DNA of 64,000 nt from Promethearchaeota archaeon (GTDB lineage Archaea > Asgardarchaeota > Lokiarchaeia > Sigyniarchaeales > SOKP01), in NCBI GenBank assembly GCA_016839705.1, contig JAEOTR010000084.1, forward strand, positions 22,132 through 86,131, read 5' to 3'. The notes beneath the pieces were generated by a model. The model was not told the DNA's origin, ran no database searches, and worked only from the letters and a program-made list of their open reading frames with translations. Numbering within the stretch: the stretch's first letter is position 1; every line of letters begins with the position of its first letter. The translations under genes and the position numbers were made by a program. Shown piece by piece: positions 1-64,000 of the stretch.

Positions 1-609
1 GGCCTTGCTAGAAAAATAATTAATTGAATTTTTTGCTAACAATCCGTAGTCATAAGATTTAAGGTTTTTATTTTCACTATTCACGATGACATAAATAAAA
101 ATAAATACCCCTTTTATCAAAATTATAACCCCAGTTCCATATAGAACACAACCCAGAATTCCCCAACATAGGGAATCTAGAAAAATTTCATTATACTTTT
201 TTTCCTTGATTTTAGGAGCAATATACGCCCTTTCATATACTAATAAGAGGAGCCCAATCAGACCTGGTAAAAACCGGTTAAAAAGGATAAAGCTCCAACT
301 ATTTAAATTAAATGCAATTTCAGCAATTAAACCGAATGATATAAATGTGAAGAAAAACAAAGGGAGAAATGAGATTTTGTTTAAGAATTGAATCATCTTG
401 TCAAGGTTCGAAGATTCTTTCTCAGATAAAGCAATAGTGTTAGTAAATTTTCTGGTAATCGGAGTTGGTGCTGGTTTAAATTTCACACCTTCTAAATTAA
501 ATGGGGAACCACACCTCTCACAATATACTTGAATTTGACTATCTATTAAATTTGATAGTTCACTTGGAAATGAATAACCGCACTCTCTACAAATAAAAGT
601 CTTTTTCAT
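1..609 (-). CDS. Zn-ribbon membrane protein, partial (runs off left edge)
   Basis: Not in ORF track. ATG at 609 gives MKKTFICRECG...YCERCGSPF, then several hydrophobic segments; no stop before position 1. Confidence 0.8.
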   Translation of the reverse strand, partial: MKKTFICRECGYSFPSELSNLIDSQIQVYCERCGSPFNLEGVKFKPAPTPITRKFTNTIALSEKESSNLDKMIQFLNKISFLPLFFFTFISFGLIAEIAFNLNSWSFILFNRFLPGLIGLLLLVYERAYIAPKIKEKKYNEIFLDSLCWGILGCVLYGTGVIILIKGVFIFIYVIVNSENKNLKSYDYGLLAKNSINYFSSKA

Positions 610-700
610 ATATCTAAACTACACCTTGGTAATTAAATTTTAATTTGGTTGCTTTAATTTTTTTTTATATTTTTTTTTCAATTAGAAAAACATTGAAGTA

Positions 701-1177
701 TTAGGGAGTTGGAATCAATGGTTCTTGATATTTAATTAACCTTAATCCCTTCCCACAGTTAACACAATAAGCAATATTCCGTAAAAGCATTTGATTAATC
801 ATTTTTTCAGTAAATCTTTTACCACATTCAGTGCAGTATAAATTGTTATTTCTAATACTCATTGCATTCTGAAGATTATCATTTTGTGTTTGTTTCTTAA
901 GTTTTTTTTCTCCTGAAATTAAGTCATAAAATCCCTTACATAATTTATAAAATAACAGACCAATTCCCTTGAGAATATAATAGATACCCTTAAGAATATA
1001 ATAAATTAAGTATGCTATACCCTTTATAATATAATATACAAGCGTTATGATTAGTGTCAGAATTGCAATGATTCCGATAATAGATAAGATCTGTCCATAA
1101 ATAGGTTGTACCAAATACCAATTAATAAACTCATTATACCACAGAGTTAAATTGTCAATAATATCTCTCCAATCCAT
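701..1177 (-). CDS. Membrane protein with C-terminal Zn ribbon
   Basis: Hydrophobic N-half with YYILKGI-type repeats; CTECG...CVNCG. Confidence 0.75.
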   Translation of the reverse strand: MDWRDIIDNLTLWYNEFINWYLVQPIYGQILSIIGIIAILTLIITLVYYIIKGIAYLIYYILKGIYYILKGIGLLFYKLCKGFYDLISGEKKLKKQTQNDNLQNAMSIRNNNLYCTECGKRFTEKMINQMLLRNIAYCVNCGKGLRLIKYQEPLIPTP

Positions 1178-1318
1178 TTTTTATATCACATTTTATATAA
1201 ATTTATTACTAATTAACAAGCATTAAAAGATGATTTTAAAAAATTTGGGGTCCAATGTTTATAAAAAAATTGGAAATAACTGATACTAACAGAATTATTT
1301 ACAAAATGACTACGAAAT

Positions 1319-1825
1319 TCAAGTGTCTAGAATTTTTTTTTGCCAATTTATTGAGGTGACAGTCTTGTGGAGAAAGTGATCATCATCTACGATATTATAT
1401 GCTAAATTAGTAAAAAAATGTCGTGCTCTTTCTCGCGCTGGTTTATAGGGAACAGTTGAATCATTTTTTCCATGATAAACGGTTACTGGAATATCTACAG
1501 GTTTGTACATGTTTAGCTTAAGTTTACGGGACACGATAAAAGGTGCTAATAAGATTAATTGCTTAACATTAGTAGGATTTTGCAACGCATATAAAGCACT
1601 CATTAACCCCCCAAAGCTAGAACCAATTATTATCCATTGTTTTTTTGAATTTAGTATAGCGTTCAATTCAGTCATTCTATATTCTAACAATTCATACATA
1701 GTGATATTTTCATTAGACTCCTTAAAATCAGGAGTGAGAATATCGGGAAACACACTTTTTAGGAATCTACCTTTAAAACCTCGACCTGAACTTTCAAGTC
1801 CATGTATAAAAATTATATTTTGCAT
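1319..1825 (-). CDS. YqiA/YcfP-like alpha/beta hydrolase (esterase)
   Basis: FIHGLES, nucleophile elbow GSSFGG, HGKND, DDDH. Confidence 0.85.
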   Translation of the reverse strand: MQNIIFIHGLESSGRGFKGRFLKSVFPDILTPDFKESNENITMYELLEYRMTELNAILNSKKQWIIIGSSFGGLMSALYALQNPTNVKQLILLAPFIVSRKLKLNMYKPVDIPVTVYHGKNDSTVPYKPARERARHFFTNLAYNIVDDDHFLHKTVTSINWQKKILDT

Positions 1826-1862
1826 GAAATTTGACTTTAAAAAAATTTAATTTAAACTTCAA

Positions 1863-2939
1863 TCATTCAACTTCAGACTTTGAAAGATAACTATAATCTT
1901 CCTCTCTTAGTAATCTCATTTCTTTCTTATGCCCAAAATAAACCAAGATACCAAACACACTAAAATATATAATGAGAAACAATACAGTAAAGAAGTAATA
2001 CTTATAGGTAAAACTCATAAAATGCAAAGCACTCCCTAAAATAAATCCAGTAAATAACCTTGATTTAGTAGTGCTTTTCCTAAATAATAGTCTTTGAGTA
2101 CCCCAATCAATTATTGCGGGGATCGGTAAAATTATGATCAAAATTAAGGCAATCTCGTTACTGAACTGTACCTGGAAAATCCTCTCCATTAAATAGGTAA
2201 AGAACATAGAGAAAAGTCCACCAAGTATTACACCGGAACATCTTGAACAAAAGTATATTTTCGTTCTCCCAAATTTTAGGTAAAAAGTATGATCAGAGTC
2301 GGATATTGGATGATGTGTTAAAAACATATAATACAAATGCCTTTCGCTTGCAGCAAAGGTTTTATCATAAAGAAATAACAATATTGGGATTATAAAGACA
2401 ACAGAAATTAGAGCTTGAGTAAAATAATTAAAGCCATAATTGATGATCAATATTTCTAAGGTAAATTGATCTAGATAAAACAATCCTTGAAGGATGGTAA
2501 TTATTCCAGCCATGATAAAAGAGATAATAATTAAAACGACAAAGGTATAATATATTTTAATTCCCTCAAGGTACTTTGATGGCTTGTATTTATATAATCC
2601 TACTAATAATCCAAAAATAGCCACAATTAGGCACCACTCAAAGTAAATTTGATTATAAAAAGCCAATTGATAGAGAAATTCTGCCATGAAACCATCTATT
2701 AAACCATGTATAGAACCCGCTAAAACTGATAAAAATCCAAATAACAATAGTGTAATACCAAACCTAAGGATAAATCCTGGAGATTCTATAAAAATGGTTG
2801 AGATCGAGCCAAATGTCTCTGCAATATAGACATAAGAGATGATGATAAACATACTTATAAGTAGATTTAAAAAAATTAATCGAAAATAGCTATTTCTCTC
2901 TGCTTCTTGAGGAACTTCATTCAATGTAATTGAATACAC
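1863..2939 (-). CDS. Polytopic membrane protein with C-terminal DUF2085-like domain
   Basis: About 10 hydrophobic helices; THH...CSRCSG...DWGTQ...SRLFTG signature. Confidence 0.7.
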   Translation of the reverse strand: MYSITLNEVPQEAERNSYFRLIFLNLLISMFIIISYVYIAETFGSISTIFIESPGFILRFGITLLLFGFLSVLAGSIHGLIDGFMAEFLYQLAFYNQIYFEWCLIVAIFGLLVGLYKYKPSKYLEGIKIYYTFVVLIIISFIMAGIITILQGLFYLDQFTLEILIINYGFNYFTQALISVVFIIPILLFLYDKTFAASERHLYYMFLTHHPISDSDHTFYLKFGRTKIYFCSRCSGVILGGLFSMFFTYLMERIFQVQFSNEIALILIIILPIPAIIDWGTQRLLFRKSTTKSRLFTGFILGSALHFMSFTYKYYFFTVLFLIIYFSVFGILVYFGHKKEMRLLREEDYSYLSKSEVE

Positions 2940-2973
2940 TCTTAATATTTATAGCTTTCAATTTATAATCTTA

Positions 2974-3633
2974 TTAATTAAAGATAATATCAAGGTCTTC
3001 AATTAGTTGTTTTTTGGTTAACTCAAAACCTTTTCTGAGGACATTTAAAATGATTTTCTTCCCGATCGGCACGCTTAGAATACTATCATCCCGTTCAACT
3101 ATTGATATTCCCTCATCATTATAATCCAATTGGCGTTTTAAAGCTTGGTACGCCTTTTCTTTTGTTTTGAATGCTGCTCTTGACAATTCTGCATAATCAT
3201 TTATATCTTCATTAACTTTCAGTAATAAAACACTTTCTTCCACTTGTGTAATAAAACATTTCTTTGTTACTTCCTTTAAAGATGTATAATTTCGATGATT
3301 CTTCTTACACTGTCTATCGGTTTGATCATTCTCCAAGTAGACTGGAAAATTTCTATTAATAATTCTATTATATTGTTCTTTTGATATTTCCCCATTAGTA
3401 ATTAATTCCTTAGCAGAATCAAGAGTTATCTTTATTTGTTCCCGAGTTCCTACACGAGCATCTTTATCAGACCAGTATTTATAAAAAGATTTTACGATGG
3501 GTTTCACAATCACGTTTAAAATCCCACTTTCTAGTTCATCATCAATTAATGACTTTCCATAATTAAGGGAAATATCCATTTGATCCATCATTCTTCTTTC
3601 TAAGATTTTATAATTTCTCTCGATACCTTCCAT
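2974..3633 (-). CDS. Hypothetical helical protein, paralog of 3698..4360
   Basis: Start set at MEGIERNY by alignment to the neighbour's MDYLERNY; aligns along its full length. Confidence 0.75.
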   Translation of the reverse strand: MEGIERNYKILERRMMDQMDISLNYGKSLIDDELESGILNVIVKPIVKSFYKYWSDKDARVGTREQIKITLDSAKELITNGEISKEQYNRIINRNFPVYLENDQTDRQCKKNHRNYTSLKEVTKKCFITQVEESVLLLKVNEDINDYAELSRAAFKTKEKAYQALKRQLDYNDEGISIVERDDSILSVPIGKKIILNVLRKGFELTKKQLIEDLDIIFN

Positions 3634-3697
3634 GCTAATTTTTCCAAAAAGCAATATAAGAATAATTGTTAGAATTTTTCATGAGTTTAATTTTTTA

Positions 3698-4360
3698 TTA
3701 TTTTTGATTATATGTTTCATTTAGCGATTGAAAAAACTCCTTCTTTGTTTTTAAAAAACCTTTCCTTAGAGTTTTTACTATTATCTTTCTCCCCACAGGT
3801 ATTTTTAAAATAGAAAGATCCTCTTCAACGATTTTAATTCCTCTATCTGTAAAATTTAATTGTTTCATCAAATTTTCCTCAGCAACTTCTTTTGATTTAA
3901 AAGCAACTCGGCATAAATCACCGTAATCTTCAACATCATCCTTTACTTCTAGAAGCTTTATTACTTCTTTTAAATAATTTATAAACGTTTTTCTTGCTAC
4001 TTCTATTATTCTATTATAATTTTTATGCTGTTTACTACATTGTTGCGACGTTTGATCTGCTTCAAGATATTTTGGTAAGCTCTCAGTAACAATTCTATTA
4101 AAATTGTCATCAGTAATTCCATTCTTTAATAACTTTATACCCGCATCTAAAGTTAGGTTAATTTGTTTAAGAGTATTTCCTCTTACATCGTTTTGAGCCC
4201 AGTTGTCATAGAAAATTTTAACAAGCGGTTTAATTAGAAAATTCAGAAGTCCTGTATCCAATTCCTCATCAATAAGTTTTCTGCCCATTAAAATTGAATT
4301 TTCCATCTGTTGAATCATTCGTTGTTTTACCAGATGATAATTTCTTTCTAAATAATCCAA
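3698..4360 (-). CDS. Hypothetical helical protein, paralog of 2974..3633
   Basis: TTG start after GGAG; shared ERNY, LIDxEL, DQTxxQCxxxHxNY, PxGxKI motifs. Confidence 0.75.
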   Translation of the reverse strand: MDYLERNYHLVKQRMIQQMENSILMGRKLIDEELDTGLLNFLIKPLVKIFYDNWAQNDVRGNTLKQINLTLDAGIKLLKNGITDDNFNRIVTESLPKYLEADQTSQQCSKQHKNYNRIIEVARKTFINYLKEVIKLLEVKDDVEDYGDLCRVAFKSKEVAEENLMKQLNFTDRGIKIVEEDLSILKIPVGRKIIVKTLRKGFLKTKKEFFQSLNETYNQK

Positions 4361-4545
4361 TGTTTAATCTCCGAATGGTTCAAAACAAAAATATAAATTT
4401 CTAAACTCAATTAATTATTATTAAAAGAGTTCTATTCTTTTAAAATAATTTCATAAGTTTTATACTATTAATTTTATGTGTTTAAAATTAAAAATGAGAA
4501 AGAATTAATTACAACAAAAGATTGTGAAAATAAAACTTTATAAAA

Positions 4546-7500
4546 ATGCCTTATCACTTAAAGGTTTTAATCTTAGGAGATCCTGACATTATTCATTTCT
4601 ATGTGTCTAGAGCTTTTGGTGAGCCCGGAGAAGATAAAGAAACATATTTTGAATGGTATAAAGAAGTAAAAGTATTAGAAGATACATGTGCTTTAGAAAT
4701 AGATGCAATTACAAACATATCTGCTGATTTAGACGAAATACTAGACATGGTAGATGGGATCGTTTACTTTTTAAACCCTTTGAACGAGGAGGAATCTGAA
4801 TTATTTCAAATGGTTCTTCCTGACATTTTTGCCGTGAAGCGAGAAATACCCACAGTTGTTATCTTTTATGATCAAAATGGGATTCTTCCTTTATCGGTAA
4901 ATGAGCTACTAACTAATATTTGGGTCAGTTATCCAAGTCTAGAAGCTTTTGTAAATCTGAATCCAAAAGAATTTCACCAAGCGCTTCAATCTCTATGTAT
5001 GGCTATTATAAATGGGGATACTCCTTTAAATATAGAGAATGCCTGGATGAGATTTCCAATCTTTATTCAGATGGCTAACGTGTACTTTGCCAATAATAAT
5101 TACTATTATGCAGCTCAAGCTGTAAAAAAAGCTGCAGCAATTGCAGAAATTTACAATAAAGAAGAATATTATATTATATTAGACCAAGCAGCTAATCTTT
5201 ATTCAAAAATTAACTTATATTTAGAAGCCAGCAAGATCTTAGAAGAAATAGATAAAAAAAAATCACTAAATTTTAAGAAATTATATGCTGATGCCATGAT
5301 TAGAGAGGGAAATATCCATTTTAATAAACGGGAATTTGAAACCGCTGCTAAGCAATATGAAAGAGCGGGCCAATGGTTAAGTATAGAATTATTAGATAAA
5401 GAAATGGTTAGTGAGGCATTTAGATTAGCTATCAATTCTTGGATATCTGCTTGCCAAGTTGAGAGAGCCTTTAGAATCCTTGAAAATTTACCTCACGAAG
5501 AATCACAAAATATATTAAATCGCATTTCTGAAAAAATTGGAGCCGCAGCAGAATTTTTAGTAGAGGCTAAAAAGTATGAGTTAGCAAGAGAGCAATTATA
5601 CTTCGCAATAAATAAATATCAAAGAGAAGCACTTTCAGATCATCTAAAATACCTTACTGATAAATTAACTGAAATTTTAATTCAGATTTTTAAAATTCAA
5701 GTAAAAACTAATGAAATTTATGCTGCAAAATATACTTATGATGAAATTGAGAATATGTGGGATTCTTATAAAGTGGAAACAACTGATTTAGATTCAATTA
5801 TAAAGATACTAATTAATTCATTCTTAGCAAAAAATAACTTTGGAATCGCAACAGTCTTAATAAACAAATTAAATTCTTTGATGTTAAAACAAGATTTAAG
5901 CAAAATTAGTGCAGAATTAGAAGATAAATATAATGATTCAATAAAAAAAGAAATCAGGGATTATATTAAGAAAGGTGAAAAAATTCTTGCTGAGTTTGTT
6001 AAAGCTGAATTAGATATAATAACAGATATGAATAGAAATAAAATAGAAGAAGCTAACGCATTTATTACAGAGAATAAACACCTCAAAGCCGGAAATCTTT
6101 TATTGAACCAAGCGAATTACCTAAAAAAAATAGGAAAGGATGATATAACGGATCAAATCCTCACAAAATCTTTGGACACATTTTTGGAAGGTGAAATTTT
6201 CGATGAATTTTTTATTACTTTTAACAGCTTGTCAAAAGAAATGAAAGGAAAGTACTTAATCAGGATTTTTCAGGTTTTTCTTGATAAATTAAAAGGTATT
6301 GAAAAATTAGACGATTATGAAAGAAAAGAAAAAATTTTAGAAGAATCAAATCGGATTTATCGTAGCCATGAATTATATGATGAATCAAAGGAAATCAGTT
6401 TAATGTTCATAAAAAATATCAAAAAAGAAGCTTTAGTAATACTCGAAAATGAAGAAAATAGTTCTGGGATTAAAAAAGTTAATGAATTAGTAAAGAAAGC
6501 TGCTAATGTATCATCAGCTTATTTAGATAAGGAAGAAAGAGCTCAAGTAAATTTTGATGAAATATATAAGAAGATTTCCGAAATTTATATTGATTTAGAC
6601 GACTTACATTCTGCTCAAACATATAATGATAGAATTGAGAATAAAGCTTATACCAAAGAGATTCATAAAAAGATAGCTGAACTTGAAGCGGAAAAAAGTA
6701 GTGAGTGGACAAAAAAAGCAGAAGAATCCCGAGAAGAAGAGGTTTCGAAAGAAAGTCTTTCAATTATTGAAAGTAAAGCGAGAGAAGCCTTTTTAGACAA
6801 AAGTAACGAATATAAAGGAAGGAAAGCCCTAATAAAATCATATTTTCAAGAATGCTTAAATCATCTCAAAAACAACGAATTTGAAAAATCAATCTTAGAG
6901 TACAAAAATACAATCAGTCGGTTAATTAATATAAAAAAATATAATCTAGCAGGTGTTTCATTAGCAGTAGTAAGCTTATTGCTAATAAGGGAAAATAAAT
7001 TTGAAGAAATTAAAGAAATATTAGAAAAAACAAAAGAAAAACTTTCTGGATTGGATATAGAAACTTTCTCAGTTACCTTAATAGAATACATAATTCTAGT
7101 AAAAAAGTTCCAAGATAAAAACAAGGTTGACAAGGTTATTTCGCTCATGAAAAATCTCCCATTATTTGAAGAAGAATTGAAAATTCTTTATGATTATCTA
7201 GGAGAAGAATATAAGAAAGAAGGAAAAGGTGAACCAATTGAAAAAAAAAAATTGGTGGAAATAGATCAAAGATATGGTAAACTCGAATCTAAAAAGGGAG
7301 ATGCTAGAACAAGTAAGGATATTCTATTCAAGCAAAGAAAAGTAATGAGAAAACGATTATATTCAACCATATTAGAGTTATTAGAAGCGCAAGAATACGA
7401 AGCAGCGGCAACAGAATATTTACAATTAGCAAACTCACGTTTAAAAATGAAAGACTTCGGAACTAGTTCTTTAATGATACTCTTACATGGATTAAGCCTC

Positions 7501-7728
7501 TTAAAGGCAGAAGAATCTTTAAAATTAATTAAAAAGAACATAACTGATTTTTTAAATAGCCTAGGAGTTAATAAGAAATTGATTGAAGAAACATTTTATA
7601 TTATGCTTATAATGTTTATAATTGATATTAAAATATACTCTTTAGATAAGTATTTACCAAAAATTAAAGAGATGTTAGATTTACTACCGTTATTTGAGAA
7701 AGAAAATCAGCTTATAGATATCTTATAA
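4546..7728 (+). CDS. Large protein: degenerate small-GTPase-like N-domain plus TPR/SNAP-like alpha-solenoid
   Basis: N-terminal LKVLILGD...DGIVYFLN...IPTVVIF follows the Ras-fold strand pattern but has no GKT; repeated TPR-like helices (AAKQYERAG). Confidence 0.65.
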   Translation: MPYHLKVLILGDPDIIHFYVSRAFGEPGEDKETYFEWYKEVKVLEDTCALEIDAITNISADLDEILDMVDGIVYFLNPLNEEESELFQMVLPDIFAVKREIPTVVIFYDQNGILPLSVNELLTNIWVSYPSLEAFVNLNPKEFHQALQSLCMAIINGDTPLNIENAWMRFPIFIQMANVYFANNNYYYAAQAVKKAAAIAEIYNKEEYYIILDQAANLYSKINLYLEASKILEEIDKKKSLNFKKLYADAMIREGNIHFNKREFETAAKQYERAGQWLSIELLDKEMVSEAFRLAINSWISACQVERAFRILENLPHEESQNILNRISEKIGAAAEFLVEAKKYELAREQLYFAINKYQREALSDHLKYLTDKLTEILIQIFKIQVKTNEIYAAKYTYDEIENMWDSYKVETTDLDSIIKILINSFLAKNNFGIATVLINKLNSLMLKQDLSKISAELEDKYNDSIKKEIRDYIKKGEKILAEFVKAELDIITDMNRNKIEEANAFITENKHLKAGNLLLNQANYLKKIGKDDITDQILTKSLDTFLEGEIFDEFFITFNSLSKEMKGKYLIRIFQVFLDKLKGIEKLDDYERKEKILEESNRIYRSHELYDESKEISLMFIKNIKKEALVILENEENSSGIKKVNELVKKAANVSSAYLDKEERAQVNFDEIYKKISEIYIDLDDLHSAQTYNDRIENKAYTKEIHKKIAELEAEKSSEWTKKAEESREEEVSKESLSIIESKAREAFLDKSNEYKGRKALIKSYFQECLNHLKNNEFEKSILEYKNTISRLINIKKYNLAGVSLAVVSLLLIRENKFEEIKEILEKTKEKLSGLDIETFSVTLIEYIILVKKFQDKNKVDKVISLMKNLPLFEEELKILYDYLGEEYKKEGKGEPIEKKKLVEIDQRYGKLESKKGDARTSKDILFKQRKVMRKRLYSTILELLEAQEYEAAATEYLQLANSRLKMKDFGTSSLMILLHGLSLLKAEESLKLIKKNITDFLNSLGVNKKLIEETFYIMLIMFIIDIKIYSLDKYLPKIKEMLDLLPLFEKENQLIDIL

Positions 7729-7757
7729 AATTAGAATAATTGGTAGTTTTTTTAGAA

Positions 7758-8681
7758 TTAATCTACAATATTTGCGTACTTTTGCAAGTCCTTTACTCTC
7801 ATCCGCAAAGTCACTTCAGTTACACGTGCTAATTTTGAGATTTCCTTCTGGGTTCTGTTTTCATTGCTTATTTTTGAAGCGATATAAATAGCGGCGGCAG
7901 CAATTCCTTTTGGGTCCTTACCTGCTGAATTAAATCCACTCTCTCTTGCTTTATCAATCAATTTTACCGCTATATTCCTACATTGCATTGAAAGTTTTAA
8001 CTCTTCATTAAATTTATCAACATAGCGATCTGCTGAGAAGTGTTGGACTTTCATTCCTAATTTTGGGAGAACTTCCATAAGTATTAAGCGATAACTTTTA
8101 ATGACTTTCTTTTTAGGAATTTGTGCGACTTTAGTTATTTCTTCGGCAGTTCTAGGTATTCCATGAACTCTTAATGCCGCAAATATCGAGGCTGATAATA
8201 ATGTATCTATACTTCTTCCCATGGTTAATTTCTTTTTAACGGTTTGGGTATAGATTCGAAGGGCATCCTCTGCAACAGCATCCGGAATTCCTAATCTTTT
8301 CTGTAAACGTTGTAAATTTGGTAAAGCTATCCATAAATTTCTCTCATAACTGGTTGTTAAAGATCTATGGATTTTCGCTAACCGGTTAAATTTCGATTTA
8401 TATTTAGGACTTAGTAAGGTACCTCTTGCGTCTCTTGATCCTCTGATAATCGTTCTGGGACCTATAGGGCTATAAACTCTTTCACTACTTTTCCTCTTCT
8501 GAATTTCTTCTTGCGTGAAAGCTCTCCGAGGACTATCATCAAGAATTCTAGAATATACAAAACCACAGTTTAAACAAACGTAAAATCCATCTTCTTCACT
8601 AATCTTTGAATTATCACAACAAGGTCTTCCTTCCTCTCCATTCTCTTCAAAAAAATCATTATCTTCAGAATGAGACGGCAT
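7758..8681 (-). CDS. tfb: Transcription initiation factor IIB
   Basis: Zn ribbon (CLNCG), two cyclin repeats GRSIDT and GKDPKGIAAAAIY, TQKEIS...VTEVTLR. Confidence 0.95.
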   Translation of the reverse strand: MPSHSEDNDFFEENGEEGRPCCDNSKISEEDGFYVCLNCGFVYSRILDDSPRRAFTQEEIQKRKSSERVYSPIGPRTIIRGSRDARGTLLSPKYKSKFNRLAKIHRSLTTSYERNLWIALPNLQRLQKRLGIPDAVAEDALRIYTQTVKKKLTMGRSIDTLLSASIFAALRVHGIPRTAEEITKVAQIPKKKVIKSYRLILMEVLPKLGMKVQHFSADRYVDKFNEELKLSMQCRNIAVKLIDKARESGFNSAGKDPKGIAAAAIYIASKISNENRTQKEISKLARVTEVTLRMRVKDLQKYANIVD

Positions 8682-8886
8682 AATTACTTAAATTATTAAG
8701 GGATGAATATGGAATTTTCCATTTTTAGTATAAAATACATAATCTAATAAATATTTAAGTGTGATTAATAAAAAAATTAAGTTGTGAAAATTTAAATCAA
8801 AACCTTTTAACTAGTATAATAAAATTATAATAATAATTATAAAAACGAAATTACCCTATAATTATTTAAAAAAACCTTGATATACT

Positions 8887-10125
8887 ATGTCTTCTGAAAG
8901 TTCTGATATAATCGACGTGTTTTCTAAGTTTTTAGATCCGAAATTAACAAAGGTTAATAAATTACACTCAATTGATGATGTATTAAAATTACCAATTCAC
9001 TCATATAAGTTTGTAGATAAAGAAGAATCAACTATAATGAAACAGTTACTAGAGATTTCTAGTATAGGGGATGCTTCTAAACTGAATAAGGAAAATCCTT
9101 TTGAAAGTCTGATTAAAATAGAAGAATCAGACGAATCTTTAGAATTGACGGAGAACTTGAAGAAAAAGATTGAAGCGTTAAAAAAAAAATACCCAACCTT
9201 AGAAAAAACATTGAAAAAAACAATTACAATAAGCTCACTCATTTCAAGTGTTAATAAAGAAAAAGAAGGAATAGAAGTAATAGGACAAAAAGTTCTCGTG
9301 GCAGGACTCGATGAAGCAGGCAAAACCGCTACACTTTCAAAATTCGGTGGCCGACTAGGTATTACTGATACTATTGCAACACACCCAACAAGAGGAGTTG
9401 TTCGGATGAAATTTGGGAGTTCCAATTTGAACTTATACATTTGGGATCTAGGAGGGCAGGAAGAATATCGTGAAAGGTATTTAAGCAATCCAGAGCAATA
9501 TTTTATTCAATTAGATTTACTCCTCTATGTAATTGATGTGCAAAACCCAGACCGATTCGATGAATCTCTCGAATACTTTGATGGAATCCTTGATTCAATA
9601 ATAATGTTAGAAGAAAAACCTTACATTTTAATTTTCATCCATAAATTTGACCCAGATATTAAAGGGGACCCAAAGATTCAGCTAAATGTTGAACTATTGA
9701 AGGATAATTTAAACGAACTTATTAAAGGCAAGGATTATGATTTTGATATTGAGATCTATTTAACATCTATATATTCGATGATTTCCCGTGAACCACAATT
9801 TGCTAAATATCTTAAAAATCTCATGAGCTCACATTATTCCCTTACAGATCCAACAGTTAAGAAAGTTGAAGGTCTTGGAAAAACTTTAGAAGAAACTCTT
9901 AATGCGGTTATTCGTTTATCAGAAAGCATTTCTTCACAGTTAAATGATCTTGATAGTCGTCTTCGTGCCTTAGAGGCGGGTGCATTCCAAGCGGCTCAAA
10001 GTGGATTACCTTTGGAAATATCTAATCCTTCCCAAAGTACATCTAGACAAGAGGGAAATGCAAGATTAAATGTTCTCAATGAATTAAAAGATCTTTTTAG
10101 CAAGAGAAAAAGCCTAGACCTTTAA
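8887..10125 (+). CDS. Arf-like small GTPase with N- and C-terminal extensions
   Basis: G1 GLDEAGKT, G2 PTRG, G3 WDLGGQ, G4 HKFD; C-terminal coiled coil. Confidence 0.9.
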   Translation: MSSESSDIIDVFSKFLDPKLTKVNKLHSIDDVLKLPIHSYKFVDKEESTIMKQLLEISSIGDASKLNKENPFESLIKIEESDESLELTENLKKKIEALKKKYPTLEKTLKKTITISSLISSVNKEKEGIEVIGQKVLVAGLDEAGKTATLSKFGGRLGITDTIATHPTRGVVRMKFGSSNLNLYIWDLGGQEEYRERYLSNPEQYFIQLDLLLYVIDVQNPDRFDESLEYFDGILDSIIMLEEKPYILIFIHKFDPDIKGDPKIQLNVELLKDNLNELIKGKDYDFDIEIYLTSIYSMISREPQFAKYLKNLMSSHYSLTDPTVKKVEGLGKTLEETLNAVIRLSESISSQLNDLDSRLRALEAGAFQAAQSGLPLEISNPSQSTSRQEGNARLNVLNELKDLFSKRKSLDL

Positions 10126-10127
10126 AA

Positions 10128-10853
10128 CTAATTCTTCCATCTTTTAAAATTGTCTATAATTATCTTGTAAGTAGCAGATAAGAAGATTATCAAAAATATT
10201 AAAATACATATAATTAAATACCAAAAGTGCTCATTTAACATTGAATTTATTTTATGATAATCGATTTCATATACGACAAATTGCTCAAAATATGTTACAA
10301 TTATTTGGAGCAATGGAGACATTAAATAAATTGAAAATAGGAAACCAATTATTCCTAATAGACTTCCAATAATCACATCGGTGGGATAGTGAACACCTAA
10401 TTGAATTCTTGAAAAAGAAACTAAAGCTGCTAATATCAACATTAAAAATGTCATAAATGGTGATTTCAAAAAATATACTCCGAATAATAATCCATAAGCC
10501 ATTATATTAAATGAATGCCAAGATGGAAAACTGCGAGATCTTGGTTTTCTTTCAAGAACTATAATCTTGCCTTCTTCTAATTTTTCAAATGGTCTTTGTC
10601 TATTAAAAATTTTTTTAAATACTGCAATAAAAAGCAAACCCGTCAAAAATATCGCAGATATATTAGTAAGTAAAAAAGGATCATACCAAATAAACAAGAA
10701 AAATGCAATTAAAGAAATCCATAAAGTTTCTCTCCCAAAGAAAGATAAACACTTAAAAATGAATGTAACTGATTTTCCTCCAAAATTATTATATTTTAAA
10801 ATTATCTTTTGGTCCCAGGTGTCTACCTTCTTAGGGAAATCTTTAAGTTCCAT
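10128..10853 (-). CDS. PAP2-family membrane phosphatase
   Basis: KxxxxRxRP, SFPSWH, SRIQLGVHYPTD. Confidence 0.92.
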   Translation of the reverse strand: MELKDFPKKVDTWDQKIILKYNNFGGKSVTFIFKCLSFFGRETLWISLIAFFLFIWYDPFLLTNISAIFLTGLLFIAVFKKIFNRQRPFEKLEEGKIIVLERKPRSRSFPSWHSFNIMAYGLLFGVYFLKSPFMTFLMLILAALVSFSRIQLGVHYPTDVIIGSLLGIIGFLFSIYLMSPLLQIIVTYFEQFVVYEIDYHKINSMLNEHFWYLIICILIFLIIFLSATYKIIIDNFKRWKN

Positions 10854-10854
10854 G

Positions 10855-11670
10855 TTATTTATCGGATAGGTGATTTCTTATTGAATTTAAATATTTATAT
10901 GCATCTTTTACTTTAGGAATCTGCTTCTCAAAATAATTTAATGAATGTGAATCGGAACCAACAAAGTATTTTCCTCCTTCTTTAACTAATTGAGTGATTA
11001 TTGCTTTTGAAGGAAATGGACGTCCAATTGGAAATCTTTCACCCGAAATATTGTATTCTATCCTTAAATTATTCTTTATGCACATTCGTCCTAATTCCAA
11101 CACTCTTTCTTCCGATATATTACAATCTTTTGTAGGTTTTATATCATTTTCATTAATATAACGGAAAATAGTATCGATGTGACAAATATTTTTAAATATT
11201 TTTGAATTAACCATCATCTCACATGTCTCAAAATATTCATCAATAATGGTTTTTATCTCTTTTATATCTAGTAATTTTAATAGCTTTTCCCTCGTTGTGA
11301 TTGGATAACCTGGAATCCATTCATGAATTGTACCCCCAATGAAATCTAATTCTCTGTTATAATCATCCATGAACTCTAATAATTCAATTTCTCTATCTCT
11401 GTAGTATTCAACTTCAAGCCCGCTAAATATGAAATCATAAGTTTCTTTCAATTCATCGATCTCTTCAAGGTAATTATCGATGTTTCCATCAGAGAAAGGA
11501 TTTGTTTTATCCTCTTCAATCGAATATAGTTCGAAATGGTCAAGGAAACAAACGTTAATTTCATGAATTTCTGCTAATTTTATATAATCTTCGAAATAAG
11601 GCCCGTTTCTGTCAATATCCGTACTCCATTTTGCAGTATGGACATGATAATCAGTGAATTTAAACTTCAT
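10855..11670 (-). CDS. PHP-domain phosphatase (HisJ/histidinol-phosphatase-like)
   Basis: DYHVHT, DH, GLEVEY, GSDSH. Confidence 0.85.
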   Translation of the reverse strand: MKFKFTDYHVHTAKWSTDIDRNGPYFEDYIKLAEIHEINVCFLDHFELYSIEEDKTNPFSDGNIDNYLEEIDELKETYDFIFSGLEVEYYRDREIELLEFMDDYNRELDFIGGTIHEWIPGYPITTREKLLKLLDIKEIKTIIDEYFETCEMMVNSKIFKNICHIDTIFRYINENDIKPTKDCNISEERVLELGRMCIKNNLRIEYNISGERFPIGRPFPSKAIITQLVKEGGKYFVGSDSHSLNYFEKQIPKVKDAYKYLNSIRNHLSDK

Positions 11671-11719
11671 ATTCTAACAAGGTTAATAATTAAGAAAGAG
11701 AAATAAAAATAATGATTAA

Positions 11720-13612
11720 CTAATCATCTGAATCTTCTTGGTCAAAAAAAACTTCATAAAAAAGTTCTTTTTCACCACTTTCTGGAGGTGTTATTTTTGT
11801 ACGCCCCCCCCGCTGTATAATACGAACAGTGCTTTTGTTCTGAAGATGAATTGTTCCGTAGAATCCCTTTATTCCTTTTTCTTTTGCGATGATAATTAAA
11901 TGTTGGTAAAGAAATGTACCGATTCCTTCTCCTCTCCATTTTTCAGATACAATAAAACTGTATTCCGCCATGTTTAAAGAAGGGTTAAAATAATATGTTG
12001 CGTTTCCTATCATATTCTCTCTCCCAATTTCCCCTGTAAAAGCACCAATAGAGAAAACTTTATCATAATCAATATTTACTTCATCTTGAGTCTTAGAATG
12101 GGTAAACTCCTTCCTTACTTCAAAAAATCGTAAATATCTATCTGTTTCGTTCAAGGCGTAATATAAATCTTTAAGTAAGGGTTCATCTGTAGTTTTAACA
12201 GGTCTTACTCTAATTTTTTCATTATTCCTGGCAGTGTAAATCGTTTCATATCCAGAAGGATATAAACATATTCGTCCATCTTCGTCACATGGAAGTAATT
12301 GATCCGAATAAACATATTTTAATTTTTTTGCTTTGTCCAATAATGATTGTCGAAAGTCTGGATGAGCAACACATATCAATTCAAGCACCCTTTCTCTTAT
12401 CGTTTTCCCATGAAGATAAGCTACACCCCATTCAGTTACAACATAATACACATCTCCACGAGAAAGCATTATTCCTGCACCCTCATCTAAATGTGGAACT
12501 ATTCGTGACTTTTTGCCATCTCTAGATGTTGAAGGCATAATTATGATAGGTTTCCCCCGTTTAGAAAAGGCTGCTCCCCTCATAAAATCAATCGTTTCTC
12601 CTAACCCTGAATAAAATTTATAGCCTTCTGTTGCTGCATTTACTTGTCCAGTAAGGTCTATTTGTCGAGCAGAATTAATTGAGACCATACTTTTGTTCAT
12701 TCCAATATTCCTAGGGTTACACACATAATCAGAAGGGAAAAATTCAATATAGGGATTATTATGAACGAATTCGTATAATTTTCTAGTACCTAGAGCATAA
12801 CTCGTAATTATTTTTTCTGGATGAAAATTTTTTTTTCTACAAGTAAGAATGCCCTCTTCGATAAGAGGTATGATATTATCTGTAATATAGTGAGAGTGCA
12901 TTCCAAGGTCTTTTTTATCCTTTAAATATTTTAGTGCTGCATTTGGCAAATCACCAAAACCAATATGAATCGTCGATTTATTTTCAATAATATTCGCAAG
13001 ATTTTTACCAATTCTTTCAGCTATATCATCAGGTTCCTCAAAGAAAAACTCTAATAAAGGTTGATTGTTATAAACAAAAAAATCAATTTCTTTCATATGC
13101 ATAAAACTGTTTCCTAAAGTACGAGGCATTTGAGGATTGATCTCAGCTATAGTTAGATAAGATGATTGTGCCAAGGTTTTTGCGATATCGACATTAATAC
13201 CTAAAGAACAAAAACCGTATGGATCTGGGGGGGAGACTTGTATAAGAGCAACATCTATATGTTTTCGACCAGTTAAAAATAGTGAAGGTATTTCACTCGC
13301 ATAAATCGGGGTGTAGTCTGCTTGACCATTATTGATTTCTTCACGAAGATTTGATCCTATAAAAAATACATTATGTCTAAAAAGATCCTCCGCTTTATTT
13401 TTAAAATATTTCTCAGGGCCAATTGTTAGAAAGTGAAGAATCTCCGTGTCGATTAACTTCTCTGAATGTTTAATCAATTCGGTTGTTAATAATTGAGGTT
13501 CAGAACATCCAGAATCAATAAAAACTCTATTCCCCGGTATTATTTTCTTTATGGCATCTTCTGCATTGATTTGTTTATCCTTCCATTTTTCTCTCCATTT
13601 CTCATCTATCAA
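11720..13612 (-). CDS. Acetyl-CoA hydrolase/4-hydroxybutyrate CoA-transferase-like domain fused to GNAT acetyltransferase
   Basis: DVALIQVSPPD, VVTEWG, AHPDFR; C-terminal YLRFF and WRGEGIGT acetyl-CoA-binding loop. Confidence 0.9.
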   Translation of the reverse strand: MIDEKWREKWKDKQINAEDAIKKIIPGNRVFIDSGCSEPQLLTTELIKHSEKLIDTEILHFLTIGPEKYFKNKAEDLFRHNVFFIGSNLREEINNGQADYTPIYASEIPSLFLTGRKHIDVALIQVSPPDPYGFCSLGINVDIAKTLAQSSYLTIAEINPQMPRTLGNSFMHMKEIDFFVYNNQPLLEFFFEEPDDIAERIGKNLANIIENKSTIHIGFGDLPNAALKYLKDKKDLGMHSHYITDNIIPLIEEGILTCRKKNFHPEKIITSYALGTRKLYEFVHNNPYIEFFPSDYVCNPRNIGMNKSMVSINSARQIDLTGQVNAATEGYKFYSGLGETIDFMRGAAFSKRGKPIIIMPSTSRDGKKSRIVPHLDEGAGIMLSRGDVYYVVTEWGVAYLHGKTIRERVLELICVAHPDFRQSLLDKAKKLKYVYSDQLLPCDEDGRICLYPSGYETIYTARNNEKIRVRPVKTTDEPLLKDLYYALNETDRYLRFFEVRKEFTHSKTQDEVNIDYDKVFSIGAFTGEIGRENMIGNATYYFNPSLNMAEYSFIVSEKWRGEGIGTFLYQHLIIIAKEKGIKGFYGTIHLQNKSTVRIIQRGGRTKITPPESGEKELFYEVFFDQEDSDD

Positions 13613-13843
13613 ATTAGGGTTTACCTTTATTGTTGTTTAATCTAAAATCATTGATTTTTTAATTTATAAAAATTTACTTCAATCTCGTTATTAAATGTAT
13701 TTTCCTCAATATAATGTTTTTGAAATTATAAATAAAATGTTTAAATTCAATTCATATCTTATTTGATTTAGAAGTATACTTGTAAGATGAAAATATTAAA
13801 AAAATTTAAAGTTATAATTCAAGATTCAAAAGTGTAAAAGACT

Positions 13844-15823
13844 ATGTCTAAAGAAGAAAGAATGGAAAGCATTCTTACTGAAAATCGTATTTTTAATCCT
13901 GTTGACCTTAATCCTGAATACGTTAAAACCGGAATGTCAATGGAAGAATATAAAAAGCTATATAAGCAATCGATTGAAGATATGGAAGGATTTTGGGGTG
14001 AACAAGCAAAATCTCTTGATTGGTTTAAACCCTATGATAAAGTATGGGAAAAAACGGACTTGTTTCCAGGAAAGTGGTTTGTTGGTGGAAAACTTAATGT
14101 TGCTTATAACTGTTTAGATAGGCATGTGAAAGCAGGAAAAGGAAAGAGGACTGCTCTAATTTGGGAAGCTGATGAGCCAGGACAAGTTAGAACATATTCT
14201 TACGATGAGTTATTAAAAGAGGTTTCAAAGGTTGCGAATGGGATGAAAAAACTTGGGTTAGAAAAAGGAGATAGAGTTACTATTTGGTTACCCATGATTC
14301 CTGAGCTTGCAATAATTATGTTGGCATGCGCTAGAATCGGTGTCATACATTCTATTGTATTTGGTGGATTTTCTAAAGAAGCAGTGAAAGATAGAATAAA
14401 AGATTCAGATTCTCGACTTCTCTTTACGAGCGATGAAACTGTAAGGGCTGGAAAGTATTATCCTAAATTAGCTGATGTTGTTAATATCATTGATGATGTT
14501 CCAACTATAGAACACATTATAGTTGTAAAGCGATCCGGAAGAGATATACCCCACACAAATAAGGATATCTGGTATCATGACTTTATCGAAGGGATGAGTG
14601 AAGAAAATGAACCTGAAGAAATGGATTCTGAAGATACCTTGTTTATCTTATATACAAGCGGAACTACTGGTAAACCAAAGGGAGTAAAACATACCACCGC
14701 AGGATATATCCTATATACATCATTCACCCATAGAATAGTTTTTAATTATCATGAAGGTGATATTTGGTATTGCACTGCGGATATCGGGTGGATCACTGGA
14801 CATTCTTATATTGTTTATGGACCTCTAGCAAATGGTGCTACAAGTCTAATGTTCGAAGGAGTTCCAACTTACCCTGAAGTCGATCGGTTTTGGGATATCG
14901 TTGAATCCAATAAAGTCACTCATTTCTATACAGCTCCTACTGCAATTAGAGCGTTAATGAGATATGGGGATGATCCTGTGAAGAAACACGATGTGAGCTC
15001 ACTGAAAATCTTAGGAACTGTTGGAGAACCTATAAATCCCGAAGCATGGACGTGGTATCATAGAGTGGTTGGACAAAATAGATGTCCCATTGTTGATACA
15101 TACTGGCAAACTGAAACAGGGGGATTTATCATGACACCTATAGCAACCGCAACACCAACCAAACCAGGATCTTGCTGTATGCCTTTCTTGGGTATAAAAC
15201 CAATAATCTTTGACCTTGAAGGAGAAGAAGTCACTGAACCTGATGAGGGGGGATATTTTGCGATGGCCCAACCATGGCCAGGGATATTGAGAGACGTTTG
15301 GGGCAATACTGAGCGATTTAAATCAACCTATCTCGCAAAATATCCGGGATATTATTATACAGGTGATGGAGCACGACGAGATCAGGATGGTTATTATTGG
15401 ATTTTAGGCAGACTTGATGATGTTATTAAAGTATCAGGGCATAGAATAGGAACCATGGAAGTAGAATCTGCTCTTGTAAGTCATCCAAGCGTTGCGGAAG
15501 CCGCAGTTGCTCCATTTCCGCATAAAATAAAAGGTCAGGCAATCTGGGCCTACGTAACTCTAATGCAAGGAGTTGAGAAATCAGCGAAACTATCTAAAGA
15601 GATACGTATGCATGTAAGAAATGAAATTGGACCTGTATTCCAACCTGATGTAATTCAATTTGCTGATGCTTTACCTAAAACGAGAAGCGGTAAGATAATG
15701 CGTAGAATCTTAAAAGCTATCGCAGCAGGTACAGATATTGGAAATGTTACAACATTGGCAGATCCATCTGTAGTAGATACTCTATTAGAAGAACGTAAGA
15801 AAATAGACGTTGAAATAGGTTAA
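13844..15823 (+). CDS. acs: Acetyl-CoA synthetase (AMP-forming)
   Basis: YTSGTTGKPKG, WITGHSY, WQTETGG, LPKTRSGKIMRR. Confidence 0.96.
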   Translation: MSKEERMESILTENRIFNPVDLNPEYVKTGMSMEEYKKLYKQSIEDMEGFWGEQAKSLDWFKPYDKVWEKTDLFPGKWFVGGKLNVAYNCLDRHVKAGKGKRTALIWEADEPGQVRTYSYDELLKEVSKVANGMKKLGLEKGDRVTIWLPMIPELAIIMLACARIGVIHSIVFGGFSKEAVKDRIKDSDSRLLFTSDETVRAGKYYPKLADVVNIIDDVPTIEHIIVVKRSGRDIPHTNKDIWYHDFIEGMSEENEPEEMDSEDTLFILYTSGTTGKPKGVKHTTAGYILYTSFTHRIVFNYHEGDIWYCTADIGWITGHSYIVYGPLANGATSLMFEGVPTYPEVDRFWDIVESNKVTHFYTAPTAIRALMRYGDDPVKKHDVSSLKILGTVGEPINPEAWTWYHRVVGQNRCPIVDTYWQTETGGFIMTPIATATPTKPGSCCMPFLGIKPIIFDLEGEEVTEPDEGGYFAMAQPWPGILRDVWGNTERFKSTYLAKYPGYYYTGDGARRDQDGYYWILGRLDDVIKVSGHRIGTMEVESALVSHPSVAEAAVAPFPHKIKGQAIWAYVTLMQGVEKSAKLSKEIRMHVRNEIGPVFQPDVIQFADALPKTRSGKIMRRILKAIAAGTDIGNVTTLADPSVVDTLLEERKKIDVEIG

Positions 15824-15977
15824 ATCTATATTTTTTTATATTCTTTATGCCTTTGTTAGGGAACTCAGAAATTTATTATATTTAAGTTTTATAATTTTAT
15901 TTTATTTTTTAGGCATGTCAACTCTTTAATAGTTTTTTATTCTTCTTATAAATAGGAATTTTGATAAAAAGGAAAGA

Positions 15978-16979
15978 TTGATTAAAAAGTTAAAAAATAT
16001 TGATCTAATGAAATCAATTTTAGTATTTATAGATGGTACTATTTGCGATACAAGGCAGAGACATCATTTTGGGATAAATACACTAGAATTTAATAAACGT
16101 GAAGCAATAATCAAAGATAAGGCTGTAGCTAATAGTGTAAATTGCTTAAATAATCTATCAACTAGATATGTGATTGTTTATATTGGGGCAAGACCAAAAT
16201 TCACAATCGACTCTACGAAAGAATGGTTAGAGAAAGAAGGATTTCCAAAAGGAGATGTGTATTTAGGCAAAACTAAAAAAGACCGAGTTGAAATAATAAA
16301 GAAAATAAATAAGAAGTATAATTTTGTTGCAGGGATAGGTGATCGATGGGATGATAATGAATTGCATTTAGAAATAGGATGTTTGAGCATTATATTAGAA
16401 GAATTTAATGGTAAGTGGGATTTTGTAAGTGATTACATTATGAATTATGAACGGAAAATAAAAATTAGCCAAAATGAAATCCATTTAAAAGGAAAAATTG
16501 AAGGTTTAGCCCGTGTACTACCAAAGCTCCACAATAAATATAGAGATGCAATGTGGGAAGTATATCTCAATGCAGTTCTTAAAAAGGCAGAAGAAACCAG
16601 GGAAGAAAGAAGAAAAGAAGATCTTGAATTATTTGAAAGATTTAATCTGAATCCTCGAGATTTAAGAGATGTGGCAAAATGGGAAAAATCAGTAGATGAA
16701 AAAGAATGGGAAATTAATGAGGCTTATGGTTTGCAAGATAAAGAAATAGTAGAAGCAACAAAAAATCGTTTTGAAATGAAAATAACACGATGTCGATATG
16801 CAGAAATTTGGAAAGAGTTTGGTTTTCCTGAAATTGGATATCAAATTCATTGTCGAACAGACATAGCTTGGTGGGATCGTCCCGTATGGGATCCGAGTGT
16901 GCGATTTAAACAGCCAAAAACTCTTATGAAAGGTGACGAATATTGTTTATTTATACAATATAGACCTGATGCAGATTAA
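15978..16979 (+). CDS. HAD-like domain fused to L-2-amino-thiazoline-4-carboxylate-hydrolase-like (V4R-related) domain
   Basis: IDGTICD and GIGDRWDD; C-terminal TRCRYAE...CRTD...TLMKGDEYC. Start may be MKSILV. Confidence 0.75.
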   Translation: MIKKLKNIDLMKSILVFIDGTICDTRQRHHFGINTLEFNKREAIIKDKAVANSVNCLNNLSTRYVIVYIGARPKFTIDSTKEWLEKEGFPKGDVYLGKTKKDRVEIIKKINKKYNFVAGIGDRWDDNELHLEIGCLSIILEEFNGKWDFVSDYIMNYERKIKISQNEIHLKGKIEGLARVLPKLHNKYRDAMWEVYLNAVLKKAEETREERRKEDLELFERFNLNPRDLRDVAKWEKSVDEKEWEINEAYGLQDKEIVEATKNRFEMKITRCRYAEIWKEFGFPEIGYQIHCRTDIAWWDRPVWDPSVRFKQPKTLMKGDEYCLFIQYRPDAD

Positions 16980-17172
16980 CGTTAATGCAAATCCTAATCA
17001 AATAGCACCATACTCTTTAATAATTTTCTAAATCTCATCATTTAATATAACAAATTAATCACTCCTAGTTTTGAAAATGTAGAAAAACCTTGAATTATTA
17101 TAACCTTAAATACTTGCTTTTTTTAAAAAAAGATTTTAATTTATCAAAGGCAATGCATTATGGATTCCAATC

Positions 17173-18957
17173 ATGAATAAGGATAAGGAAACGAATAAGG
17201 GATATCGGAAGTGGCTTTTTAAACACTTATATAAACAATTTCATTTAGTAATACTAGTAATTATTGGGATTTTTTTTGTTAGTCTGACACTTACCTTAAT
17301 TCCGATTATAATCGGTGATATAATTGATAATGTCCTTATTGTACGTGATTTAGCAAATTTATTATTAATGTTAGGAATCGGACTTATTGTTTCTCTTCTT
17401 TATGCTGTTCTAGATTACGGAGTTATGATGCTCGGACATTTTCTTGGCTTAAAAATTGAAAAAGATATGAGACAAGAATTTTTTGATACTATTCAATTAA
17501 AACCACTAAGTTACCACGATAATGTACGAACAGGTGATTTGCTAGCCCTAGCTACTAATGATGTTCGAGTAATTAACACAATGGTGGCTCATGGAAGTTT
17601 TTTTATTTATCCTTTCATGCAAATTTTTATAACAATATATCTGTTGATTCAGTTCTTAGATTACCGCTTAGCTTTATTTTGTATACCATTTATTATTAGC
17701 TATATCTACTTTGTTTTGGATTATCGTAAAAAACTTTCTCCTTATGTTACTAACCGAATGAAAAAGTATTCAAATTTGGCAGTAGTTTTACAAGACTCTA
17801 TAAGTGGTGCGTCAACTGTTAGGAGCTTTACTGCTGAGAAGCTGGAGCGTAAAAAATTTAGACGCTCCGTACTTGATTTTAAGAATAATATGATAGGAGA
17901 AAATAGAGTTCAAGCTAGGTACTACCCCCTACTTGCACTTAACCTTGTAATCGGCAGCACATTTTTTATTGGCTCTATATTTGTTTATCAGAATACTCTA
18001 TATCCTGGGGATCTAGTTGCAGCAAACTTACTTTTAATAGCACTTCTCGAGCCTACCAGAATGATTCATTGGTCTACCAATGATATGATGAGTGGGTTTG
18101 CAGCTTGTTCGCGTCTGTATACTTCACTTACTAAAGGAGATAGTGAAAATACTCGTAAAGAGTCTGAGGAGTGGCCAGAACAATTTAAAGGAAAAATTGA
18201 ATTCAAAAATATAACATTTATTCATCAAAACGGAAAAGATAACAAACGTCCTACTCTAAATAATTTGAATTTTACTATTGAACCATTTCAACGAGTTGCT
18301 CTCGTCGGCCCTACAGGATGTGGAAAATCGACTCTTGCGAAGTTAATATTATCTCTTTACACACCCCAAAAAGGATCGATTCTTTTAGATGGAATAGATA
18401 TTCAAAATATTCCTCTTGAAACCTTACGTAAACACATTGGTTATATAGAGCAAGAAATTTACCTTTATCCTAGATCTATAAAGGAGAATATTATGTTTGG
18501 AAAACCAGATGCATCTGAAGAAAAAGTATTAAACGCTGCGAAACTCGCTCAAGTAGAGGATTTTGTGAAGGATTTTCCAAACGATTATAATACTATTGTC
18601 GGAGAGCGAGGGACAAGACTCTCTGGAGGAGAAAAACAGCGAATTGCAATAGCACGGGCTTTTTTAACTGATCCTGCAATTCTTATACTTGATGATTCTG
18701 TTTCAGCTGTAGATAGTGAAACAGAAGAAAAAATAGGGCGTGCAATGGAAAATATCTTAAAAAATAGGACTACAATAATCATAACTCACAGGTTACATAC
18801 AATAAGAACCTCTGATAAGATAATTGTCTTAAAACACGGGGAGCTTGTCGCAGAGGGAAGTCATAAAGAATTATTACAAAGTTCAGAAGATTACCGCCGA
18901 ATTTTTGGTAAAAAATTAAGTTTAACAGACTCAAAAATTAAAATAAAGACAGTGTGA
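17173..18957 (+). CDS. ABC exporter half-transporter (TMD+NBD), subunit 1
   Basis: GPTGCGKS, LSGGEKQR, degenerate Walker B ILDDS. Confidence 0.93.
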   Translation: MNKDKETNKGYRKWLFKHLYKQFHLVILVIIGIFFVSLTLTLIPIIIGDIIDNVLIVRDLANLLLMLGIGLIVSLLYAVLDYGVMMLGHFLGLKIEKDMRQEFFDTIQLKPLSYHDNVRTGDLLALATNDVRVINTMVAHGSFFIYPFMQIFITIYLLIQFLDYRLALFCIPFIISYIYFVLDYRKKLSPYVTNRMKKYSNLAVVLQDSISGASTVRSFTAEKLERKKFRRSVLDFKNNMIGENRVQARYYPLLALNLVIGSTFFIGSIFVYQNTLYPGDLVAANLLLIALLEPTRMIHWSTNDMMSGFAACSRLYTSLTKGDSENTRKESEEWPEQFKGKIEFKNITFIHQNGKDNKRPTLNNLNFTIEPFQRVALVGPTGCGKSTLAKLILSLYTPQKGSILLDGIDIQNIPLETLRKHIGYIEQEIYLYPRSIKENIMFGKPDASEEKVLNAAKLAQVEDFVKDFPNDYNTIVGERGTRLSGGEKQRIAIARAFLTDPAILILDDSVSAVDSETEEKIGRAMENILKNRTTIIITHRLHTIRTSDKIIVLKHGELVAEGSHKELLQSSEDYRRIFGKKLSLTDSKIKIKTV

Positions 18958-18963
18958 TATAAA

Positions 18964-20751
18964 GTGGGACTCTACGCAGGATTAATGGCAGAGGAGCATA
19001 AAAGAAAATACTCTGATCGAGAATTATTTAGTAGATACATTAAAAGAATTATTCCTTTTAAAAAGAGTGTTATACGAATTGCACTTTTTATAGTAATTTC
19101 AGCAGTAGCGGATATCATTAGTCCATTATTGATAGGATTTGGCGTAGATGAATTGGCTAAACCAAATCCCAATCTTCTTTTAGTAATCAATGCTACGGTA
19201 GTTTACATTTTGTTATATGTGATTATTTGGGTTATGTTTTTCCTGCAATATAAGGAGATTGCCAAATTTGTTCCATTTTTTTCAGAAAGGCTCCGTATGG
19301 ATATCTTTGATAAGTTACAGGAACAAGATATGAGTTTTTTTGATAAAAAACAGACTGGTGAATTAAATACAAGAGTTACTAATGATGTCTCTGATTTTGG
19401 AAATATTACCTTTTTAATAGTAGAGACAATAGGCAATCTTATTCTTAGTGGCTTTACGTTTGCTATTTTGGTATGGTTAAACATATCTCTTGCCCTTATT
19501 GCTTTAATTACTGTTCCTTTAATCTTATTGTTGATGTTCTCTCTTAGAAAAATAGCTAGAATTGTAAGTAGGGCATATAGAAGCTCCCTAGATGATGTTA
19601 ATATCGCAATGGTTGAATTAGTAGAGGGAATTCATGTTTGCAAAAGCTATGGCCAGGAAGCTATAGTATCTGAACAATTTAATGAAATTAATAAAAAATA
19701 TTTCAAAAGAGGATTTAAATTAACTGCTGTAACACATCTGTGGAGAAGACTTCTTGGAATTATATCGACACTAACTTTTATTATCATTATGTATGTGGGT
19801 GGACAACTTGTTTTCAATGGTTTGATGAGTCCTGGACGTGTTTTCATCTTTTATCTCTACTTACCTAAATTTTTTCGTCCAATTATGGTGCTAGCTACCT
19901 TTTTTCCTCAATTTAGTACAGGTATGGCTGCATTCGAACGAATTCTTGATATCCTTGATTCAGCACCATTAGTTACTCAATATCCTAATGCCTATGATGT
20001 AGGTGGATTAGAAGGAGAGATTGAATTCGAAAATGTAGATTTTAGTTATAAAAATGATGAATGGGTTTTTAAAGGATTGAATCTTAAAATTGAAAAGGGG
20101 GAGAAAATGGCAATAGTTGGGCATACTGGTTCAGGAAAAACATCCATAGTTTCACTTCTTGCACGATATTATGAATTTCAAGGAGGATCAATTAAGATTG
20201 ATGGAATTGATATTAGAAATATGAAATTAGAATCATACAGAAAGAATATTGGCATCGTTCAACAAGATGTTTTTCTTTTTTCAGGAACAATAGAGGAAAA
20301 TATCCTGTACGGAAGGCAAGATGCGTCTGAAGATGATTTGTGGAAAGCAGTTACCGCTGTCCACGCTGAAGAACTAATTGAATATTTACCAGAAGGTTTA
20401 CAAACTCAAGTAGGAGAAAGAGGAAAAGGAGTGTCAGCAGGGCAAAGACAGCTTATTAGTTTTGCTCGAGCATTACTTACAAATCCTAACATTCTTATCC
20501 TTGATGAAGCGACTTCAAGTGTAGATGCCTATACTGAAGCAATCATCCAAGAAGCTCTGGAAGTGCTTTTATCTGATCGAACTTCAATAATAATCGCTCA
20601 CAGACTTTCTACTGTAATCAACGCCGATAGGATTATCGTTATGGACAATGGGAGAATAATAGAGGAAGGCAATCATAGGTCATTACTTTCACAAGGAGGT
20701 AAATATGCTCAGTTGTATAAACAATATTTTGAACATCAAAAGTTAGAGTAG
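18964..20751 (+). CDS. ABC exporter half-transporter, subunit 2 (heterodimer partner)
   Basis: GHTGSGKT, degenerate signature VSAGQRQ, ILDEATS, AHRLST. Confidence 0.93.
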   Translation: MGLYAGLMAEEHKRKYSDRELFSRYIKRIIPFKKSVIRIALFIVISAVADIISPLLIGFGVDELAKPNPNLLLVINATVVYILLYVIIWVMFFLQYKEIAKFVPFFSERLRMDIFDKLQEQDMSFFDKKQTGELNTRVTNDVSDFGNITFLIVETIGNLILSGFTFAILVWLNISLALIALITVPLILLLMFSLRKIARIVSRAYRSSLDDVNIAMVELVEGIHVCKSYGQEAIVSEQFNEINKKYFKRGFKLTAVTHLWRRLLGIISTLTFIIIMYVGGQLVFNGLMSPGRVFIFYLYLPKFFRPIMVLATFFPQFSTGMAAFERILDILDSAPLVTQYPNAYDVGGLEGEIEFENVDFSYKNDEWVFKGLNLKIEKGEKMAIVGHTGSGKTSIVSLLARYYEFQGGSIKIDGIDIRNMKLESYRKNIGIVQQDVFLFSGTIEENILYGRQDASEDDLWKAVTAVHAEELIEYLPEGLQTQVGERGKGVSAGQRQLISFARALLTNPNILILDEATSSVDAYTEAIIQEALEVLLSDRTSIIIAHRLSTVINADRIIVMDNGRIIEEGNHRSLLSQGGKYAQLYKQYFEHQKLE

Positions 20752-20798
20752 CACTACTCTTCATTAAAAAAAGTGGATGAATCTAGTGACAAATGTCT

Positions 20799-21275
20799 TC
20801 ATTGATTCGAATTTTCACTTGATTTTGATAATAAAAGAGTTTTTAAATGATTTTTTAATTCCTTTTCTAATTTAGGGTCTGCAGGATAACCCAATTTTAT
20901 CTTACCCATAATTTTTTTATTCAGATAGTTCTCAAGAGTTCTACAGTCTTCAAATTTTTTAATCAAATTATCTAAATTTTCTCCTGTTTTGGTTATCTGA
21001 GACAGGTAAACATATTTTATTATGTTTTTTGCCTCTTCAGTATCTCCAGAGCCAATAACTAATATTGTGTTGTGATTAAATAAATCACCTAAATAACTAA
21101 AAATATTTGAATTCCCCCAATTCTCAATTTTATACTTAAGAAAGTCTAATACGCCAATAATCTCCGTTGGATCTTTGCCTTTCTCAATTTTAAAGAAGAT
21201 TCCACACTTTTCCTCATCTTTATAGGCTAATAGTAAGTTTTCTATACATTTTAGAATTTGTTCTTTCATAGACAT
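20799..21275 (-). CDS. Hypothetical protein
   Basis: 158-aa ORF filling the gap between genes; no motif recognised. Confidence 0.6.
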   Translation of the reverse strand: MSMKEQILKCIENLLLAYKDEEKCGIFFKIEKGKDPTEIIGVLDFLKYKIENWGNSNIFSYLGDLFNHNTILVIGSGDTEEAKNIIKYVYLSQITKTGENLDNLIKKFEDCRTLENYLNKKIMGKIKLGYPADPKLEKELKNHLKTLLLSKSSENSNQ

Positions 21276-21434
21276 GACATTAATGCATTAGATATAATTA
21301 TTACTTATGATTGGCTCAAATCAGTTTTTTGTATTAATAAATAAATAAAAATAAATAAATCTACTTTTATGAATATTTCAAGGATTATATTTTCTTTTTG
21401 TTAATTAAATCTCACAAATTTAAGGTTATTCAAC

Positions 21435-23105
21435 TTGAGCCATAATGATAAGCAATTGTTTGAAAAAATAGAGACCATGGATCAAGAAGAAGCTGTGAAT
21501 TTCCTTCTCTCTATCCTATCATCTTCCGAAAATTTAGAAGATAAAGTTAAATCTGTTAAAATTTTAGCAAAGTTTGAAGATAATGAGAATTCTCGATTAC
21601 AAGATTTAAAAAACTTATTTTTGAATGACAGGCATCCCCAATTACGCATTAAATTAATTGATCTGCTCGCGAAGATTTATGGGAATGAAGGTATTAAATT
21701 TTTAAAAGAACAGTATAAGAATTGTAGTGATGGTACTGTTAGGAAAACCCTTATTGAAAAAGTTGGAAATGCAGATCTTAATGGCTCAATACCTTTCTTC
21801 ATTAAAGTTTTAGGTGATCCAAACATCGAAGCAATTGAATTAGTTATTACATTTTTGGGAAATTCAGGTGCAAAAGAAGCCTTAGCACCCTTAATTGAAC
21901 GTTTGCACTTTAGAAATCCTGAAATCTATGTTCCATTAATTAATTCAATTGTTAAAATCGGAAAAAAAGGGCATCAACAGCCTATATTTAATTATATAGA
22001 TAGTGATGATGTATATATTAAAAGAGAAATTCCCGTTATCTTAGGAAAAATAGGAAACAAGGAGAGTGAAACCGTTTTAATTAATTTTTTGAAAGATGGA
22101 AATCCACTTATTAGAAAAAATTCCTTGAAAGCCTTAGAAAAAATAATTGAACTAAAAAACATTAAATATATTTTAGCAACGCTTAAAGATCAAAACATAG
22201 ATGTGAGAAAGGAATCCATTCGAGTATTAGGAAATATTGGAAGTAAAAGAGCAATTAATCCCTTAACAGAAATTCTAAAAGATAAGGATGTCAAAGTAAG
22301 AAATCTTTCTAAAAACGCACTATACAAGATCTTTAAGAAAATCAAATCAAACGATGTACTTTATGATATCTTGAAAGGAAAAAACATCAATGCGAGAAGA
22401 GAAGCAATAAAATTACTAGGAATGTTGAAAGATGTAAATGCCATTGAGTATTTAATAAAGACCTTCGATAGCACAGTAGCGAGTATAAGAAGAGCATCCT
22501 ATCGAGCAATTCTTCGAATTTTGCAAAATAGAATTGATGAAAAGATAATAGATTCACTAGCAGAAAAATCTTGGCGTGTAAGGATGTATTGTACTAAAAT
22601 ATTAGGTGAAATTGGAGATCCTGCTGCTATTGAAACTGTTTTTGAATTAATCCAAGATGAAAACGGAAGTGTTAGAAAGGCAGCGATTGATGCGTTAATT
22701 AATTTCAAGTCGGATAAAGTAATTGAAATGGCAAAAAGCTCTTTGAAAAACACAAACTGGAAAATTAGAAGGGCTGGAGTCAAATTATTAATAAGAGTTG
22801 GAAGTAAGGAATCTATCAATTCTCTCATTTCTTGCTTGGATGACAATGATGTATATATTAAAAGTTGGGCGGCCATGGCTTTAGGAAAAATAAAAGATGT
22901 TGATTCAATCGAACCCTTTATTCAATTATTAAAAGAAACCGATGATAAGATCCGACTATCAGCAATTAAGGCTTTGGGTGAAATAGGAAACAAAGATGCT
23001 ATAAAATCCCTTATCGAAATACTAGGCGACGATAATTGGGATGTCAAGAAAGAAGTAGAAAACTCTTTAAATCGTATAAATCCTGATTGGATGGAAGATT
23101 TATAA
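21435..23105 (+). CDS. HEAT/PBS-lyase repeat protein
   Basis: Repeated LxDxxxxVRxxAxxALGxIG units. Confidence 0.92.
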   Translation: MSHNDKQLFEKIETMDQEEAVNFLLSILSSSENLEDKVKSVKILAKFEDNENSRLQDLKNLFLNDRHPQLRIKLIDLLAKIYGNEGIKFLKEQYKNCSDGTVRKTLIEKVGNADLNGSIPFFIKVLGDPNIEAIELVITFLGNSGAKEALAPLIERLHFRNPEIYVPLINSIVKIGKKGHQQPIFNYIDSDDVYIKREIPVILGKIGNKESETVLINFLKDGNPLIRKNSLKALEKIIELKNIKYILATLKDQNIDVRKESIRVLGNIGSKRAINPLTEILKDKDVKVRNLSKNALYKIFKKIKSNDVLYDILKGKNINARREAIKLLGMLKDVNAIEYLIKTFDSTVASIRRASYRAILRILQNRIDEKIIDSLAEKSWRVRMYCTKILGEIGDPAAIETVFELIQDENGSVRKAAIDALINFKSDKVIEMAKSSLKNTNWKIRRAGVKLLIRVGSKESINSLISCLDDNDVYIKSWAAMALGKIKDVDSIEPFIQLLKETDDKIRLSAIKALGEIGNKDAIKSLIEILGDDNWDVKKEVENSLNRINPDWMEDL

Positions 23106-23121
23106 GAATCTCTTGAATTCT

Positions 23122-23520
23122 TCAGATCACCATACTGATTTTTTGGATATAATCTTCCATATGATTAAAAATGAAACTAGAATCTACTTGATTATCTATT
23201 ATGAATATCAAAAATACCTTTTTCTCTTTAATTTCTACCATTAATATTGACGTCTTCTCTAACTCAGCAATAATTTTAACAATTGTTTGATTACCCATTG
23301 TTTCACCAAGACCAACTGCACTCTCAAAAACTGATGCACACATAGATGTTAATTTTTTACAATCTGCCTTATTTCCAATATTCTCATAAATAATTTCCCC
23401 GTTTCTATTTGCAAATATAATCCCTTTAAATTTCCCTTTTACCTTTAATTCATCCAGTATTAAAATTAATTCACTGATATCATCTTTGTTAATTTTCGTT
23501 GGTGTGGTCATAATCTGCAA
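23122..23520 (-). CDS. Roadblock/LC7 domain protein (divergent)
   Basis: GIIFANRNGEII...LTSMCASVFESAVGLG pattern; start may be the second Met. Confidence 0.75.
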   Translation of the reverse strand: MQIMTTPTKINKDDISELILILDELKVKGKFKGIIFANRNGEIIYENIGNKADCKKLTSMCASVFESAVGLGETMGNQTIVKIIAELEKTSILMVEIKEKKVFLIFIIDNQVDSSFIFNHMEDYIQKISMVI

Positions 23521-23577
23521 TAGTCTAAGTATAGATAATTAAATTAATTAATTACTACATTTAACTATTGAATATAT

Positions 23578-24984
23578 ATGAAATCAATTAATACCATTGA
23601 GAACAAATTGAAAATAAGCAATGAAAAATTCATTGAAACAGATCTTCTACCTTTTTTAAGAATTCCTAGTGAAACTCTTAATAAAGAAGGAATAATAAAG
23701 GCTAAAGATTTTATTATTTCCTATCTCTCAGATTTTTGTAAAGAAGTTGAGGAATATCCCGGAAAAATCAATCCCTTAATCTTAGCTAAAGTTAATGGGA
23801 AATCCCAGAAATGCCTATTAATTTATATGATGTATGATACTCAACCAATAAGTCGGGAAAATGAATGGGTTAGTAACCCATATGAGGCGAGAATTCATAT
23901 ACTCCCTCCTCCTTTGGATGTTATAGGAAACTGTATTATAGCAAGGGGAGCTTACAATTCGAAAACTCCACTAATATGCTTTTTAAATATAGTAAAATTA
24001 CTAAAAAACGAAAATAAGTTACCATTATCACTTCTACTATTATTTGATGGTGAGGAAGAACTTGGTTCTCCCAGTCTGTTAAAAATGCTTGAGAATAATA
24101 AAAATAAGTTTAAAGATTGTATAGATGTGTATTATCCTTCTACAAAACAAAATATTAATGGAAAGCTAATTTTAAAGCTTGGTTATAAGGGAATTTTATC
24201 TATAACTATAAAAGTGTCGTCTAAAAACAAGGAACCACATTCAGCTTTCAGTGCAATAATTCCCAATCCCGCAATTGATTTAGTTGCTTTACTAAACGCT
24301 ATTTATACCAATAATGAATTTTTGATTACTTCCTTGAAAAAGCCTTATAATCTTTCTAAAGAGGAACATTTAATTTTTGATAGGTTAATGAAAACACTTG
24401 ATTTAGAAAAAATTAAGGAAAAAGCAGGGATTTCACATACTCATGAAACTGATCCAAGGAAATTTTTTATGAATTACCTATTTAAACCAACATTTAATAT
24501 TTCGACTTTAAAATCGGGTTTTATGAAAGAAGGAACAAAAAATTTTGTACCTAACGAAGCACTGTGTAATATTGATATCAGGTTTGCTCACAAAATACCT
24601 GAAAATGTTATATTTAAAGAAATTAAAGAAAAAATCGAAGAATTTTCTCAAACCTCAAAATCTAAAATCGATGTTATCAAAAATATTGGTTATGAAAGTT
24701 CTCGGGTTACAAAAGAATCTAGGCTAGTAAAAAGTCTGATTGAAAGTGCAAAGAACTTAGGAGTTAAAACTGAGATCTGGCCGATAAGTGCCGCGGCTGC
24801 CCCTTTAACAATAATTCAAAACACTTTAGGACTAAATTATATCACTGGTGGTTTAGGAATAGGAGGATATGCTCATTCAGCAAATGAATTTATTCAATAT
24901 AGTTCCATTATTGATATAAGATTGTTTTATTCCGAATTTCTACAATTATATTCAAGATTTTTGAACGATCTAAATTCTACTTAA
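23578..24984 (+). CDS. M20/M25/M40 family metallopeptidase/deacylase
   Basis: MYDTQP, ARGAYNSK, GEEELGS, AHSANE. Confidence 0.88.
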   Translation: MKSINTIENKLKISNEKFIETDLLPFLRIPSETLNKEGIIKAKDFIISYLSDFCKEVEEYPGKINPLILAKVNGKSQKCLLIYMMYDTQPISRENEWVSNPYEARIHILPPPLDVIGNCIIARGAYNSKTPLICFLNIVKLLKNENKLPLSLLLLFDGEEELGSPSLLKMLENNKNKFKDCIDVYYPSTKQNINGKLILKLGYKGILSITIKVSSKNKEPHSAFSAIIPNPAIDLVALLNAIYTNNEFLITSLKKPYNLSKEEHLIFDRLMKTLDLEKIKEKAGISHTHETDPRKFFMNYLFKPTFNISTLKSGFMKEGTKNFVPNEALCNIDIRFAHKIPENVIFKEIKEKIEEFSQTSKSKIDVIKNIGYESSRVTKESRLVKSLIESAKNLGVKTEIWPISAAAAPLTIIQNTLGLNYITGGLGIGGYAHSANEFIQYSSIIDIRLFYSEFLQLYSRFLNDLNST

Positions 24985-24986
24985 TA

Positions 24987-26144
24987 TTAGTGAAATAATC
25001 CTGATAAACCTCTAGTTTTTGCCTCAATAGCGATCTCACTACATAATTCGGCACAACAAAAACAGGAGATGCATTTATTCCTTAAAAATATAGGAAAATC
25101 CCCTTCTTTAAATTCTATAGCTGCAGCGGGACAATTTTGAGCACATTCGCCACATTTGATACATTTCGCTTTTAATAATTTGGGAAATTTTTTATATATT
25201 TTATATCCGATATGTCCGGTCATATAAGCAATAAAACTTGTAAAAGTACCTCCAGGTACTTTAAATTTAGGAACTTGTTTCTTCGCTTCTTCTAAAGACA
25301 CCCCTAAAATTTCAATTTCTTCTACATTTCCAATGCCTAAACCTCTTTCCATGGCATTTTTAAGATGAGGAACACTACTCGGTTTTATCTTCCCTATTTC
25401 CATGGCAACTATATCTAAAGCTAATTCATCTGTCCCAACCAATATCAAATCCCAATCTACCATTTTCCCTCCTCCAGGGCCCATGGATCCTTCCATTATA
25501 TTCTGTAAATCATAGACAGTAAATCGCTTTTGTTTATTTTTTACTACCCATGAAAAATTATCCGCGAGAACTTCCCCGAATTGTTTTGCTGTTTTTCCAT
25601 ACAAATGATAATTAGCTTTTAAACCTCCCGGTATAATACCCCAATAATTCTTTATTGCCCCCGTCATCGTTGCTTCTATATGGGATTTTAAGCGTGGAAG
25701 ATTAATCAATATATCACATTCTTTAACTGCTCTAGCAACACGTATTTCTTTTAAACTAGAGGCTCCTTCAATTTTCTCAATTATAGGTTTATTAGCTTCA
25801 AAGTTAATAAAATTTATTCCATGAACTTCGCATAGGTCATAAATTCCAATTTCCTTCGCGACATCAGAACCGAATTTTTCAGATTGGCCTGGTGAATCTC
25901 CTAAATACACATTACTCATCGGAACACCAACCTCTTTGAGATAAGAAATTACACCTTCAACAAACGCAGGTTGAGTACACGCATCTTTTTTTGATGTTAA
26001 TAAATTTGGTTTTAGGAGAATTTTTTCTGATTGTGTAATATCAAAACCTAAGTCATTTTCTATTAATTTTATTGCACTTATTACTGCTTCGGGAATTGTT
26101 TCAAATTCTTTAACATTTACAATACTAATTTTTGTTGACATCAC
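24987..26144 (-). CDS. DUF362 protein with C-terminal 2x[4Fe-4S] ferredoxin domain
   Basis: LLKPNL, NLPRLKSH, GAIKN; two CxxCxxCxxxC motifs. Confidence 0.9.
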   Translation of the reverse strand: MMSTKISIVNVKEFETIPEAVISAIKLIENDLGFDITQSEKILLKPNLLTSKKDACTQPAFVEGVISYLKEVGVPMSNVYLGDSPGQSEKFGSDVAKEIGIYDLCEVHGINFINFEANKPIIEKIEGASSLKEIRVARAVKECDILINLPRLKSHIEATMTGAIKNYWGIIPGGLKANYHLYGKTAKQFGEVLADNFSWVVKNKQKRFTVYDLQNIMEGSMGPGGGKMVDWDLILVGTDELALDIVAMEIGKIKPSSVPHLKNAMERGLGIGNVEEIEILGVSLEEAKKQVPKFKVPGGTFTSFIAYMTGHIGYKIYKKFPKLLKAKCIKCGECAQNCPAAAIEFKEGDFPIFLRNKCISCFCCAELCSEIAIEAKTRGLSGLFH

Positions 26145-26365
26145 TTATCAAATTTGAAAGTCAAGTAAAAAATTAAAACCTGATCCTTACCCATTGGTAT
26201 TTTTTCATAGTTAATATGATGTGTTTGTATTCCTTAATTTCAGATACCAATTATTTTTAAGAATTGAATATATTATATTTTAAAAAAACAACAACAATTT
26301 TTATTCAATTCTACAGTTAAACCCAGATAGGTCAATTAATATTAATTAAAAGGTGAAGATATAGT

Positions 26366-26905
26366 ATTCCGTCTAGTGATCTAACGTATAAAGTCTGTAT
26401 TTTCGGTGATGGTGGTGTCGGGAAAACCACGTTAATTGGACGTTATTTAACCGGTGTATTTCAAAGTAATTCGGAAATTACTATAGGAGTCGACTTTCAT
26501 ATTAAGAGATTAGAGATTCAGGATAAACGAGTCACATTACAAATCTGGGATTTTGCTGGTGAGGACAGGTTTAGATTTTTATTACCCAGTTATGTACTTG
26601 GTGCTTCAGGTGGAATTTTCATGTATGATATAACTCGTTATAGTTCACTTAAGAATTTTCAAGATTGGTTATATATTTTTAAACAAGGCTATAAGGGGCC
26701 AATTGCTCAAATACCTATCATAATGGTCGGAAGTAAATTAGATCTGGAATATAAAAGAGCTGTTTCTAGGAAAGACGCATATGAACTGGCAAAACAAAAT
26801 GATTTATTTGGATATATTGAATGTTCCTCTAAAAATGGTCAAAATGTAGAAGAAGTTTTTGCTGAAATTGCTAGGTTGATGATGAAGAATACTAAAAATG
26901 ATTAA
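26366..26905 (+). CDS. Rab-like small GTPase (probable ATT start)
   Basis: The track lists only 26621..26905. The same frame upstream gives YKVCIFGDGGVGKTT, TIGVDF, IWDFAGEDRF; G4 SKLD and G5 ECSSK follow. In-frame TGA at 26354; no canonical start before G1. Confidence 0.88.
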   Translation: MPSSDLTYKVCIFGDGGVGKTTLIGRYLTGVFQSNSEITIGVDFHIKRLEIQDKRVTLQIWDFAGEDRFRFLLPSYVLGASGGIFMYDITRYSSLKNFQDWLYIFKQGYKGPIAQIPIIMVGSKLDLEYKRAVSRKDAYELAKQNDLFGYIECSSKNGQNVEEVFAEIARLMMKNTKND

Positions 26906-26936
26906 ATCTAAACCTGAAAAAATAAATCTTCACGAA

Positions 26937-27773
26937 TCAATTGCTCTTATAGATTTCTCCTAAATTTTCTAAAACTAAATCTGGGATAAGATTATTATCA
27001 AATTTACTCTCCTTGTTTTTGACCTCTTCAATCATTTCTCTTGTGACAACCCCTGTCAAAACTGCTATTGACATAATCCCCACCCTGTTTCCCGCTAGAA
27101 TATCGGTATTTAATCGATCTCCAAAAATGCATGCTTGTTCAGGAGGGATTTGAGTATCCTGCAAAATTAATTCTATACCAAAAGGTTCAGGTTTCCCAAA
27201 TACCCTAATTGGATTTTGTCCTGTACAAGTAATCAAAGCATTCACCATTGAACCCGCTCCCGGTTTAAAACCTCTAGCAACTGGTAAGGTAGAATCTGCA
27301 TTTGTTGCATAAAATTGCGCTCTTCCCTCTAAGATACATTTTTGAGCAATCGATAATTTCTCATAGGTAAAATCTCTATCTAGTCCGACTATTACAAAAT
27401 CGATATCCTCAATTGACGGATTAGTTTGGACTCTGTGACCCGCAAGTTCTAGTTCTTCTCTTAATCCATTTTCCCCAATTACATAAATATTTGCATTCTT
27501 CTTTAATTTTGTGATTTCAGCAGACGCAATTGAGGCGCTGGTGTAAAAATCAGTTCTCTCACTCGAAATTTTAAAACTTTTCAGTCTCTCAACGTAGGCT
27601 TGCCGTGAAATTGTGGAATTATTAGAGTTATATACTACCTTGATAGAGAGATTTTTAAGCTCATTTATGATCTTATCAACATTTTGGATTAATTTATTTC
27701 CACGGTACACAACCCCATCAAGATCAAAAATAGCCAGTCTGATTTGTTTTAATGAGTCTATAAATTCTCGCAT
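26937..27773 (-). CDS. HAD-IIA family phosphatase (NagD-like)
   Basis: FDLDGVVY, NSNN, GKP, GDRLNTDI. Confidence 0.92.
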   Translation of the reverse strand: MREFIDSLKQIRLAIFDLDGVVYRGNKLIQNVDKIINELKNLSIKVVYNSNNSTISRQAYVERLKSFKISSERTDFYTSASIASAEITKLKKNANIYVIGENGLREELELAGHRVQTNPSIEDIDFVIVGLDRDFTYEKLSIAQKCILEGRAQFYATNADSTLPVARGFKPGAGSMVNALITCTGQNPIRVFGKPEPFGIELILQDTQIPPEQACIFGDRLNTDILAGNRVGIMSIAVLTGVVTREMIEEVKNKESKFDNNLIPDLVLENLGEIYKSN

Positions 27774-27808
27774 GGTTTTAAATTAGATAAATATTTTTTA
27801 AGATGTTT

Positions 27809-28963
27809 CTACCAGCCTACTGGCAATCCTAGTAATAATATAAAAAGCTGGATACCAATAGGGATGAAAATTGGGTTTAAAAGATTATCCGCTGTAAATT
27901 TGGGAAAGTAATCTGTTATAAAAAATATAACTGCCCCAATTATTGCGTATATTGGTCCTACAAGGATTAAGCCTATTAAATACGCTACAATCATGCCTGC
28001 AAGAAAACCTTCTATGGATTTTTTATCTTTACTCCTTACCTTGACTTTATGTTTTCCGTATTTTCTACCAATTAACGCAGCAGCAGCATCCGATAGACAG
28101 GCAATAAGAATCCCCGAAAATACCGCTTTTATATGAACTAAATTTACCATATAGAGCATGTATGAAAAAACAAAACCTGTAATTATATAAATTTGCGGTC
28201 CAGCAGCATTTCTTTCCTTTTTTCTTAACATGGATTTTGTTAAAAAGTTAAAGACTGAATACTCTGGTCCCCAAAAAATTCTGATTAAATCTGAGATTAT
28301 AGCAAATATTAACGCTCCAATCAGCGCCATCATTGTAAGGTAAACAACTGCGAAATAATTGGATATTGGGTCTCCAATCGTAAATGGAAATAAGGTTAAA
28401 TCCCCCCATATAAGGTTATACGCAGGTTCGATATTATGTATTAATTCAATCACTCCATCGCTTATTATCCGTGTAACAGGGTACATAAAAGGTAATCCAA
28501 AATAAGCTAACACTAGTAAAAGTCCTGTTAAATGAAAACTTTTTCTTATATACTCCATTCTCATAGTAATTTCTTCTCCGTATTGGTTCTCTTTTGTCAT
28601 TCTTTCAACGTATCTTCTTAACAGTGGTTTTTCCCCTTCTTCAATAATTACTCCATCGTCTTCTCTATTCATTTTCTTTTTTACTCTTTTGATCAAGAAA
28701 GAAAAAATAAAGTTTACGAGTAAAATAATACCGATCCACCATACCATAAATCCATTATAAGGATAAACAAAAAATCTTACAAGAGAATTATAATATCCAA
28801 AAATCAAGAAACAAATACCACTTAAAATAGAGGAAATCCCACCATACCGATTGCCTAATTTATATCCCCTTTTCCCTATAAAAAACATTAAAAGGGCTAA
28901 AATGAAAAATGTGAGAGATAAAGTAACATTGTAAGCTTCACCAATAGCAGTCCAGTAATCCAT
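27809..28963 (-). CDS. CTP-dependent polyprenol/diacylglycerol kinase family membrane protein
   Basis: RKSFH, DAAAALIGRKYG, KSIEG, DNLLNP. Confidence 0.85.
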   Translation of the reverse strand: MDYWTAIGEAYNVTLSLTFFILALLMFFIGKRGYKLGNRYGGISSILSGICFLIFGYYNSLVRFFVYPYNGFMVWWIGIILLVNFIFSFLIKRVKKKMNREDDGVIIEEGEKPLLRRYVERMTKENQYGEEITMRMEYIRKSFHLTGLLLVLAYFGLPFMYPVTRIISDGVIELIHNIEPAYNLIWGDLTLFPFTIGDPISNYFAVVYLTMMALIGALIFAIISDLIRIFWGPEYSVFNFLTKSMLRKKERNAAGPQIYIITGFVFSYMLYMVNLVHIKAVFSGILIACLSDAAAALIGRKYGKHKVKVRSKDKKSIEGFLAGMIVAYLIGLILVGPIYAIIGAVIFFITDYFPKFTADNLLNPIFIPIGIQLFILLLGLPVGW

Positions 28964-29309
28964 ATCTAATCACCAAAAGAATGGTATTAATTAATTTAAT
29001 AATTCACAATCTAATAATTATTCTTTGATTTCAGAATAAAATTAAAATAGAGGTAAAGAAAATCATTGATAACCATTTATTATCTAAATTTTGAAAAAAG
29101 GATTATCCTAAGTTCTTAAAAGGTATATCCTCTTCTAAATCATTACAATACAAAAATTTCAAAACTAAATTAATAAAGAACTAATAATATATTTTATTAG
29201 AGAATAAGTAATACAAAAAAATAAATAAAATTAAAATAAGTTAATTATAACTAGTATATTATAATTTTTTCTATCTCTAAATCGATTTTAATACTAAATA
29301 ACAGGTAAA

Positions 29310-29687
29310 ATGATGGGAATAGAGCCAACTACAGAGAATCTTGACGAAATTTTAAAGAAACTTTTAGCTGCTATGCCAGAAGTTAGAGCCGCAGCGATAG
29401 TTTCTGCAGAAGGGCTACCCATTGCATCTGCGCTACCTCAAGGAGTTGATGAAACAAGAATTGCGGCAATGACTGCTGCGTTGCTCTCCTTAGCCGAAAG
29501 GGCAGTTATCGAGATGGATAAAGGTGAATTCTCAGAATTATACGTAAAGGGAACCGATGGATATCTTCTAGTCATGGAAGCAGGTCCCAACGCAGTATTA
29601 ACGGTCTCTACTACGAAAGATGTAAGGTTAGGTTTAATTTTTCTGGATTGTAAGCGTACTTGCGAAAAAATCGCTAAGTTAATTTAG
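29310..29687 (+). CDS. Roadblock/LC7 (MglB-like) protein
   Basis: AAAIVSAEGLPIAS...IAAMTAALLSLAER...LGLIF. Confidence 0.93.
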   Translation: MMGIEPTTENLDEILKKLLAAMPEVRAAAIVSAEGLPIASALPQGVDETRIAAMTAALLSLAERAVIEMDKGEFSELYVKGTDGYLLVMEAGPNAVLTVSTTKDVRLGLIFLDCKRTCEKIAKLI

Positions 29688-29721
29688 ATTAATTCTTACT
29701 CTATTACTGAGATTTTTTATT

Positions 29722-29736
29722 TATCACTTAGTGATA
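29722..29736. promoter_or_regulatory. Perfect 7-1-7 inverted repeat upstream of the YciI-like gene (candidate operator)
   Basis: TATCACT-T-AGTGATA, 50 nt before the ATG at 29786. Confidence 0.4.
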
Positions 29737-29785
29737 TTTGTTATCCTAAGAGGTTTCTAAAGAAATTAAGAAATGTAAATCAATA

Positions 29786-30094
29786 ATGCCGAAAAAGAAT
29801 CATTTTTATGCTATTATAAGACCTTATCGTAAAGATTTTATTACAAGACCGAATGAAGAAGAGGAAAAAATCATGATTGATCATTTAAACTATCTAAAAT
29901 CTTTGATGAATCAGAAGAAACTATATCTAGCCGGTCCAACATTAATCGCGGAGGATCCTTTTGGTGTAGTGATCTTTGAAACAGAAAATGCAGATGAGGC
30001 AAAATCCTTACTTGAAAACGATCCTTCAGTAAAAGCAGGAATACAGAAAATAGCAGACTTTAGGCCTATTAGATTATCATTAATAAGAAAGTAA
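29786..30094 (+). CDS. YciI-like protein
   Basis: HLNYL...LAGP...NDP. Confidence 0.85.
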   Translation: MPKKNHFYAIIRPYRKDFITRPNEEEEKIMIDHLNYLKSLMNQKKLYLAGPTLIAEDPFGVVIFETENADEAKSLLENDPSVKAGIQKIADFRPIRLSLIRK

Positions 30095-30114
30095 TCTGTA
30101 TTATAAATTTAATA

Positions 30115-30918
30115 TTAAAGGTTCAACTCTTTTATTGCGTCTTCTACTTCATAACCTTTTTGAACTATTAGATATAATGCTCTTACAAATTTTGTGGGAT
30201 CATCTGCTTGAAAAACGTTTCTCCCAAATGCTACTCCAGCGCCTCCTACTTCAATTGATTGTTTTGTGATTTCTAATATGTCTTTAATTCCTGACTTTTC
30301 TCCCCCTGCTATTATTACTGGTGCCATACAACCCTCAACAACTTCTTTAAACGAATCAGGATCTCCCGTCCAATTAGTTTTAACAATATCTGCTCCCAAT
30401 TCGGCTGCAACTCTTGCGGCAATCTTTACTACTTCGACGTCTTGTTCATTTTCTATATTTTCACCTCTCGGATACATCATGGCAATAAGCGGCATACCAA
30501 GATCACGACATTCCCTTGATACCCCTCCTAGTATCTCAAGCATTTCAGGATCTGATTTTGTACCAACGTTGATATGAATCGATACTCCATCTGCTCCAAA
30601 TTTGACTGCTTCTAAAACCGTATTTACAAGAACTTTATAATTTGAATCGGGGCTTAAAGATGTCGAACCAGATAAATGAAGAATTAATCCTATATCTGGT
30701 CCATACCCTCTATGAGCGTATAAAGGTATACCTACATGCCCCAAAATTGCATTAGCTCCACCTAATGCAATCTTATTTACTACTTCTCCTAAGTTTTTTT
30801 CAATTCCCTTAATTGGTCCTAAAGTTAGACCGTGATCCATGGGGATGATGATTGATTTTTTAGTTTCTCGATTAATTATCCTTTCCAATCTAATTTTTTT
30901 ACCAATATAGCCAGACAA
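30115..30918 (-). CDS. DhnA-type class I aldolase (2-amino-3,7-dideoxy-hept-6-ulosonate synthase / FBP aldolase family)
   Basis: PMDHG, MMYPRG, ELGADIVKT, GRNVFQ; start moved to TTG 30918 after GAGGGA. Confidence 0.9.
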   Translation of the reverse strand: MSGYIGKKIRLERIINRETKKSIIIPMDHGLTLGPIKGIEKNLGEVVNKIALGGANAILGHVGIPLYAHRGYGPDIGLILHLSGSTSLSPDSNYKVLVNTVLEAVKFGADGVSIHINVGTKSDPEMLEILGGVSRECRDLGMPLIAMMYPRGENIENEQDVEVVKIAARVAAELGADIVKTNWTGDPDSFKEVVEGCMAPVIIAGGEKSGIKDILEITKQSIEVGGAGVAFGRNVFQADDPTKFVRALYLIVQKGYEVEDAIKELNL

Positions 30919-31139
30919 GCTTAAAATTCCCTCATTTTTTATTTTAATTAAAATTATTTGACTAAATAGAATATTAGAAAATACCTTTAATAATTCTTTC
31001 AAACACTCTAAATATTTCTTTAAGCACAAAACCACAAACTATTAATTTTTTCTTTCATATAATAAAATACAAAACTTCGTTTTGCTTCATTATACAAACA
31101 GTTTAGCAAATATATCATTATCAATTAATTTTTGAACAG

Positions 31140-31751
31140 GTGTTTAATATCTTTAAACTTTTTACAATTGAAGGAAAAATTGAGATACCACCATTTCTTT
31201 TTGACCAGGAAAAGAGTGTAAGTGCCAGAATAATCTTAAGTGAAGATTATGAAGGCATTATCACAAGAGACTTTGGATTTATTATTGCTGTTGTTGATGT
31301 TATAAATGTTGGAATGGGAATAATTATTCCAGGGAATGCTAATACGTTCCATGAGGTTGAATTTACGATCCTTACATTTAAACCAATTGTTTCAGAAGTA
31401 GTTGAAGGAACTGTAGTTGAAATTGTGGATTTTGGCTCTTTCATTCGTTTAGGTCCTTTGGACGGTTTGGTTCATGTATCTCAAATTTGTGATGATTATA
31501 TTTCTTACGAACAAGTAGGGAATAGATTTATCGGTAAGGAAACTGGAAAGATCCTTGAAGTAAATGATCAAGTAAGAGCAAAAATTATTGCAGTCTCTTT
31601 AGGAACAGGAAGAAGTGGAAAGCTTGGATTGACGATGCGTCAGAGGTATTTGGGAAAGGAAGAATGGATTGAAAATGATCTCGAGGAAGATATTACTAAC
31701 CAACAAACCGATCAAACAAAAGTTGATGAAGAAGAAAGTGCAACTGAATGA
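31140..31751 (+). CDS. rpoE1: RNA polymerase subunit Rpo7 (E')
   Basis: EVVEG, FGSFIRLGPLDGLVHVSQ, KLGLTMRQ; true start may be ATC at 31149. Confidence 0.95.
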   Translation: MFNIFKLFTIEGKIEIPPFLFDQEKSVSARIILSEDYEGIITRDFGFIIAVVDVINVGMGIIIPGNANTFHEVEFTILTFKPIVSEVVEGTVVEIVDFGSFIRLGPLDGLVHVSQICDDYISYEQVGNRFIGKETGKILEVNDQVRAKIIAVSLGTGRSGKLGLTMRQRYLGKEEWIENDLEEDITNQQTDQTKVDEEESATE

Positions 31752-31785
31752 TTAGTTAAAAAAAAACGAGGTTCAAGGTGAGGAT

Positions 31786-31974
31786 ATGAAAGAGAGAGCG
31801 TGCAAAAACTGTCATTTGATAACCAAGAACGAAACAGTTTGTCCTAAATGCAAAACCCACACTTTAAGTGAGGATTATACAGGCGAGGTTATAATCATAA
31901 ATCCTAAAGAATCGAAATTTGCTGCTCATTTGAAAGTGCACTACCCCGGTAAGTACGCTTTAAGAGTACGTTAA
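31786..31974 (+). CDS. spt4: Transcription elongation factor Spt4 (RpoE'')
   Basis: RACKNC...CPKC...PGKYALRVR; follows rpoE1. Confidence 0.95.
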   Translation: MKERACKNCHLITKNETVCPKCKTHTLSEDYTGEVIIINPKESKFAAHLKVHYPGKYALRVR

Positions 31975-32019
31975 GCTTATAACCCATTTTAGTTATCATA
32001 TTTTCCTATATAATAAAAC

Positions 32020-32613
32020 TTGATTTTCATGAACGATAATCTAAAGGTTCCAAAGAGAACTCGGAGATCATTTGCACAACCACTGGATATGCTAATCGCT
32101 GGGAGTCGAGAAGATACTATCCCCCAAGTCGAAAATATGTTTAGAGATCTTCTACAACTTGGGAGATCATTAAACTTTTATATAGTTGGGGATATTGTTG
32201 CCCAAGATTTCTTATCAAACTCATTTTTAAAGTCATTCATTAAAATCTGTGTTATAGATGAAAAAACTCAGAGGAACCAAATTAATATCGAGTATGGAGG
32301 TTTTTTTGAAGTAGAAATTGAATTAACCAATCCAGCAGGTTCAATTAATAAGGAGAGTTGGGAAATTTTTCGAACATCTATAGCTTCGAATAAAAGAACA
32401 TTGATAAAAGTAACGGAAGGAGAGGAAGATTTGCTAATTCTTCCTCTAATAGATGAACTCCCCCTTGATGATCGAGGACATTTTGCTTTTTATGGTCAAC
32501 CTCCTATTACTGATTCCCGTTTTATTATTCCCGAAGGGATTGTCATTGTAAATGTTGATAAGAATATTAAAGAAAAGGTAAAGAGAGCTTTAGCGGTTAT
32601 GGATTCGATTTGA
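32020..32613 (+). CDS. DUF359 GTP-dependent dephospho-CoA kinase
   Basis: VGDIV, IDEKTQR, NPAGSI, GEEDLL, YGQP; usual position after spt4. Confidence 0.88.
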   Translation: MIFMNDNLKVPKRTRRSFAQPLDMLIAGSREDTIPQVENMFRDLLQLGRSLNFYIVGDIVAQDFLSNSFLKSFIKICVIDEKTQRNQINIEYGGFFEVEIELTNPAGSINKESWEIFRTSIASNKRTLIKVTEGEEDLLILPLIDELPLDDRGHFAFYGQPPITDSRFIIPEGIVIVNVDKNIKEKVKRALAVMDSI

Positions 32614-32764
32614 GGATTCGAGTTTATTTCTTCCTCTTTTATTTGAAGCTTTATACTAATAAAAAGCAAAATTTTATTTTTTATCTCTCCTTTTGATTTT
32701 TATTAAAAAGAAATAAAGATAATATTACTTTTTAGATAATATCAAATTTGAAAAAAGGTTCAAA

Positions 32765-33118
32765 ATGTCCCTAAATATTGAGATTAAAGAGGAAAAGAAA
32801 AATCCCCTAATAGATAGAATAGAAGTGACATTTATAATAGATCATTTCCAGCAGGGAACCCCAAATAGATTAGAAGTGAAAAAAAAAATAGCTGCAATGC
32901 AAGGTTCTGATGAAAAATTAACTATTATTAAATCCCTGAACACTCATTTCGGTAGATCTTCTACCCAGGGAGTTGCTTATATTTATGATAATTCAAAAGA
33001 ACTACAATTCTACGAACCTTTTCATATCCAAGTTCGAAATCTTAGAAAAGACAAGCGAACTGAAATAATACAGCTAAAGAAAAGAAAGGAATCTTATAAA
33101 CATCTTTTTGAATATTAA
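32765..33118 (+). CDS. rps24e: 30S ribosomal protein eS24
   Basis: NPLIDR, TPNRLEV, THFG. Confidence 0.93.
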   Translation: MSLNIEIKEEKKNPLIDRIEVTFIIDHFQQGTPNRLEVKKKIAAMQGSDEKLTIIKSLNTHFGRSSTQGVAYIYDNSKELQFYEPFHIQVRNLRKDKRTEIIQLKKRKESYKHLFEY

Positions 33119-33143
33119 CAATTACAAAAATCATGGAATAAAA

Positions 33144-33362
33144 ATGGATGCATCAAAATATTATAAATTGGAAGGAGACAAGTTAGTACGAACTCATAGA
33201 TCGTGCCCTAAGTGTGGACCAAGTTATTTTCTTGCAAACCACTATGACCGGTCGAGTTGTGGAAAATGTGGTTACACTGTATTTAAGAGAAAAGGAATTG
33301 CTAAAGGAAAAACCACTAGAAGGGCTCCTCGTAAACGTATGAAATCAATAGACGGGAGTTAA
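33144..33362 (+). CDS. rps27ae: 30S ribosomal protein eS31 (S27ae)
   Basis: CPKCG...LANHYDRSSCGKCGYT; start set at MDASKYY. Confidence 0.93.
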   Translation: MDASKYYKLEGDKLVRTHRSCPKCGPSYFLANHYDRSSCGKCGYTVFKRKGIAKGKTTRRAPRKRMKSIDGS

Positions 33363-33463
33363 TCTCAAAATTTAAAGAAATCTAAAAAAAAATACCTCTT
33401 TAAACATATTGATTTTCATTTTAAAAAATTTTAGATTTCAATAAGGAAAATACGGCGAAATTA

Positions 33464-34474
33464 ATGCAAAAATATTGTTTGGGTATTGAAAGTACTGCAC
33501 ACACATTTGGAATAGGAATTGTTGATTTTGAAGGAATAGTTCATAGTTTGATAAACGATATCTTTATACCCGAAGAAGGAGGACTCCATCCTGCTTTAGT
33601 ACGTGAACAACATTTAAATAATTTTAAAACGGTAATAATTAAAGCACTCAAAGAGTCAGAATTATCAATAAAAGATATAGATCTAATTGCTTTCAGTCAA
33701 AGTCCTGGATTAGGACCTGTTCTAAAAATTGGAGCTTTAATTGCTCGAATGTTAAGCCAAGTTCTAAACATTCCACTTGTAGGTGTAAATCATTGTATAG
33801 CTCATGTAGAAATTGGACGTTTAATGTGTAAAATTGATGATCCCCTTACTTTATATGTATCTGGAGGTAATACTATTGTCAGTGCTTTTGAATCTGATAG
33901 ATATCAAATTTTTGGAGAAACACTTGATTTAGCTGTTGGGAATATGATTGATTCCTTTGCTCGAGATGCGGGACTAAGTCATCCTGGGGGTCCAAAGATC
34001 GAGAAACTGGCGCTAAAATCAGATAAATATCTTCCATTGCCTTATACTGTCAAAGGTATGGATTTATCATTTTCAGGACTATATACGGCATCAAAAAGAT
34101 TATTAGAATCTCAAGACTTTAATGTTAAGTATAACTTAAATGACGTCGCTCGATCTCTTCAAGAAACCGCTTTTTCTATGCTTGTTGAAGTTACTGAACG
34201 AGCTCTTGCACACACAGAGAAGAAAGAAGTGTTATTAACAGGAGGTGTAGCAGCAAATAAAAGATTGCAACAAATGGTTCATTCTATTAGTAACGAGCAT
34301 GGAGCAAGATTCGCAGTAGTTCCTTTAAAGTATGCAGGAGATAATGGAGCCATGATAGCTTGGGCGGGAATATTACGATATCAGTCTGAAGGTGAGCATG
34401 AAATAGGCAATACAATAATCAAACCAAAAGAGAGAATGGATTATATCAAAATTCCTTGGAGGTCAGGGGATTAA
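33464..34474 (+). CDS. kae1: KEOPS t6A synthase Kae1
   Basis: LGIESTAHT, VNHCIAHVEIG, VSGGNT, DNGAMIA. Confidence 0.96.
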   Translation: MQKYCLGIESTAHTFGIGIVDFEGIVHSLINDIFIPEEGGLHPALVREQHLNNFKTVIIKALKESELSIKDIDLIAFSQSPGLGPVLKIGALIARMLSQVLNIPLVGVNHCIAHVEIGRLMCKIDDPLTLYVSGGNTIVSAFESDRYQIFGETLDLAVGNMIDSFARDAGLSHPGGPKIEKLALKSDKYLPLPYTVKGMDLSFSGLYTASKRLLESQDFNVKYNLNDVARSLQETAFSMLVEVTERALAHTEKKEVLLTGGVAANKRLQQMVHSISNEHGARFAVVPLKYAGDNGAMIAWAGILRYQSEGEHEIGNTIIKPKERMDYIKIPWRSGD

Positions 34475-34475
34475 G

Positions 34476-35147
34476 ATGAGTTCTGAAATAACTACAGAAA
34501 AACTTATCCATAAGGGTGCTGAAGCAAGTTTATTCTATGGTCATTGGTTTGGTAGAAACGTAATTTTTAAGCATCGAATTCCTAAAAAATATAGACTAGA
34601 AGAACTCGATAAAAAAATTCGAAGCGAGAGAACATTAAACGAAGGAAAAGCACTGATAAAGGTAAAAGGTTATGGATTAAATGTACCTCAAATTTACGAA
34701 ATTGACACCCAGAATTCTATTCTCATCATGAAATATATCGAAGGAAAAAAATTGAAAAATATCTTAGAAAGCCTTAGTAAAAATAAAAAAGAAAAATATT
34801 TTAAGAAAATTGGTCGAGACATCGCAGTTTTACATAAGAATGGACATATTCACGGCGACATAACTACAAGTAATTTAATCGTTACAGATGAAGAAGAAAT
34901 ATTCCTCATCGATTTTGGACTACATGAATATTCTGATACAATAGAAGATAAAAGCGTTGATCTTCATCTTTTCAAGAGGGTCTTGATTTCTAGTCATGGT
35001 GATGATTTTGAATTCTGCTTTAATGCCTTCCTTGAGGGTTATAAGTCTGAATATGAGATTATCAACAAAACAGATTGTGATCAGATTATTAAAAACATTA
35101 ATGCAATAGAGTCAAGAGGTAGGTATGTAAAACCAGAGGATAGATAA
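34476..35147 (+). CDS. bud32: KEOPS kinase Bud32
   Basis: KGAEA, HGDITTSN, IDFGL, RGRY; follows kae1. Confidence 0.95.
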   Translation: MSSEITTEKLIHKGAEASLFYGHWFGRNVIFKHRIPKKYRLEELDKKIRSERTLNEGKALIKVKGYGLNVPQIYEIDTQNSILIMKYIEGKKLKNILESLSKNKKEKYFKKIGRDIAVLHKNGHIHGDITTSNLIVTDEEEIFLIDFGLHEYSDTIEDKSVDLHLFKRVLISSHGDDFEFCFNAFLEGYKSEYEIINKTDCDQIIKNINAIESRGRYVKPEDR

Positions 35148-35432
35148 TATGGTAAAATCCTCATATAAGAGATTTGAATTTATCTAGAAAATAGTATATT
35201 TTTGTTTTAAAAGGTAGATTTATTCTAAAAAGAGGAAATATAAAAGAAATGATGATTTTTTAATAAGAATAAAATTTTTTCAGTCACTCATTTATTTATT
35301 CATATAAAATGTTCATCTAAATAGTTAAACATTTAAAATAATGTATATCTGGTATAGAATACTTTAAATACTTTAAATAGAGACAAATAACTTTATAAAT
35401 TTATTTTACTTATACTATATTAGTGGAAAAGA

Positions 35433-35478
35433 GTGAATAACAGTAAGGGCAAAGCATATATCTGCGTTTCTTATTCAC
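35433..35478. promoter_or_regulatory. Inverted repeat / stem-loop upstream of RHH gene
   Basis: GTGAATAA (35433-40) and TTATTCAC (35471-78), with a GC-richer 30-nt spacer. Confidence 0.4.
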
Positions 35479-35533
35479 ATTTTGATTTTTTATAAAAATA
35501 GTTTTCAACTCTAGATTACTTGGAGTAAATCTA

Positions 35534-35737
35534 ATGACAGACATGAAGAAAAAGAAACCTAAGATGATCAATATTACAATAAACATACCGGAAATTTATG
35601 ATGAAAATATTCAGAATCTTATTAAAAAAAAAATTGTACCAAGTCGATCTGAAGCTATAAGAATTGCCCTTAGAGAATTTTTACACAATGAGTATAAGAA
35701 CTTAAAATTACTTGGCTTTTTTGAAAATACTTCTTAG
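35534..35737 (+). CDS. Ribbon-helix-helix (CopG/MetJ-like) DNA-binding protein
   Basis: ITINIPE...SRSEAIRIALREFL. Confidence 0.88.
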   Translation: MTDMKKKKPKMINITINIPEIYDENIQNLIKKKIVPSRSEAIRIALREFLHNEYKNLKLLGFFENTS

Positions 35738-35872
35738 TCTTTTAATCTACTCATATTAAGCTTCCTTTAAAGTAAGATGTCTTATTTTATGTTTATTTTT
35801 GATAAGTTAAAATTAAAAACACTATTTTATTTAGTTTTACTATACAAATTTTAAACTAATGAGAGAAACTCC

Positions 35873-36475
35873 ATGAAATTATTTACTATATATGAAAATG
35901 GTGTTCTAAAGAAAATTGATAAAGTAGACTTTAACGATAAGAAAGTTTATCTGATTGATGATTTTAAAGTTTATTATTTATGGTTTGGTTCACACTGCTC
36001 TGAGAAGAAGAAAGAATTCGGAAAAAAAAGAGCAAAAGATCTAAATAATAAACGTAAATCCCCCGCTAAAATTCAAATTATTCATCAAAATAAGGAGTAT
36101 GGAGCCTTTCTGGCTATTATGGATATCTTAAAGGAAGGATTAAACAGTGAGGATTCTAGAATAAAAAGAGACGAATTAGTTTTTGAGTTAGAAGAAACAC
36201 TAGAACTTATTGATGCGGGATTAGAATTGGATTTAGAAGCCGAGATAACTCTAAAGGCCCACAAACTATCACAAGAAGGAATATCATATGAAGATTTATC
36301 TAAGCGACTAGCAGAAACACAACTAATTCTCTTAAAGGGAAAAGAAAAGCCTTTAGAAAGTGAAATTAAGAAAAAAACTGAAGAGATACTAAATTCTTCT
36401 TCTACGTTTGAGGAATTGGCCTGGCTTGTATCAGAACTTGAAATTTTAATTATAAAAAAACAATTGAAACAGTAA
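35873..36475 (+). CDS. Single gelsolin-domain protein with C-terminal helical repeat domain
   Basis: VYLIDD...YLWFG...S.KKKEFG...A..L...R...IQII.QNKE..AF; twice-repeated SYEDL/TFEEL...L(A/S)E motif. Confidence 0.78.
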   Translation: MKLFTIYENGVLKKIDKVDFNDKKVYLIDDFKVYYLWFGSHCSEKKKEFGKKRAKDLNNKRKSPAKIQIIHQNKEYGAFLAIMDILKEGLNSEDSRIKRDELVFELEETLELIDAGLELDLEAEITLKAHKLSQEGISYEDLSKRLAETQLILLKGKEKPLESEIKKKTEEILNSSSTFEELAWLVSELEILIIKKQLKQ

Positions 36476-36527
36476 TGAATTACTAAGTGAGGTTCAATCT
36501 ATATTTAAATTATAGCCGTCTTTGTTT

Positions 36528-36770
36528 TTATCTTCTTGTTCGAATTTTTCTTGCTTCCCGTTCTACTTCTCTTAAAATTACAACATCATTCATTTTAATA
36601 GGCCCCTTGACATTACGAGTTAAGATTCGATTTTTATCTGGTCCATCTAAGATCCGAACCTTAATTTGTGTTATTTCTCCTGTAAGACCAGTTCGACCAA
36701 TTATTTGAATAACCTGAGCTGGTGTAGACTGATCTTTAACTGAAACCTTAGATTTATCTAATTTTACTAT
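36528..36770 (-). CDS. rps28e: 30S ribosomal protein eS28 (probable ATA start)
   Basis: Not in track. [42 protein letters not shown]...EREARK; in-frame TGA just upstream. Confidence 0.93.
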
Positions 36771-36789
36771 GATTATTCACCAAGTTGTT

Positions 36790-37161
36790 CTATTTTTTTA
36801 TTTCTTCCAAATTCTTAATTACATCATTTAAAATACCATCATTTCCGGTTCCAACGTTTTCTATAGCTATAGCACTTGCTGATACATTAATTCTAGCAGT
36901 ATTACCAAGCTCTTTCTTTGTTGTTAAATAACCATAAGGAATACCTTTTTCTTCGCACAATAATGGTATGTGGAATAATATCTCTGGGGGACTAACATCT
37001 TCAGCCATGATAACGATTTTAGCTTGTACTCTTTCGATTGATTTAGTAACTTCATTCATCCCTTTTCGTAATTTAGAATCTCTAGTCTCTGCGATTTTAC
37101 TTAAGGCATTCTTAAGCTGATTTTTTAATTTATCCGGAATTTTAAATTTAATATATGAAAT
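36790..37161 (-). CDS. rpl7ae: 50S ribosomal protein eL8/L7Ae (probable ATT start)
   Basis: SYIKFKIPD...KLRKGMNEVTKSIER...AEDVSPPEI...LCEEKGIPY; the track's start at 37059 is internal. Confidence 0.93.
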   Translation of the reverse strand: MSYIKFKIPDKLKNQLKNALSKIAETRDSKLRKGMNEVTKSIERVQAKIVIMAEDVSPPEILFHIPLLCEEKGIPYGYLTTKKELGNTARINVSASAIAIENVGTGNDGILNDVIKNLEEIKK

Positions 37162-37571
37162 ATTTAATCATCTCCTTCAAATATACATTAATATATTTTC
37201 ATAAATCATCGATATTCGATACACTTTTTAATACAAGATTAAAGATAAAATTTGTCATTTGGGACAAAAAGCCTAAAAATTTTTCTTTATATACTCTTGA
37301 GGGATTAAGTGATAAACATTCCAAATAATTGTGAATTTATCATGAAAGTTAGTCTGAAAAAATTAAAAGGATTAAAAAAAATTAATAATTTATTTGCACT
37401 TATAATTTGGCTAGGGTTATTAACAGAAGCAATTATCTGTATGTGGATTTGAGAAATGGAAAAACTTATTTTTAATGAATTACTTGATAACATACATTTA
37501 GAATAATTCTAATTTTATTATCAAATCTATTAAATACATAAAGCAAATTAACCCAAAGGAGGAGATGTATC

Positions 37572-37772
37572 ATAATTATACCGATCCGCTGCTTTTCATG
37601 CGGAAAATTAATAGCTCATATTTACGAGCCTTATTTGGAGCTTTTGGAGAAAGGTGAATCATCCGAAAAAGCCTTTAAAGAATTAGGGATTGAAAGGTTC
37701 TGTTGTAAAAGAATGGTGGTTAGCCACGTGGATTTAATAGATGAGTTACTTAAATTTCCACGCTTGCAATAA
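37572..37772 (+). CDS. rpoN: RNA polymerase subunit Rpo10 (N) (probable ATA start)
   Basis: Not in track. (M)IIPIRCFSCGK...LGIERFCCKRMVVSHVDLID. Confidence 0.95.
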   Translation: MIIPIRCFSCGKLIAHIYEPYLELLEKGESSEKAFKELGIERFCCKRMVVSHVDLIDELLKFPRLQ

Positions 37773-37820
37773 TTTTTTCTTTTTTTAAATATTAATAAGA
37801 TTTAATTAGAATAAAATTTT

Positions 37821-38003
37821 CTATTCTTTTCCGTAATAAGCAGTCCATCTGGTCTTTCTTGCTTTTTTCTTAAATATCAACATTGATTTTTTACACTTAT
37901 TAGTACAAAAATTTAGAATTGTACCGTCTCTTCTAATAAACATAATTCCACGACCAATCGGTATGTCATACCCACAAAATGAGCAACGCTTGACTTTTGC
38001 CAT
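37821..38003 (-). CDS. rpl24e: 50S ribosomal protein eL24
   Basis: CSFCGYDIPIGRG...FCTNKC...WT. Confidence 0.95.
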   Translation of the reverse strand: MAKVKRCSFCGYDIPIGRGIMFIRRDGTILNFCTNKCKKSMLIFKKKARKTRWTAYYGKE

Positions 38004-38025
38004 ATTATATCATCCTAATATTTGA

Positions 38026-38430
38026 TTATTCTTTTTCTTTCTTAAAGAGTTCGGCTTCTCCGTATTTCATAACCTTTAAATTGATTAAAGTCATATCAGA
38101 TGTGACTTCATTGCCTCGTACTGTTTTTCTCCTCTTTTCCCCTTGCCTTCTTGGTTTGTATCCAATACCACGTTTGGAAACAAGAATTTTCTTTTTCACA
38201 GGCCCATGAACATCTTTTCTCATTGGAAAGCCACTTGAATCACTTCCACCTGTAATTTCAAACTCATAGTTAGGAAATCCGATTAAACCTCCCTTAATGA
38301 TCTCGCCCATTTTCATACCTTCAAATCGAAATTTTTTTTCATCGATCTCAATAAGTTTAGTCATTCCTTTTCCAGAGCCTTCCTTTCCACCACTAATATT
38401 TAGCTTGTAAACAATTTTTTCCGAAGACAC
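38026..38430 (-). CDS. rps6e: 30S ribosomal protein eS6
   Basis: ITGGSDSSGFPM, GEKRRKTVRGN. Confidence 0.96.
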   Translation of the reverse strand: MSSEKIVYKLNISGGKEGSGKGMTKLIEIDEKKFRFEGMKMGEIIKGGLIGFPNYEFEITGGSDSSGFPMRKDVHGPVKKKILVSKRGIGYKPRRQGEKRRKTVRGNEVTSDMTLINLKVMKYGEAELFKKEKE

Positions 38431-38602
38431 GATACATCATATTCGAACTTGAAAAAATAAGATTAACTTCAGAAATGTATATTTTCATAAAAATTTTATG
38501 GATTAGGACTAGATTAATATTCTGAATTAATATATATAATGAAATTTATTTTAACAATAATTTCCTATAAAAATTATAGAAAATTTTCATGTATTATCTT
38601 TT

Positions 38603-39445
38603 ATGCAGATTTTTGAAGTAATTGAGCTGAAAGAGTTTCCTTTTATGGAAACAAGAGAAATTGTAGAGGGTACAACAGTTCGTGATATATTAAAAAATGG
38701 GTGCATTAATAGGGTATTTTTACTTGTTGATCACGATACGAAAAGAATTTTAATATATAATTGTCCCCAGAGTTCAATAAAAAAACAAATCTATGGTGGA
38801 ATTTTAGCAGGAAAGTTCCGTCAACAATTAAAAGGGTTTTATAGAGTTTATCCCTTAAATATGTATTCCACTACTGATAAAGAATTTCAAGAAATAATAG
38901 ATAAACCATTGGGTCCTGGGAGAACAAAACCAATTGAGAAAGAAGATTTTTCAAAGCCAACACCAGACCGATTTATTGTTAATGTCTCAACCCAAAATCC
39001 GAATATGAAAAAAGCAATTGAATATATTTCTCAACTTCCAAAACAAGAAAATTTGGTTAGAAGATTTATGATAATTGGAGGCCAAATTTTTACTGATGAA
39101 GAAATTACAGAAACTTTTCTTAAAGAGGAGAGACACATTATAAAACCTATAAAATTAGGACGATTGAATAATGGTTTTACGTTCTTTAAAGATCATAATT
39201 ATGCTACTAGACTAATAATAAAAGATCGCAAAATACAGGGAATTGAATTATATGTTGATAAAGATGACCAATCTCCTCCATTGGAATTGCAAATCCCAAT
39301 AATTTATGAGGAAAAATTCAATAAACCAGGTTCGATTAAAACGTTAATAAATGCTTTTCAAATCCCAGATAAAATGCCAGAAGAAACAGAAGTACAAAAA
39401 GAAAAGGATATTCTCTCAAAAGATGATTTTACTAATCAACCCTAA
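38603..39445 (+). CDS. Protein with divergent N-terminal gelsolin-like domain
   Basis: VFLLVD...ILIYN...SSIKKQ...A pattern; C-terminal half not recognised. Confidence 0.5.
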   Translation: MQIFEVIELKEFPFMETREIVEGTTVRDILKNGCINRVFLLVDHDTKRILIYNCPQSSIKKQIYGGILAGKFRQQLKGFYRVYPLNMYSTTDKEFQEIIDKPLGPGRTKPIEKEDFSKPTPDRFIVNVSTQNPNMKKAIEYISQLPKQENLVRRFMIIGGQIFTDEEITETFLKEERHIIKPIKLGRLNNGFTFFKDHNYATRLIIKDRKIQGIELYVDKDDQSPPLELQIPIIYEEKFNKPGSIKTLINAFQIPDKMPEETEVQKEKDILSKDDFTNQP

Positions 39446-40766
39446 AACTTCTAAAGTATCAGAAGTTCAAAGAGAATTTTTTAGAGAACCAAATTTGGGA
39501 TTGCTATATTTAGCCGCAATATTAGATTTTAACAATATTTCTGTTGATATCTTAGATCTAGAGCAGTATTTAGATTTTACAGATTTAGAAATAAAAGATA
39601 TCATTAAGGAGAAGTCAAAAAATTACTCTATTTTTGGAATTACATCATTGACAAACACATTCCATCTAGCTCTTGATATCGCACGAATTATTAAAGGACA
39701 AAACAGGAACAGTTTCATTATGTTAGGTGGTCCACATGTCACATTTATGTATAATGAAATCTTGGAAAATGATAAAAATTCAGAAAACTTAATCGATTTC
39801 ATTTGTATTGGAGAAGCTGAAATTTCAATGCTTACATTAGTAAAAATCTTAGTCTCTCATAATCAAACCAACAAAAAATTAAACATTTATGAGGATAGAT
39901 TAAAAAAGATTAAGGGACTAGCTTTCTATGATTCAAAAGGGAAGCTCAATGTGAATTTAGGGACCAATGAAATCGATCTAGAAAATTTACCCTTACCTGC
40001 TCGTTATAAATTATCTCAAGATTATTATTATTACACTATCGCTAACGTAATAGTTAATAGAGGATGCCCTAATCAATGCTCATTTTGTTCAAGACAAAAA
40101 TTATTCAAAAAAACAAAAATCAGAAGTATTTCATCAATATTATCAGAGATAAGAGCAATTCAAGCCTTGCAAACGTACAAATACATAAACTTTTACGATA
40201 ATATCAACATTAATAGTGCCTTCCTTAGAGAATTTTGCAACATGTTCATTGAAAATAAGATCGATATTCCTTGGGGTTGTGAAATTCGTGTGGATACCAT
40301 AACTTTTGAAGAAGCTCGCTTGTTAAAATCGGCTGGTTGTATGCTTATAGCGACGGGTATAGAATCTGCTAGTATTGATGTACTCAATAAAAACTTTAAA
40401 TTCCAGGAACCAGAAAAAGTAAAAAAAGGAATAGAAAATTTAAAAAAAAACAAGATTCCAATCCAAGCATATTTTGTGTTAGGATTACCAGGCGAGACTG
40501 AAAAAACCTTTCAAAAAACGATTAATTATATTAAAAATTTACCTTTAGATGAAAATGATAAATTGAATTACTTCGTAGCAACGCCCTATCCTGGATCTCG
40601 ATTATGGGATGAAAAAAATCAATTTAATATAAATATTATAGAAACCAATTTTGCTAATTACGATTGCGAACATTTGATTTTTGAAACAACAGAATTAAAC
40701 CAAAGCAAGTTAGAAAATCTCTACCATACCGCAAAGGAAATAGAAAATCAATTTAATAGAAAATAG
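39423..40766 (+). CDS. Cobalamin-binding radical SAM protein
   Basis: ILLINP, LGLLYLAA, GGPHVT, RGCPNQCSFC; start set at MILLINP. Confidence 0.92.
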   Translation: MILLINPKTSKVSEVQREFFREPNLGLLYLAAILDFNNISVDILDLEQYLDFTDLEIKDIIKEKSKNYSIFGITSLTNTFHLALDIARIIKGQNRNSFIMLGGPHVTFMYNEILENDKNSENLIDFICIGEAEISMLTLVKILVSHNQTNKKLNIYEDRLKKIKGLAFYDSKGKLNVNLGTNEIDLENLPLPARYKLSQDYYYYTIANVIVNRGCPNQCSFCSRQKLFKKTKIRSISSILSEIRAIQALQTYKYINFYDNININSAFLREFCNMFIENKIDIPWGCEIRVDTITFEEARLLKSAGCMLIATGIESASIDVLNKNFKFQEPEKVKKGIENLKKNKIPIQAYFVLGLPGETEKTFQKTINYIKNLPLDENDKLNYFVATPYPGSRLWDEKNQFNINIIETNFANYDCEHLIFETTELNQSKLENLYHTAKEIENQFNRK

Positions 40767-40825
40767 AAATTTCTAAAAATAAAAACAAGAGGTGCATTGA
40801 GGTTCCTAGTGAGTTTACTAAAAAT

Positions 40826-41128
40826 GTGATCAATATTATTCAAAAAATCCCAAAAGGAAAAGTTCTAACCTATGGTTTTATAGCTAGATTAGCAGGAAAT
40901 CCAAGAGCTGCGCGGCAAGTTTCATGGATTTTACACTCGTCTAGCAAGAAATATCACTTACCCTGGCACCGTGTTATAAGCTCAAATGGGTCATTATCAA
41001 TGAAATCAATTGAAGATAGACAATATCACAAAAAACTTCTGGAATTAGAAGATATCACGTTTTTAGATAATTTTAAAATAAATCTAGAGAAATATCTTTG
41101 GAAACCCAAGATGGGTGAATTGGTTTAA
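40826..41128 (+). CDS. Alkyltransferase-like (ATL/YbaZ) DNA-damage-binding protein
   Basis: IPKGKVLTYG, AARQV, PWHRV (Trp in place of the MGMT catalytic Cys); start may lie about 8 codons upstream. Confidence 0.88.
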   Translation: MINIIQKIPKGKVLTYGFIARLAGNPRAARQVSWILHSSSKKYHLPWHRVISSNGSLSMKSIEDRQYHKKLLELEDITFLDNFKINLEKYLWKPKMGELV

Positions 41129-41158
41129 GTAATTTAACCTAATAAGGTTCCGGGTTTT

Positions 41159-41515
41159 TTAACGATTTGATCTATGTGGAAGACAAGTTGGATATGTCTG
41201 AAAAAATAATGAAAACGCCATATCTTCTTTACCCACTTTAATCAGTTTCCTAATACCTTCTAAACTTTGTTTTTGGGCAAAATGTATTTTACGGTCATTA
41301 ATTACTTGAGTAGGTAGCACAAATTGCTCATTTAAGAACTCATTTATCTTACTTTCTTCAATATCTTTAAATTTCCTGAAATCCTTTCTACAAATCTCTA
41401 AGTAATTACCATATTCAGGTTTTTTAGGGAACTTCCCCTCAGCAATCGTATAAGCCATTTGTTTTTCACTCTTTCTATCTTTAAATTTTATTTGATTCTT
41501 TGATATTAATGTCAA
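41159..41515 (-). CDS. Hypothetical protein
   Basis: 118-aa ORF, TTG start; no motif recognised. Confidence 0.5.
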   Translation of the reverse strand: MTLISKNQIKFKDRKSEKQMAYTIAEGKFPKKPEYGNYLEICRKDFRKFKDIEESKINEFLNEQFVLPTQVINDRKIHFAQKQSLEGIRKLIKVGKEDMAFSLFFQTYPTCLPHRSNR

Positions 41516-41666
41516 TTTTAGTATATATAATTTTTTAATTTAGATTTAAAACGGCTTTATGATTGATTTCACCTTTAATTATAAAACTAAAAAAAAAGTT
41601 TATGTTAAGAATGAACAATTTAAAACATATTTCATATATTAGTTCAAAATTAAAAATATTGAAAAA

Positions 41667-42794
41667 ATGCCAAAATTTCAACCCTTTCTTATGGAACGTT
41701 GGATGTCTAAATATGAGCAAGATGTTGAATTCAACCTATCAGAAAGCGGTGTTCACCCAATCTTACTCAAAGAGTTGTTATCTGATGATTCTAATTATAT
41801 TGACCAATTACTTGCGACGGATCTAAATTACCCCCATGTTAATGGCATCCCAAGTTTAAGAAAAAATATAGCTTCGTTATATGAGGGTGCTAAAATGGAT
41901 AATGTTCTTGTCACCAGTGGAGCTGTTGAAGCCAATTACAATGCAACCCTTTCCCTTCTTAACAAAGGAGAAGAAGTTGTCATTATGTTGCCAAACTATA
42001 TGCAAATTTGGGGTATTGCTAAAAACCATAATATTAAATTTAAGACCTTCCATCTGCGTGAAGAAAAGAATTGGGCACCAGATTTAGATGAGTTAAATAA
42101 TGTTGTGTCTAAAAAAACAAAACTTATTGCAGTTTGCAATCCAAATAATCCAACGGGATATATTCTGACTAAAAATGAAATGGATTCGATCATTAGTATC
42201 GCAGACAGCGTTGGGGCTTGGATATTAGCTGATGAAGTATATTGTGGTGCTGAACGTTTAACTGATAAGCAAACACCTTCGTTCTTTGGGCGTTATGAAA
42301 AAATAATCGCTATAGGTAGCATGAGCAAAGCATATGGATTACCAGGACTCCGAATTGGCTGGGCTGTAGCTCCTATCGATATTATAGAGGAAATTTGGGC
42401 GCGACATGAATACACAACCATAAGTGCTACCATGCTTTCTAATAAACTTGCAGTAATTGCCCTCTCCCCGGAAGTAAGGCCTCGCATTATTCAACGGACT
42501 CGTGAGTTCATAAGAAATGGATATCCAATTTTACAAAAATGGATGGATAGTCACGAAAAAACATTTAATGTTGTACCACCTCAAGCTGCTGCAATAGCTT
42601 TTGTTCGATATCATTTAAATATAAATTCTACTGAATTTGCAGAATGTTTGCGAAAGGAAAAAAGTGTATTTATTGTACCAGGTGACCATTTTGGAATGGA
42701 TAAGTTTTTTCGGATAAGCTTTGGATTACCCCAAGATTACCTTACATCAGCACTTAATCGAATACACGATTTAATTCTGAATATCAAAAAATAA
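41667..42794 (+). CDS. PLP-dependent aminotransferase class I/II
   Basis: NPNNPTG, ADEVY, SMSKAYGLPGLRIGW. Confidence 0.93.
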   Translation: MPKFQPFLMERWMSKYEQDVEFNLSESGVHPILLKELLSDDSNYIDQLLATDLNYPHVNGIPSLRKNIASLYEGAKMDNVLVTSGAVEANYNATLSLLNKGEEVVIMLPNYMQIWGIAKNHNIKFKTFHLREEKNWAPDLDELNNVVSKKTKLIAVCNPNNPTGYILTKNEMDSIISIADSVGAWILADEVYCGAERLTDKQTPSFFGRYEKIIAIGSMSKAYGLPGLRIGWAVAPIDIIEEIWARHEYTTISATMLSNKLAVIALSPEVRPRIIQRTREFIRNGYPILQKWMDSHEKTFNVVPPQAAAIAFVRYHLNINSTEFAECLRKEKSVFIVPGDHFGMDKFFRISFGLPQDYLTSALNRIHDLILNIKK

Positions 42795-43040
42795 TGAGGA
42801 TATCTCTCAATTAATAAAATAAGAAATTGAACTTAGAAAATTAAGGAATTTTGACATTTTTAGAAGATATTTTGGTAATAATCTTTTTTAATAGTTGAGA
42901 GATAATTCAAGCAATAATTTTATTAATAGAAGATTAACTCTAGATTATTGTAGTGATATCTCAAAAATACACTATTATAAATAGTTAATTTCTACAAAAT
43001 TATAAAAAGAATAATTTTAAAATCTAAAAAGGAAATTTGT

Positions 43041-44336
43041 ATGGCTAAAAATGAATTTTTTATCGGAGAAGCACTGATCGGGGAGGGTGAAAACCTAGCT
43101 CATATTGATTTAATAATTGGTTCAAAAGATGGACCTGTTGGAATTTCATTTGCTAATGCGCTTAGCACTCCTTCAAAGGGTCATGGAGCATTGCTTGCAG
43201 CAATACGACCTAATCTATTGTCTAAACCAGTTAGTTTAATCGTACCTAAAGTCACAGTATCTGATATGGAAGATGCTAATAAAATTTTTGGACCCGCACA
43301 AGCAGCAGTAGCGAAAGGAATCGCAGATGCCGTCGAAGAAGGCTTAATTCCTTTAAATAAGTTAGATGAATGGGTATTAATCGTAAGTGTATTTATTCAT
43401 CCTGCTGCCAAAGATTATCGAAAGATCTATCAATTTAATTATGGAGCTACAAAATTAGCAATCCAGAGAGCTTTAAAATCATATCCTCCAATTGAGAAGA
43501 TCTTTTATGATAAAGATAGAGCAAAGCATCCAGTTGCGGGAATAAGGGTTCCAAGACTCTGGAGGCCGCCTTACATCCAGGTAGCCTTAGACCATCCAGC
43601 TTTGGAAAAACAAGTAAAAGTTGTAAAGCAATTACCAAAGAGTGATCGAATAATCTTAGAAATCGGAACACCTTTTCTTAAGAAATATGGAATGGAATCG
43701 CTTAAACAAATTCGGGAAGTCGCTAAAGAGAAATTCATCGTCGCAGATTTGAAAACATTGGATGTTGGCAAGCTGGAAGTGGATTTTGCCTTCGATGCAA
43801 CTGCTGACGCGGTAGTAGCAAGTGGTTTAGCAGCGTCTGCCTCACTTGATAAATTTATCCTTGAAGCACAGCGAATGGGTATTCATGCCTTTGTTGATAC
43901 AATGGAAGTAGAAAATCCTATCGAAAAGTTAAAATCCCTAAAACAAACCCCTGATGTCGTGATATTACACAGAGCAATAGATGTTGAACAATCTGCAGCA
44001 GGAGAGATATCGCATGACGCAGCTCAAAAAGCACGTTGGGGACTAGTTCCGAAGATTAAAGAACTATATAAAGGCCAAAAGAAAGCCTCGGGAAAAGATA
44101 GAGTACTAGTTGCTGTAGCTGGGGGTATCGAGCCAAAAACTGCAACGTATGCTTTAGAACAAGGAGCAGATATTTTGATTGTAGGACGCTTTATTGCATC
44201 TGCAAAAGATGTTGAATTTGCCATGAGAAGAATGCTTGGTGTGCTCCCGGGTTATCAAGATATAGATTTGAAGCGTATCCATTCAGAAGACGATGATAGT
44301 TCTGTAGAAAACGGAGGAGGTCCTAAATGGGACTAA
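43041..44336 (+). CDS. fae-hps: Bifunctional formaldehyde-activating enzyme / 3-hexulose-6-phosphate synthase
   Basis: GEALIGEG...AHIDL...GPAQAAVA (Fae); QVALD, EIGTP, ADLKTLD, LHRAID, VAGGI (Hps). Confidence 0.94.
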   Translation: MAKNEFFIGEALIGEGENLAHIDLIIGSKDGPVGISFANALSTPSKGHGALLAAIRPNLLSKPVSLIVPKVTVSDMEDANKIFGPAQAAVAKGIADAVEEGLIPLNKLDEWVLIVSVFIHPAAKDYRKIYQFNYGATKLAIQRALKSYPPIEKIFYDKDRAKHPVAGIRVPRLWRPPYIQVALDHPALEKQVKVVKQLPKSDRIILEIGTPFLKKYGMESLKQIREVAKEKFIVADLKTLDVGKLEVDFAFDATADAVVASGLAASASLDKFILEAQRMGIHAFVDTMEVENPIEKLKSLKQTPDVVILHRAIDVEQSAAGEISHDAAQKARWGLVPKIKELYKGQKKASGKDRVLVAVAGGIEPKTATYALEQGADILIVGRFIASAKDVEFAMRRMLGVLPGYQDIDLKRIHSEDDDSSVENGGGPKWD

Positions 44337-44409
44337 CTTAATTTTTTTTAAACCTCGTTTTTGTCAAAATTCTATTATTTTGTTAAGTGAACATTAACCC
44401 AGTTAAATA

Positions 44410-45660
44410 TTAAACCTGTTCTAATTTGAAAATTTTATCATTTTTTTTAACGGGTTTATCTACAGTGATTCCAACTGTGAGTCGTTCTTTATGGAAATTT
44501 ACTAAAGGAGTTTCTGTTAAATTTTTTTTCTGTTTAATTTGTATTGATTTGATTTCTTGTTTTAAATATGTATAAGTGTGAGTTCCTATAATAAAGATTT
44601 CATCTTTTAACTTTAGTTTACCAGACGTTAAAAGGATTTTTGCTGCTTTTTTATCCGGGAAGTAGCTTAAAACCTTCCCTATCTCAATTTTTCTATAATT
44701 AGAGATATTTCCATCAAAATCTCTCTGAATTTCACTACCTCTGGGTAATCCAAAATAAAAACCAGTAGAGAATCCTCGATTATAAACCTTGTTTAAGCGA
44801 CTAATCCATCCTTTAACCTTTTCTTTAGAAAAGCTGTTCTCATAGTATGCATCAATAGCTTCTTTATAGCATGACGTCGTTTCTTCTATATAAATTGGAT
44901 CTCTCATTCGACCTTCAATTTTAAAAGCATCTATTTTTGCTTCAATTAATTCAGGAATATGTTCAATCATACATAGATCTTTAGCGTTTATGAAGAAAAC
45001 TCCATCATATAAAAACTCATTATTCTGATCATCATAGACTCGCCATTTCCTTCTACATGGTTGGATGCATTTTCCTCTATTCGCTGAATAATCTTGAGAT
45101 TGGCAAACCTCAGCAGAGAAATAACATCGACCCGAGATTGAAGTACATTGAGCCCCATGAATAAAGGTTTCAACTTCAGCATTATTTAATTTACTTTTAA
45201 TTTCTTTAATTTGTTCCAGTGATAATTCACGAGCAAGAATTAACCTTTGAGCCCCTATGGATTCATAAAATGTTGCTGTTCGAGAATTAGAAATATTAGC
45301 TTGGGTAGAAATATGGAAATTTAATCCTTTTTCCTTAGCTAAATTAATTGCTCCAATATCATGAATGATCACTGCATCAATTTCAGCCTCCACGGCTTTA
45401 TCTAATACGTGGTCCAATAGAAGGAGTTCATTTTCATAGATTACAATATTTGTTGTAAGATAAGTTTGAATATTATTACTATGACAAATTTTCACAATGC
45501 GGTTTAACTCTTCTAATTTAAAATTATCACTATACATCCTCATGTTGAAAGATTCAACACCAAAATACACAGCATCTGCTATTCCCAATACGGCATTCAA
45601 AGATTTAAAATTCTTTAAAGGAGTCATTAATTCGACCCCATTCCGAGCGATTTTATTCAT
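44410..45660 (-). CDS. U32 peptidase-family protein (TrhP-like RNA hydroxylase)
   Basis: ADAVYFG, HISTQAN, HGAQC..SGRC, C.QPCR, KIEGR. Confidence 0.9.
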   Translation of the reverse strand: MNKIARNGVELMTPLKNFKSLNAVLGIADAVYFGVESFNMRMYSDNFKLEELNRIVKICHSNNIQTYLTTNIVIYENELLLLDHVLDKAVEAEIDAVIIHDIGAINLAKEKGLNFHISTQANISNSRTATFYESIGAQRLILARELSLEQIKEIKSKLNNAEVETFIHGAQCTSISGRCYFSAEVCQSQDYSANRGKCIQPCRRKWRVYDDQNNEFLYDGVFFINAKDLCMIEHIPELIEAKIDAFKIEGRMRDPIYIEETTSCYKEAIDAYYENSFSKEKVKGWISRLNKVYNRGFSTGFYFGLPRGSEIQRDFDGNISNYRKIEIGKVLSYFPDKKAAKILLTSGKLKLKDEIFIIGTHTYTYLKQEIKSIQIKQKKNLTETPLVNFHKERLTVGITVDKPVKKNDKIFKLEQV

Positions 45661-45870
45661 TTTTTTTCAATACAAATTGTTTAAATAAGATCCTATTAAA
45701 TAAAAATAGTTTTACATTGTCTAAATATTTATTATCAAATCAAAAATGCAATATTTAGAACACATCCAATCTTTATCTTTGAATAATAATTTCCATCTCA
45801 AATGTTAGAATATTTTCAATAAAGGATCTATAAAAAAGGTTTTTATCTTGTAACGAATTAAAAACTACCA

Positions 45871-45887
45871 TCAAAGTTTCACTTTGA
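45871..45887. promoter_or_regulatory. 7-3-7 inverted repeat (candidate operator or hairpin)
   Basis: TCAAAGT-TTC-ACTTTGA, about 30 nt upstream of ATG 45919. Confidence 0.4.
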
Positions 45888-45918
45888 AATTATTGAATAA
45901 AAAAGAGTTAAAAAAAAA

Positions 45919-46152
45919 ATGCCAGATAAATATTCTGTCGAAATGACCTTAGGGGATCTATTAGCAGATCCTGTGTCTGAAAAATTCCTAAAAAGCCTTC
46001 CAGGGATGGCAGCAATGATTGATAGTCCTCAAGCTCAAATGGCTATGGGCTTTTCATTGCGCCAAATTCAAGAATATGCTGAATCAATGAATCCTGGTCA
46101 ATTTACTAAGGAACAGCTTGAGGAAATGGATAAAGGCTTAAAAGCATTATAG
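45919..46152 (+). CDS. Small helical hypothetical protein
   Basis: TLGDLLADP...AMGFSLRQI; followed by a T-rich tract. Confidence 0.75.
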   Translation: MPDKYSVEMTLGDLLADPVSEKFLKSLPGMAAMIDSPQAQMAMGFSLRQIQEYAESMNPGQFTKEQLEEMDKGLKAL

Positions 46153-46198
46153 ACTTTTTTAATTTTAAATTCATTCTTTTTTTTTCTTTTATTGTCTT

Positions 46199-47230
46199 TT
46201 ATTTCAAGAAATCGTCAATAATTGCCCTCCCTACGAACTTACCTTCTTTTAATTCTTCAAAAACTTGATTTAACTCTGAAAGATTTGCCACTCTCCCTAT
46301 GTGAGTTTTTACTTTTTTATCTGCCGCTAATTGGACTAATTCTCTCATTTCTTCTACATTACCTACCAGAGAACTAACAATCTGTAAACCCTTTATTATT
46401 AAAGCATGTAAACTTACCGGCATTTGTCCTTCGTTAAAAGAAGGTAACCCTACAGGGATTAGCACCCCGCCCATCTTAAGTAATTTAAAGCCCAGTTCAA
46501 AACCAGCCATTTTTGATGAAAATACCAAACTTGCATAAACACCCCTAAACTCCGTTTTAACAAACTTCAAAGCTTCGCTAGCATCGACAGCATAATCGGC
46601 TCCTAATTGTTTAACGAATTCTAGTTTTTTGGGTCCTATATCTATACCGATGACTTTATATCCGAATAATTTGGCAATCTGCACTGCATAATGTCCAAGA
46701 CCACCCGCAGCACCGATAACAGCTACAGGTTTTCCTGGGGAAATCCCCAACTGAAAAAGTTTTTTAACTGCGCTATATGCTGTTAAACCAGCACACGCTA
46801 ACGGGGCTTCCTTATCATCTATTTCATCTGGTATTTTTACTAAAGCTTTTGCCCACACAGAAATGTACTCACCAAATATTCCGAACAGGTACTGTTGTTT
46901 TGGACAAAGCATAGGTTTTCCAGCAAGACAATATTCACAAGATCCACACCAGTATGCTCCAGCAGTCCCTCCAAGACCGAATATAACTCTATCTCCTTTT
47001 TGGATGAAACCTTCAGCTCCAGGTCCCAATTCCTCGACTATTCCTATGCCTTCATGTCCCAGAGGAAAAGGTGTTGGTGCTTTCTGCCAATCCCCCAAAG
47101 CCATATGTAGATCAGAGTGACAAATTCCTGCGGTAGAAATTTTTACTAAAGCTTCTTCGTATCCTGGAGATGGTTTAGGGATATCTTTTACACTTACTTT
47201 ACCAATTTCTTCAACTATAGCTGCACGCAT
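46199..47230 (-). CDS. Zn-dependent alcohol dehydrogenase (AdhP-like)
   Basis: GICHSD, GHEG, CGSCEYC...C, GAAGGLGH. Confidence 0.94.
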   Translation of the reverse strand: MRAAIVEEIGKVSVKDIPKPSPGYEEALVKISTAGICHSDLHMALGDWQKAPTPFPLGHEGIGIVEELGPGAEGFIQKGDRVIFGLGGTAGAYWCGSCEYCLAGKPMLCPKQQYLFGIFGEYISVWAKALVKIPDEIDDKEAPLACAGLTAYSAVKKLFQLGISPGKPVAVIGAAGGLGHYAVQIAKLFGYKVIGIDIGPKKLEFVKQLGADYAVDASEALKFVKTEFRGVYASLVFSSKMAGFELGFKLLKMGGVLIPVGLPSFNEGQMPVSLHALIIKGLQIVSSLVGNVEEMRELVQLAADKKVKTHIGRVANLSELNQVFEELKEGKFVGRAIIDDFLK

Positions 47231-47524
47231 TTTGACTTATCCTTATTTATATATTTTACATTTACAAATTAAAAATCACTTATATTTTTATTTCTAAAAA
47301 TCAAAAGAAAGAGAAATAAGACTTTAAATTCTCAAATATTTGATTAAAAAAATTGTAACAGTATTTTTCAAGATATTCTAAATTCTTGATAATACATATT
47401 TTAAAATGAATAATCACAGAGAAAAAATAAGGATAAAAAAATAGAAAATTGGTTAAAAAAGGATTGCATTTCCTTCGTACTCTTGTTGGAAGTCTTCTGA
47501 TTTCTGGTTTCCGTTAACCTCTGC

Positions 47525-49780
47525 TTATTGAATCGGCCTACTTTGAGCTTGAAAAATCGGACCTATAAACTGACTATATAGTTTTGCATACCCTTCTTGA
47601 TTGGAAACAACTGCAATCATATCTACCTCCTTTTCTGTAGCAGGGGCAAGAATTACCTCCTCAGCATCTCTTGTTACAGCATAAAATTCACCAGCAGTTT
47701 GTAGTTGTCGGAATTGCACATTACCCAATTGTTTCATCTTGGTTATAATTCCAGAATATTGATCCAATGGGAAGTGGCTAGTTAACATAAATCTCACTGC
47801 TTTTTTCTGAAATGCAAATTCTGATACTACTTGGAGTATTTCTGGGACCACTACGGGGGTAACGATTATAATTGAAGATTTAACCCGATATATTGCGTCT
47901 TTAATAACAGAGATCATTGCCTCTCTTCCAACTACCTGCCAAGTTGTGACTTTTGAAATTTCTGCAATTGAACTCGACGCATTATGTATATCGTTTAATT
48001 TATCTTCATTGGTTTCTGCAAGCTCGGTTGCATCATCAATGGAATTCATGAATTGTAGGGTAAAATCCGCAATTGCATCTTTAAGATTCTGTGTAGTATC
48101 TCTAGTAGTATTTGATAGGCTATTTTGAAGGGTTTTAGCATTTTGTTCATATTTAGCTTTATGATCAGCAAGCATCTCTGATAAACTGTTATTCATATCC
48201 TTAGCTTCAGCATCCCATAGTTGAATTTCACTATTAATTTTATCTGATGTGTCCTGCTTTGCTCCGGAGAATTGAGTGTCAACTTCTCTAGTCCAGCTTT
48301 CATTAATTCTCTTAATTTCAGAATCGAAATTAGTATAATGCCCAAGGCTATGATCTTTATGAGTGTTAATTGCTCCCTCATACTGCCTATGATGTTGCTT
48401 TAGTGTATTTTCTAGTGAATCTTTTAACTTAATATTAGTGTCTGAACAATCTTTTACTCCATTCTGTAATGTAGAGTCAACCTCACCTGCCATATCTGTT
48501 GCTAAAGTTTCTAATTGAGCATCAATAGTTTCTTGGGCTTTATAATCAAGATCACTAGTTACTGAACCCAAACCTTCATTTTCATTTCCCATTATTTCTG
48601 TAACATCCGCTTTAATACTCTCTGTTGTTCCTTTTGTATTATCGATATAATTATCGCAAGTACTAGAAAAATCTTCCTTCATTGGCTTAGTGTATGTTAA
48701 AATATTTTGAATGGTAGTCTCATGTCGAGCTTTATATTTTTTCTTTTTACCTAACCATAGAAATCCTTTCTTGGCCATATCTTCAGAAAAATCAGTGAAC
48801 CTGTTTGCATGTTCAAGTAAATTATCAATTAAAGTTAGAGTCATACTTTTAAAATCATTAGTTTGATTGTTTAAAGTTCTGTGTCTTTCATCAACTGTAG
48901 CTTTTAGGTTAGTTTGAAGCGTATCTGTCGTATTTTTGATATGATTAGTATGTTCTTTCAGTAAACTTGAAATCTTTTCTTTTAAATCAGCGATAACCTT
49001 ATCCATTCGTTCAAGATATTTTTCTAATATTTGCTCTATTCTTGGTTTCAGTTGATTATAAATGGTTTTATGTCTCTCAACATGTTCATCTAATTCCATC
49101 TTTAATTCTTTATCTAGGTTTTCCACTCGAGTTGAAAAATCGCTTAATAGCTCTGCAATCAGATTTATTAAATTGTCTTTTGTACTATTTATTTCAGCTT
49201 CATATTTATTTACATGTGAAGTAGAAGTATTATTTAAATCAGAATTTAAAGAATCTACAATAGAGTGAATGCTACTCTCTAGCGTCTTAGTTGTTTCAGT
49301 AAATCGAAGTGTTGCTTTATCGATTTTGTTTTTCTTAATTGAATTTTTGGAATCTGAATCTTCAAAAAAAGATGTAATTTGAGAATCTACTGCGTTTTCT
49401 ACTTCAGAAACACTTTTATTCTGAATATTTTCGAGTTTCTCGAAGCGGTTTGCTTGATCGGCTAATATTGTATCCTTTATTTTCGCTATTTCATTTCTAA
49501 GAGTTTCGGATTCATTAGTAAATAATTCAAAAAATGGCTCTAAAGGTATGTATCTTGCAACAATCCCCTCAATTTTTTTTAGAAATCCCTTCTCTACCAA
49601 CCATTCAGTAATTTCTTCGACAGTTTGATATTGTAAACTTTCATCTTTCTCTCCAAGTGTCATAAAAACTTCTGAAATTGTAGCACGTGGAACTCTTAAA
49701 TAAGTTAAATAGATATTGATATGTTCTTCGGTAAAACCGTATCGTGTAAATACTTCTTTAGTGAATTCTTTTAATGACAT
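47525..49780 (-). CDS. TrmB-family wHTH protein with very long helical insert and C-terminal TrmB/PLD-like domain
   Basis: N: YGFTEEHINIYLTYL..PRATISEV...LVEKGF...RYIPLEP; C: TWQVVGREAM...SSIIIVTP...RDAEEVILAP; helical repeat middle. Confidence 0.8.
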   Translation of the reverse strand: MSLKEFTKEVFTRYGFTEEHINIYLTYLRVPRATISEVFMTLGEKDESLQYQTVEEITEWLVEKGFLKKIEGIVARYIPLEPFFELFTNESETLRNEIAKIKDTILADQANRFEKLENIQNKSVSEVENAVDSQITSFFEDSDSKNSIKKNKIDKATLRFTETTKTLESSIHSIVDSLNSDLNNTSTSHVNKYEAEINSTKDNLINLIAELLSDFSTRVENLDKELKMELDEHVERHKTIYNQLKPRIEQILEKYLERMDKVIADLKEKISSLLKEHTNHIKNTTDTLQTNLKATVDERHRTLNNQTNDFKSMTLTLIDNLLEHANRFTDFSEDMAKKGFLWLGKKKKYKARHETTIQNILTYTKPMKEDFSSTCDNYIDNTKGTTESIKADVTEIMGNENEGLGSVTSDLDYKAQETIDAQLETLATDMAGEVDSTLQNGVKDCSDTNIKLKDSLENTLKQHHRQYEGAINTHKDHSLGHYTNFDSEIKRINESWTREVDTQFSGAKQDTSDKINSEIQLWDAEAKDMNNSLSEMLADHKAKYEQNAKTLQNSLSNTTRDTTQNLKDAIADFTLQFMNSIDDATELAETNEDKLNDIHNASSSIAEISKVTTWQVVGREAMISVIKDAIYRVKSSIIIVTPVVVPEILQVVSEFAFQKKAVRFMLTSHFPLDQYSGIITKMKQLGNVQFRQLQTAGEFYAVTRDAEEVILAPATEKEVDMIAVVSNQEGYAKLYSQFIGPIFQAQSRPIQ

Positions 49781-49952
49781 AAATTTCTCTCCATAATAGG
49801 TATAAAATTCGTCTTAAAATAATTTTAAGATGAATTCCTTATAAATATTTTAATTTGATTATGTTTAATAATATTTTCAAAATTAAAAAATAAAACTCAA
49901 ACTTTGCTAAATTTGAATTTCTCATGAACTTAAATCATTGGTACAGTTAAGC

Positions 49953-50462
49953 TTATTTCTTAGGGGAGTCCTTTATAATTTTTTTCCTTGCGTAGTTAAT
50001 TAAACCTTCTGCAGTTATTATTTCCCGTAAAAATGAAGGGATGCTCTTTATTTCATATTCCGAATTTGTAGAAATATTCTTAATCATTCCCTCGGTAAAA
50101 TTAATTTCTAAATCATCATTTGTAGCTATCAATTCTGTATTTTCAAATTCTATTATCGGTAATCCTATGTTAATAGCATTACGAAAAAATATTCTAGCGA
50201 ATGAAGGAGCAATTATGCAAATAATTCCTGCCGCTTTAAGAGCCATTGGTGCTTGTTCCCTACTTGATCCACATCCAAAATTGGTTCCGGTTACTAATAT
50301 GGAATAACTAAATTTTTTTTGATTTTTAATAAAATTTTCGTCAAGATCTTCCATACAATGTTTAGCTAGATGATCAGGGTCAGCTAAAGTCAAATACCTC
50401 GCGGGTATAATTAGATCCGTATTTATATCGTTCATATCATATTTTATAGCTTTTCCAATCAT
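49953..50462 (-). CDS. leuD: 3-isopropylmalate dehydratase small subunit
   Basis: DINTDLIIPARY, NFGCGSSREQA, SFARIFFRN; start moved to ATG 50462 after GAGG. Confidence 0.93.
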   Translation of the reverse strand: MIGKAIKYDMNDINTDLIIPARYLTLADPDHLAKHCMEDLDENFIKNQKKFSYSILVTGTNFGCGSSREQAPMALKAAGIICIIAPSFARIFFRNAINIGLPIIEFENTELIATNDDLEINFTEGMIKNISTNSEYEIKSIPSFLREIITAEGLINYARKKIIKDSPKK

Positions 50463-50472
50463 TTTTCCAACC

Positions 50473-51747
50473 TCACATAAATTTTGGAGACGTGATATAT
50501 CCCTTAATAGCGGAAGCTGCAGCAATTGCTGGGTTTGATAGGTATACTTCACTTCCGGGATGCCCCATTCGACCCGTAAAATTCCTATTAGTTGTGGAGA
50601 TTGCTTTTTCTCCTTCTGATAAGATCCCCATATGACCTCCTAAACAAGGACCACATGTCGGAGTAGAAACAATAGCCCCAGCATCAATAAATATTTCAAT
50701 TAATCCCTCTTTTAAAGCCTGAAGATAAATATGTTGAGTACCCGGGATAACAATGCATCTGACTTTAGGATGAATTTTTTGGCTTTTTAAGATAGTAGCA
50801 GCAATTCTTAAATCTTCCATACGACCATTTGTGCAAGATCCGATTATTGATTGATCAATCTTCACTCTCATATTATCTATTTCTGAAATTGGTTTTGAAT
50901 TTCCGGGTGAGGGTGGTAAAGCTACTTGGGGTTCTATATCCTTACAATCAATTTCTATAACTTCGATATAATCCGCGTTTTTATCACTTTCATAGACTTT
51001 ATAATTGGAATTTACTCGATCTTTCATATAATCTAATGTTATTTTATCCGGTGCTATAATTCCATTTTTAGCTCCCGCTTCTACTACCATATTACATATA
51101 GTTAGCCTGTTATCCATGGATAAGTTTCTAATAACTTCACCGGTGAATTCCATAGCTTGATAAGTGGCACCATCCACCCCGATATCACCTATAGTATATA
51201 AAATTAAATCTTTTCCTGAAACCCATTCATTTAAATTTCCAGAATAGATAAACTTTATTGATTCAGGAATTTTAAACCAACCCTTTCCTAAAGCCATGGC
51301 TACTCCTAAATCCGTAGAACCAACACCAGTAGAAAACGCACCTAGAGCGCCATATGTGCAAGTATGCGAATCAGCACCAATAAATAAATCTCCTGGTTGC
51401 ACTAATCCCTGTTCTGGAATAAGACAATGTTCAATTCCACCACGACCAACCTCGAAATAATTTGGAATCCTGTATTTGTATGCAAAATTTCTAAGTATTT
51501 CACATTGTTTTGCTGAAGCCACATCTTTATTCGGTGTAAAATGATCCGGAGTTAAAATGATACTATTTCTATCAAAGATTTCTTTCTCAGTCCCTTCAAT
51601 TATTTGTTCAAAAACTTCTATTGCTATAGGAGCAGTGATATCGTTTGCTAAACATTTATCAACGTTAGCTAAAATAAAATCTCCCGCACGTACTTTCTTA
51701 TTGTTGCAGTGATCTCTTAAAATTTTTTCTGTAATAGTTAATTCCAT
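50473..51747 (-). CDS. leuC: 3-isopropylmalate dehydratase large subunit
   Basis: [33 protein letters not shown]. Confidence 0.94.
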
Positions 51748-51771
51748 AATTATTTATCGTAATAAATTATT

Positions 51772-53391
51772 TCATGTTTGGGATGTTTTTTTCTTAACCA
51801 TAAGGTTTAGTCCTTTCAGTAATGATAAAACTGAACTCATTACAATATCTTCATGAATAGCACTTGCTTTTACAATAAGATTACTATCAGTATCCATAAT
51901 TTCTATAGTTGTATGTCCTAATGCTTCAGTACCACCAGTTATAGCATCAATTTGATAGTTAAGTAGTTTTATCTTGCTCATGGGTTCAAAGCATTTAATC
52001 ATAGCCTTGACACATGCATCCACAGGTCCAACACCTACAGATGATGCTACTTTTACAATACTATTTCCATTATCATCGATCTTTAAGCGCACTGTAGATG
52101 TAGGAGTAACAGAACCAGTCAATACAGTTAATTCTTCGAGTTTTACAAATTGATCTTCCTCTGGCAGTTCTTCAACGACATCTTTTAAAATTGCATAGAA
52201 ATCCTCTTCTGTTACTTCATGACCTTTATCTCCAAAAGCCTTGACATGCCCCATAATATTAGTAAATTGATCATCAGTTGTATGTATCCCCAAATCCTCT
52301 AACTTTGCTTTAAGTGCATGACCTCCAGTATGTTTCCCTAATTTTATAGATTGCTGAATGATATCATCTACACTGTCAGAACGACTAATTCCTATTAATT
52401 CTGGAGTTATGGGCTCGTATGCTCTAGCATGTTGGATCATTGCATGAGCGTGAATACCTGATTCATGGGCAAAAGCATTCTGACCAATCAAAGGCTGCAA
52501 CCGGCCTATAGTCACCTTTCCTCCACAGAGGCTTTCTACTAATTTAGCAGTAGGAAAAATCAATTTTGTATTTATTTGCATTGGTAATTGATACAAAGCA
52601 TAAAGTGACATAGCAGTTTCCTCGAAGGCAGCATTTCCTGCTCTTTCACCCAATCCTAATATTGTTGTTTGAGCCTCTGAAGCACCATTTTCGAAACCCG
52701 CAATTGTATTTGCCACTGCTAACCCAAAATCGTTATGGCAATGTACTGCTATCCGCACATTTTTTGGTAATGACTCATAATTTTTTCTAATAATATAACC
52801 ATACGCAGTTGGAGATATAGTCCCTACCGTATCTGGAATATTTATTCGAGTTGCACCACTTTCTACTGCAACTTGATTAACCTTAACTAGATAATCTAAG
52901 TCAGAACGTGTAGCATCCTCAGCAGAAAATTCAATTTCTTTAAAATGGTCTTTAGCATAAGAAATTAATTCCCCAACATCTGCAATTACTTCTTCTCTTG
53001 TCATTTTTAACTTTTCTCTTAGATGCAAGTCTGAAGTAGCTATAAATACATGAAGCGAATCCATATCTGCTTCTATAACTTTATCGATATCAATTTTTTT
53101 AATTCGGGCTAGCCCAATTATTTCTGAATCTAACCCTAATTTCGAGATTTCCCTACATGCATCAAAATCTCCTTGAGAAATTACTGGAAATCCCGCCTCG
53201 ATTATATCTATACCCAATTCATTTAATGATTGAGCTATGGTTATTTTTTCTTTTAAAGTAAAACTAATGCCGGGTGTTTGTTCGCCGTCTCGAAGGGTTG
53301 TATCAAAAAAATATGCTTTTTTTGGTAATTTTAGTGTCCCTCGAATTTTCCCCATCATATCGGAAACCATAATATCGCTTTTTTCATTCAT
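51772..53391 (-). CDS. leuA: 2-isopropylmalate synthase (LeuA/CimA family)
   Basis: DTTLRDGEQ, HCHNDFG, GERAGN, HESGIH, regulatory GVGPVDA; start moved to ATG 53391. Confidence 0.88.
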   Translation of the reverse strand: MNEKSDIMVSDMMGKIRGTLKLPKKAYFFDTTLRDGEQTPGISFTLKEKITIAQSLNELGIDIIEAGFPVISQGDFDACREISKLGLDSEIIGLARIKKIDIDKVIEADMDSLHVFIATSDLHLREKLKMTREEVIADVGELISYAKDHFKEIEFSAEDATRSDLDYLVKVNQVAVESGATRINIPDTVGTISPTAYGYIIRKNYESLPKNVRIAVHCHNDFGLAVANTIAGFENGASEAQTTILGLGERAGNAAFEETAMSLYALYQLPMQINTKLIFPTAKLVESLCGGKVTIGRLQPLIGQNAFAHESGIHAHAMIQHARAYEPITPELIGISRSDSVDDIIQQSIKLGKHTGGHALKAKLEDLGIHTTDDQFTNIMGHVKAFGDKGHEVTEEDFYAILKDVVEELPEEDQFVKLEELTVLTGSVTPTSTVRLKIDDNGNSIVKVASSVGVGPVDACVKAMIKCFEPMSKIKLLNYQIDAITGGTEALGHTTIEIMDTDSNLIVKASAIHEDIVMSSVLSLLKGLNLMVKKKTSQT

Positions 53392-53430
53392 TTTTTTTCC
53401 TCTTTTAAATTCTATAATTTTTAGCATCCC

Positions 53431-53475
53431 CTTTTTCTTGTGAAAGAAACCATATTTCTCCTTCAAAAGAAAAAG
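53431..53475 (-). promoter_or_regulatory. Long hairpin in the leuA leader containing the SD and AUG of a 10-aa uORF
   Basis: CTTTTTCTT/AAGAAAAAG, TGAA/TTCA and AGAAA/TTTCT stems; uORF 53453..53421 encodes MVSFTRKRGC. Confidence 0.55.
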
Positions 53476-53502
53476 AAGTTTTATAATATTAATAATAAGT
53501 GT

Positions 53503-53618
53503 AATTCTAATGCACTTAAACACAATTCTAATGAATAGTTTCTCTTCAAATAAAGGTTAAAGTGACTAATTCCTTTTCTTTGAAGTTTTCTCATTATAAT
53601 TTATCCCATTAGAATTGT
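53503..53618. repeat. Repeated AATTCTAATG motif (two direct copies and one inverted copy)
   Basis: 53503-12 and 53524-33 direct; 53607-16 inverted; one-mismatch variant at 53592-601. Confidence 0.6.
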
Positions 53619-53828
53619 ATATTATAACATTAAATTGCTTGTTATTTTAAAAATATTACTATTTCCTAAATCTTGAGATTTATTTCATTTAATGCCAATA
53701 TTAGAATAAAAAAATTGGTGTTATGATACTCATTTTTGCTTGTAATTTTAATGTGGGGAAAGTTATGCCTTAATGCTTTTTATATCAACTTAATTCTTTC
53801 TAATTAGACTAAAAAAGGTGTTAAAAAA

Positions 53829-54512
53829 ATGAAAAAATTAACTAAGATTGTAGTTAGCCTTTTTGCTTTATCAATGCTGTTTACACTATTTAGTACTAGT
53901 AGTGTTGTAGCTGCGGGAGAATCTTCTGTGGATGTTCCTGGTGATACGATCCAAACACAAATACAAGCAAATAATCAAGTTGCCTTCACTTTTAGACAAA
54001 GAACACAATTGAGATTTAACTCAAGTGTTGATATCGATATAGATATTAACTGTGACGCCTTAAGGATTGGGATTAAATCATTTGAGATCGAAATTGAGTC
54101 TGATCAAGATATGCAGATGAATATGACTTGTACAGAAGAACAATCTGAATTAGGATTGTTAAAAGGGAATACATATCAAATACGAAATCGAAATCGATAC
54201 CGATACCAAGAAGGATTTTGTCTTCAAATCCAAAGTAATTATTCAACTCAATTTCAGGCTAAATTAAAAATACAAGCAACTAATGAAAATCGTCTTGGCT
54301 CTTGGGCTTTTTATGACGAAACATCTGAAGAATGGATTGCAGTTCCAACCACTATCGAAGATGGATACTTAATTGCAGAAACTGATCACTTCTCATACTG
54401 GACCATCTTATTACTTGCACCCGAAGACAATATCATGCTATTCATCGGACTTGTAAGCATTATTGGCATTGTAGCTATAGTTTCAATCATATATCTTAAG
54501 AAAAGAAAGTAA
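53829..54512 (+). CDS. Secreted, C-terminally anchored surface protein with TDHFS motif
   Basis: Signal peptide, beta-rich ectodomain, W...AETDHFSYWTI, TM helix, KKRK tail. Confidence 0.85.
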   Translation: MKKLTKIVVSLFALSMLFTLFSTSSVVAAGESSVDVPGDTIQTQIQANNQVAFTFRQRTQLRFNSSVDIDIDINCDALRIGIKSFEIEIESDQDMQMNMTCTEEQSELGLLKGNTYQIRNRNRYRYQEGFCLQIQSNYSTQFQAKLKIQATNENRLGSWAFYDETSEEWIAVPTTIEDGYLIAETDHFSYWTILLLAPEDNIMLFIGLVSIIGIVAIVSIIYLKKRK

Positions 54513-54591
54513 CAGCAAGCAAAGAGTTTTTTAAATCAATTTTTTTTTCTTTATTATATATCTATAAATAAAAATAGAATTCTGAGCATAA

Positions 54592-55851
54592 TTGAACTTT
54601 AATAATCGAAGAGCGTGGAAAAACCATAGGATTACCTTTTTTTTGTTATGTATAATTTTTTTTGAATTTAGTATAATCCTATATAGTGTTTTAGCGAGAA
54701 CTGAAAATGTTTCAGGCTTTTGGACAGAAGATACAATAGTTCCAGATGAACATGTTACTTATAACTTTCCCAATGGTATTATTTTGGAGATTTCAACAAA
54801 TACGTTAATAGATCTTTATGTAGAGTATGAGAATAGAATAAATAATCGACATAGTTTATTTCTTATAAATAATAATGATTCAATTTCATTAAATATAACT
54901 ACAAAAGCAAACCTAGGAAACTTTGGTATAACTCAACCTCCAGGAGCACCGAAAAAAGGAACGTTTCAATTACGTTACCAGTATGAAAGTATTTTTAGAG
55001 TGAGATCTAATTCATCAATTGCAAATTTTAGCATTAGATATCGTAAAAATAGCCAATTCGGATTAAAATCTAATGTTAATTATTCTTTAGCGTTATTTGA
55101 AATAAATCAGGAATCTTGGGAGCTTGTTGAAACACAAGAGAAATTCAATATATCTATTTCTGAACCGTATTTAGAGAGCTCTCTCACTGGACTTGAAGGT
55201 GGAACCGATTATTATATTACTCTTTTTGAGTTTAGTCAAGAACCTTATGATTGGACTTGGTTAATTCTCACGATCTTGATAAGTGCTATTAGTATTCTTT
55301 CAATTGCGTTCTTAATTTCAAAAAAAGAATATTTTCAATATTTGAGAAAAAGAACTATTCCAATTGAGAAAGGAGCTCATAGATTATCATTAGATGAAGT
55401 ACTAGAAAATGAAAATAGAAATAAAATAATTGATCTTATCTTGGATGAGCCAGGAATTCATTTCAATGAACTCCTACGAAAAACGGGACTTGCTGCCGGA
55501 AATTTGGTTTGGCATCTTGATATACTACAAACATATAAGATTATCGGAAAAAAACGAGTAGGTAATTTTTTAGCTTATTTTCCTTATTATCAAAAAAATC
55601 CCCTATCTAATGTAGATTTAAAACTTCAAAAAAGTAAACTAACATTAGAGATTTTAGAGATGATTGAAGAGGAACCAGGGATATGGAATAATATAATAAC
55701 CAAAAAATTCAAAGTTGATCATAAAACTATTCATTATCATTTAAACAAGTTAGTTGAACTTGGACTTATTAAATTGAAAAAAGAGGGAAGAAAAAAGAAA
55801 ATCTTCCCGAACTTTGAGTCTGAATATTTTAAACATAAAAACAATAATTAA
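54592..55851 (+). CDS. Membrane-anchored transcription regulator (ectodomain + TM + two wHTH)
   Basis: N-terminal hydrophobic segment, ectodomain, TM, then LENENRNKI...PGIHFNEL...WHL and EEPGI...IHYHLNKL. Confidence 0.85.
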   Translation: MNFNNRRAWKNHRITFFLLCIIFFEFSIILYSVLARTENVSGFWTEDTIVPDEHVTYNFPNGIILEISTNTLIDLYVEYENRINNRHSLFLINNNDSISLNITTKANLGNFGITQPPGAPKKGTFQLRYQYESIFRVRSNSSIANFSIRYRKNSQFGLKSNVNYSLALFEINQESWELVETQEKFNISISEPYLESSLTGLEGGTDYYITLFEFSQEPYDWTWLILTILISAISILSIAFLISKKEYFQYLRKRTIPIEKGAHRLSLDEVLENENRNKIIDLILDEPGIHFNELLRKTGLAAGNLVWHLDILQTYKIIGKKRVGNFLAYFPYYQKNPLSNVDLKLQKSKLTLEILEMIEEEPGIWNNIITKKFKVDHKTIHYHLNKLVELGLIKLKKEGRKKKIFPNFESEYFKHKNNN

Positions 55852-56015
55852 AATAATAAAAGATCTTGTTTAGTTTTTTGAATATTAAACAGGAAATTAA
55901 AGAATTATATTCGCTTTTTAATATATACCATTATTTATAGATTATAAGTTATATAAGAAGCATTTTTAATTATATTAAGATTTAAAAAGATAAAGAATTG
56001 CGCCAATTTGAGTGA

Positions 56016-56525
56016 TTGCACATGATTGATCCAAAAGATTTATTAGATTTTATTAAGGAGAGGAGGAGTATAAGAGATTTTCAACCAAAGCAAATTCCCG
56101 AGAAAGAAATCGAAATGGTTTTAGAGGCAGGGAGATGGGCTCCTAGTGCTTCCAATCGCCAACCTTGGGAATTCATTGTAATTAAAAACAGGGATATATT
56201 AAAAAGAATAGCAAGGGTAACTGGATATGGTTGGTTTATTGGTGAAGCATCCTTCGCAGTAGCTATAGTTGGAAAACCTTATATTAGCCATAATTGGTAT
56301 GTCGTTGACACTTCATTAGTTTCAATGAACATGATGTTAATGGCTTGGTCTTTAGGAATTGGTACTTGTTGGATAGGTTCAATGAATAAAGAAAAGGCAA
56401 AAGAAATCCTTGGTTTAGGACACAATGATTATCTATTAACCGTTTTACCCTTTGGATACATTCGAGGTGCTATCCCGGATCCTACTGATAGAAATCCTCT
56501 AAATAGAATCGTTAAGGAAATTTAA
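56016..56525 (+). CDS. Nitroreductase family protein
   Basis: RRSIR, APSASNRQPW, LGIGTCWIG. Confidence 0.93.
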   Translation: MHMIDPKDLLDFIKERRSIRDFQPKQIPEKEIEMVLEAGRWAPSASNRQPWEFIVIKNRDILKRIARVTGYGWFIGEASFAVAIVGKPYISHNWYVVDTSLVSMNMMLMAWSLGIGTCWIGSMNKEKAKEILGLGHNDYLLTVLPFGYIRGAIPDPTDRNPLNRIVKEI

Positions 56526-57419
56526 TTGTCTTTTGAGTTGATGTTAGACTTAATAAAAACCTTTCAAGGGCATAATAATTATGTAATAGACCTCCTTTTT
56601 TCACCAGATAACACTAAATTAGTTTCTGCTGGGATGGACGCCAAGATTAACTTATGGGACATCAATTCATGGGAACTTCTAAATACTCTAAAAAGTCATA
56701 AAAATAGTGTAAACTCTCTCTCTCTTTCCAGAGATGGTAAAATACTGGCAAGTAGCTCCACAGATAAAAATGTTAAGATTTGGGATTTTCCTGATGGAAA
56801 AATAATAAGAACCTTAACAGGTCACAAGAAAACAGTAAGTACAATACAAATTTCTCCAGATTCAAGTTATGTTGTAAGTGGTTCATACGATGGGAAAGTG
56901 AAATTATGGAAACTAAATTCAGGTGAGGAAATATTATCTCTTAATGCTTTTGAACGGAATGTATCATCAGTAGCATTTTCTCCTGATGGAACAGTGTTAG
57001 CAACTGCAGGACTTAGTGAAAGCTTATATTTATGGGATGTTCCATCCGGAAAGCTAATCAAAGAAATACCTGGTCATGATATGGTTATTTCATCTATTGC
57101 TTTTTCTCCTGATTCTCAATTTATTGTTACCTGTGATTATTCATCACTGAAAATAAGAAATTTTGAAGATTTAGAACAGTTTAGATCAATAGAAATAAAA
57201 AATGGGTATTCACATAGTTTAGCTTTTTCTCCTGACGGTAAAACAATCGCTCTAACATTGGATCATCAAATCCAAATAATTGACATACTAAAAGCGGAAA
57301 TTATTGAAACTGTTAATTTGAAACCAAAAGGTATTTATGGTGTGGCATTTTCACAAGATGGAAAGTTACTTGCTATAGGTTCAGCTGATAAAAATATTAG
57401 GATCTGGTCAATATCTTAA
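56526..57419 (+). CDS. WD40 repeat beta-propeller protein
   Basis: About 7 GH...FSPDG...WD repeats. Confidence 0.93.
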   Translation: MSFELMLDLIKTFQGHNNYVIDLLFSPDNTKLVSAGMDAKINLWDINSWELLNTLKSHKNSVNSLSLSRDGKILASSSTDKNVKIWDFPDGKIIRTLTGHKKTVSTIQISPDSSYVVSGSYDGKVKLWKLNSGEEILSLNAFERNVSSVAFSPDGTVLATAGLSESLYLWDVPSGKLIKEIPGHDMVISSIAFSPDSQFIVTCDYSSLKIRNFEDLEQFRSIEIKNGYSHSLAFSPDGKTIALTLDHQIQIIDILKAEIIETVNLKPKGIYGVAFSQDGKLLAIGSADKNIRIWSIS

Positions 57420-57441
57420 AAAATGAATTTTTTTTGCTACA

Positions 57442-57957
57442 ATGACTGTAAAAATAACAATTTTGGGAGATACTCATATAAAATCCTTTGAAGAGTTACC
57501 TAAGGAAATGTTAGGAGAAATTAAAAAATCAGATTGGGTAATTCATGTTGGAGATTATACTTCTGCTCAAATTGTAAGCGGTTTAATTAAACTAAAAGGT
57601 GAACGGTTTAAGGGTGTTTATGGTAATGCTGATCCTTTAGAAATTAGAAATAAATTAACATCTACAGAATTTATAACTATTCAAGATATTAAAATTGGTA
57701 TTACTCATCCTGCAAGCGGTGGTCCAGAAGAAAATTTAGAAAAAAATCTGTTAACCGATTTTGAACAAGATGATCTTGATATTCTAATCTATGGTCACAC
57801 GCATGAATCAAAGATTCTAAAGAAAAACAATACATTATTAGTTAATCCGGGAAAGGGATATTTAGAAACGAATTTCTTTGGTCCCCCAACCACAATTGCA
57901 CTTCTTAAAATCGATGATGGTAAGGTTCAAGGAACAATAAAAGAAATTAAATCATAA
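57442..57957 (+). CDS. YfcE/MJ0936-family metallophosphoesterase
   Basis: DTH, HVGD, GNAD, GHTH, NPG. Confidence 0.9.
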   Translation: MTVKITILGDTHIKSFEELPKEMLGEIKKSDWVIHVGDYTSAQIVSGLIKLKGERFKGVYGNADPLEIRNKLTSTEFITIQDIKIGITHPASGGPEENLEKNLLTDFEQDDLDILIYGHTHESKILKKNNTLLVNPGKGYLETNFFGPPTTIALLKIDDGKVQGTIKEIKS

Positions 57958-57982
57958 GAGAGACTTTATATTATTCCTGGCT

Positions 57983-59275
57983 TCAAGTATCTTCTAATTT
58001 AATTAATTTGCTCAACACTTCAAGAGCTTTCTCACTCTTGGTCTTATCCAAAGAACATTTAGTTATCTTCCAAAACCGGTATTCTTGATTTAAATAAGCT
58101 CTACATTTTTCCCTTATTTCAGTAGGGCATTCAGTTATCTGCCAACATTGAAAAATAATATTATTGAAGAATTTATGAAATTTATTTGGGAGCTTTTGAT
58201 AATTAAATTCTGTGCTTTTAACATAATGATCTAAATCATTTGAATTGTAAGTATTCCAAAATAAAACTATTTTTGATTTATTCTCTTTCTTTCCGAGAAA
58301 GTCGAACATGGCGGCCATAGCTTTTCCTGTATACGTTGTTTCCAGATGAAATCCTCTTTTTTGTCCCTCTAATCTATATACCGTATCTACAGCATTTTGG
58401 CTTTTTACAGTATTAACTGCATACCCAGAACCTAAATATCCCTTAATAAAATAAAAATCATTTTCTGTTACCTTAATTTTTATAAAATTATGATCCATTT
58501 TCCGTAGGAACTTCAATGCCTTATTAGCATTTCTAGCTGTATTAAAAGAATTTGCTAGAAAATCTTTATATACAGCTACAGGATATACAATTGATTTTAA
58601 TCCTAACAATTTACATCCCGCAATTAATCCCGCTGCTGTTCCTGTTGTACCTCCTGCTATAAATATCGCATCTGGTTCGGGTATAATCCCCTTTACTATC
58701 TGTTCATTTAGCTCAAGTAATGCGTCAATAAATCCTATTGTCCCTAAGGATGTTCCTCGACCAAATAATGGAGACCCCCCTGGAAGTATAAAATAGTACT
58801 TTGGATGAAAAATCTGGAAAAACCATGTTTTAATAAAAGTATTCACGTCAGTTTTACCATAATGAAGCTTTGCTCCAAGATAATCAAATAATAATAGTGA
58901 TCGTTGTACCATCCATGTAAGTGGTTGATTATAGAGAAATAAATTACATCTGAGATTTAATTTCTTACATACAATAGCACATGCTAAACCATGATTAGTA
59001 CCAATACCCCCATAACTTACTACACCCTTTTTCTTCTTTTTAATTACATCTCCAAAGATAAATTCAAACTTCCTAAGTTTATTTCCTCCATATACATCAT
59101 GACTCTTGTCATCTCTTTTGATATAAATCTGTCCCCCCTTAAGGTTAAACATTCTTTCTAAATCAGTTAATCTTTCGATCGGTGTAGGAATATTGGTTAA
59201 AAGAGGGATCCATGGGATCCTCCCTTTTAAATTAGGGTAAATAGTAAAAAGTAATGGTTCTGTGCGTTGCATCAT
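57983..59275 (-). CDS. D-cysteine desulfhydrase/ACC deaminase family PLP enzyme with Cys-rich C-terminal extension
   Basis: IKRDD, GGNKLRK, TNH, LETTYTGKA. Confidence 0.88.
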   Translation of the reverse strand: MMQRTEPLLFTIYPNLKGRIPWIPLLTNIPTPIERLTDLERMFNLKGGQIYIKRDDKSHDVYGGNKLRKFEFIFGDVIKKKKKGVVSYGGIGTNHGLACAIVCKKLNLRCNLFLYNQPLTWMVQRSLLLFDYLGAKLHYGKTDVNTFIKTWFFQIFHPKYYFILPGGSPLFGRGTSLGTIGFIDALLELNEQIVKGIIPEPDAIFIAGGTTGTAAGLIAGCKLLGLKSIVYPVAVYKDFLANSFNTARNANKALKFLRKMDHNFIKIKVTENDFYFIKGYLGSGYAVNTVKSQNAVDTVYRLEGQKRGFHLETTYTGKAMAAMFDFLGKKENKSKIVLFWNTYNSNDLDHYVKSTEFNYQKLPNKFHKFFNNIIFQCWQITECPTEIREKCRAYLNQEYRFWKITKCSLDKTKSEKALEVLSKLIKLEDT

Positions 59276-59289
59276 TTTTCATAAAATTT

Positions 59290-60054
59290 TTATCGTTTAA
59301 CGAATTTTTCGAGTTTTCGTTTAAGTTCTTCAGATTGTCCTGCTAACATCATAACTCTTAATTCCTTTGCTAATACTGACTCAAAATTTTCATCTTGATC
59401 TTCATTTATTAATTTTTTTGCCGATTTTAATACGGAATGTTCTTTCTGTATTAACGAATTCGCTATACGCTTTAAATTTCTCCTTAAACCTTCTCGTTTA
59501 CAAACTTGAGAAACTAACCCTATGTTAAAGGCTTCATCGGCATTAATTTCTGTACCCAAATACATCAAATGCTTAGCACGTCCTTCTCCAATAATCCGAG
59601 GTAATAATTTTGTTGATGCATTTGAAAAGAAAAGTCCAACTCCTAATTCGGGCATCATTATTCGAGTATCCTCAGCGGCAATTCTCAAATCACAACAAAG
59701 AAGTTGTTCAAAACCTCCTCCAATGACCCAACCGTGAATTCCTGCTATAATTATTCCATTGTGAGCCAACATAGCTCTTGTTAAATCTTGAAATGATTCT
59801 AGAAACTCAATAGCCTCTTGTAGTTTCTCAGGTTTTGATATTAAATTAAAACCATATTTTAGATCTGCTCCTACTGTGAAATTTTTCCCTACCGCAGAAT
59901 AAATAACACAAATATCATCATTTTGAGAACTTGTTTCAAATGCTTCTATTAATTTCTTCACTGTTAGAAGATCTAAAGCATTATTTTTATCCGGGTTATT
60001 TAATATTATTTTTCCAATATATCCTTCTTTTTCATATCTAACAATTTCACTCAA
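59290..60054 (-). CDS. Enoyl-CoA hydratase/isomerase
   Basis: FTVGADL, IGGGFE, CDLRIAA, MPE. Confidence 0.92.
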   Translation of the reverse strand: MSEIVRYEKEGYIGKIILNNPDKNNALDLLTVKKLIEAFETSSQNDDICVIYSAVGKNFTVGADLKYGFNLISKPEKLQEAIEFLESFQDLTRAMLAHNGIIIAGIHGWVIGGGFEQLLCCDLRIAAEDTRIMMPELGVGLFFSNASTKLLPRIIGEGRAKHLMYLGTEINADEAFNIGLVSQVCKREGLRRNLKRIANSLIQKEHSVLKSAKKLINEDQDENFESVLAKELRVMMLAGQSEELKRKLEKFVKR

Positions 60055-60094
60055 ATTTAAATCACATTTTTTATAATTACAATTAATGGTTTAT

Positions 60095-61729
60095 TTAATC
60101 AATAGGAGGAAGAAGCTCCTTCTTTAAACGTATTTTATCTACTTTACCAATTCTAGTAATGGGAAGGTCATTAGGATTGAGAGGATAAACAATAATTTTC
60201 TCAGGAACTTTATATTTCGCCAAATTTTCCCTACAAATCCCCATTATTTCTTCCTCATCCGAATTTTCAAATTGTACACCTAATTCAGGCCCAACAACCA
60301 ACCATACAACTTCTCCCTTAATCTTATCAGGTACCCCTAAAGCTGCCGCAATCGCTACTTTTGGATGGGAGAGTACTAATTCTTCAATCTCTGCTGGAAG
60401 TACGGTAAAGGCTCCTACCCGTATTATATCTTTTATTCTTCCCGTGATATACAACCCACCATCTTTATCCATATATCCCAGATCTCCTGTTTTACAAAAA
60501 CCTGTTTTAGTGAATCCAACTTTATTCTCCTCAGGCATTTTATAGTATGATTTACTTGTTAAAGGACTATGAACAAGTATTTCGCCAATTTCACCATATG
60601 GTAATTCCTCTTCCTCTTTATCAACAATCTTCAACTCCACTCCGGGAAGCGGTTTACCTACATAACCCTGAGCAAGTTTTTCTAGATTATCCCCTGGGGC
60701 GCTAAATGTAACTTCTGCTCCAGCTTCAGTACTTCCATATCCTATTATTATTTCATCACATATTCTTTCTTTTATTCCATGTAATAGCTCCCCAGATACC
60801 TTTTCACCTGAGAGAACAACTAAATTTAGATATTTTTTTGGTTCATAGGTATCCAGATCTGGTAATGAAAGTAAAATCTTAAACATTGTTGGAACGCCTC
60901 CCATAAAAGGAATATGATGCTCCTTCATTGCTTTCAGAGCATCCCATGGGGACCATGATGCTTGCACTATCATTTCAAGTCCACCAATTATCCCCGTTCC
61001 AAGAAGTTCAACAGTCCCACCTACATGACTTACGGGTAAATTTACTAAGTGTGTATTTCGCGATGTTTTAACGGTTCCCTTAAGTTGAAGCCATTCAATA
61101 ATTTTCAGATATTCAATATAACACATTTCTATTATGTTATGATGAGTTAATTCAACTGCTTTTGGTGTACCAGTAGTACCACCAGTCCATACAACAAGAA
61201 TTGTGTCACTCGAGTTTTGATTTTCTTTAAATTCTTTTAATTCCCTTTCAAAAGGATATTCTTTTGCTATTAGATCTTCAAAATTTTCTCCTAGTTCATG
61301 TTTACCCACTAATAGGTATCTAATATCTCCTAGATCTTCTTTTATTTCATTCAAATTATCAGCAATCTTATTCTTTTCCCATTTGTCTATGGTAATGATT
61401 ACTTTTGGATTTGAGTGAGGGATTAAAAGTTTAAAATCTGCTTTCTTATACTCCTTGTCCATTGGAATAGTTATAGCACCTATTTTACTGGCCGCAATAA
61501 AAGTGAAAATAAATTCTGGGGTCGTTGGTAATATTGTAACTATTGAATCTCCTTTTGAAATCCCCATATTTGAAAATATTTTAGCAAGGTGATCAGTTTT
61601 TTCATTAAATTCTCTTGCCGTTATTATTCTATGTTTCCCAAATCGAATTGTAGGAAAATTTGGTTCAATCTCAGCCCAATATTCTACGTATTTCCAAAGG
61701 CGATTCAGTTTTGGAATTTGTAACAACAT
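60095..61729 (-). CDS. AMP-dependent acyl-CoA synthetase (fatty-acid/aryl-CoA ligase)
   Basis: WTGGTTGTPK, GYGSTE, TGDLG, GRIKD, PITRIGK. Confidence 0.92.
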   Translation of the reverse strand: MLLQIPKLNRLWKYVEYWAEIEPNFPTIRFGKHRIITAREFNEKTDHLAKIFSNMGISKGDSIVTILPTTPEFIFTFIAASKIGAITIPMDKEYKKADFKLLIPHSNPKVIITIDKWEKNKIADNLNEIKEDLGDIRYLLVGKHELGENFEDLIAKEYPFERELKEFKENQNSSDTILVVWTGGTTGTPKAVELTHHNIIEMCYIEYLKIIEWLQLKGTVKTSRNTHLVNLPVSHVGGTVELLGTGIIGGLEMIVQASWSPWDALKAMKEHHIPFMGGVPTMFKILLSLPDLDTYEPKKYLNLVVLSGEKVSGELLHGIKERICDEIIIGYGSTEAGAEVTFSAPGDNLEKLAQGYVGKPLPGVELKIVDKEEEELPYGEIGEILVHSPLTSKSYYKMPEENKVGFTKTGFCKTGDLGYMDKDGGLYITGRIKDIIRVGAFTVLPAEIEELVLSHPKVAIAAALGVPDKIKGEVVWLVVGPELGVQFENSDEEEIMGICRENLAKYKVPEKIIVYPLNPNDLPITRIGKVDKIRLKKELLPPID

Positions 61730-61809
61730 TCAACCTCCTTATTTATTGTTAATATTCAGGATTTTGTATTAAATTTGGGAATATTTTTAAATTTAATTTT
61801 TGGATACCA

Positions 61810-62709
61810 CTAGTTCAAGATATATCCATTATCTTTAATTGCTATTATATCCTCTTTAAGAAATTTATCAAAATGTTTTTCTATCATCACTAATTCTGAA
61901 ATTATCTCAAAATTTTCAGAATTGTATCTTCTGTAAATTAAATTCAAACCTTTGAGATCAGTAAGGTGAATCGGCTTCTTCTCAGATAAATTAGATAATA
62001 TCCGTTCATCTCTTTTTTGTATAATTGATTTGAAATTGTTTAATTCCGCTTTCACATTATTGCTACCCACTACAGGATCTCGATGGCCTACTACCGCTAT
62101 TTCAATATCAATCTTTTTGAGTTTTTCAATTGAACTTTCAAATTCCATTAAATTTGAGTCAATTGTAGCATAATATGGAAATCGAGTTAAATCCATGTCA
62201 CCTAAAAAAGCAATTTTCGAGTTCATTTCATAAAACCCACAATGCCCTGCTGTATGACCTGGAATAAAAATGACTTTTAATTTCAGATAATCCCCGATAT
62301 TGATTATGTCATTTTCCTTAAAACATTCATCTATATGAGTATTCTTAATACCATAGAATCCAAGCATGGTAGAGAATTCATCCCCCGCATCTGTGTTCTC
62401 AACATTATAATATGGTAATATTTTCTCAATATCTTCTATTGGATGTCGATCCTTTGCATGACATAGGAATTTTGAGTTAGCTAACAAATGATTACCTGAA
62501 ATATGATCTTCATGCCAATGAGAGAGCAATACATTATTAATTGGATATTCCTTACTTAGTTTTTTTAAGTGATTGCTTGAAATTCCAGTATCAATCAAAT
62601 AATCCCCTACCAATAAAGAATGTGAAAATGGATAATTACCATTTCTCTGTCCTCTCACAAATAAGATATTATTATAATCATCTAAAAGTAGCTGAATAAA
62701 ATCTAGCAT
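61810..62709 (-). CDS. Metallo-beta-lactamase-fold hydrolase
   Basis: SHWHEDH, PGHTAGH, GD, GH. Confidence 0.9.
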   Translation of the reverse strand: MLDFIQLLLDDYNNILFVRGQRNGNYPFSHSLLVGDYLIDTGISSNHLKKLSKEYPINNVLLSHWHEDHISGNHLLANSKFLCHAKDRHPIEDIEKILPYYNVENTDAGDEFSTMLGFYGIKNTHIDECFKENDIINIGDYLKLKVIFIPGHTAGHCGFYEMNSKIAFLGDMDLTRFPYYATIDSNLMEFESSIEKLKKIDIEIAVVGHRDPVVGSNNVKAELNNFKSIIQKRDERILSNLSEKKPIHLTDLKGLNLIYRRYNSENFEIISELVMIEKHFDKFLKEDIIAIKDNGYILN

Positions 62710-62909
62710 CTCTATTCACTATACAAAAATTTGAAAGAGTTAAAGGTTTTACATCTCTTAAATATTTGGAATGTAAATTCACTCTCCTTTAAATTATTGA
62801 GGTTTTTATTCTTTTTTATAGATTTTCAATTAGATTAACTTTACACAAAATTGTATAGATATTATATAGAAATTTTCATTTCGATTTCAAGTGGTCGAGG
62901 TTTTACGAA

Positions 62910-63074
62910 TTGCACTATAGTTGTCCGAAATGTTTTTCAAAGAAAAAGCTTAGGACGGTAAGATATTTTCCCCCTATCGCAGTGAAATGTTCAGATTGTG
63001 GATATACTAGTCTAGAATCAAAATTTATCAACCAGAACGAGAAAAAATCAGTACAACTAAATTATCCACATTAA
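62910..63074 (+). CDS. Small Zn-ribbon protein (54 aa)
   Basis: Below the track's size cut-off. TTG after GAGG gives MHYSCPKCFSKKKLRTVRYFPPIAVKCSDCGYTSLESKF... Confidence 0.7.
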   Translation: MHYSCPKCFSKKKLRTVRYFPPIAVKCSDCGYTSLESKFINQNEKKSVQLNYPH

Positions 63075-63335
63075 TGTTTCGATATTTTTTTTTTTTTAAA
63101 TTTTATATTATACCTACAACTACACCCATTAAATTGAGTGCTAATATTTAATAGATTTTATTGCTTAATATTTATGTAATTCAATAGTTAAAAATTCTCA
63201 TTAAATACAACTAAAGGGTAAGATATCCCTATGGTTTATTTAAAATATAAGAGAATTGTCCAAAATTTACTAAAAAACAAAATTTTAAAATAAAGTCTTT
63301 TATATCATCTTTAATAAAAATTTACGATGTTTATT

Positions 63336-64000
63336 ATGAGAAAAACGAGAAATAAAAGAAATTCAATAATCTTTGCGATAATTTTAATCAACATTCTACT
63401 AATACCTTGCTTTTCACAAATCTTAACTAAACATATTCCTAAAGAAGGGCTCAATATTGAGTTTATACCAAAACTCAGTGCCCCAACAATTACAATAAAT
63501 GATCCTAGTGCGAATGATCTCTTTGGAAGCACTGCACCCGATTATAATGTAACAATAACAGATGGTGCGGGAGTAAATGAAACTTGGTATGAATTAAATA
63601 ACGGTACAGACTGGTCAGGAAACTTTACATTTTCGGGATCAACTGGTACTATAAACGAATCAACATGGGACTTTTTTGATAATGGGACCGTAACTATTAC
63701 ATTCTATGCAAATAATACATTAAGTGAAGAATCTTCACAATCAGTTACAGTACGAAAAGATATAGTCAATCCCTCAATTGATAGTATCGATTCCCCATCA
63801 TCTGGTGCCTGGTTTGGTAGTACAGCACCAACTTATAGTCTTTCCATTACGGAGGTTAATTTGGATGAGATCTGGTATACTCTCGATAGTGGAACGACAA
63901 ATTATACCGGAGCTGCGAGTGGGACGATTAATTCTACGGCGTGGAGTAATGCAGGTGAAGGACCCGTTACGATTATATTTTATGTGAACGATTCCGCGGG
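63336..64000 (+). CDS. Secreted surface glycoprotein with Ig-like repeats, partial (runs off right edge)
   Basis: Not in track. Basic+hydrophobic signal peptide, then two ~90-aa repeats (P.I.I..P....FGSTAP.Y...I......WY.L...GTI...W...G.VTI.FY.N) with many NxS/T sequons. Confidence 0.85.
   Translation, partial: MRKTRNKRNSIIFAIILINILLIPCFSQILTKHIPKEGLNIEFIPKLSAPTITINDPSANDLFGSTAPDYNVTITDGAGVNETWYELNNGTDWSGNFTFSGSTGTINESTWDFFDNGTVTITFYANNTLSEESSQSVTVRKDIVNPSIDSIDSPSSGAWFGSTAPTYSLSITEVNLDEIWYTLDSGTTNYTGAASGTINSTAWSNAGEGPVTIIFYVNDSA

Follow-up and report, generated by a model that had tools for sequence, protein, structure and literature searches.

A Pat-type acetyltransferase fused to a CoA-transferase-like domain without its catalytic glutamate is a candidate regulator of the neighbouring acetyl-CoA synthetase in a Lokiarchaeia archaeon

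That lysine acetylation controls acetyl-CoA synthetase (Acs) is textbook knowledge for bacteria and eukaryotes, and in Bacillus subtilis the acuA gene is transcribed divergently from acsA. Since acetate is a main fermentation product and a syntrophic currency of Lokiarchaeia, a switch on acetate activation would bear on the ATP/acetyl-CoA balance of these archaea. The catalytic Lys of Acs is the documented substrate of Pat (PMC3195501), and its status as a target of Pat and AcuA is established in bacteria (PMC3195501, PMC11910552). The N-terminal domain of Pat lacks the catalytic His, and the full-length protein has a further site for acetyl-CoA and behaves cooperatively (PMC3195501). The published classification of lysine acetyltransferases (KATs) into types I-III covers NDP-forming acyl-CoA synthetase-like accessory domains (types I and II) and cAMP-, NADP-, and amino-acid-binding domains (type III), and a CoA-transferase domain is absent from the accessory domains listed in its text (PMC11254643). 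In the literature searched, we found no study identifying an Acs-acetylating enzyme (writer) in archaea, Asgard archaea included, and no study of a CoA-transferase-GNAT architecture.

The window analyzed here, 64,000 nucleotides of contig JAEOTR010000084.1 from a Promethearchaeota archaeon, contains a gene encoding a CoA-transferase-like domain, a ~35-aa linker, and a Pat-type GNAT domain, in this order, arranged head to head with acs (Table 1). The open reading frames, motifs, and codons that a preliminary description had listed for the two genes were all found at the positions it gave, and the divergent region that it had put at ~230 bp measured 231 bp.

Table 1. Features of the fusion gene, acs, and the region between them (window positions)
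Feature	Position	Strand	Basis
Fusion gene, 630 aa (H-type)	11720..13612	-	ORF and translation, Pfam, NCBIfam, AF2 model
Residues 1-430, pseudo-transferase domain of the fusion	12323..13612	-	PDB matches, Foldseek, conserved-position comparison
His241 codon (LGMHSHY), catalytic Glu column	12890..12892	-	alignments, clade counts
SGLGETIDF loop in place of SGxGGQxDF	12584..12610	-	alignments, clade counts
Glu339 codon, substituted for the second Gly of the loop	12596-12598	-	alignments
N211, K212, H216 for family D, G, Q, just before the G-x-G loop	12965..12982	-	conserved-position comparison
Residues 466-610, Pat-type GNAT	11783..12217	-	alignment to 9it0 and 4nxy
Glu550 codon, GNAT acid	11963-11965	-	aligned with Pat Glu809
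RGEGIG loop, residues 560-565	11918-11935	-	alignment
AT-rich divergent intergenic region, 231 bp	13613..13843	.	between fusion gene and acs
Block near-invariant within the genus	13688..13746	.	alignment of 30 orthologous intergenic regions
Second TATA-like box, fusion-gene side	13655-13675	.	alignment of 30 orthologous intergenic regions
acs, AMP-forming acetyl-CoA synthetase	13844..15823	+	NCBIfam scores, own-genome search
Lys617 codon in PKTRSGK, proposed acetylation site	15692..15694	+	translation, coordinate check

The N-terminal part of the fusion has the two-domain alpha/beta CoA-transferase fold, as found by Pfam, by sequence match to PDB entries (E 7.7e-115), and by Foldseek (2OAS, TMt 0.95, rmsd 1.5 A). 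Pfam placed AcetylCoA_hydro at residues 10-184, AcetylCoA_hyd_C at 275-428, and GNAT at 509-598, with 94.5 and 195.9 bits for PF02550 and PF13336. The AF2 model (pLDDT 91.6, pTM 0.87) suggests, by its pTM, that the two domains of the fusion are held in a fixed arrangement. The catalytic Glu is described as essential in the CoA-transferase family, Glu249 being the nucleophile in RipA (PMC3180442). The preliminary description had proposed that this residue is lost, to be checked against 4-hydroxybutyrate (4HB) CoA-transferases, and that the SGxGGQxDF loop is altered; both changes were borne out by HMMER alignment to the three solved 4HB-CoA transferases 9vag, 3eh7, and 3d3u (E 1e-98 to 1e-115), in which LGMHSHY of the fusion lies opposite LG(V/I)HTEM, so that His241 occupies the place of the Glu nucleophile of family I CoA-transferases, and SGLGETIDF lies opposite SG(F/T/S)GGQ(L/V)D(F/Y), the GXGG(A/Q) oxyanion-hole loop being read as G-L-G-E-T. 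Family-conserved positions were retained at 69 of 75 sites; the six changes are V154T, D211N, G212K, Q216H, E241H, and G339E/D. The score against TIGR03948 was far under the cut-off (239.7 versus 674.8 bits). The N-terminal 430 residues are a complete 4HB-CoA-transferase fold minus the catalytic set. Judging from the sequence, they descend from a once-active CoA-transferase and are predicted to be no longer able to form the glutamyl-CoA intermediate. Because of the Glu-to-His replacement, the G-x-G-E/D-T loop, and the fusion to a GNAT, we regard the domain as a homologue rather than a functional member of the 4HB-CoA-transferases.

Among 121 members of this Glu-less (H-type) clade, position 241 was His in 116, Tyr in four, and Leu in one, and position 339 was always acidic (Glu in 61, Asp in 60) and was followed by Thr at 340; given these counts, the replacement of Glu241 is not a chance substitution. 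The clade was found in just one uncultured GTDB family (f1) of Promethearchaeales. Its sister lineage (P0124) has Phe for the Glu, GDS for GGQ, and likewise an acidic residue at 339; no close relative of P0124 was found in 400 genomes of the phylum. The H-type ORF was uninterrupted in more than 100 genomes, and in the same seven genomes the transferase domains were 79.7% identical among H-type orthologues versus 80.0% among intact-Glu paralogues. The H-type domain evolves as slowly as the intact-Glu paralogue of the same genome, and the whole pseudo-transferase fold is kept under strong selection. In the genome studied here, an intact-Glu fusion paralogue (P0123) is encoded as well, without an acs link.

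Across the wider fusion family, catalytic residues of the transferase part were repeatedly lost and the GNAT remained unharmed: the Glu was kept in 40 of 73 fusion representatives, the GG pair in 34, and the GNAT acid in 70, and many further fusion lineages have a deleted or scrambled transferase loop next to a retained GNAT. Of 61 stand-alone relatives, 43 had E in the Glu column and 57 an intact GG pair. These patterns bear on an alternative in which the transferase domain is still enzymatic, the carboxylate at 339, perhaps with His241, serving as nucleophile or water activator and making the fusion a bifunctional transferase/hydrolase and acetyltransferase. The invariably acidic character of position 339 in the clade and in P0124 fits such a role, and by its sequence the conserved residue could still permit some chemistry; the loop forming the oxyanion hole, in which 339 lies, sits beside the nucleophile in the AarC and SCOT structures, selection on the domain is as strong as on the intact paralogue, and relatives with the full catalytic set are acs-linked as well (see below). 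Nevertheless, we judge retained catalysis to be quite improbable, since a ~1:1 ratio of Glu to Asp at 339 and the choice of His, Tyr, Leu, or Phe at 241 are unusual for a covalent nucleophile or a dyad, the residue replaced at 339 is the oxyanion-hole glycine itself, three residues close to the gating loop, D211, G212, and Q216, are changed too, and, as noted, loop loss in other fusions spares the GNAT. His241 as a new catalytic residue is disfavoured because Tyr, Leu, and Phe also occur at this position.

The GNAT domain of the fusion aligned end to end with residues 700-861 of Pat/PatZ (9it0) and residues 18-189 of SlPatA (4nxy), and its best PDB match was Pat/PatZ (E 2e-12). The core retains the Q/RxxGxG/A acetyl-CoA loop, described earlier as RGxGIG and reading RGEGIG, together with an acidic residue, Glu550, which stands opposite residue 809 of 9it0 in a column that is invariant in the ten-sequence C-terminal alignment A1. 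In Pat, the catalytic role belongs to Glu809. The Pat-specific extension N-terminal to the core (YP...RP..P.DE...Y.RFF) is also present in the fusion, whose GNAT is Pat-type.

The acs gene scored 972.6 bits with NF001208 (cut-off 657) and 941.5 bits with TIGR02188 (cut-off 724.95). In an own-genome search it was the sole full-length true Acs of the assembly, alongside nine other AMP-forming ligase homologues, and its product keeps the PKTRSGK Lys (Lys617), as previously claimed. Six acs orthologues appeared to contain in-frame TAA stops, a lead that was dismissed because in the five inspected the codon proved to be the natural stop at the end of the match. In the shared intergenic region, the near-invariant block holds a TATA-like TTATAAATA box and two AATGTTT repeats and is probably the acs promoter or operator, to judge from its sequence.

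The association with acs, on whose presence in relatives the preliminary description had staked its proposal, is conserved. At 44 of the 50 H-type loci fetched, acs lay on the same contig, head to head at 43 and convergent at one (L035); the start-to-start gap was ~0.2-1.3 kb at 41 of the head-to-head loci and 2.9-5.8 kb at the other two (L031, L051). Since a TFIIB-GTPase-PAP2-PHP block is likewise conserved beside the pair inside family f1, synteny within this family may largely be inheritance. At L035, L041, and L043, the pair is present where the downstream gene block was not found. Linkage also occurs in three other Asgard families, and in the fusion tree their proteins fall into separate clades: f31 fusions are divergent from an operon of an MFS or YaaH/SatP-type acetate channel and acs (17/18 loci), f28 fusions and acs are convergent (3/3), and f16 fusions are followed co-directionally by the ADP-forming acetyl-CoA synthetase (ACD) gene (12/14). 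The expectation that Glu loss would track acs synteny holds within Promethearchaeales but fails in these families, where the linked fusions all have Glu and GGQ intact; the acs link is therefore real yet independent of Glu loss. Taken as a frozen accident of one family, with the dead domain a decaying remnant, the gene pair would have no functional meaning, and confinement of the Glu-less clade to a single GTDB family amid syntenic neighbours would be in keeping with this. Such a reading is highly implausible, however, for a domain conserved like its active paralogue in an ORF intact in more than 100 genomes, and for a pair that is linked in unrelated lineages and outlasts the flanking block at three loci.

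We found no acs within 6 kb of some 75 fusion loci whose Glu is intact (those of the family f1 paralogues, of f3, and of Desulfobulbia), and the fusion family is therefore not limited to Acs. Conversely, genomes that carry acs but lack the H-type gene are found in genus g2 and in families f3 and f4 (Promethearchaeum MK-D1 among them), and hence the H-type regulator is dispensable. Both findings would suit a GNAT that acts not on Acs but on different proteins (further acyl-CoA ligases, histones, metabolic enzymes) or on a small molecule, with acs adjacency reflecting a co-regulated acetate/acyl-CoA module; the nine further AMP-forming ligases of the genome supply possible targets, and in vitro acetylation of histone tails has been described for small Asgard GNATs (bioRxiv 10.64898/2026.07.02.735847). 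We consider a target other than Acs unlikely, given that four lineages have the fusion next to acs or ACD, the orientation being divergent, convergent, or co-directional, that the f31 operon includes acetate transporters, and that the GNAT is nearest to Pat enzymes with Acs as a documented substrate (PMC3195501).

Based on these comparisons, we favour, with a probability of about 0.6, the reading that the fusion is a Pat-analogous Acs acetyltransferase in which the pseudo-transferase domain binds a CoA ester as effector or scaffold. Which protein is acetylated, which ligand acts as effector, and in which direction regulation runs are our inferences; Salmonella Pat (PMC3195501) is the model by which Lys617 of Acs would be the substrate and the dead domain an allosteric acyl-CoA/CoA sensor. 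The C-terminal GNAT would bind acetyl-CoA and acetylate Lys617 of the head-to-head-encoded Acs, and the ATP-consuming adenylation step would be turned off; switching Acs off by lysine acetylation is the most likely action of the fusion, again by analogy. The pseudo-transferase domain most likely would hold a CoA ester, free CoA, or acetate without turnover, and its ligand occupancy, or dimerization, would be coupled to GNAT activity. Deacetylation would fall to the sirtuin of the genome or to one of its HDAC-type deacetylases; the candidate erasers are encoded by a single Sir2 gene and by no fewer than three complete HDAC genes. Only at L069 did we see an HDAC gene upstream of the fusion, and HDAC adjacency was rejected as a general trait.

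Triple fusions of a Glu-less CoA-transferase-like domain, a GNAT, and Hist_deacetyl (P0160, P0174) were also found; together with the gene linkage, they are the support for the proposed acetylation of the catalytic Lys of AMP-forming acyl-CoA synthetases. A broader and more tentative proposal, which we hold to be possible rather than probable, is that the fusions form an unrecognized, widespread KAT class in Asgard archaea and Desulfobulbia that governs Acs and ACD, in which an ancestral working CoA-transferase reports acyl-CoA/acetate flux to the GNAT, the acs-linked copy described here has become a pure pseudoenzyme sensor, and HDAC-fused forms elsewhere act as one-protein switches. The fusions form a natural series from active enzyme through putative pseudoenzyme sensor to writer-eraser fusion, which could reveal how metabolic enzymes get recruited as allosteric sensors. 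The locus provides a concrete candidate Acs writer for Asgard archaea with a new kind of regulatory module.

Compared with described proteins, the two-domain fold of the fusion is that of AbfT (3GK7), 2OAS, and RipA (3QLI), with TMt 0.90-0.95 and 31-39% identity in Foldseek; however, 4HB- and butyryl-CoA:acetate CoA-transferases have a Glu nucleophile and a GXGG(Q) loop, whereas the fusion has His, G-x-G-E/D-T, and an additional GNAT. AcuA of Bacillus subtilis, which complexes with AcsA (PMC11910552, PMC11255334), consists of a GNAT domain alone; unlike the fusion, it lacks a CoA-transferase-like part, and its sequence is not of the Pat type. The type III acetyltransferases (Mycobacterium Pat 4ORF with a cAMP domain; actinobacterial ACT-GNAT, PMC6434083) share with the fusion a similar size and an N-terminal effector domain followed by a C-terminal Pat-type GNAT, and Acs is among their substrates, but their effector domains are small dedicated sensor folds and that of the fusion is an ex-enzyme; the NCBIfam mycobacterial Pat model gave the fusion 41.6 bits against a cut-off of 460. 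None of the accessory domains of Pat types I-III is present in the fusion, where Pfam found only the AcetylCoA_hydro N and C domains before the GNAT. Pat/PatZ (YfiQ) of Salmonella enterica and E. coli (9IT0, 9ISQ; CobB sirtuin partner) likewise combines a C-terminal Pat-type GNAT with a large N-terminal domain from an acyl-CoA-handling enzyme, a catalytic residue being lost in both proteins. The accessory domain has 430 aa and a family I CoA-transferase fold in the fusion, versus ~625 aa and an NDP-forming acyl-CoA synthetase fold in Pat/PatZ; the total lengths are 630 versus 886 aa, and the fusion, unlike Pat/PatZ, is archaeal and is encoded by a gene paired with acs. By this analogy, the pseudo-transferase domain most likely plays a role comparable to that of the dead acyl-CoA-synthetase-like domain of Salmonella Pat.

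The gene for the fusion protein P0001, in which a CoA-transferase-like domain (residues 1-430) precedes a Pat-type GNAT acetyltransferase, and the acs gene lie head to head with 231 bp between them. The window has a G+C content of ~30%, and the genome, that of an uncultured Lokiarchaeial Asgard archaeon, belongs to family f1, which shares its order with family f3; genes for TFIIB and a Gtr1/RagA-like GTPase were recognized near the fusion gene by Pfam. The acs product, P0002, exceeded two curated model cut-offs and retains Lys617 within PKTRSGK. Alignment of orthologous intergenic regions revealed a conserved block that is almost invariant across the genus between variable flanks and includes two copies of an AATGTTT repeat besides a TTATAAATA box; other genera retain its TATA-like part alone. 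At four related loci (L005, L008, L046, and L047), an ORF for a small Cys-rich protein of ~80-130 aa, whose CxxC...CxxC motifs resemble a zinc ribbon, lies between the Glu-less fusion gene and acs.

Features of the fusion-acs locus in the window (nucleotide positions) and of the acs inserts at related loci (codon positions)
Feature	Position	Strand	Basis
Fusion ORF, P0001 (630 aa)	11720-13612	-	ORF and translation
acs ORF, P0002 (659 aa)	13844-15823	+	ORF and translation
Conserved block in the acs/fusion intergenic region (59 nt)	13688-13746		Alignment of orthologous regions
acs insert, locus L047 (G241)	after codon 422
acs inserts, locus L033 (G174)	after codons 396 and 421
acs inserts, locus L034 (G170)	after codons 312, 344, 398 and 421

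Pfam resolved P0001 into the N- and C-terminal AcetylCoA_hydro domains followed by GNAT, and solved 4-hydroxybutyrate CoA-transferases aligned end to end with it (best E 7.7e-115). In these alignments, LGMHSHY of P0001 corresponded to LG(V/I)HTEM of the solved enzymes and SGLGETIDF to their oxyanion-hole loop SGxGGQxD(F/Y). The missing Glu, the altered GGQ loop, and the retained Acs lysine noted in the preliminary description were confirmed, and the codon positions given there are exact. The Glu of this column is Glu249 in RipA, where it is described as the essential nucleophile, conserved throughout the subfamily (PMC3180442). We further compared 121 members of the P0001 clade with 78 active-looking proteins (38 stand-alone enzymes and 40 Glu-keeping fusions), in which 75 positions were conserved at a level of at least 80%. 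The clade departs from them at only six (V154T, D211N, G212K, Q216H, E241H, and G339E/D), so that the fold is retained while the catalytic centre is rebuilt; Thr also stands for Gln at position 340. The confident AF2 model of P0001 (pLDDT 91.6, pTM 0.87) superimposed on 2OAS over residues 1-430 with a TMt of 0.95 and an rmsd of 1.5 Å, and a structure search with this model returned no solved chain covering both domains. Position 241 is occupied by His in 116 members of the clade, Tyr in four, and Leu in one, and P0124, from the sister lineage, has Phe there and GDS for GGQ. Position 339 is either Glu (61) or Asp (60), an invariant negative charge that presumably adjoins the former thioester site. 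Given the variability of position 241 and the free Glu/Asp exchange at 339, it appears unlikely that a covalent nucleophile has relocated.

A second fusion in the same genome, P0123 (contig C73), is 52% identical to P0001, has intact motifs (LGIHSEV and SGIGGQVDF), and is not encoded near acs. Among seven genomes carrying both paralogues, pairs of CoA-transferase domains were on average 79.7% identical in the Glu-less form and 80.0% in the intact form, and the corresponding GNAT domains 73% and 71%. The Glu-less ORF is uninterrupted in more than 100 genomes. In the tree, the Glu-less clade together with P0124 constitutes one of four lineages of a well-supported Lokiarchaeial clade, and its branch is not accelerated. 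The Glu-less transferase domain is not decaying, and its role constrains the entire fold.

The last 226 residues of P0001 matched Pat/PatZ (9it0 residues 700-861, E 2e-12), as well as SlPatA (4nxy), mycobacterial Pat, and Sulfolobus Pat, and the alignment included the Pat-specific N-terminal extension. Glu550 aligned to Pat residue 809 and RGEGIG to the acetyl-CoA loop; both columns were invariant or nearly so in ten diverse fusions. Of the 73 fusion representatives, 70 retained the GNAT acid, 68 the loop Gly, 40 the transferase Glu, and 34 the GG pair; stand-alone enzymes kept GG in 57 of 61 cases. A FastTree tree that combined fusion with stand-alone representatives showed at least 19 changes between Glu and non-Glu states. 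Judging from these residue patterns, the GNAT would be the constant catalytic part and the transferase-like domain an accessory that is often no longer an enzyme. Among the unfused homologues, 12 of 61 (e.g., P0222, P0225, P0235, and P0244) have Gly in the Glu column (LG.HSG) and an intact GGQ-type loop. Larger architectures also occur: P0160 (1013 aa) and P0174 (955 aa) combine CoA-transferase-like, GNAT, and histone-deacetylase domains as candidate writer-eraser proteins, both lack the catalytic Glu (Asp and Gly in that column), and in one case miss the GG loop, while P0128 and P0131 (~960 aa) carry an N-terminal 4Fe-4S dicluster domain. Locus L069 carries an HDAC gene upstream of its fusion gene.

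Identity of 68% or more to P0001 was reached only within family f1. Of its 134 genomes, 126 gave some kind of fusion match, and some (e.g., genus g2) have the intact-Glu form only. Families f2, f3, and f4 have only forms ~50% identical to P0001, and in the two f3 genomes and the single f2 locus that were examined, Glu is kept. Intact-Glu fusions were found at loci of Promethearchaeum syntrophicum MK-D1 and Ca. Harpocratesius repetitus (both f3) and at probable Lokiarchaeum ossiferum loci. The architecture is broadly distributed, with fusions making up roughly 70 of the best 150 clusters (50% identity). Intact-Glu fusions also occur in sulfate-reducing Desulfobulbia (Desulfocapsa, Desulfurivibrio, Desulfobulbaceae, and Thermodesulfobacteriota MAGs; L097-L116 and L127). 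Their C-terminal part (~226 aa) is 54-60% identical to the Promethearchaeum counterpart, they nest within the Lokiarchaeial clade beside the MK-D1 group, and their loci have a host-like, bacterial G+C content (44-61%), which points to an old archaeon-to-bacterium transfer.

Within f1, acs was present on the contig of the fusion in 44 of the 50 Glu-less loci fetched, bearing out the synteny in relatives. The two genes are head to head in 43 of these, with start-to-start gaps of ~0.2-1.3 kb in 41 and, as a result of insertions, gaps of 2.9 and 5.8 kb in L031 and L051; in L035, they are convergent. L013 has acs on a different contig, and the contigs of the other five stop at the fusion gene or close to it. 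Conservation mostly extends to the downstream PHP-PAP2-GTPase-TFIIB block, yet the fusion-acs pair is also kept in L035, L041, and L043, where this block was not found. More telling is the linkage in families f31, f28, and f16, whose fusions form clades apart from that of P0001 and all retain the Glu, GGQ, and GNAT motifs. In f31, sampled across 16 genera, 17 of 18 loci show the fusion diverging from an operon in which acs comes after the gene for an MFS transporter or a GPR1/FUN34/YaaH-type acetate channel. In f28, it is convergent with acs in all three loci, and a further paralogue adjoins an ADP-forming acetyl-CoA synthetase; in f16, 12 of 14 evaluable loci encode such a synthetase co-directionally, 70-130 bp downstream of the fusion. 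At ~75 loci of the f1 intact paralogue, f3 forms, and bacterial forms, acs was not found within 6 kb. The link to acetate activation thus either is old or arose repeatedly, and it is independent of Glu loss, which does not track acs synteny across families; within this order, the acs-linked lineage appears to be the one turned pseudoenzyme.

As possible targets, the genome of the window encodes one full-length true acs and nine further AMP-forming ligase homologues; candidate erasers are one Sir2 and at least three complete HDAC deacetylases. A 58-residue Acs C-terminus fragment (86% identical) near the start of contig C19 (G000:C19:431-604) could represent another copy of acs, heterogeneity among strains, or contamination (estimated at 6.8% for the genome). 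The acs genes of related genera contain 30-nt inserts (one of 32 nt and one of 60 nt), and the insert-bearing matches in the genome search have in-frame stops. Several inserts share one codon inside the YWQTETGG motif, and each folds as a hairpin with bulges on either side, so that they look like BHB mini-introns; the acs of the window has none. The f28 acs genes (L070 and L193-L195) are ~80% identical to that of the window, whereas those of f3 are only 55-60% identical, though f3 belongs to the same order, which suggests two acs types or acs transfer between Asgard lineages.

We consider P0001 to be probably (roughly 60%) an Acs acetyltransferase analogous to Pat, its pseudo-CoA-transferase domain serving for regulation or as a scaffold. 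The proposal that the dead transferase domain is an acyl-CoA/CoA sensor controlling acetylation of Acs at Lys617 is partly supported: it agrees with the loss of catalytic residues, the Pat-type GNAT, and the acs linkage, but an association of Glu loss with acs synteny did not survive the comparison with f31, f28, and f16. Database names for the architecture are limited to 'GNAT family N-acetyltransferase' and 'acyl-CoA hydrolase/GNAT', and we found no study of it in the literature. In the published classification of bacterial KATs, accessory domains are NDP-forming acyl-CoA-synthetase-like, cAMP-, NADP- or amino-acid-binding, or lacking, and a CoA-transferase domain is absent (PMC11254643). 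The closest working analogue of P0001 is Salmonella Pat, whose large domain lacks the catalytic His; the full-length protein tetramerises, shows positive cooperativity, and has a second acetyl-CoA site that is absent from a GNAT-only construct (PMC3195501).

Follow-up and report, generated by a model that had tools for sequence, protein, structure and literature searches.

The question raised by this locus is how three core genes are translated whose reading frames offer no usable ATG, GTG or TTG before the conserved N-terminus. The genes lie within 1.3 kb of a stretch of 64,000 nucleotides, referred to here as the window (contig JAEOTR010000084.1, positions 22,132 to 86,131), from an archaeon of the Lokiarchaeia, and each is present as one copy in the genome. 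Based on NCBIfam profiles, plus Pfam, they are rps28e (eS28; 36528-36770, minus strand, 80 aa, NF003080 above cut-off), with ATA at 36770-36768 as its apparent start, rpl7ae (eL8; 36790-37161, minus strand, 123 aa, PF01248 above cut-off and a full-length match to TIGR03677 with a score below cut-off), with ATT at 37161-37159, and rpoN (Rpo10; 37572-37772, plus strand, 66 aa, NF003089 above cut-off), with ATA at 37572-37574. The initial annotation had described all three as intact, and our analysis returned the same coordinates and motifs. Strong Shine–Dalgarno (SD) sites are found 5-7 nt before these starts, namely GGTGA at 36777-36781 (minus strand) for rps28e, GGAGATGA at 37168-37175 (minus strand) for rpl7ae and GGAGGAGA at 37558-37565 (plus strand) for rpoN, and the frame is closed just upstream or is without a canonical start. 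The in-frame stop three codons before the rps28e ATA is the TGA of its own GGTGA, the rpl7ae SD contains an in-frame TGA as well as an out-of-frame ATG, and another out-of-frame ATG is located at 37565, upstream of the rpoN ATA. The genome has a 16S 3' end with a standard anti-SD sequence (contig C76), to which the rpoN SD is complementary. A gene of the window with ATG at 28963 has, as had been claimed, the same geometry, GGTGA followed by 6 nt and the start codon (28961-28974, minus strand). Downstream, the first in-frame ATG, GTG or TTG is reached only after 21 (rpoN), 34 (L7Ae) and 59 (eS28) codons; initiation there would cost Rpo10 its N-terminal cysteine pair and L7Ae its first 34 residues, and eS28 would be reduced to 21 residues. 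It had been predicted that gene callers would truncate such genes, and the L7Ae entry of the public collection is indeed an 89-aa protein that begins at the internal ATG, while no match was found there to a 123-aa L7Ae with isoleucine as the first residue.

Contigs of two further samples showed 0 differences and 0 gaps across each of the three starts, which rules out an assembly error and leaves no indel that would restore an ATG; the check was made on contigs rather than reads, and rare variants and expression are outside its reach. A contig from an RNA library of another study is identical and colinear over the rps28e start, and may derive from DNA in that library. The genome is a metagenome bin with an estimated contamination of 6.8%, and for such material sequencing or assembly errors, or pseudogenes, come to mind as the source of near-cognate starts. 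However, with error-free agreement between samples, with genes that are essential and single-copy, and with dozens of relatives in the same state, the probability of this reading is negligible.

The orthologues of the three genes agree with initiation at the aligned codon. In rpl7ae this codon is ATT in 21 and ATA in 3 of the 24 genus genomes with a match, so that relatives are by no means uniformly ATG, as compared with ATG in 6/6 genomes of other families; 80 further loci have ATT (38), ATA (6) or ATG (36), and the non-ATG copies, which keep the SD GGAGATGA throughout, form one clade with a support of 0.997. The genomes compared are related, and conservation counts such as these overstate independence. 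Neither ATG nor ATC serves as the rpl7ae start in any of 48 distinct sequences, whereas in the same sequences G occurs at 17 of 19 fourfold sites and ATC in all 7 internal isoleucine columns. RNA structure could be an alternative constraint on this start. The rpl7ae SD lies between two conserved TGA motifs (37161-37190, minus strand), as the k-turn or k-loop of an L7Ae autoregulation would have; the leader folded into no consensus structure and Rfam gave no relevant match. Autoregulation of L7Ae through a k-turn in the l7ae 5' leader has been described (PMC5539422).

The ATA of rps28e aligns with orthologue starts that are nearly always preceded by GGTGA and 6 nt and that read TTG (45), TTA (12), ATG (10), GTG (8), CTG (2) or ATA (1). 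The TTA codon, which has two mismatches to AUG, stands in these 12 genomes at the Met-aligned position with GGTGA and the 6-nt spacer, and 3 of the 12 carry an ATG three codons later (loci L078, L083-L085, L087, L089, L090, L094, L098, L107, L108 and L110). The ATA of rpoN aligns with the ATG of orthologues that begin with M-I-I-P, which places it at the methionine position, as had been supposed. Two rpoN architectures are found in the loci of the family, one with ATG and no strong SD and one with a near-cognate codon behind a strong SD, the latter including other relatives with the SD of the window's gene. All 18 strong-SD copies are non-canonical (ATT, ATA, ATC, ACG, GTT, GTC or TTC), while none of the 45 ATG copies has a strong SD. 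A T-run at -28 to -31 is present in 36 of these 45, and we infer that the ATG-type mRNA is probably leaderless, with some reserve since the T-run forms only a modest peak at this distance genome-wide. The SD-led rpoN of the window would be transcribed as a leadered mRNA from an A-run/T-run promoter-like element at 37461-37478 (plus strand), about 105 nt before the gene, which is common to other SD-led rpoN genes. The rpoN gene tree partly sorts by architecture, so that there were fewer switches than the species tree suggests, and no second rpoN copy was found in this genome or the relatives searched. With TTA at rps28e and GTT, GTC and TTC at rpoN, some relatives may tolerate two mismatches to AUG.

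Two observations were made in passing around rpoN. An out-of-frame insertion of 31 nt with a stop codon is found after codon ~51 in 6 of 21 genus genomes (loci L287-L292 in G015, G024, G001, G017, G008 and G023; see also L038) and is absent from the rpoN of the window; together with its flanks it folds into a bulged hairpin, and it is a candidate for a bulge-helix-bulge intron within a protein-coding gene. In the window, a 47-codon ORF with a GTG start, a hydrophobic C-terminal half and no Pfam match (37309-37452, plus strand) sits behind a conserved divergent promoter, at the place occupied in many relatives by the rpoN ATG.

A further ribosomal protein gene, uS14, has ATT or ATA in 11/11 genus genomes behind an AGGTGA-type SD and 6 nt, as compared with a canonical start in ten outgroup genomes; in the uL22-uL15 cluster, 1 of 19 ribosomal protein genes is affected and the other 18 are mostly canonical. 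We regard AUH initiation (AUU, AUA or AUC) as general in the family.

At the level of the whole genome, ATH codons are enriched at a narrow distance from SD sites. The TGA of an SD serves as the upstream stop of 62 ORFs, of which 20 are without a canonical start among their first six codons; 18 of the 20 have ATH at 6 nt (two of the focal genes included), one has CTG at 6 nt and one ATT at 9 nt. This frequency of 18/20 at spacer 6 compares with 13% for the remaining ORFs (p 5e-14). A genus mate, of which 1.2 Mb was analysed, has 15 comparable ORFs, and the codon in question is ATH in 13 of them, CTG in one and ACG in one; in two outgroup genomes, 400 kb of each yielded only 4 informative ORFs per genome. 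When SD sites without a canonical start were counted in all frames, ATH was found at spacer 5 in 34/65, at 6 in 29/43 and at 7 in 15/42 cases, a total of 78 where about 20 would be expected; all other spacers between 1 and 15 gave background values, and canonical starts were distributed over 3-12 nt. Relative to 335 SD sites that precede canonical starts and to 2806 ORFs, the surplus of about 58 amounts to about 60 genes, or about 15% of those with a strong SD and about 2% of the whole set; SD sites are the unit of this count, which may include a gene twice and does not capture genes with a weak SD. TTA and GTH starts were not in excess over this genome as a whole. A pairwise comparison of about 600 gene pairs with one relative (G006) gave at least 13-15 hand-picked cases, with antisense frames contaminating the set. 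The 6-nt spacer shared by the three focal genes, to which the initial annotation had given weight, is present in all of them but is partly a matter of ascertainment, because at this spacing the TGA of the SD is in frame and closes it, as in rps28e and rpl7ae; the genome-wide range is 5-7 nt.

A fourth gene of the window, which encodes a Ras-family GTPase (26366-26905, plus strand), probably starts at an ATT at 26366 that follows GGTGA and 9 nt. Its first canonical start is 85 codons in, and PF00071 is covered from 1 to 161 when the protein is read from the ATT versus 78 to 161 from that codon. Another gene, for an MGMT-like DNA-binding protein (PF01035; 40802-41128, plus strand), has a possible GTT start 6 nt behind an SD; the aligned codon is ATC in the genus mate, and the alternative is a GTG 8 codons later.

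Taking these comparisons together, we consider it very probable that the focal genes and some 2% of the genes are translated from AUH codons. The proposal that the lineage routinely initiates in this manner is thus borne out by the orthologues and by the SD-spacing test, which gave a similar result for a second genome, with the provision that a minority of genes is concerned. Its further suggestion that such starts are tied to abundant proteins did not hold, as the list of AUH genes is functionally mixed and contains transporters, small GTPases and metabolic enzymes.

Substitutions in aIF1, aIF2 and the initiator tRNA had been named as a possible cause, and none that would serve as such was seen in the sequences inspected. 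The initiator tRNA gene (contig C76:9715-9842) is canonical, with A1-U72, a CAU anticodon and an anticodon stem that has three G-C pairs; together with many other tRNAs it contains a short intron and is missed by default scans, and a tRNA-Sec was called as well (contig C18:39386-39471). The genes for aIF1, aIF1A, aIF2 beta, aIF2 gamma, KsgA and uS9 are all present, aIF2 gamma and KsgA being recorded for presence alone, and a loss of any of these factors was rejected. aIF1 was found in 35 of 41 relatives and 80 of 81 genomes of the phylum, and its basic loop, R-K-W-G-R (residues as in PMC6237735), is that of ATG-starting Asgard families; a loss or lesion of aIF1, with a Sui-type relaxation, was therefore rejected. 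So was a reassignment of ATA to methionine, as internal isoleucine columns of L7Ae, aIF1 and uS14 mix ATT, ATC and ATA and never show ATG. Two aIF1A paralogues (contigs C97:32668-32874 and C38:3142-3348; L308 and L312), both with a few residues inserted ahead of the C-terminal W-R-Y motif, are seen in this genome and a genus mate. The only standout in the machinery, and a weak lead, is a Tyr-to-Phe change in the C-terminal tail of uS9 (contig C32:27182-27562; L317, L369-L392), which reads KSFR in 14/14 family genomes versus KSYR in 13/15 others.

The gene for aIF1 itself (contig C76:31961-32176, minus strand, outside the window; L124) starts with ATT behind an SD. An in-frame stop is located two codons before the ATT, and there is no canonical start until 48 codons past the first cysteine of the zinc knuckle. 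ATT is found at this position in 23/23 genus sequences, in which 0/23 fourfold sites and 0/6 internal isoleucine columns are invariant. Elsewhere in the family two more genera have ATT and a third has ATA, ATA recurs in some genomes of a sister family, and aIF1 is without a canonical start (ATA or CTG) in three Asgard families outside the order; many other Asgard aIF1 genes start with ATG, GTG or TTG. By the same comparisons, the starts of rps28e and rpoN vary freely among relatives and those of aIF1 and rpl7ae are constrained. The initial annotation had offered relaxed start-codon selection or a translational control; both fit these patterns, and what does not stand is their presentation as alternatives.

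As a whole, the best explanation in our opinion, and a likely one, is near-cognate initiation positioned by the SD and combined with feedback by aIF1. That the SD positions the initiator Met-tRNA on the AUH codon is the part in which we have considerable confidence. Pairing of the SD with the 16S 3' end would put the near-cognate codon in the P site, where the ordinary initiator tRNA would pair at codon positions 1-2 with its CAU anticodon and tolerate a mismatch at position 3, and the proteins of AUH genes would begin with methionine. A near-cognate codon would work at optimal spacing only, and AUG at 4-10 nt and also without an SD; SD strength and codon quality would thus be exchangeable, and a strong SD with a weak codon could replace AUG with a weak or no SD as settings of output. 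In addition, aIF1 would set the stringency of selection and, through its own AUU start, be subject to negative feedback as in infC, and the approximately 60 AUH genes would thereby be sensitive to the aIF1 level. Since Sulfolobus aIF1 excludes AUU from initiation complexes on model mRNAs (PMC4705826) and infC controls itself, such feedback seems the most economical reading of the invariant ATT, and we lean towards it. However, this ATT is placed 9 nt from its SD, outside the genome-wide window of 5-7 nt, and tight control by aIF1 fits poorly with the efficient use of AUU that is expected at stoichiometric ribosomal proteins. Given the many Asgard aIF1 genes with ATG, GTG or TTG, the feedback would in any case not be universal.

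It is also conceivable, though on balance unlikely, that AUH initiation is real but unregulated and reflects an intrinsically tolerant ribosome or initiator tRNA of the family, caused for example by a modification of C34 in the initiator tRNA or a change in the P site. Behind a good SD, AUH would then nearly match AUG, and its distribution would result from AT-biased mutation and shared ancestry. This would agree with the genome GC of 31%, with the mixed functions of the AUH genes and with the range of codons at the rps28e and rpoN starts (ATG, TTG, GTG, CTG, TTA, ATH, ACG and GTH), as well as with the KSFR tail of uS9, which in yeast contacts the anticodon stem of the initiator tRNA (PMC6344880). 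The tyrosine of this tail has been called partly variable, however (PMC6344880), aIF1 also has non-canonical starts in families or genomes whose uS9 ends in KSYR, and the strict 5-7 nt window indicates that AUH is weaker than AUG. Nor does tolerance account for the invariant ATT of aIF1 or the avoidance of ATG and ATC at the rpl7ae start; it could be the explanation for AUH genes other than aIF1.

Two readings that avoid near-cognate decoding by the initiator tRNA appear very improbable. The mRNA might be corrected, by editing to AUG or the removal of a short intron, or an isoleucine tRNA might be brought to the start by an alternative factor; short introns are common in the tRNAs of this genome, and relatives have the candidate intron in rpoN. 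However, the RNA-library contig agrees with the DNA at the rps28e start, with the reservation as to its origin made above, and the presence of ACG, CTG, GTH and TTG at the same codon in orthologues argues for a mismatch with the initiator tRNA rather than for an isoleucine tRNA or one type of editing. Slightly less probable still is initiation at an ATG or GTG in or beside the SD followed by a +1 frameshift into the coding frame, for which candidates are an out-of-frame ATG in rpl7ae (10 nt ahead of the ATT) and in rpoN (7 nt ahead of the ATA), and in rps28e a GTG that precedes the ATA by 10 nt. Any SD with an N-TG-A core yields such a codon, in ATG genes as well, and no spacer separates the codon from the SD; such an ATG is absent from most relatives with a non-ATG rpoN, the spacers share no common slippery sequence, and some have a stop in that frame at codon 3. 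A frameshift would also leave the enrichment of ATH at 5-7 nt only, and at Met-aligned positions, unexplained.

Initiation at AUA, AUU and AUC takes place in mitochondria, where the third position is tolerated on leaderless mRNAs and many systems read internal AUA as methionine; here, in contrast, an SD is needed and internal ATA stays isoleucine. In bacteria, infC, the gene for IF3, has an autoregulated and conserved AUU start, according to the account in PMC4705826, which cites Butler et al. 1987. As in infC, the gene of a fidelity factor starts at a conserved AUU behind an SD; however, aIF1 has the SUI1 fold and is unrelated to IF3, about 60 genes rather than a handful use AUU, AUA or AUC, and the feedback is our inference. 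The homologous eIF1 is autoregulated through a poor AUG context (PMC4705826, PMC6237735), and its start is likewise suboptimal, but eukaryotes keep AUG, scanning and the Kozak context, whereas the aIF1 codon is near-cognate and SD-positioned. We would suggest only tentatively that in Asgards of the Lokiarchaeia type some 60 AUH genes, among them those of ribosomal proteins and of an RNA polymerase subunit, are co-tuned by aIF1 in a loop that recurs in several Asgard families and prefigures the autoregulation of eIF1. The machinery is otherwise that of other archaea, with aIF1, aIF1A, aIF2, a canonical initiator tRNA and both SD-led and leaderless mRNAs. A review of archaeal initiation gives only AUG, GUG and UUG as start codons (PMC7531240), and near-cognate sites in Haloferax ribosome profiling were putative alternatives that the authors set aside (PMC7261190), unlike the present codons, which are the sole starts of essential genes. 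The tubulin gene atubA of Kariarchaeaceae has an ATT behind a ribosome-binding site, a truncated GenBank entry and a start described as rare (PMC13394414); this is one case from another Asgard class, with no lineage-wide count or mechanism. No report of lineage-wide AUH use or of an AUU-started aIF1 was found in the searchable literature, which leaves subscription papers outside.

The SD-led AUH starts are a variant of known near-cognate initiation, and their use throughout a lineage is new in the searchable literature. One consequence is practical, as annotation truncates or misses about 2% of the proteins in these genomes; L7Ae, eS28, Rpo10, uS14, aIF1 and the Ras-family GTPase would lose key N-terminal parts, which touches presence and absence calls, phylogenomic markers and constructs for Asgard biochemistry. 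Beyond this, a lineage near the origin of eukaryotes in which essential genes and a fidelity factor start at AUH codons provides a test of how start-codon stringency and feedback of the eIF1 type evolved.
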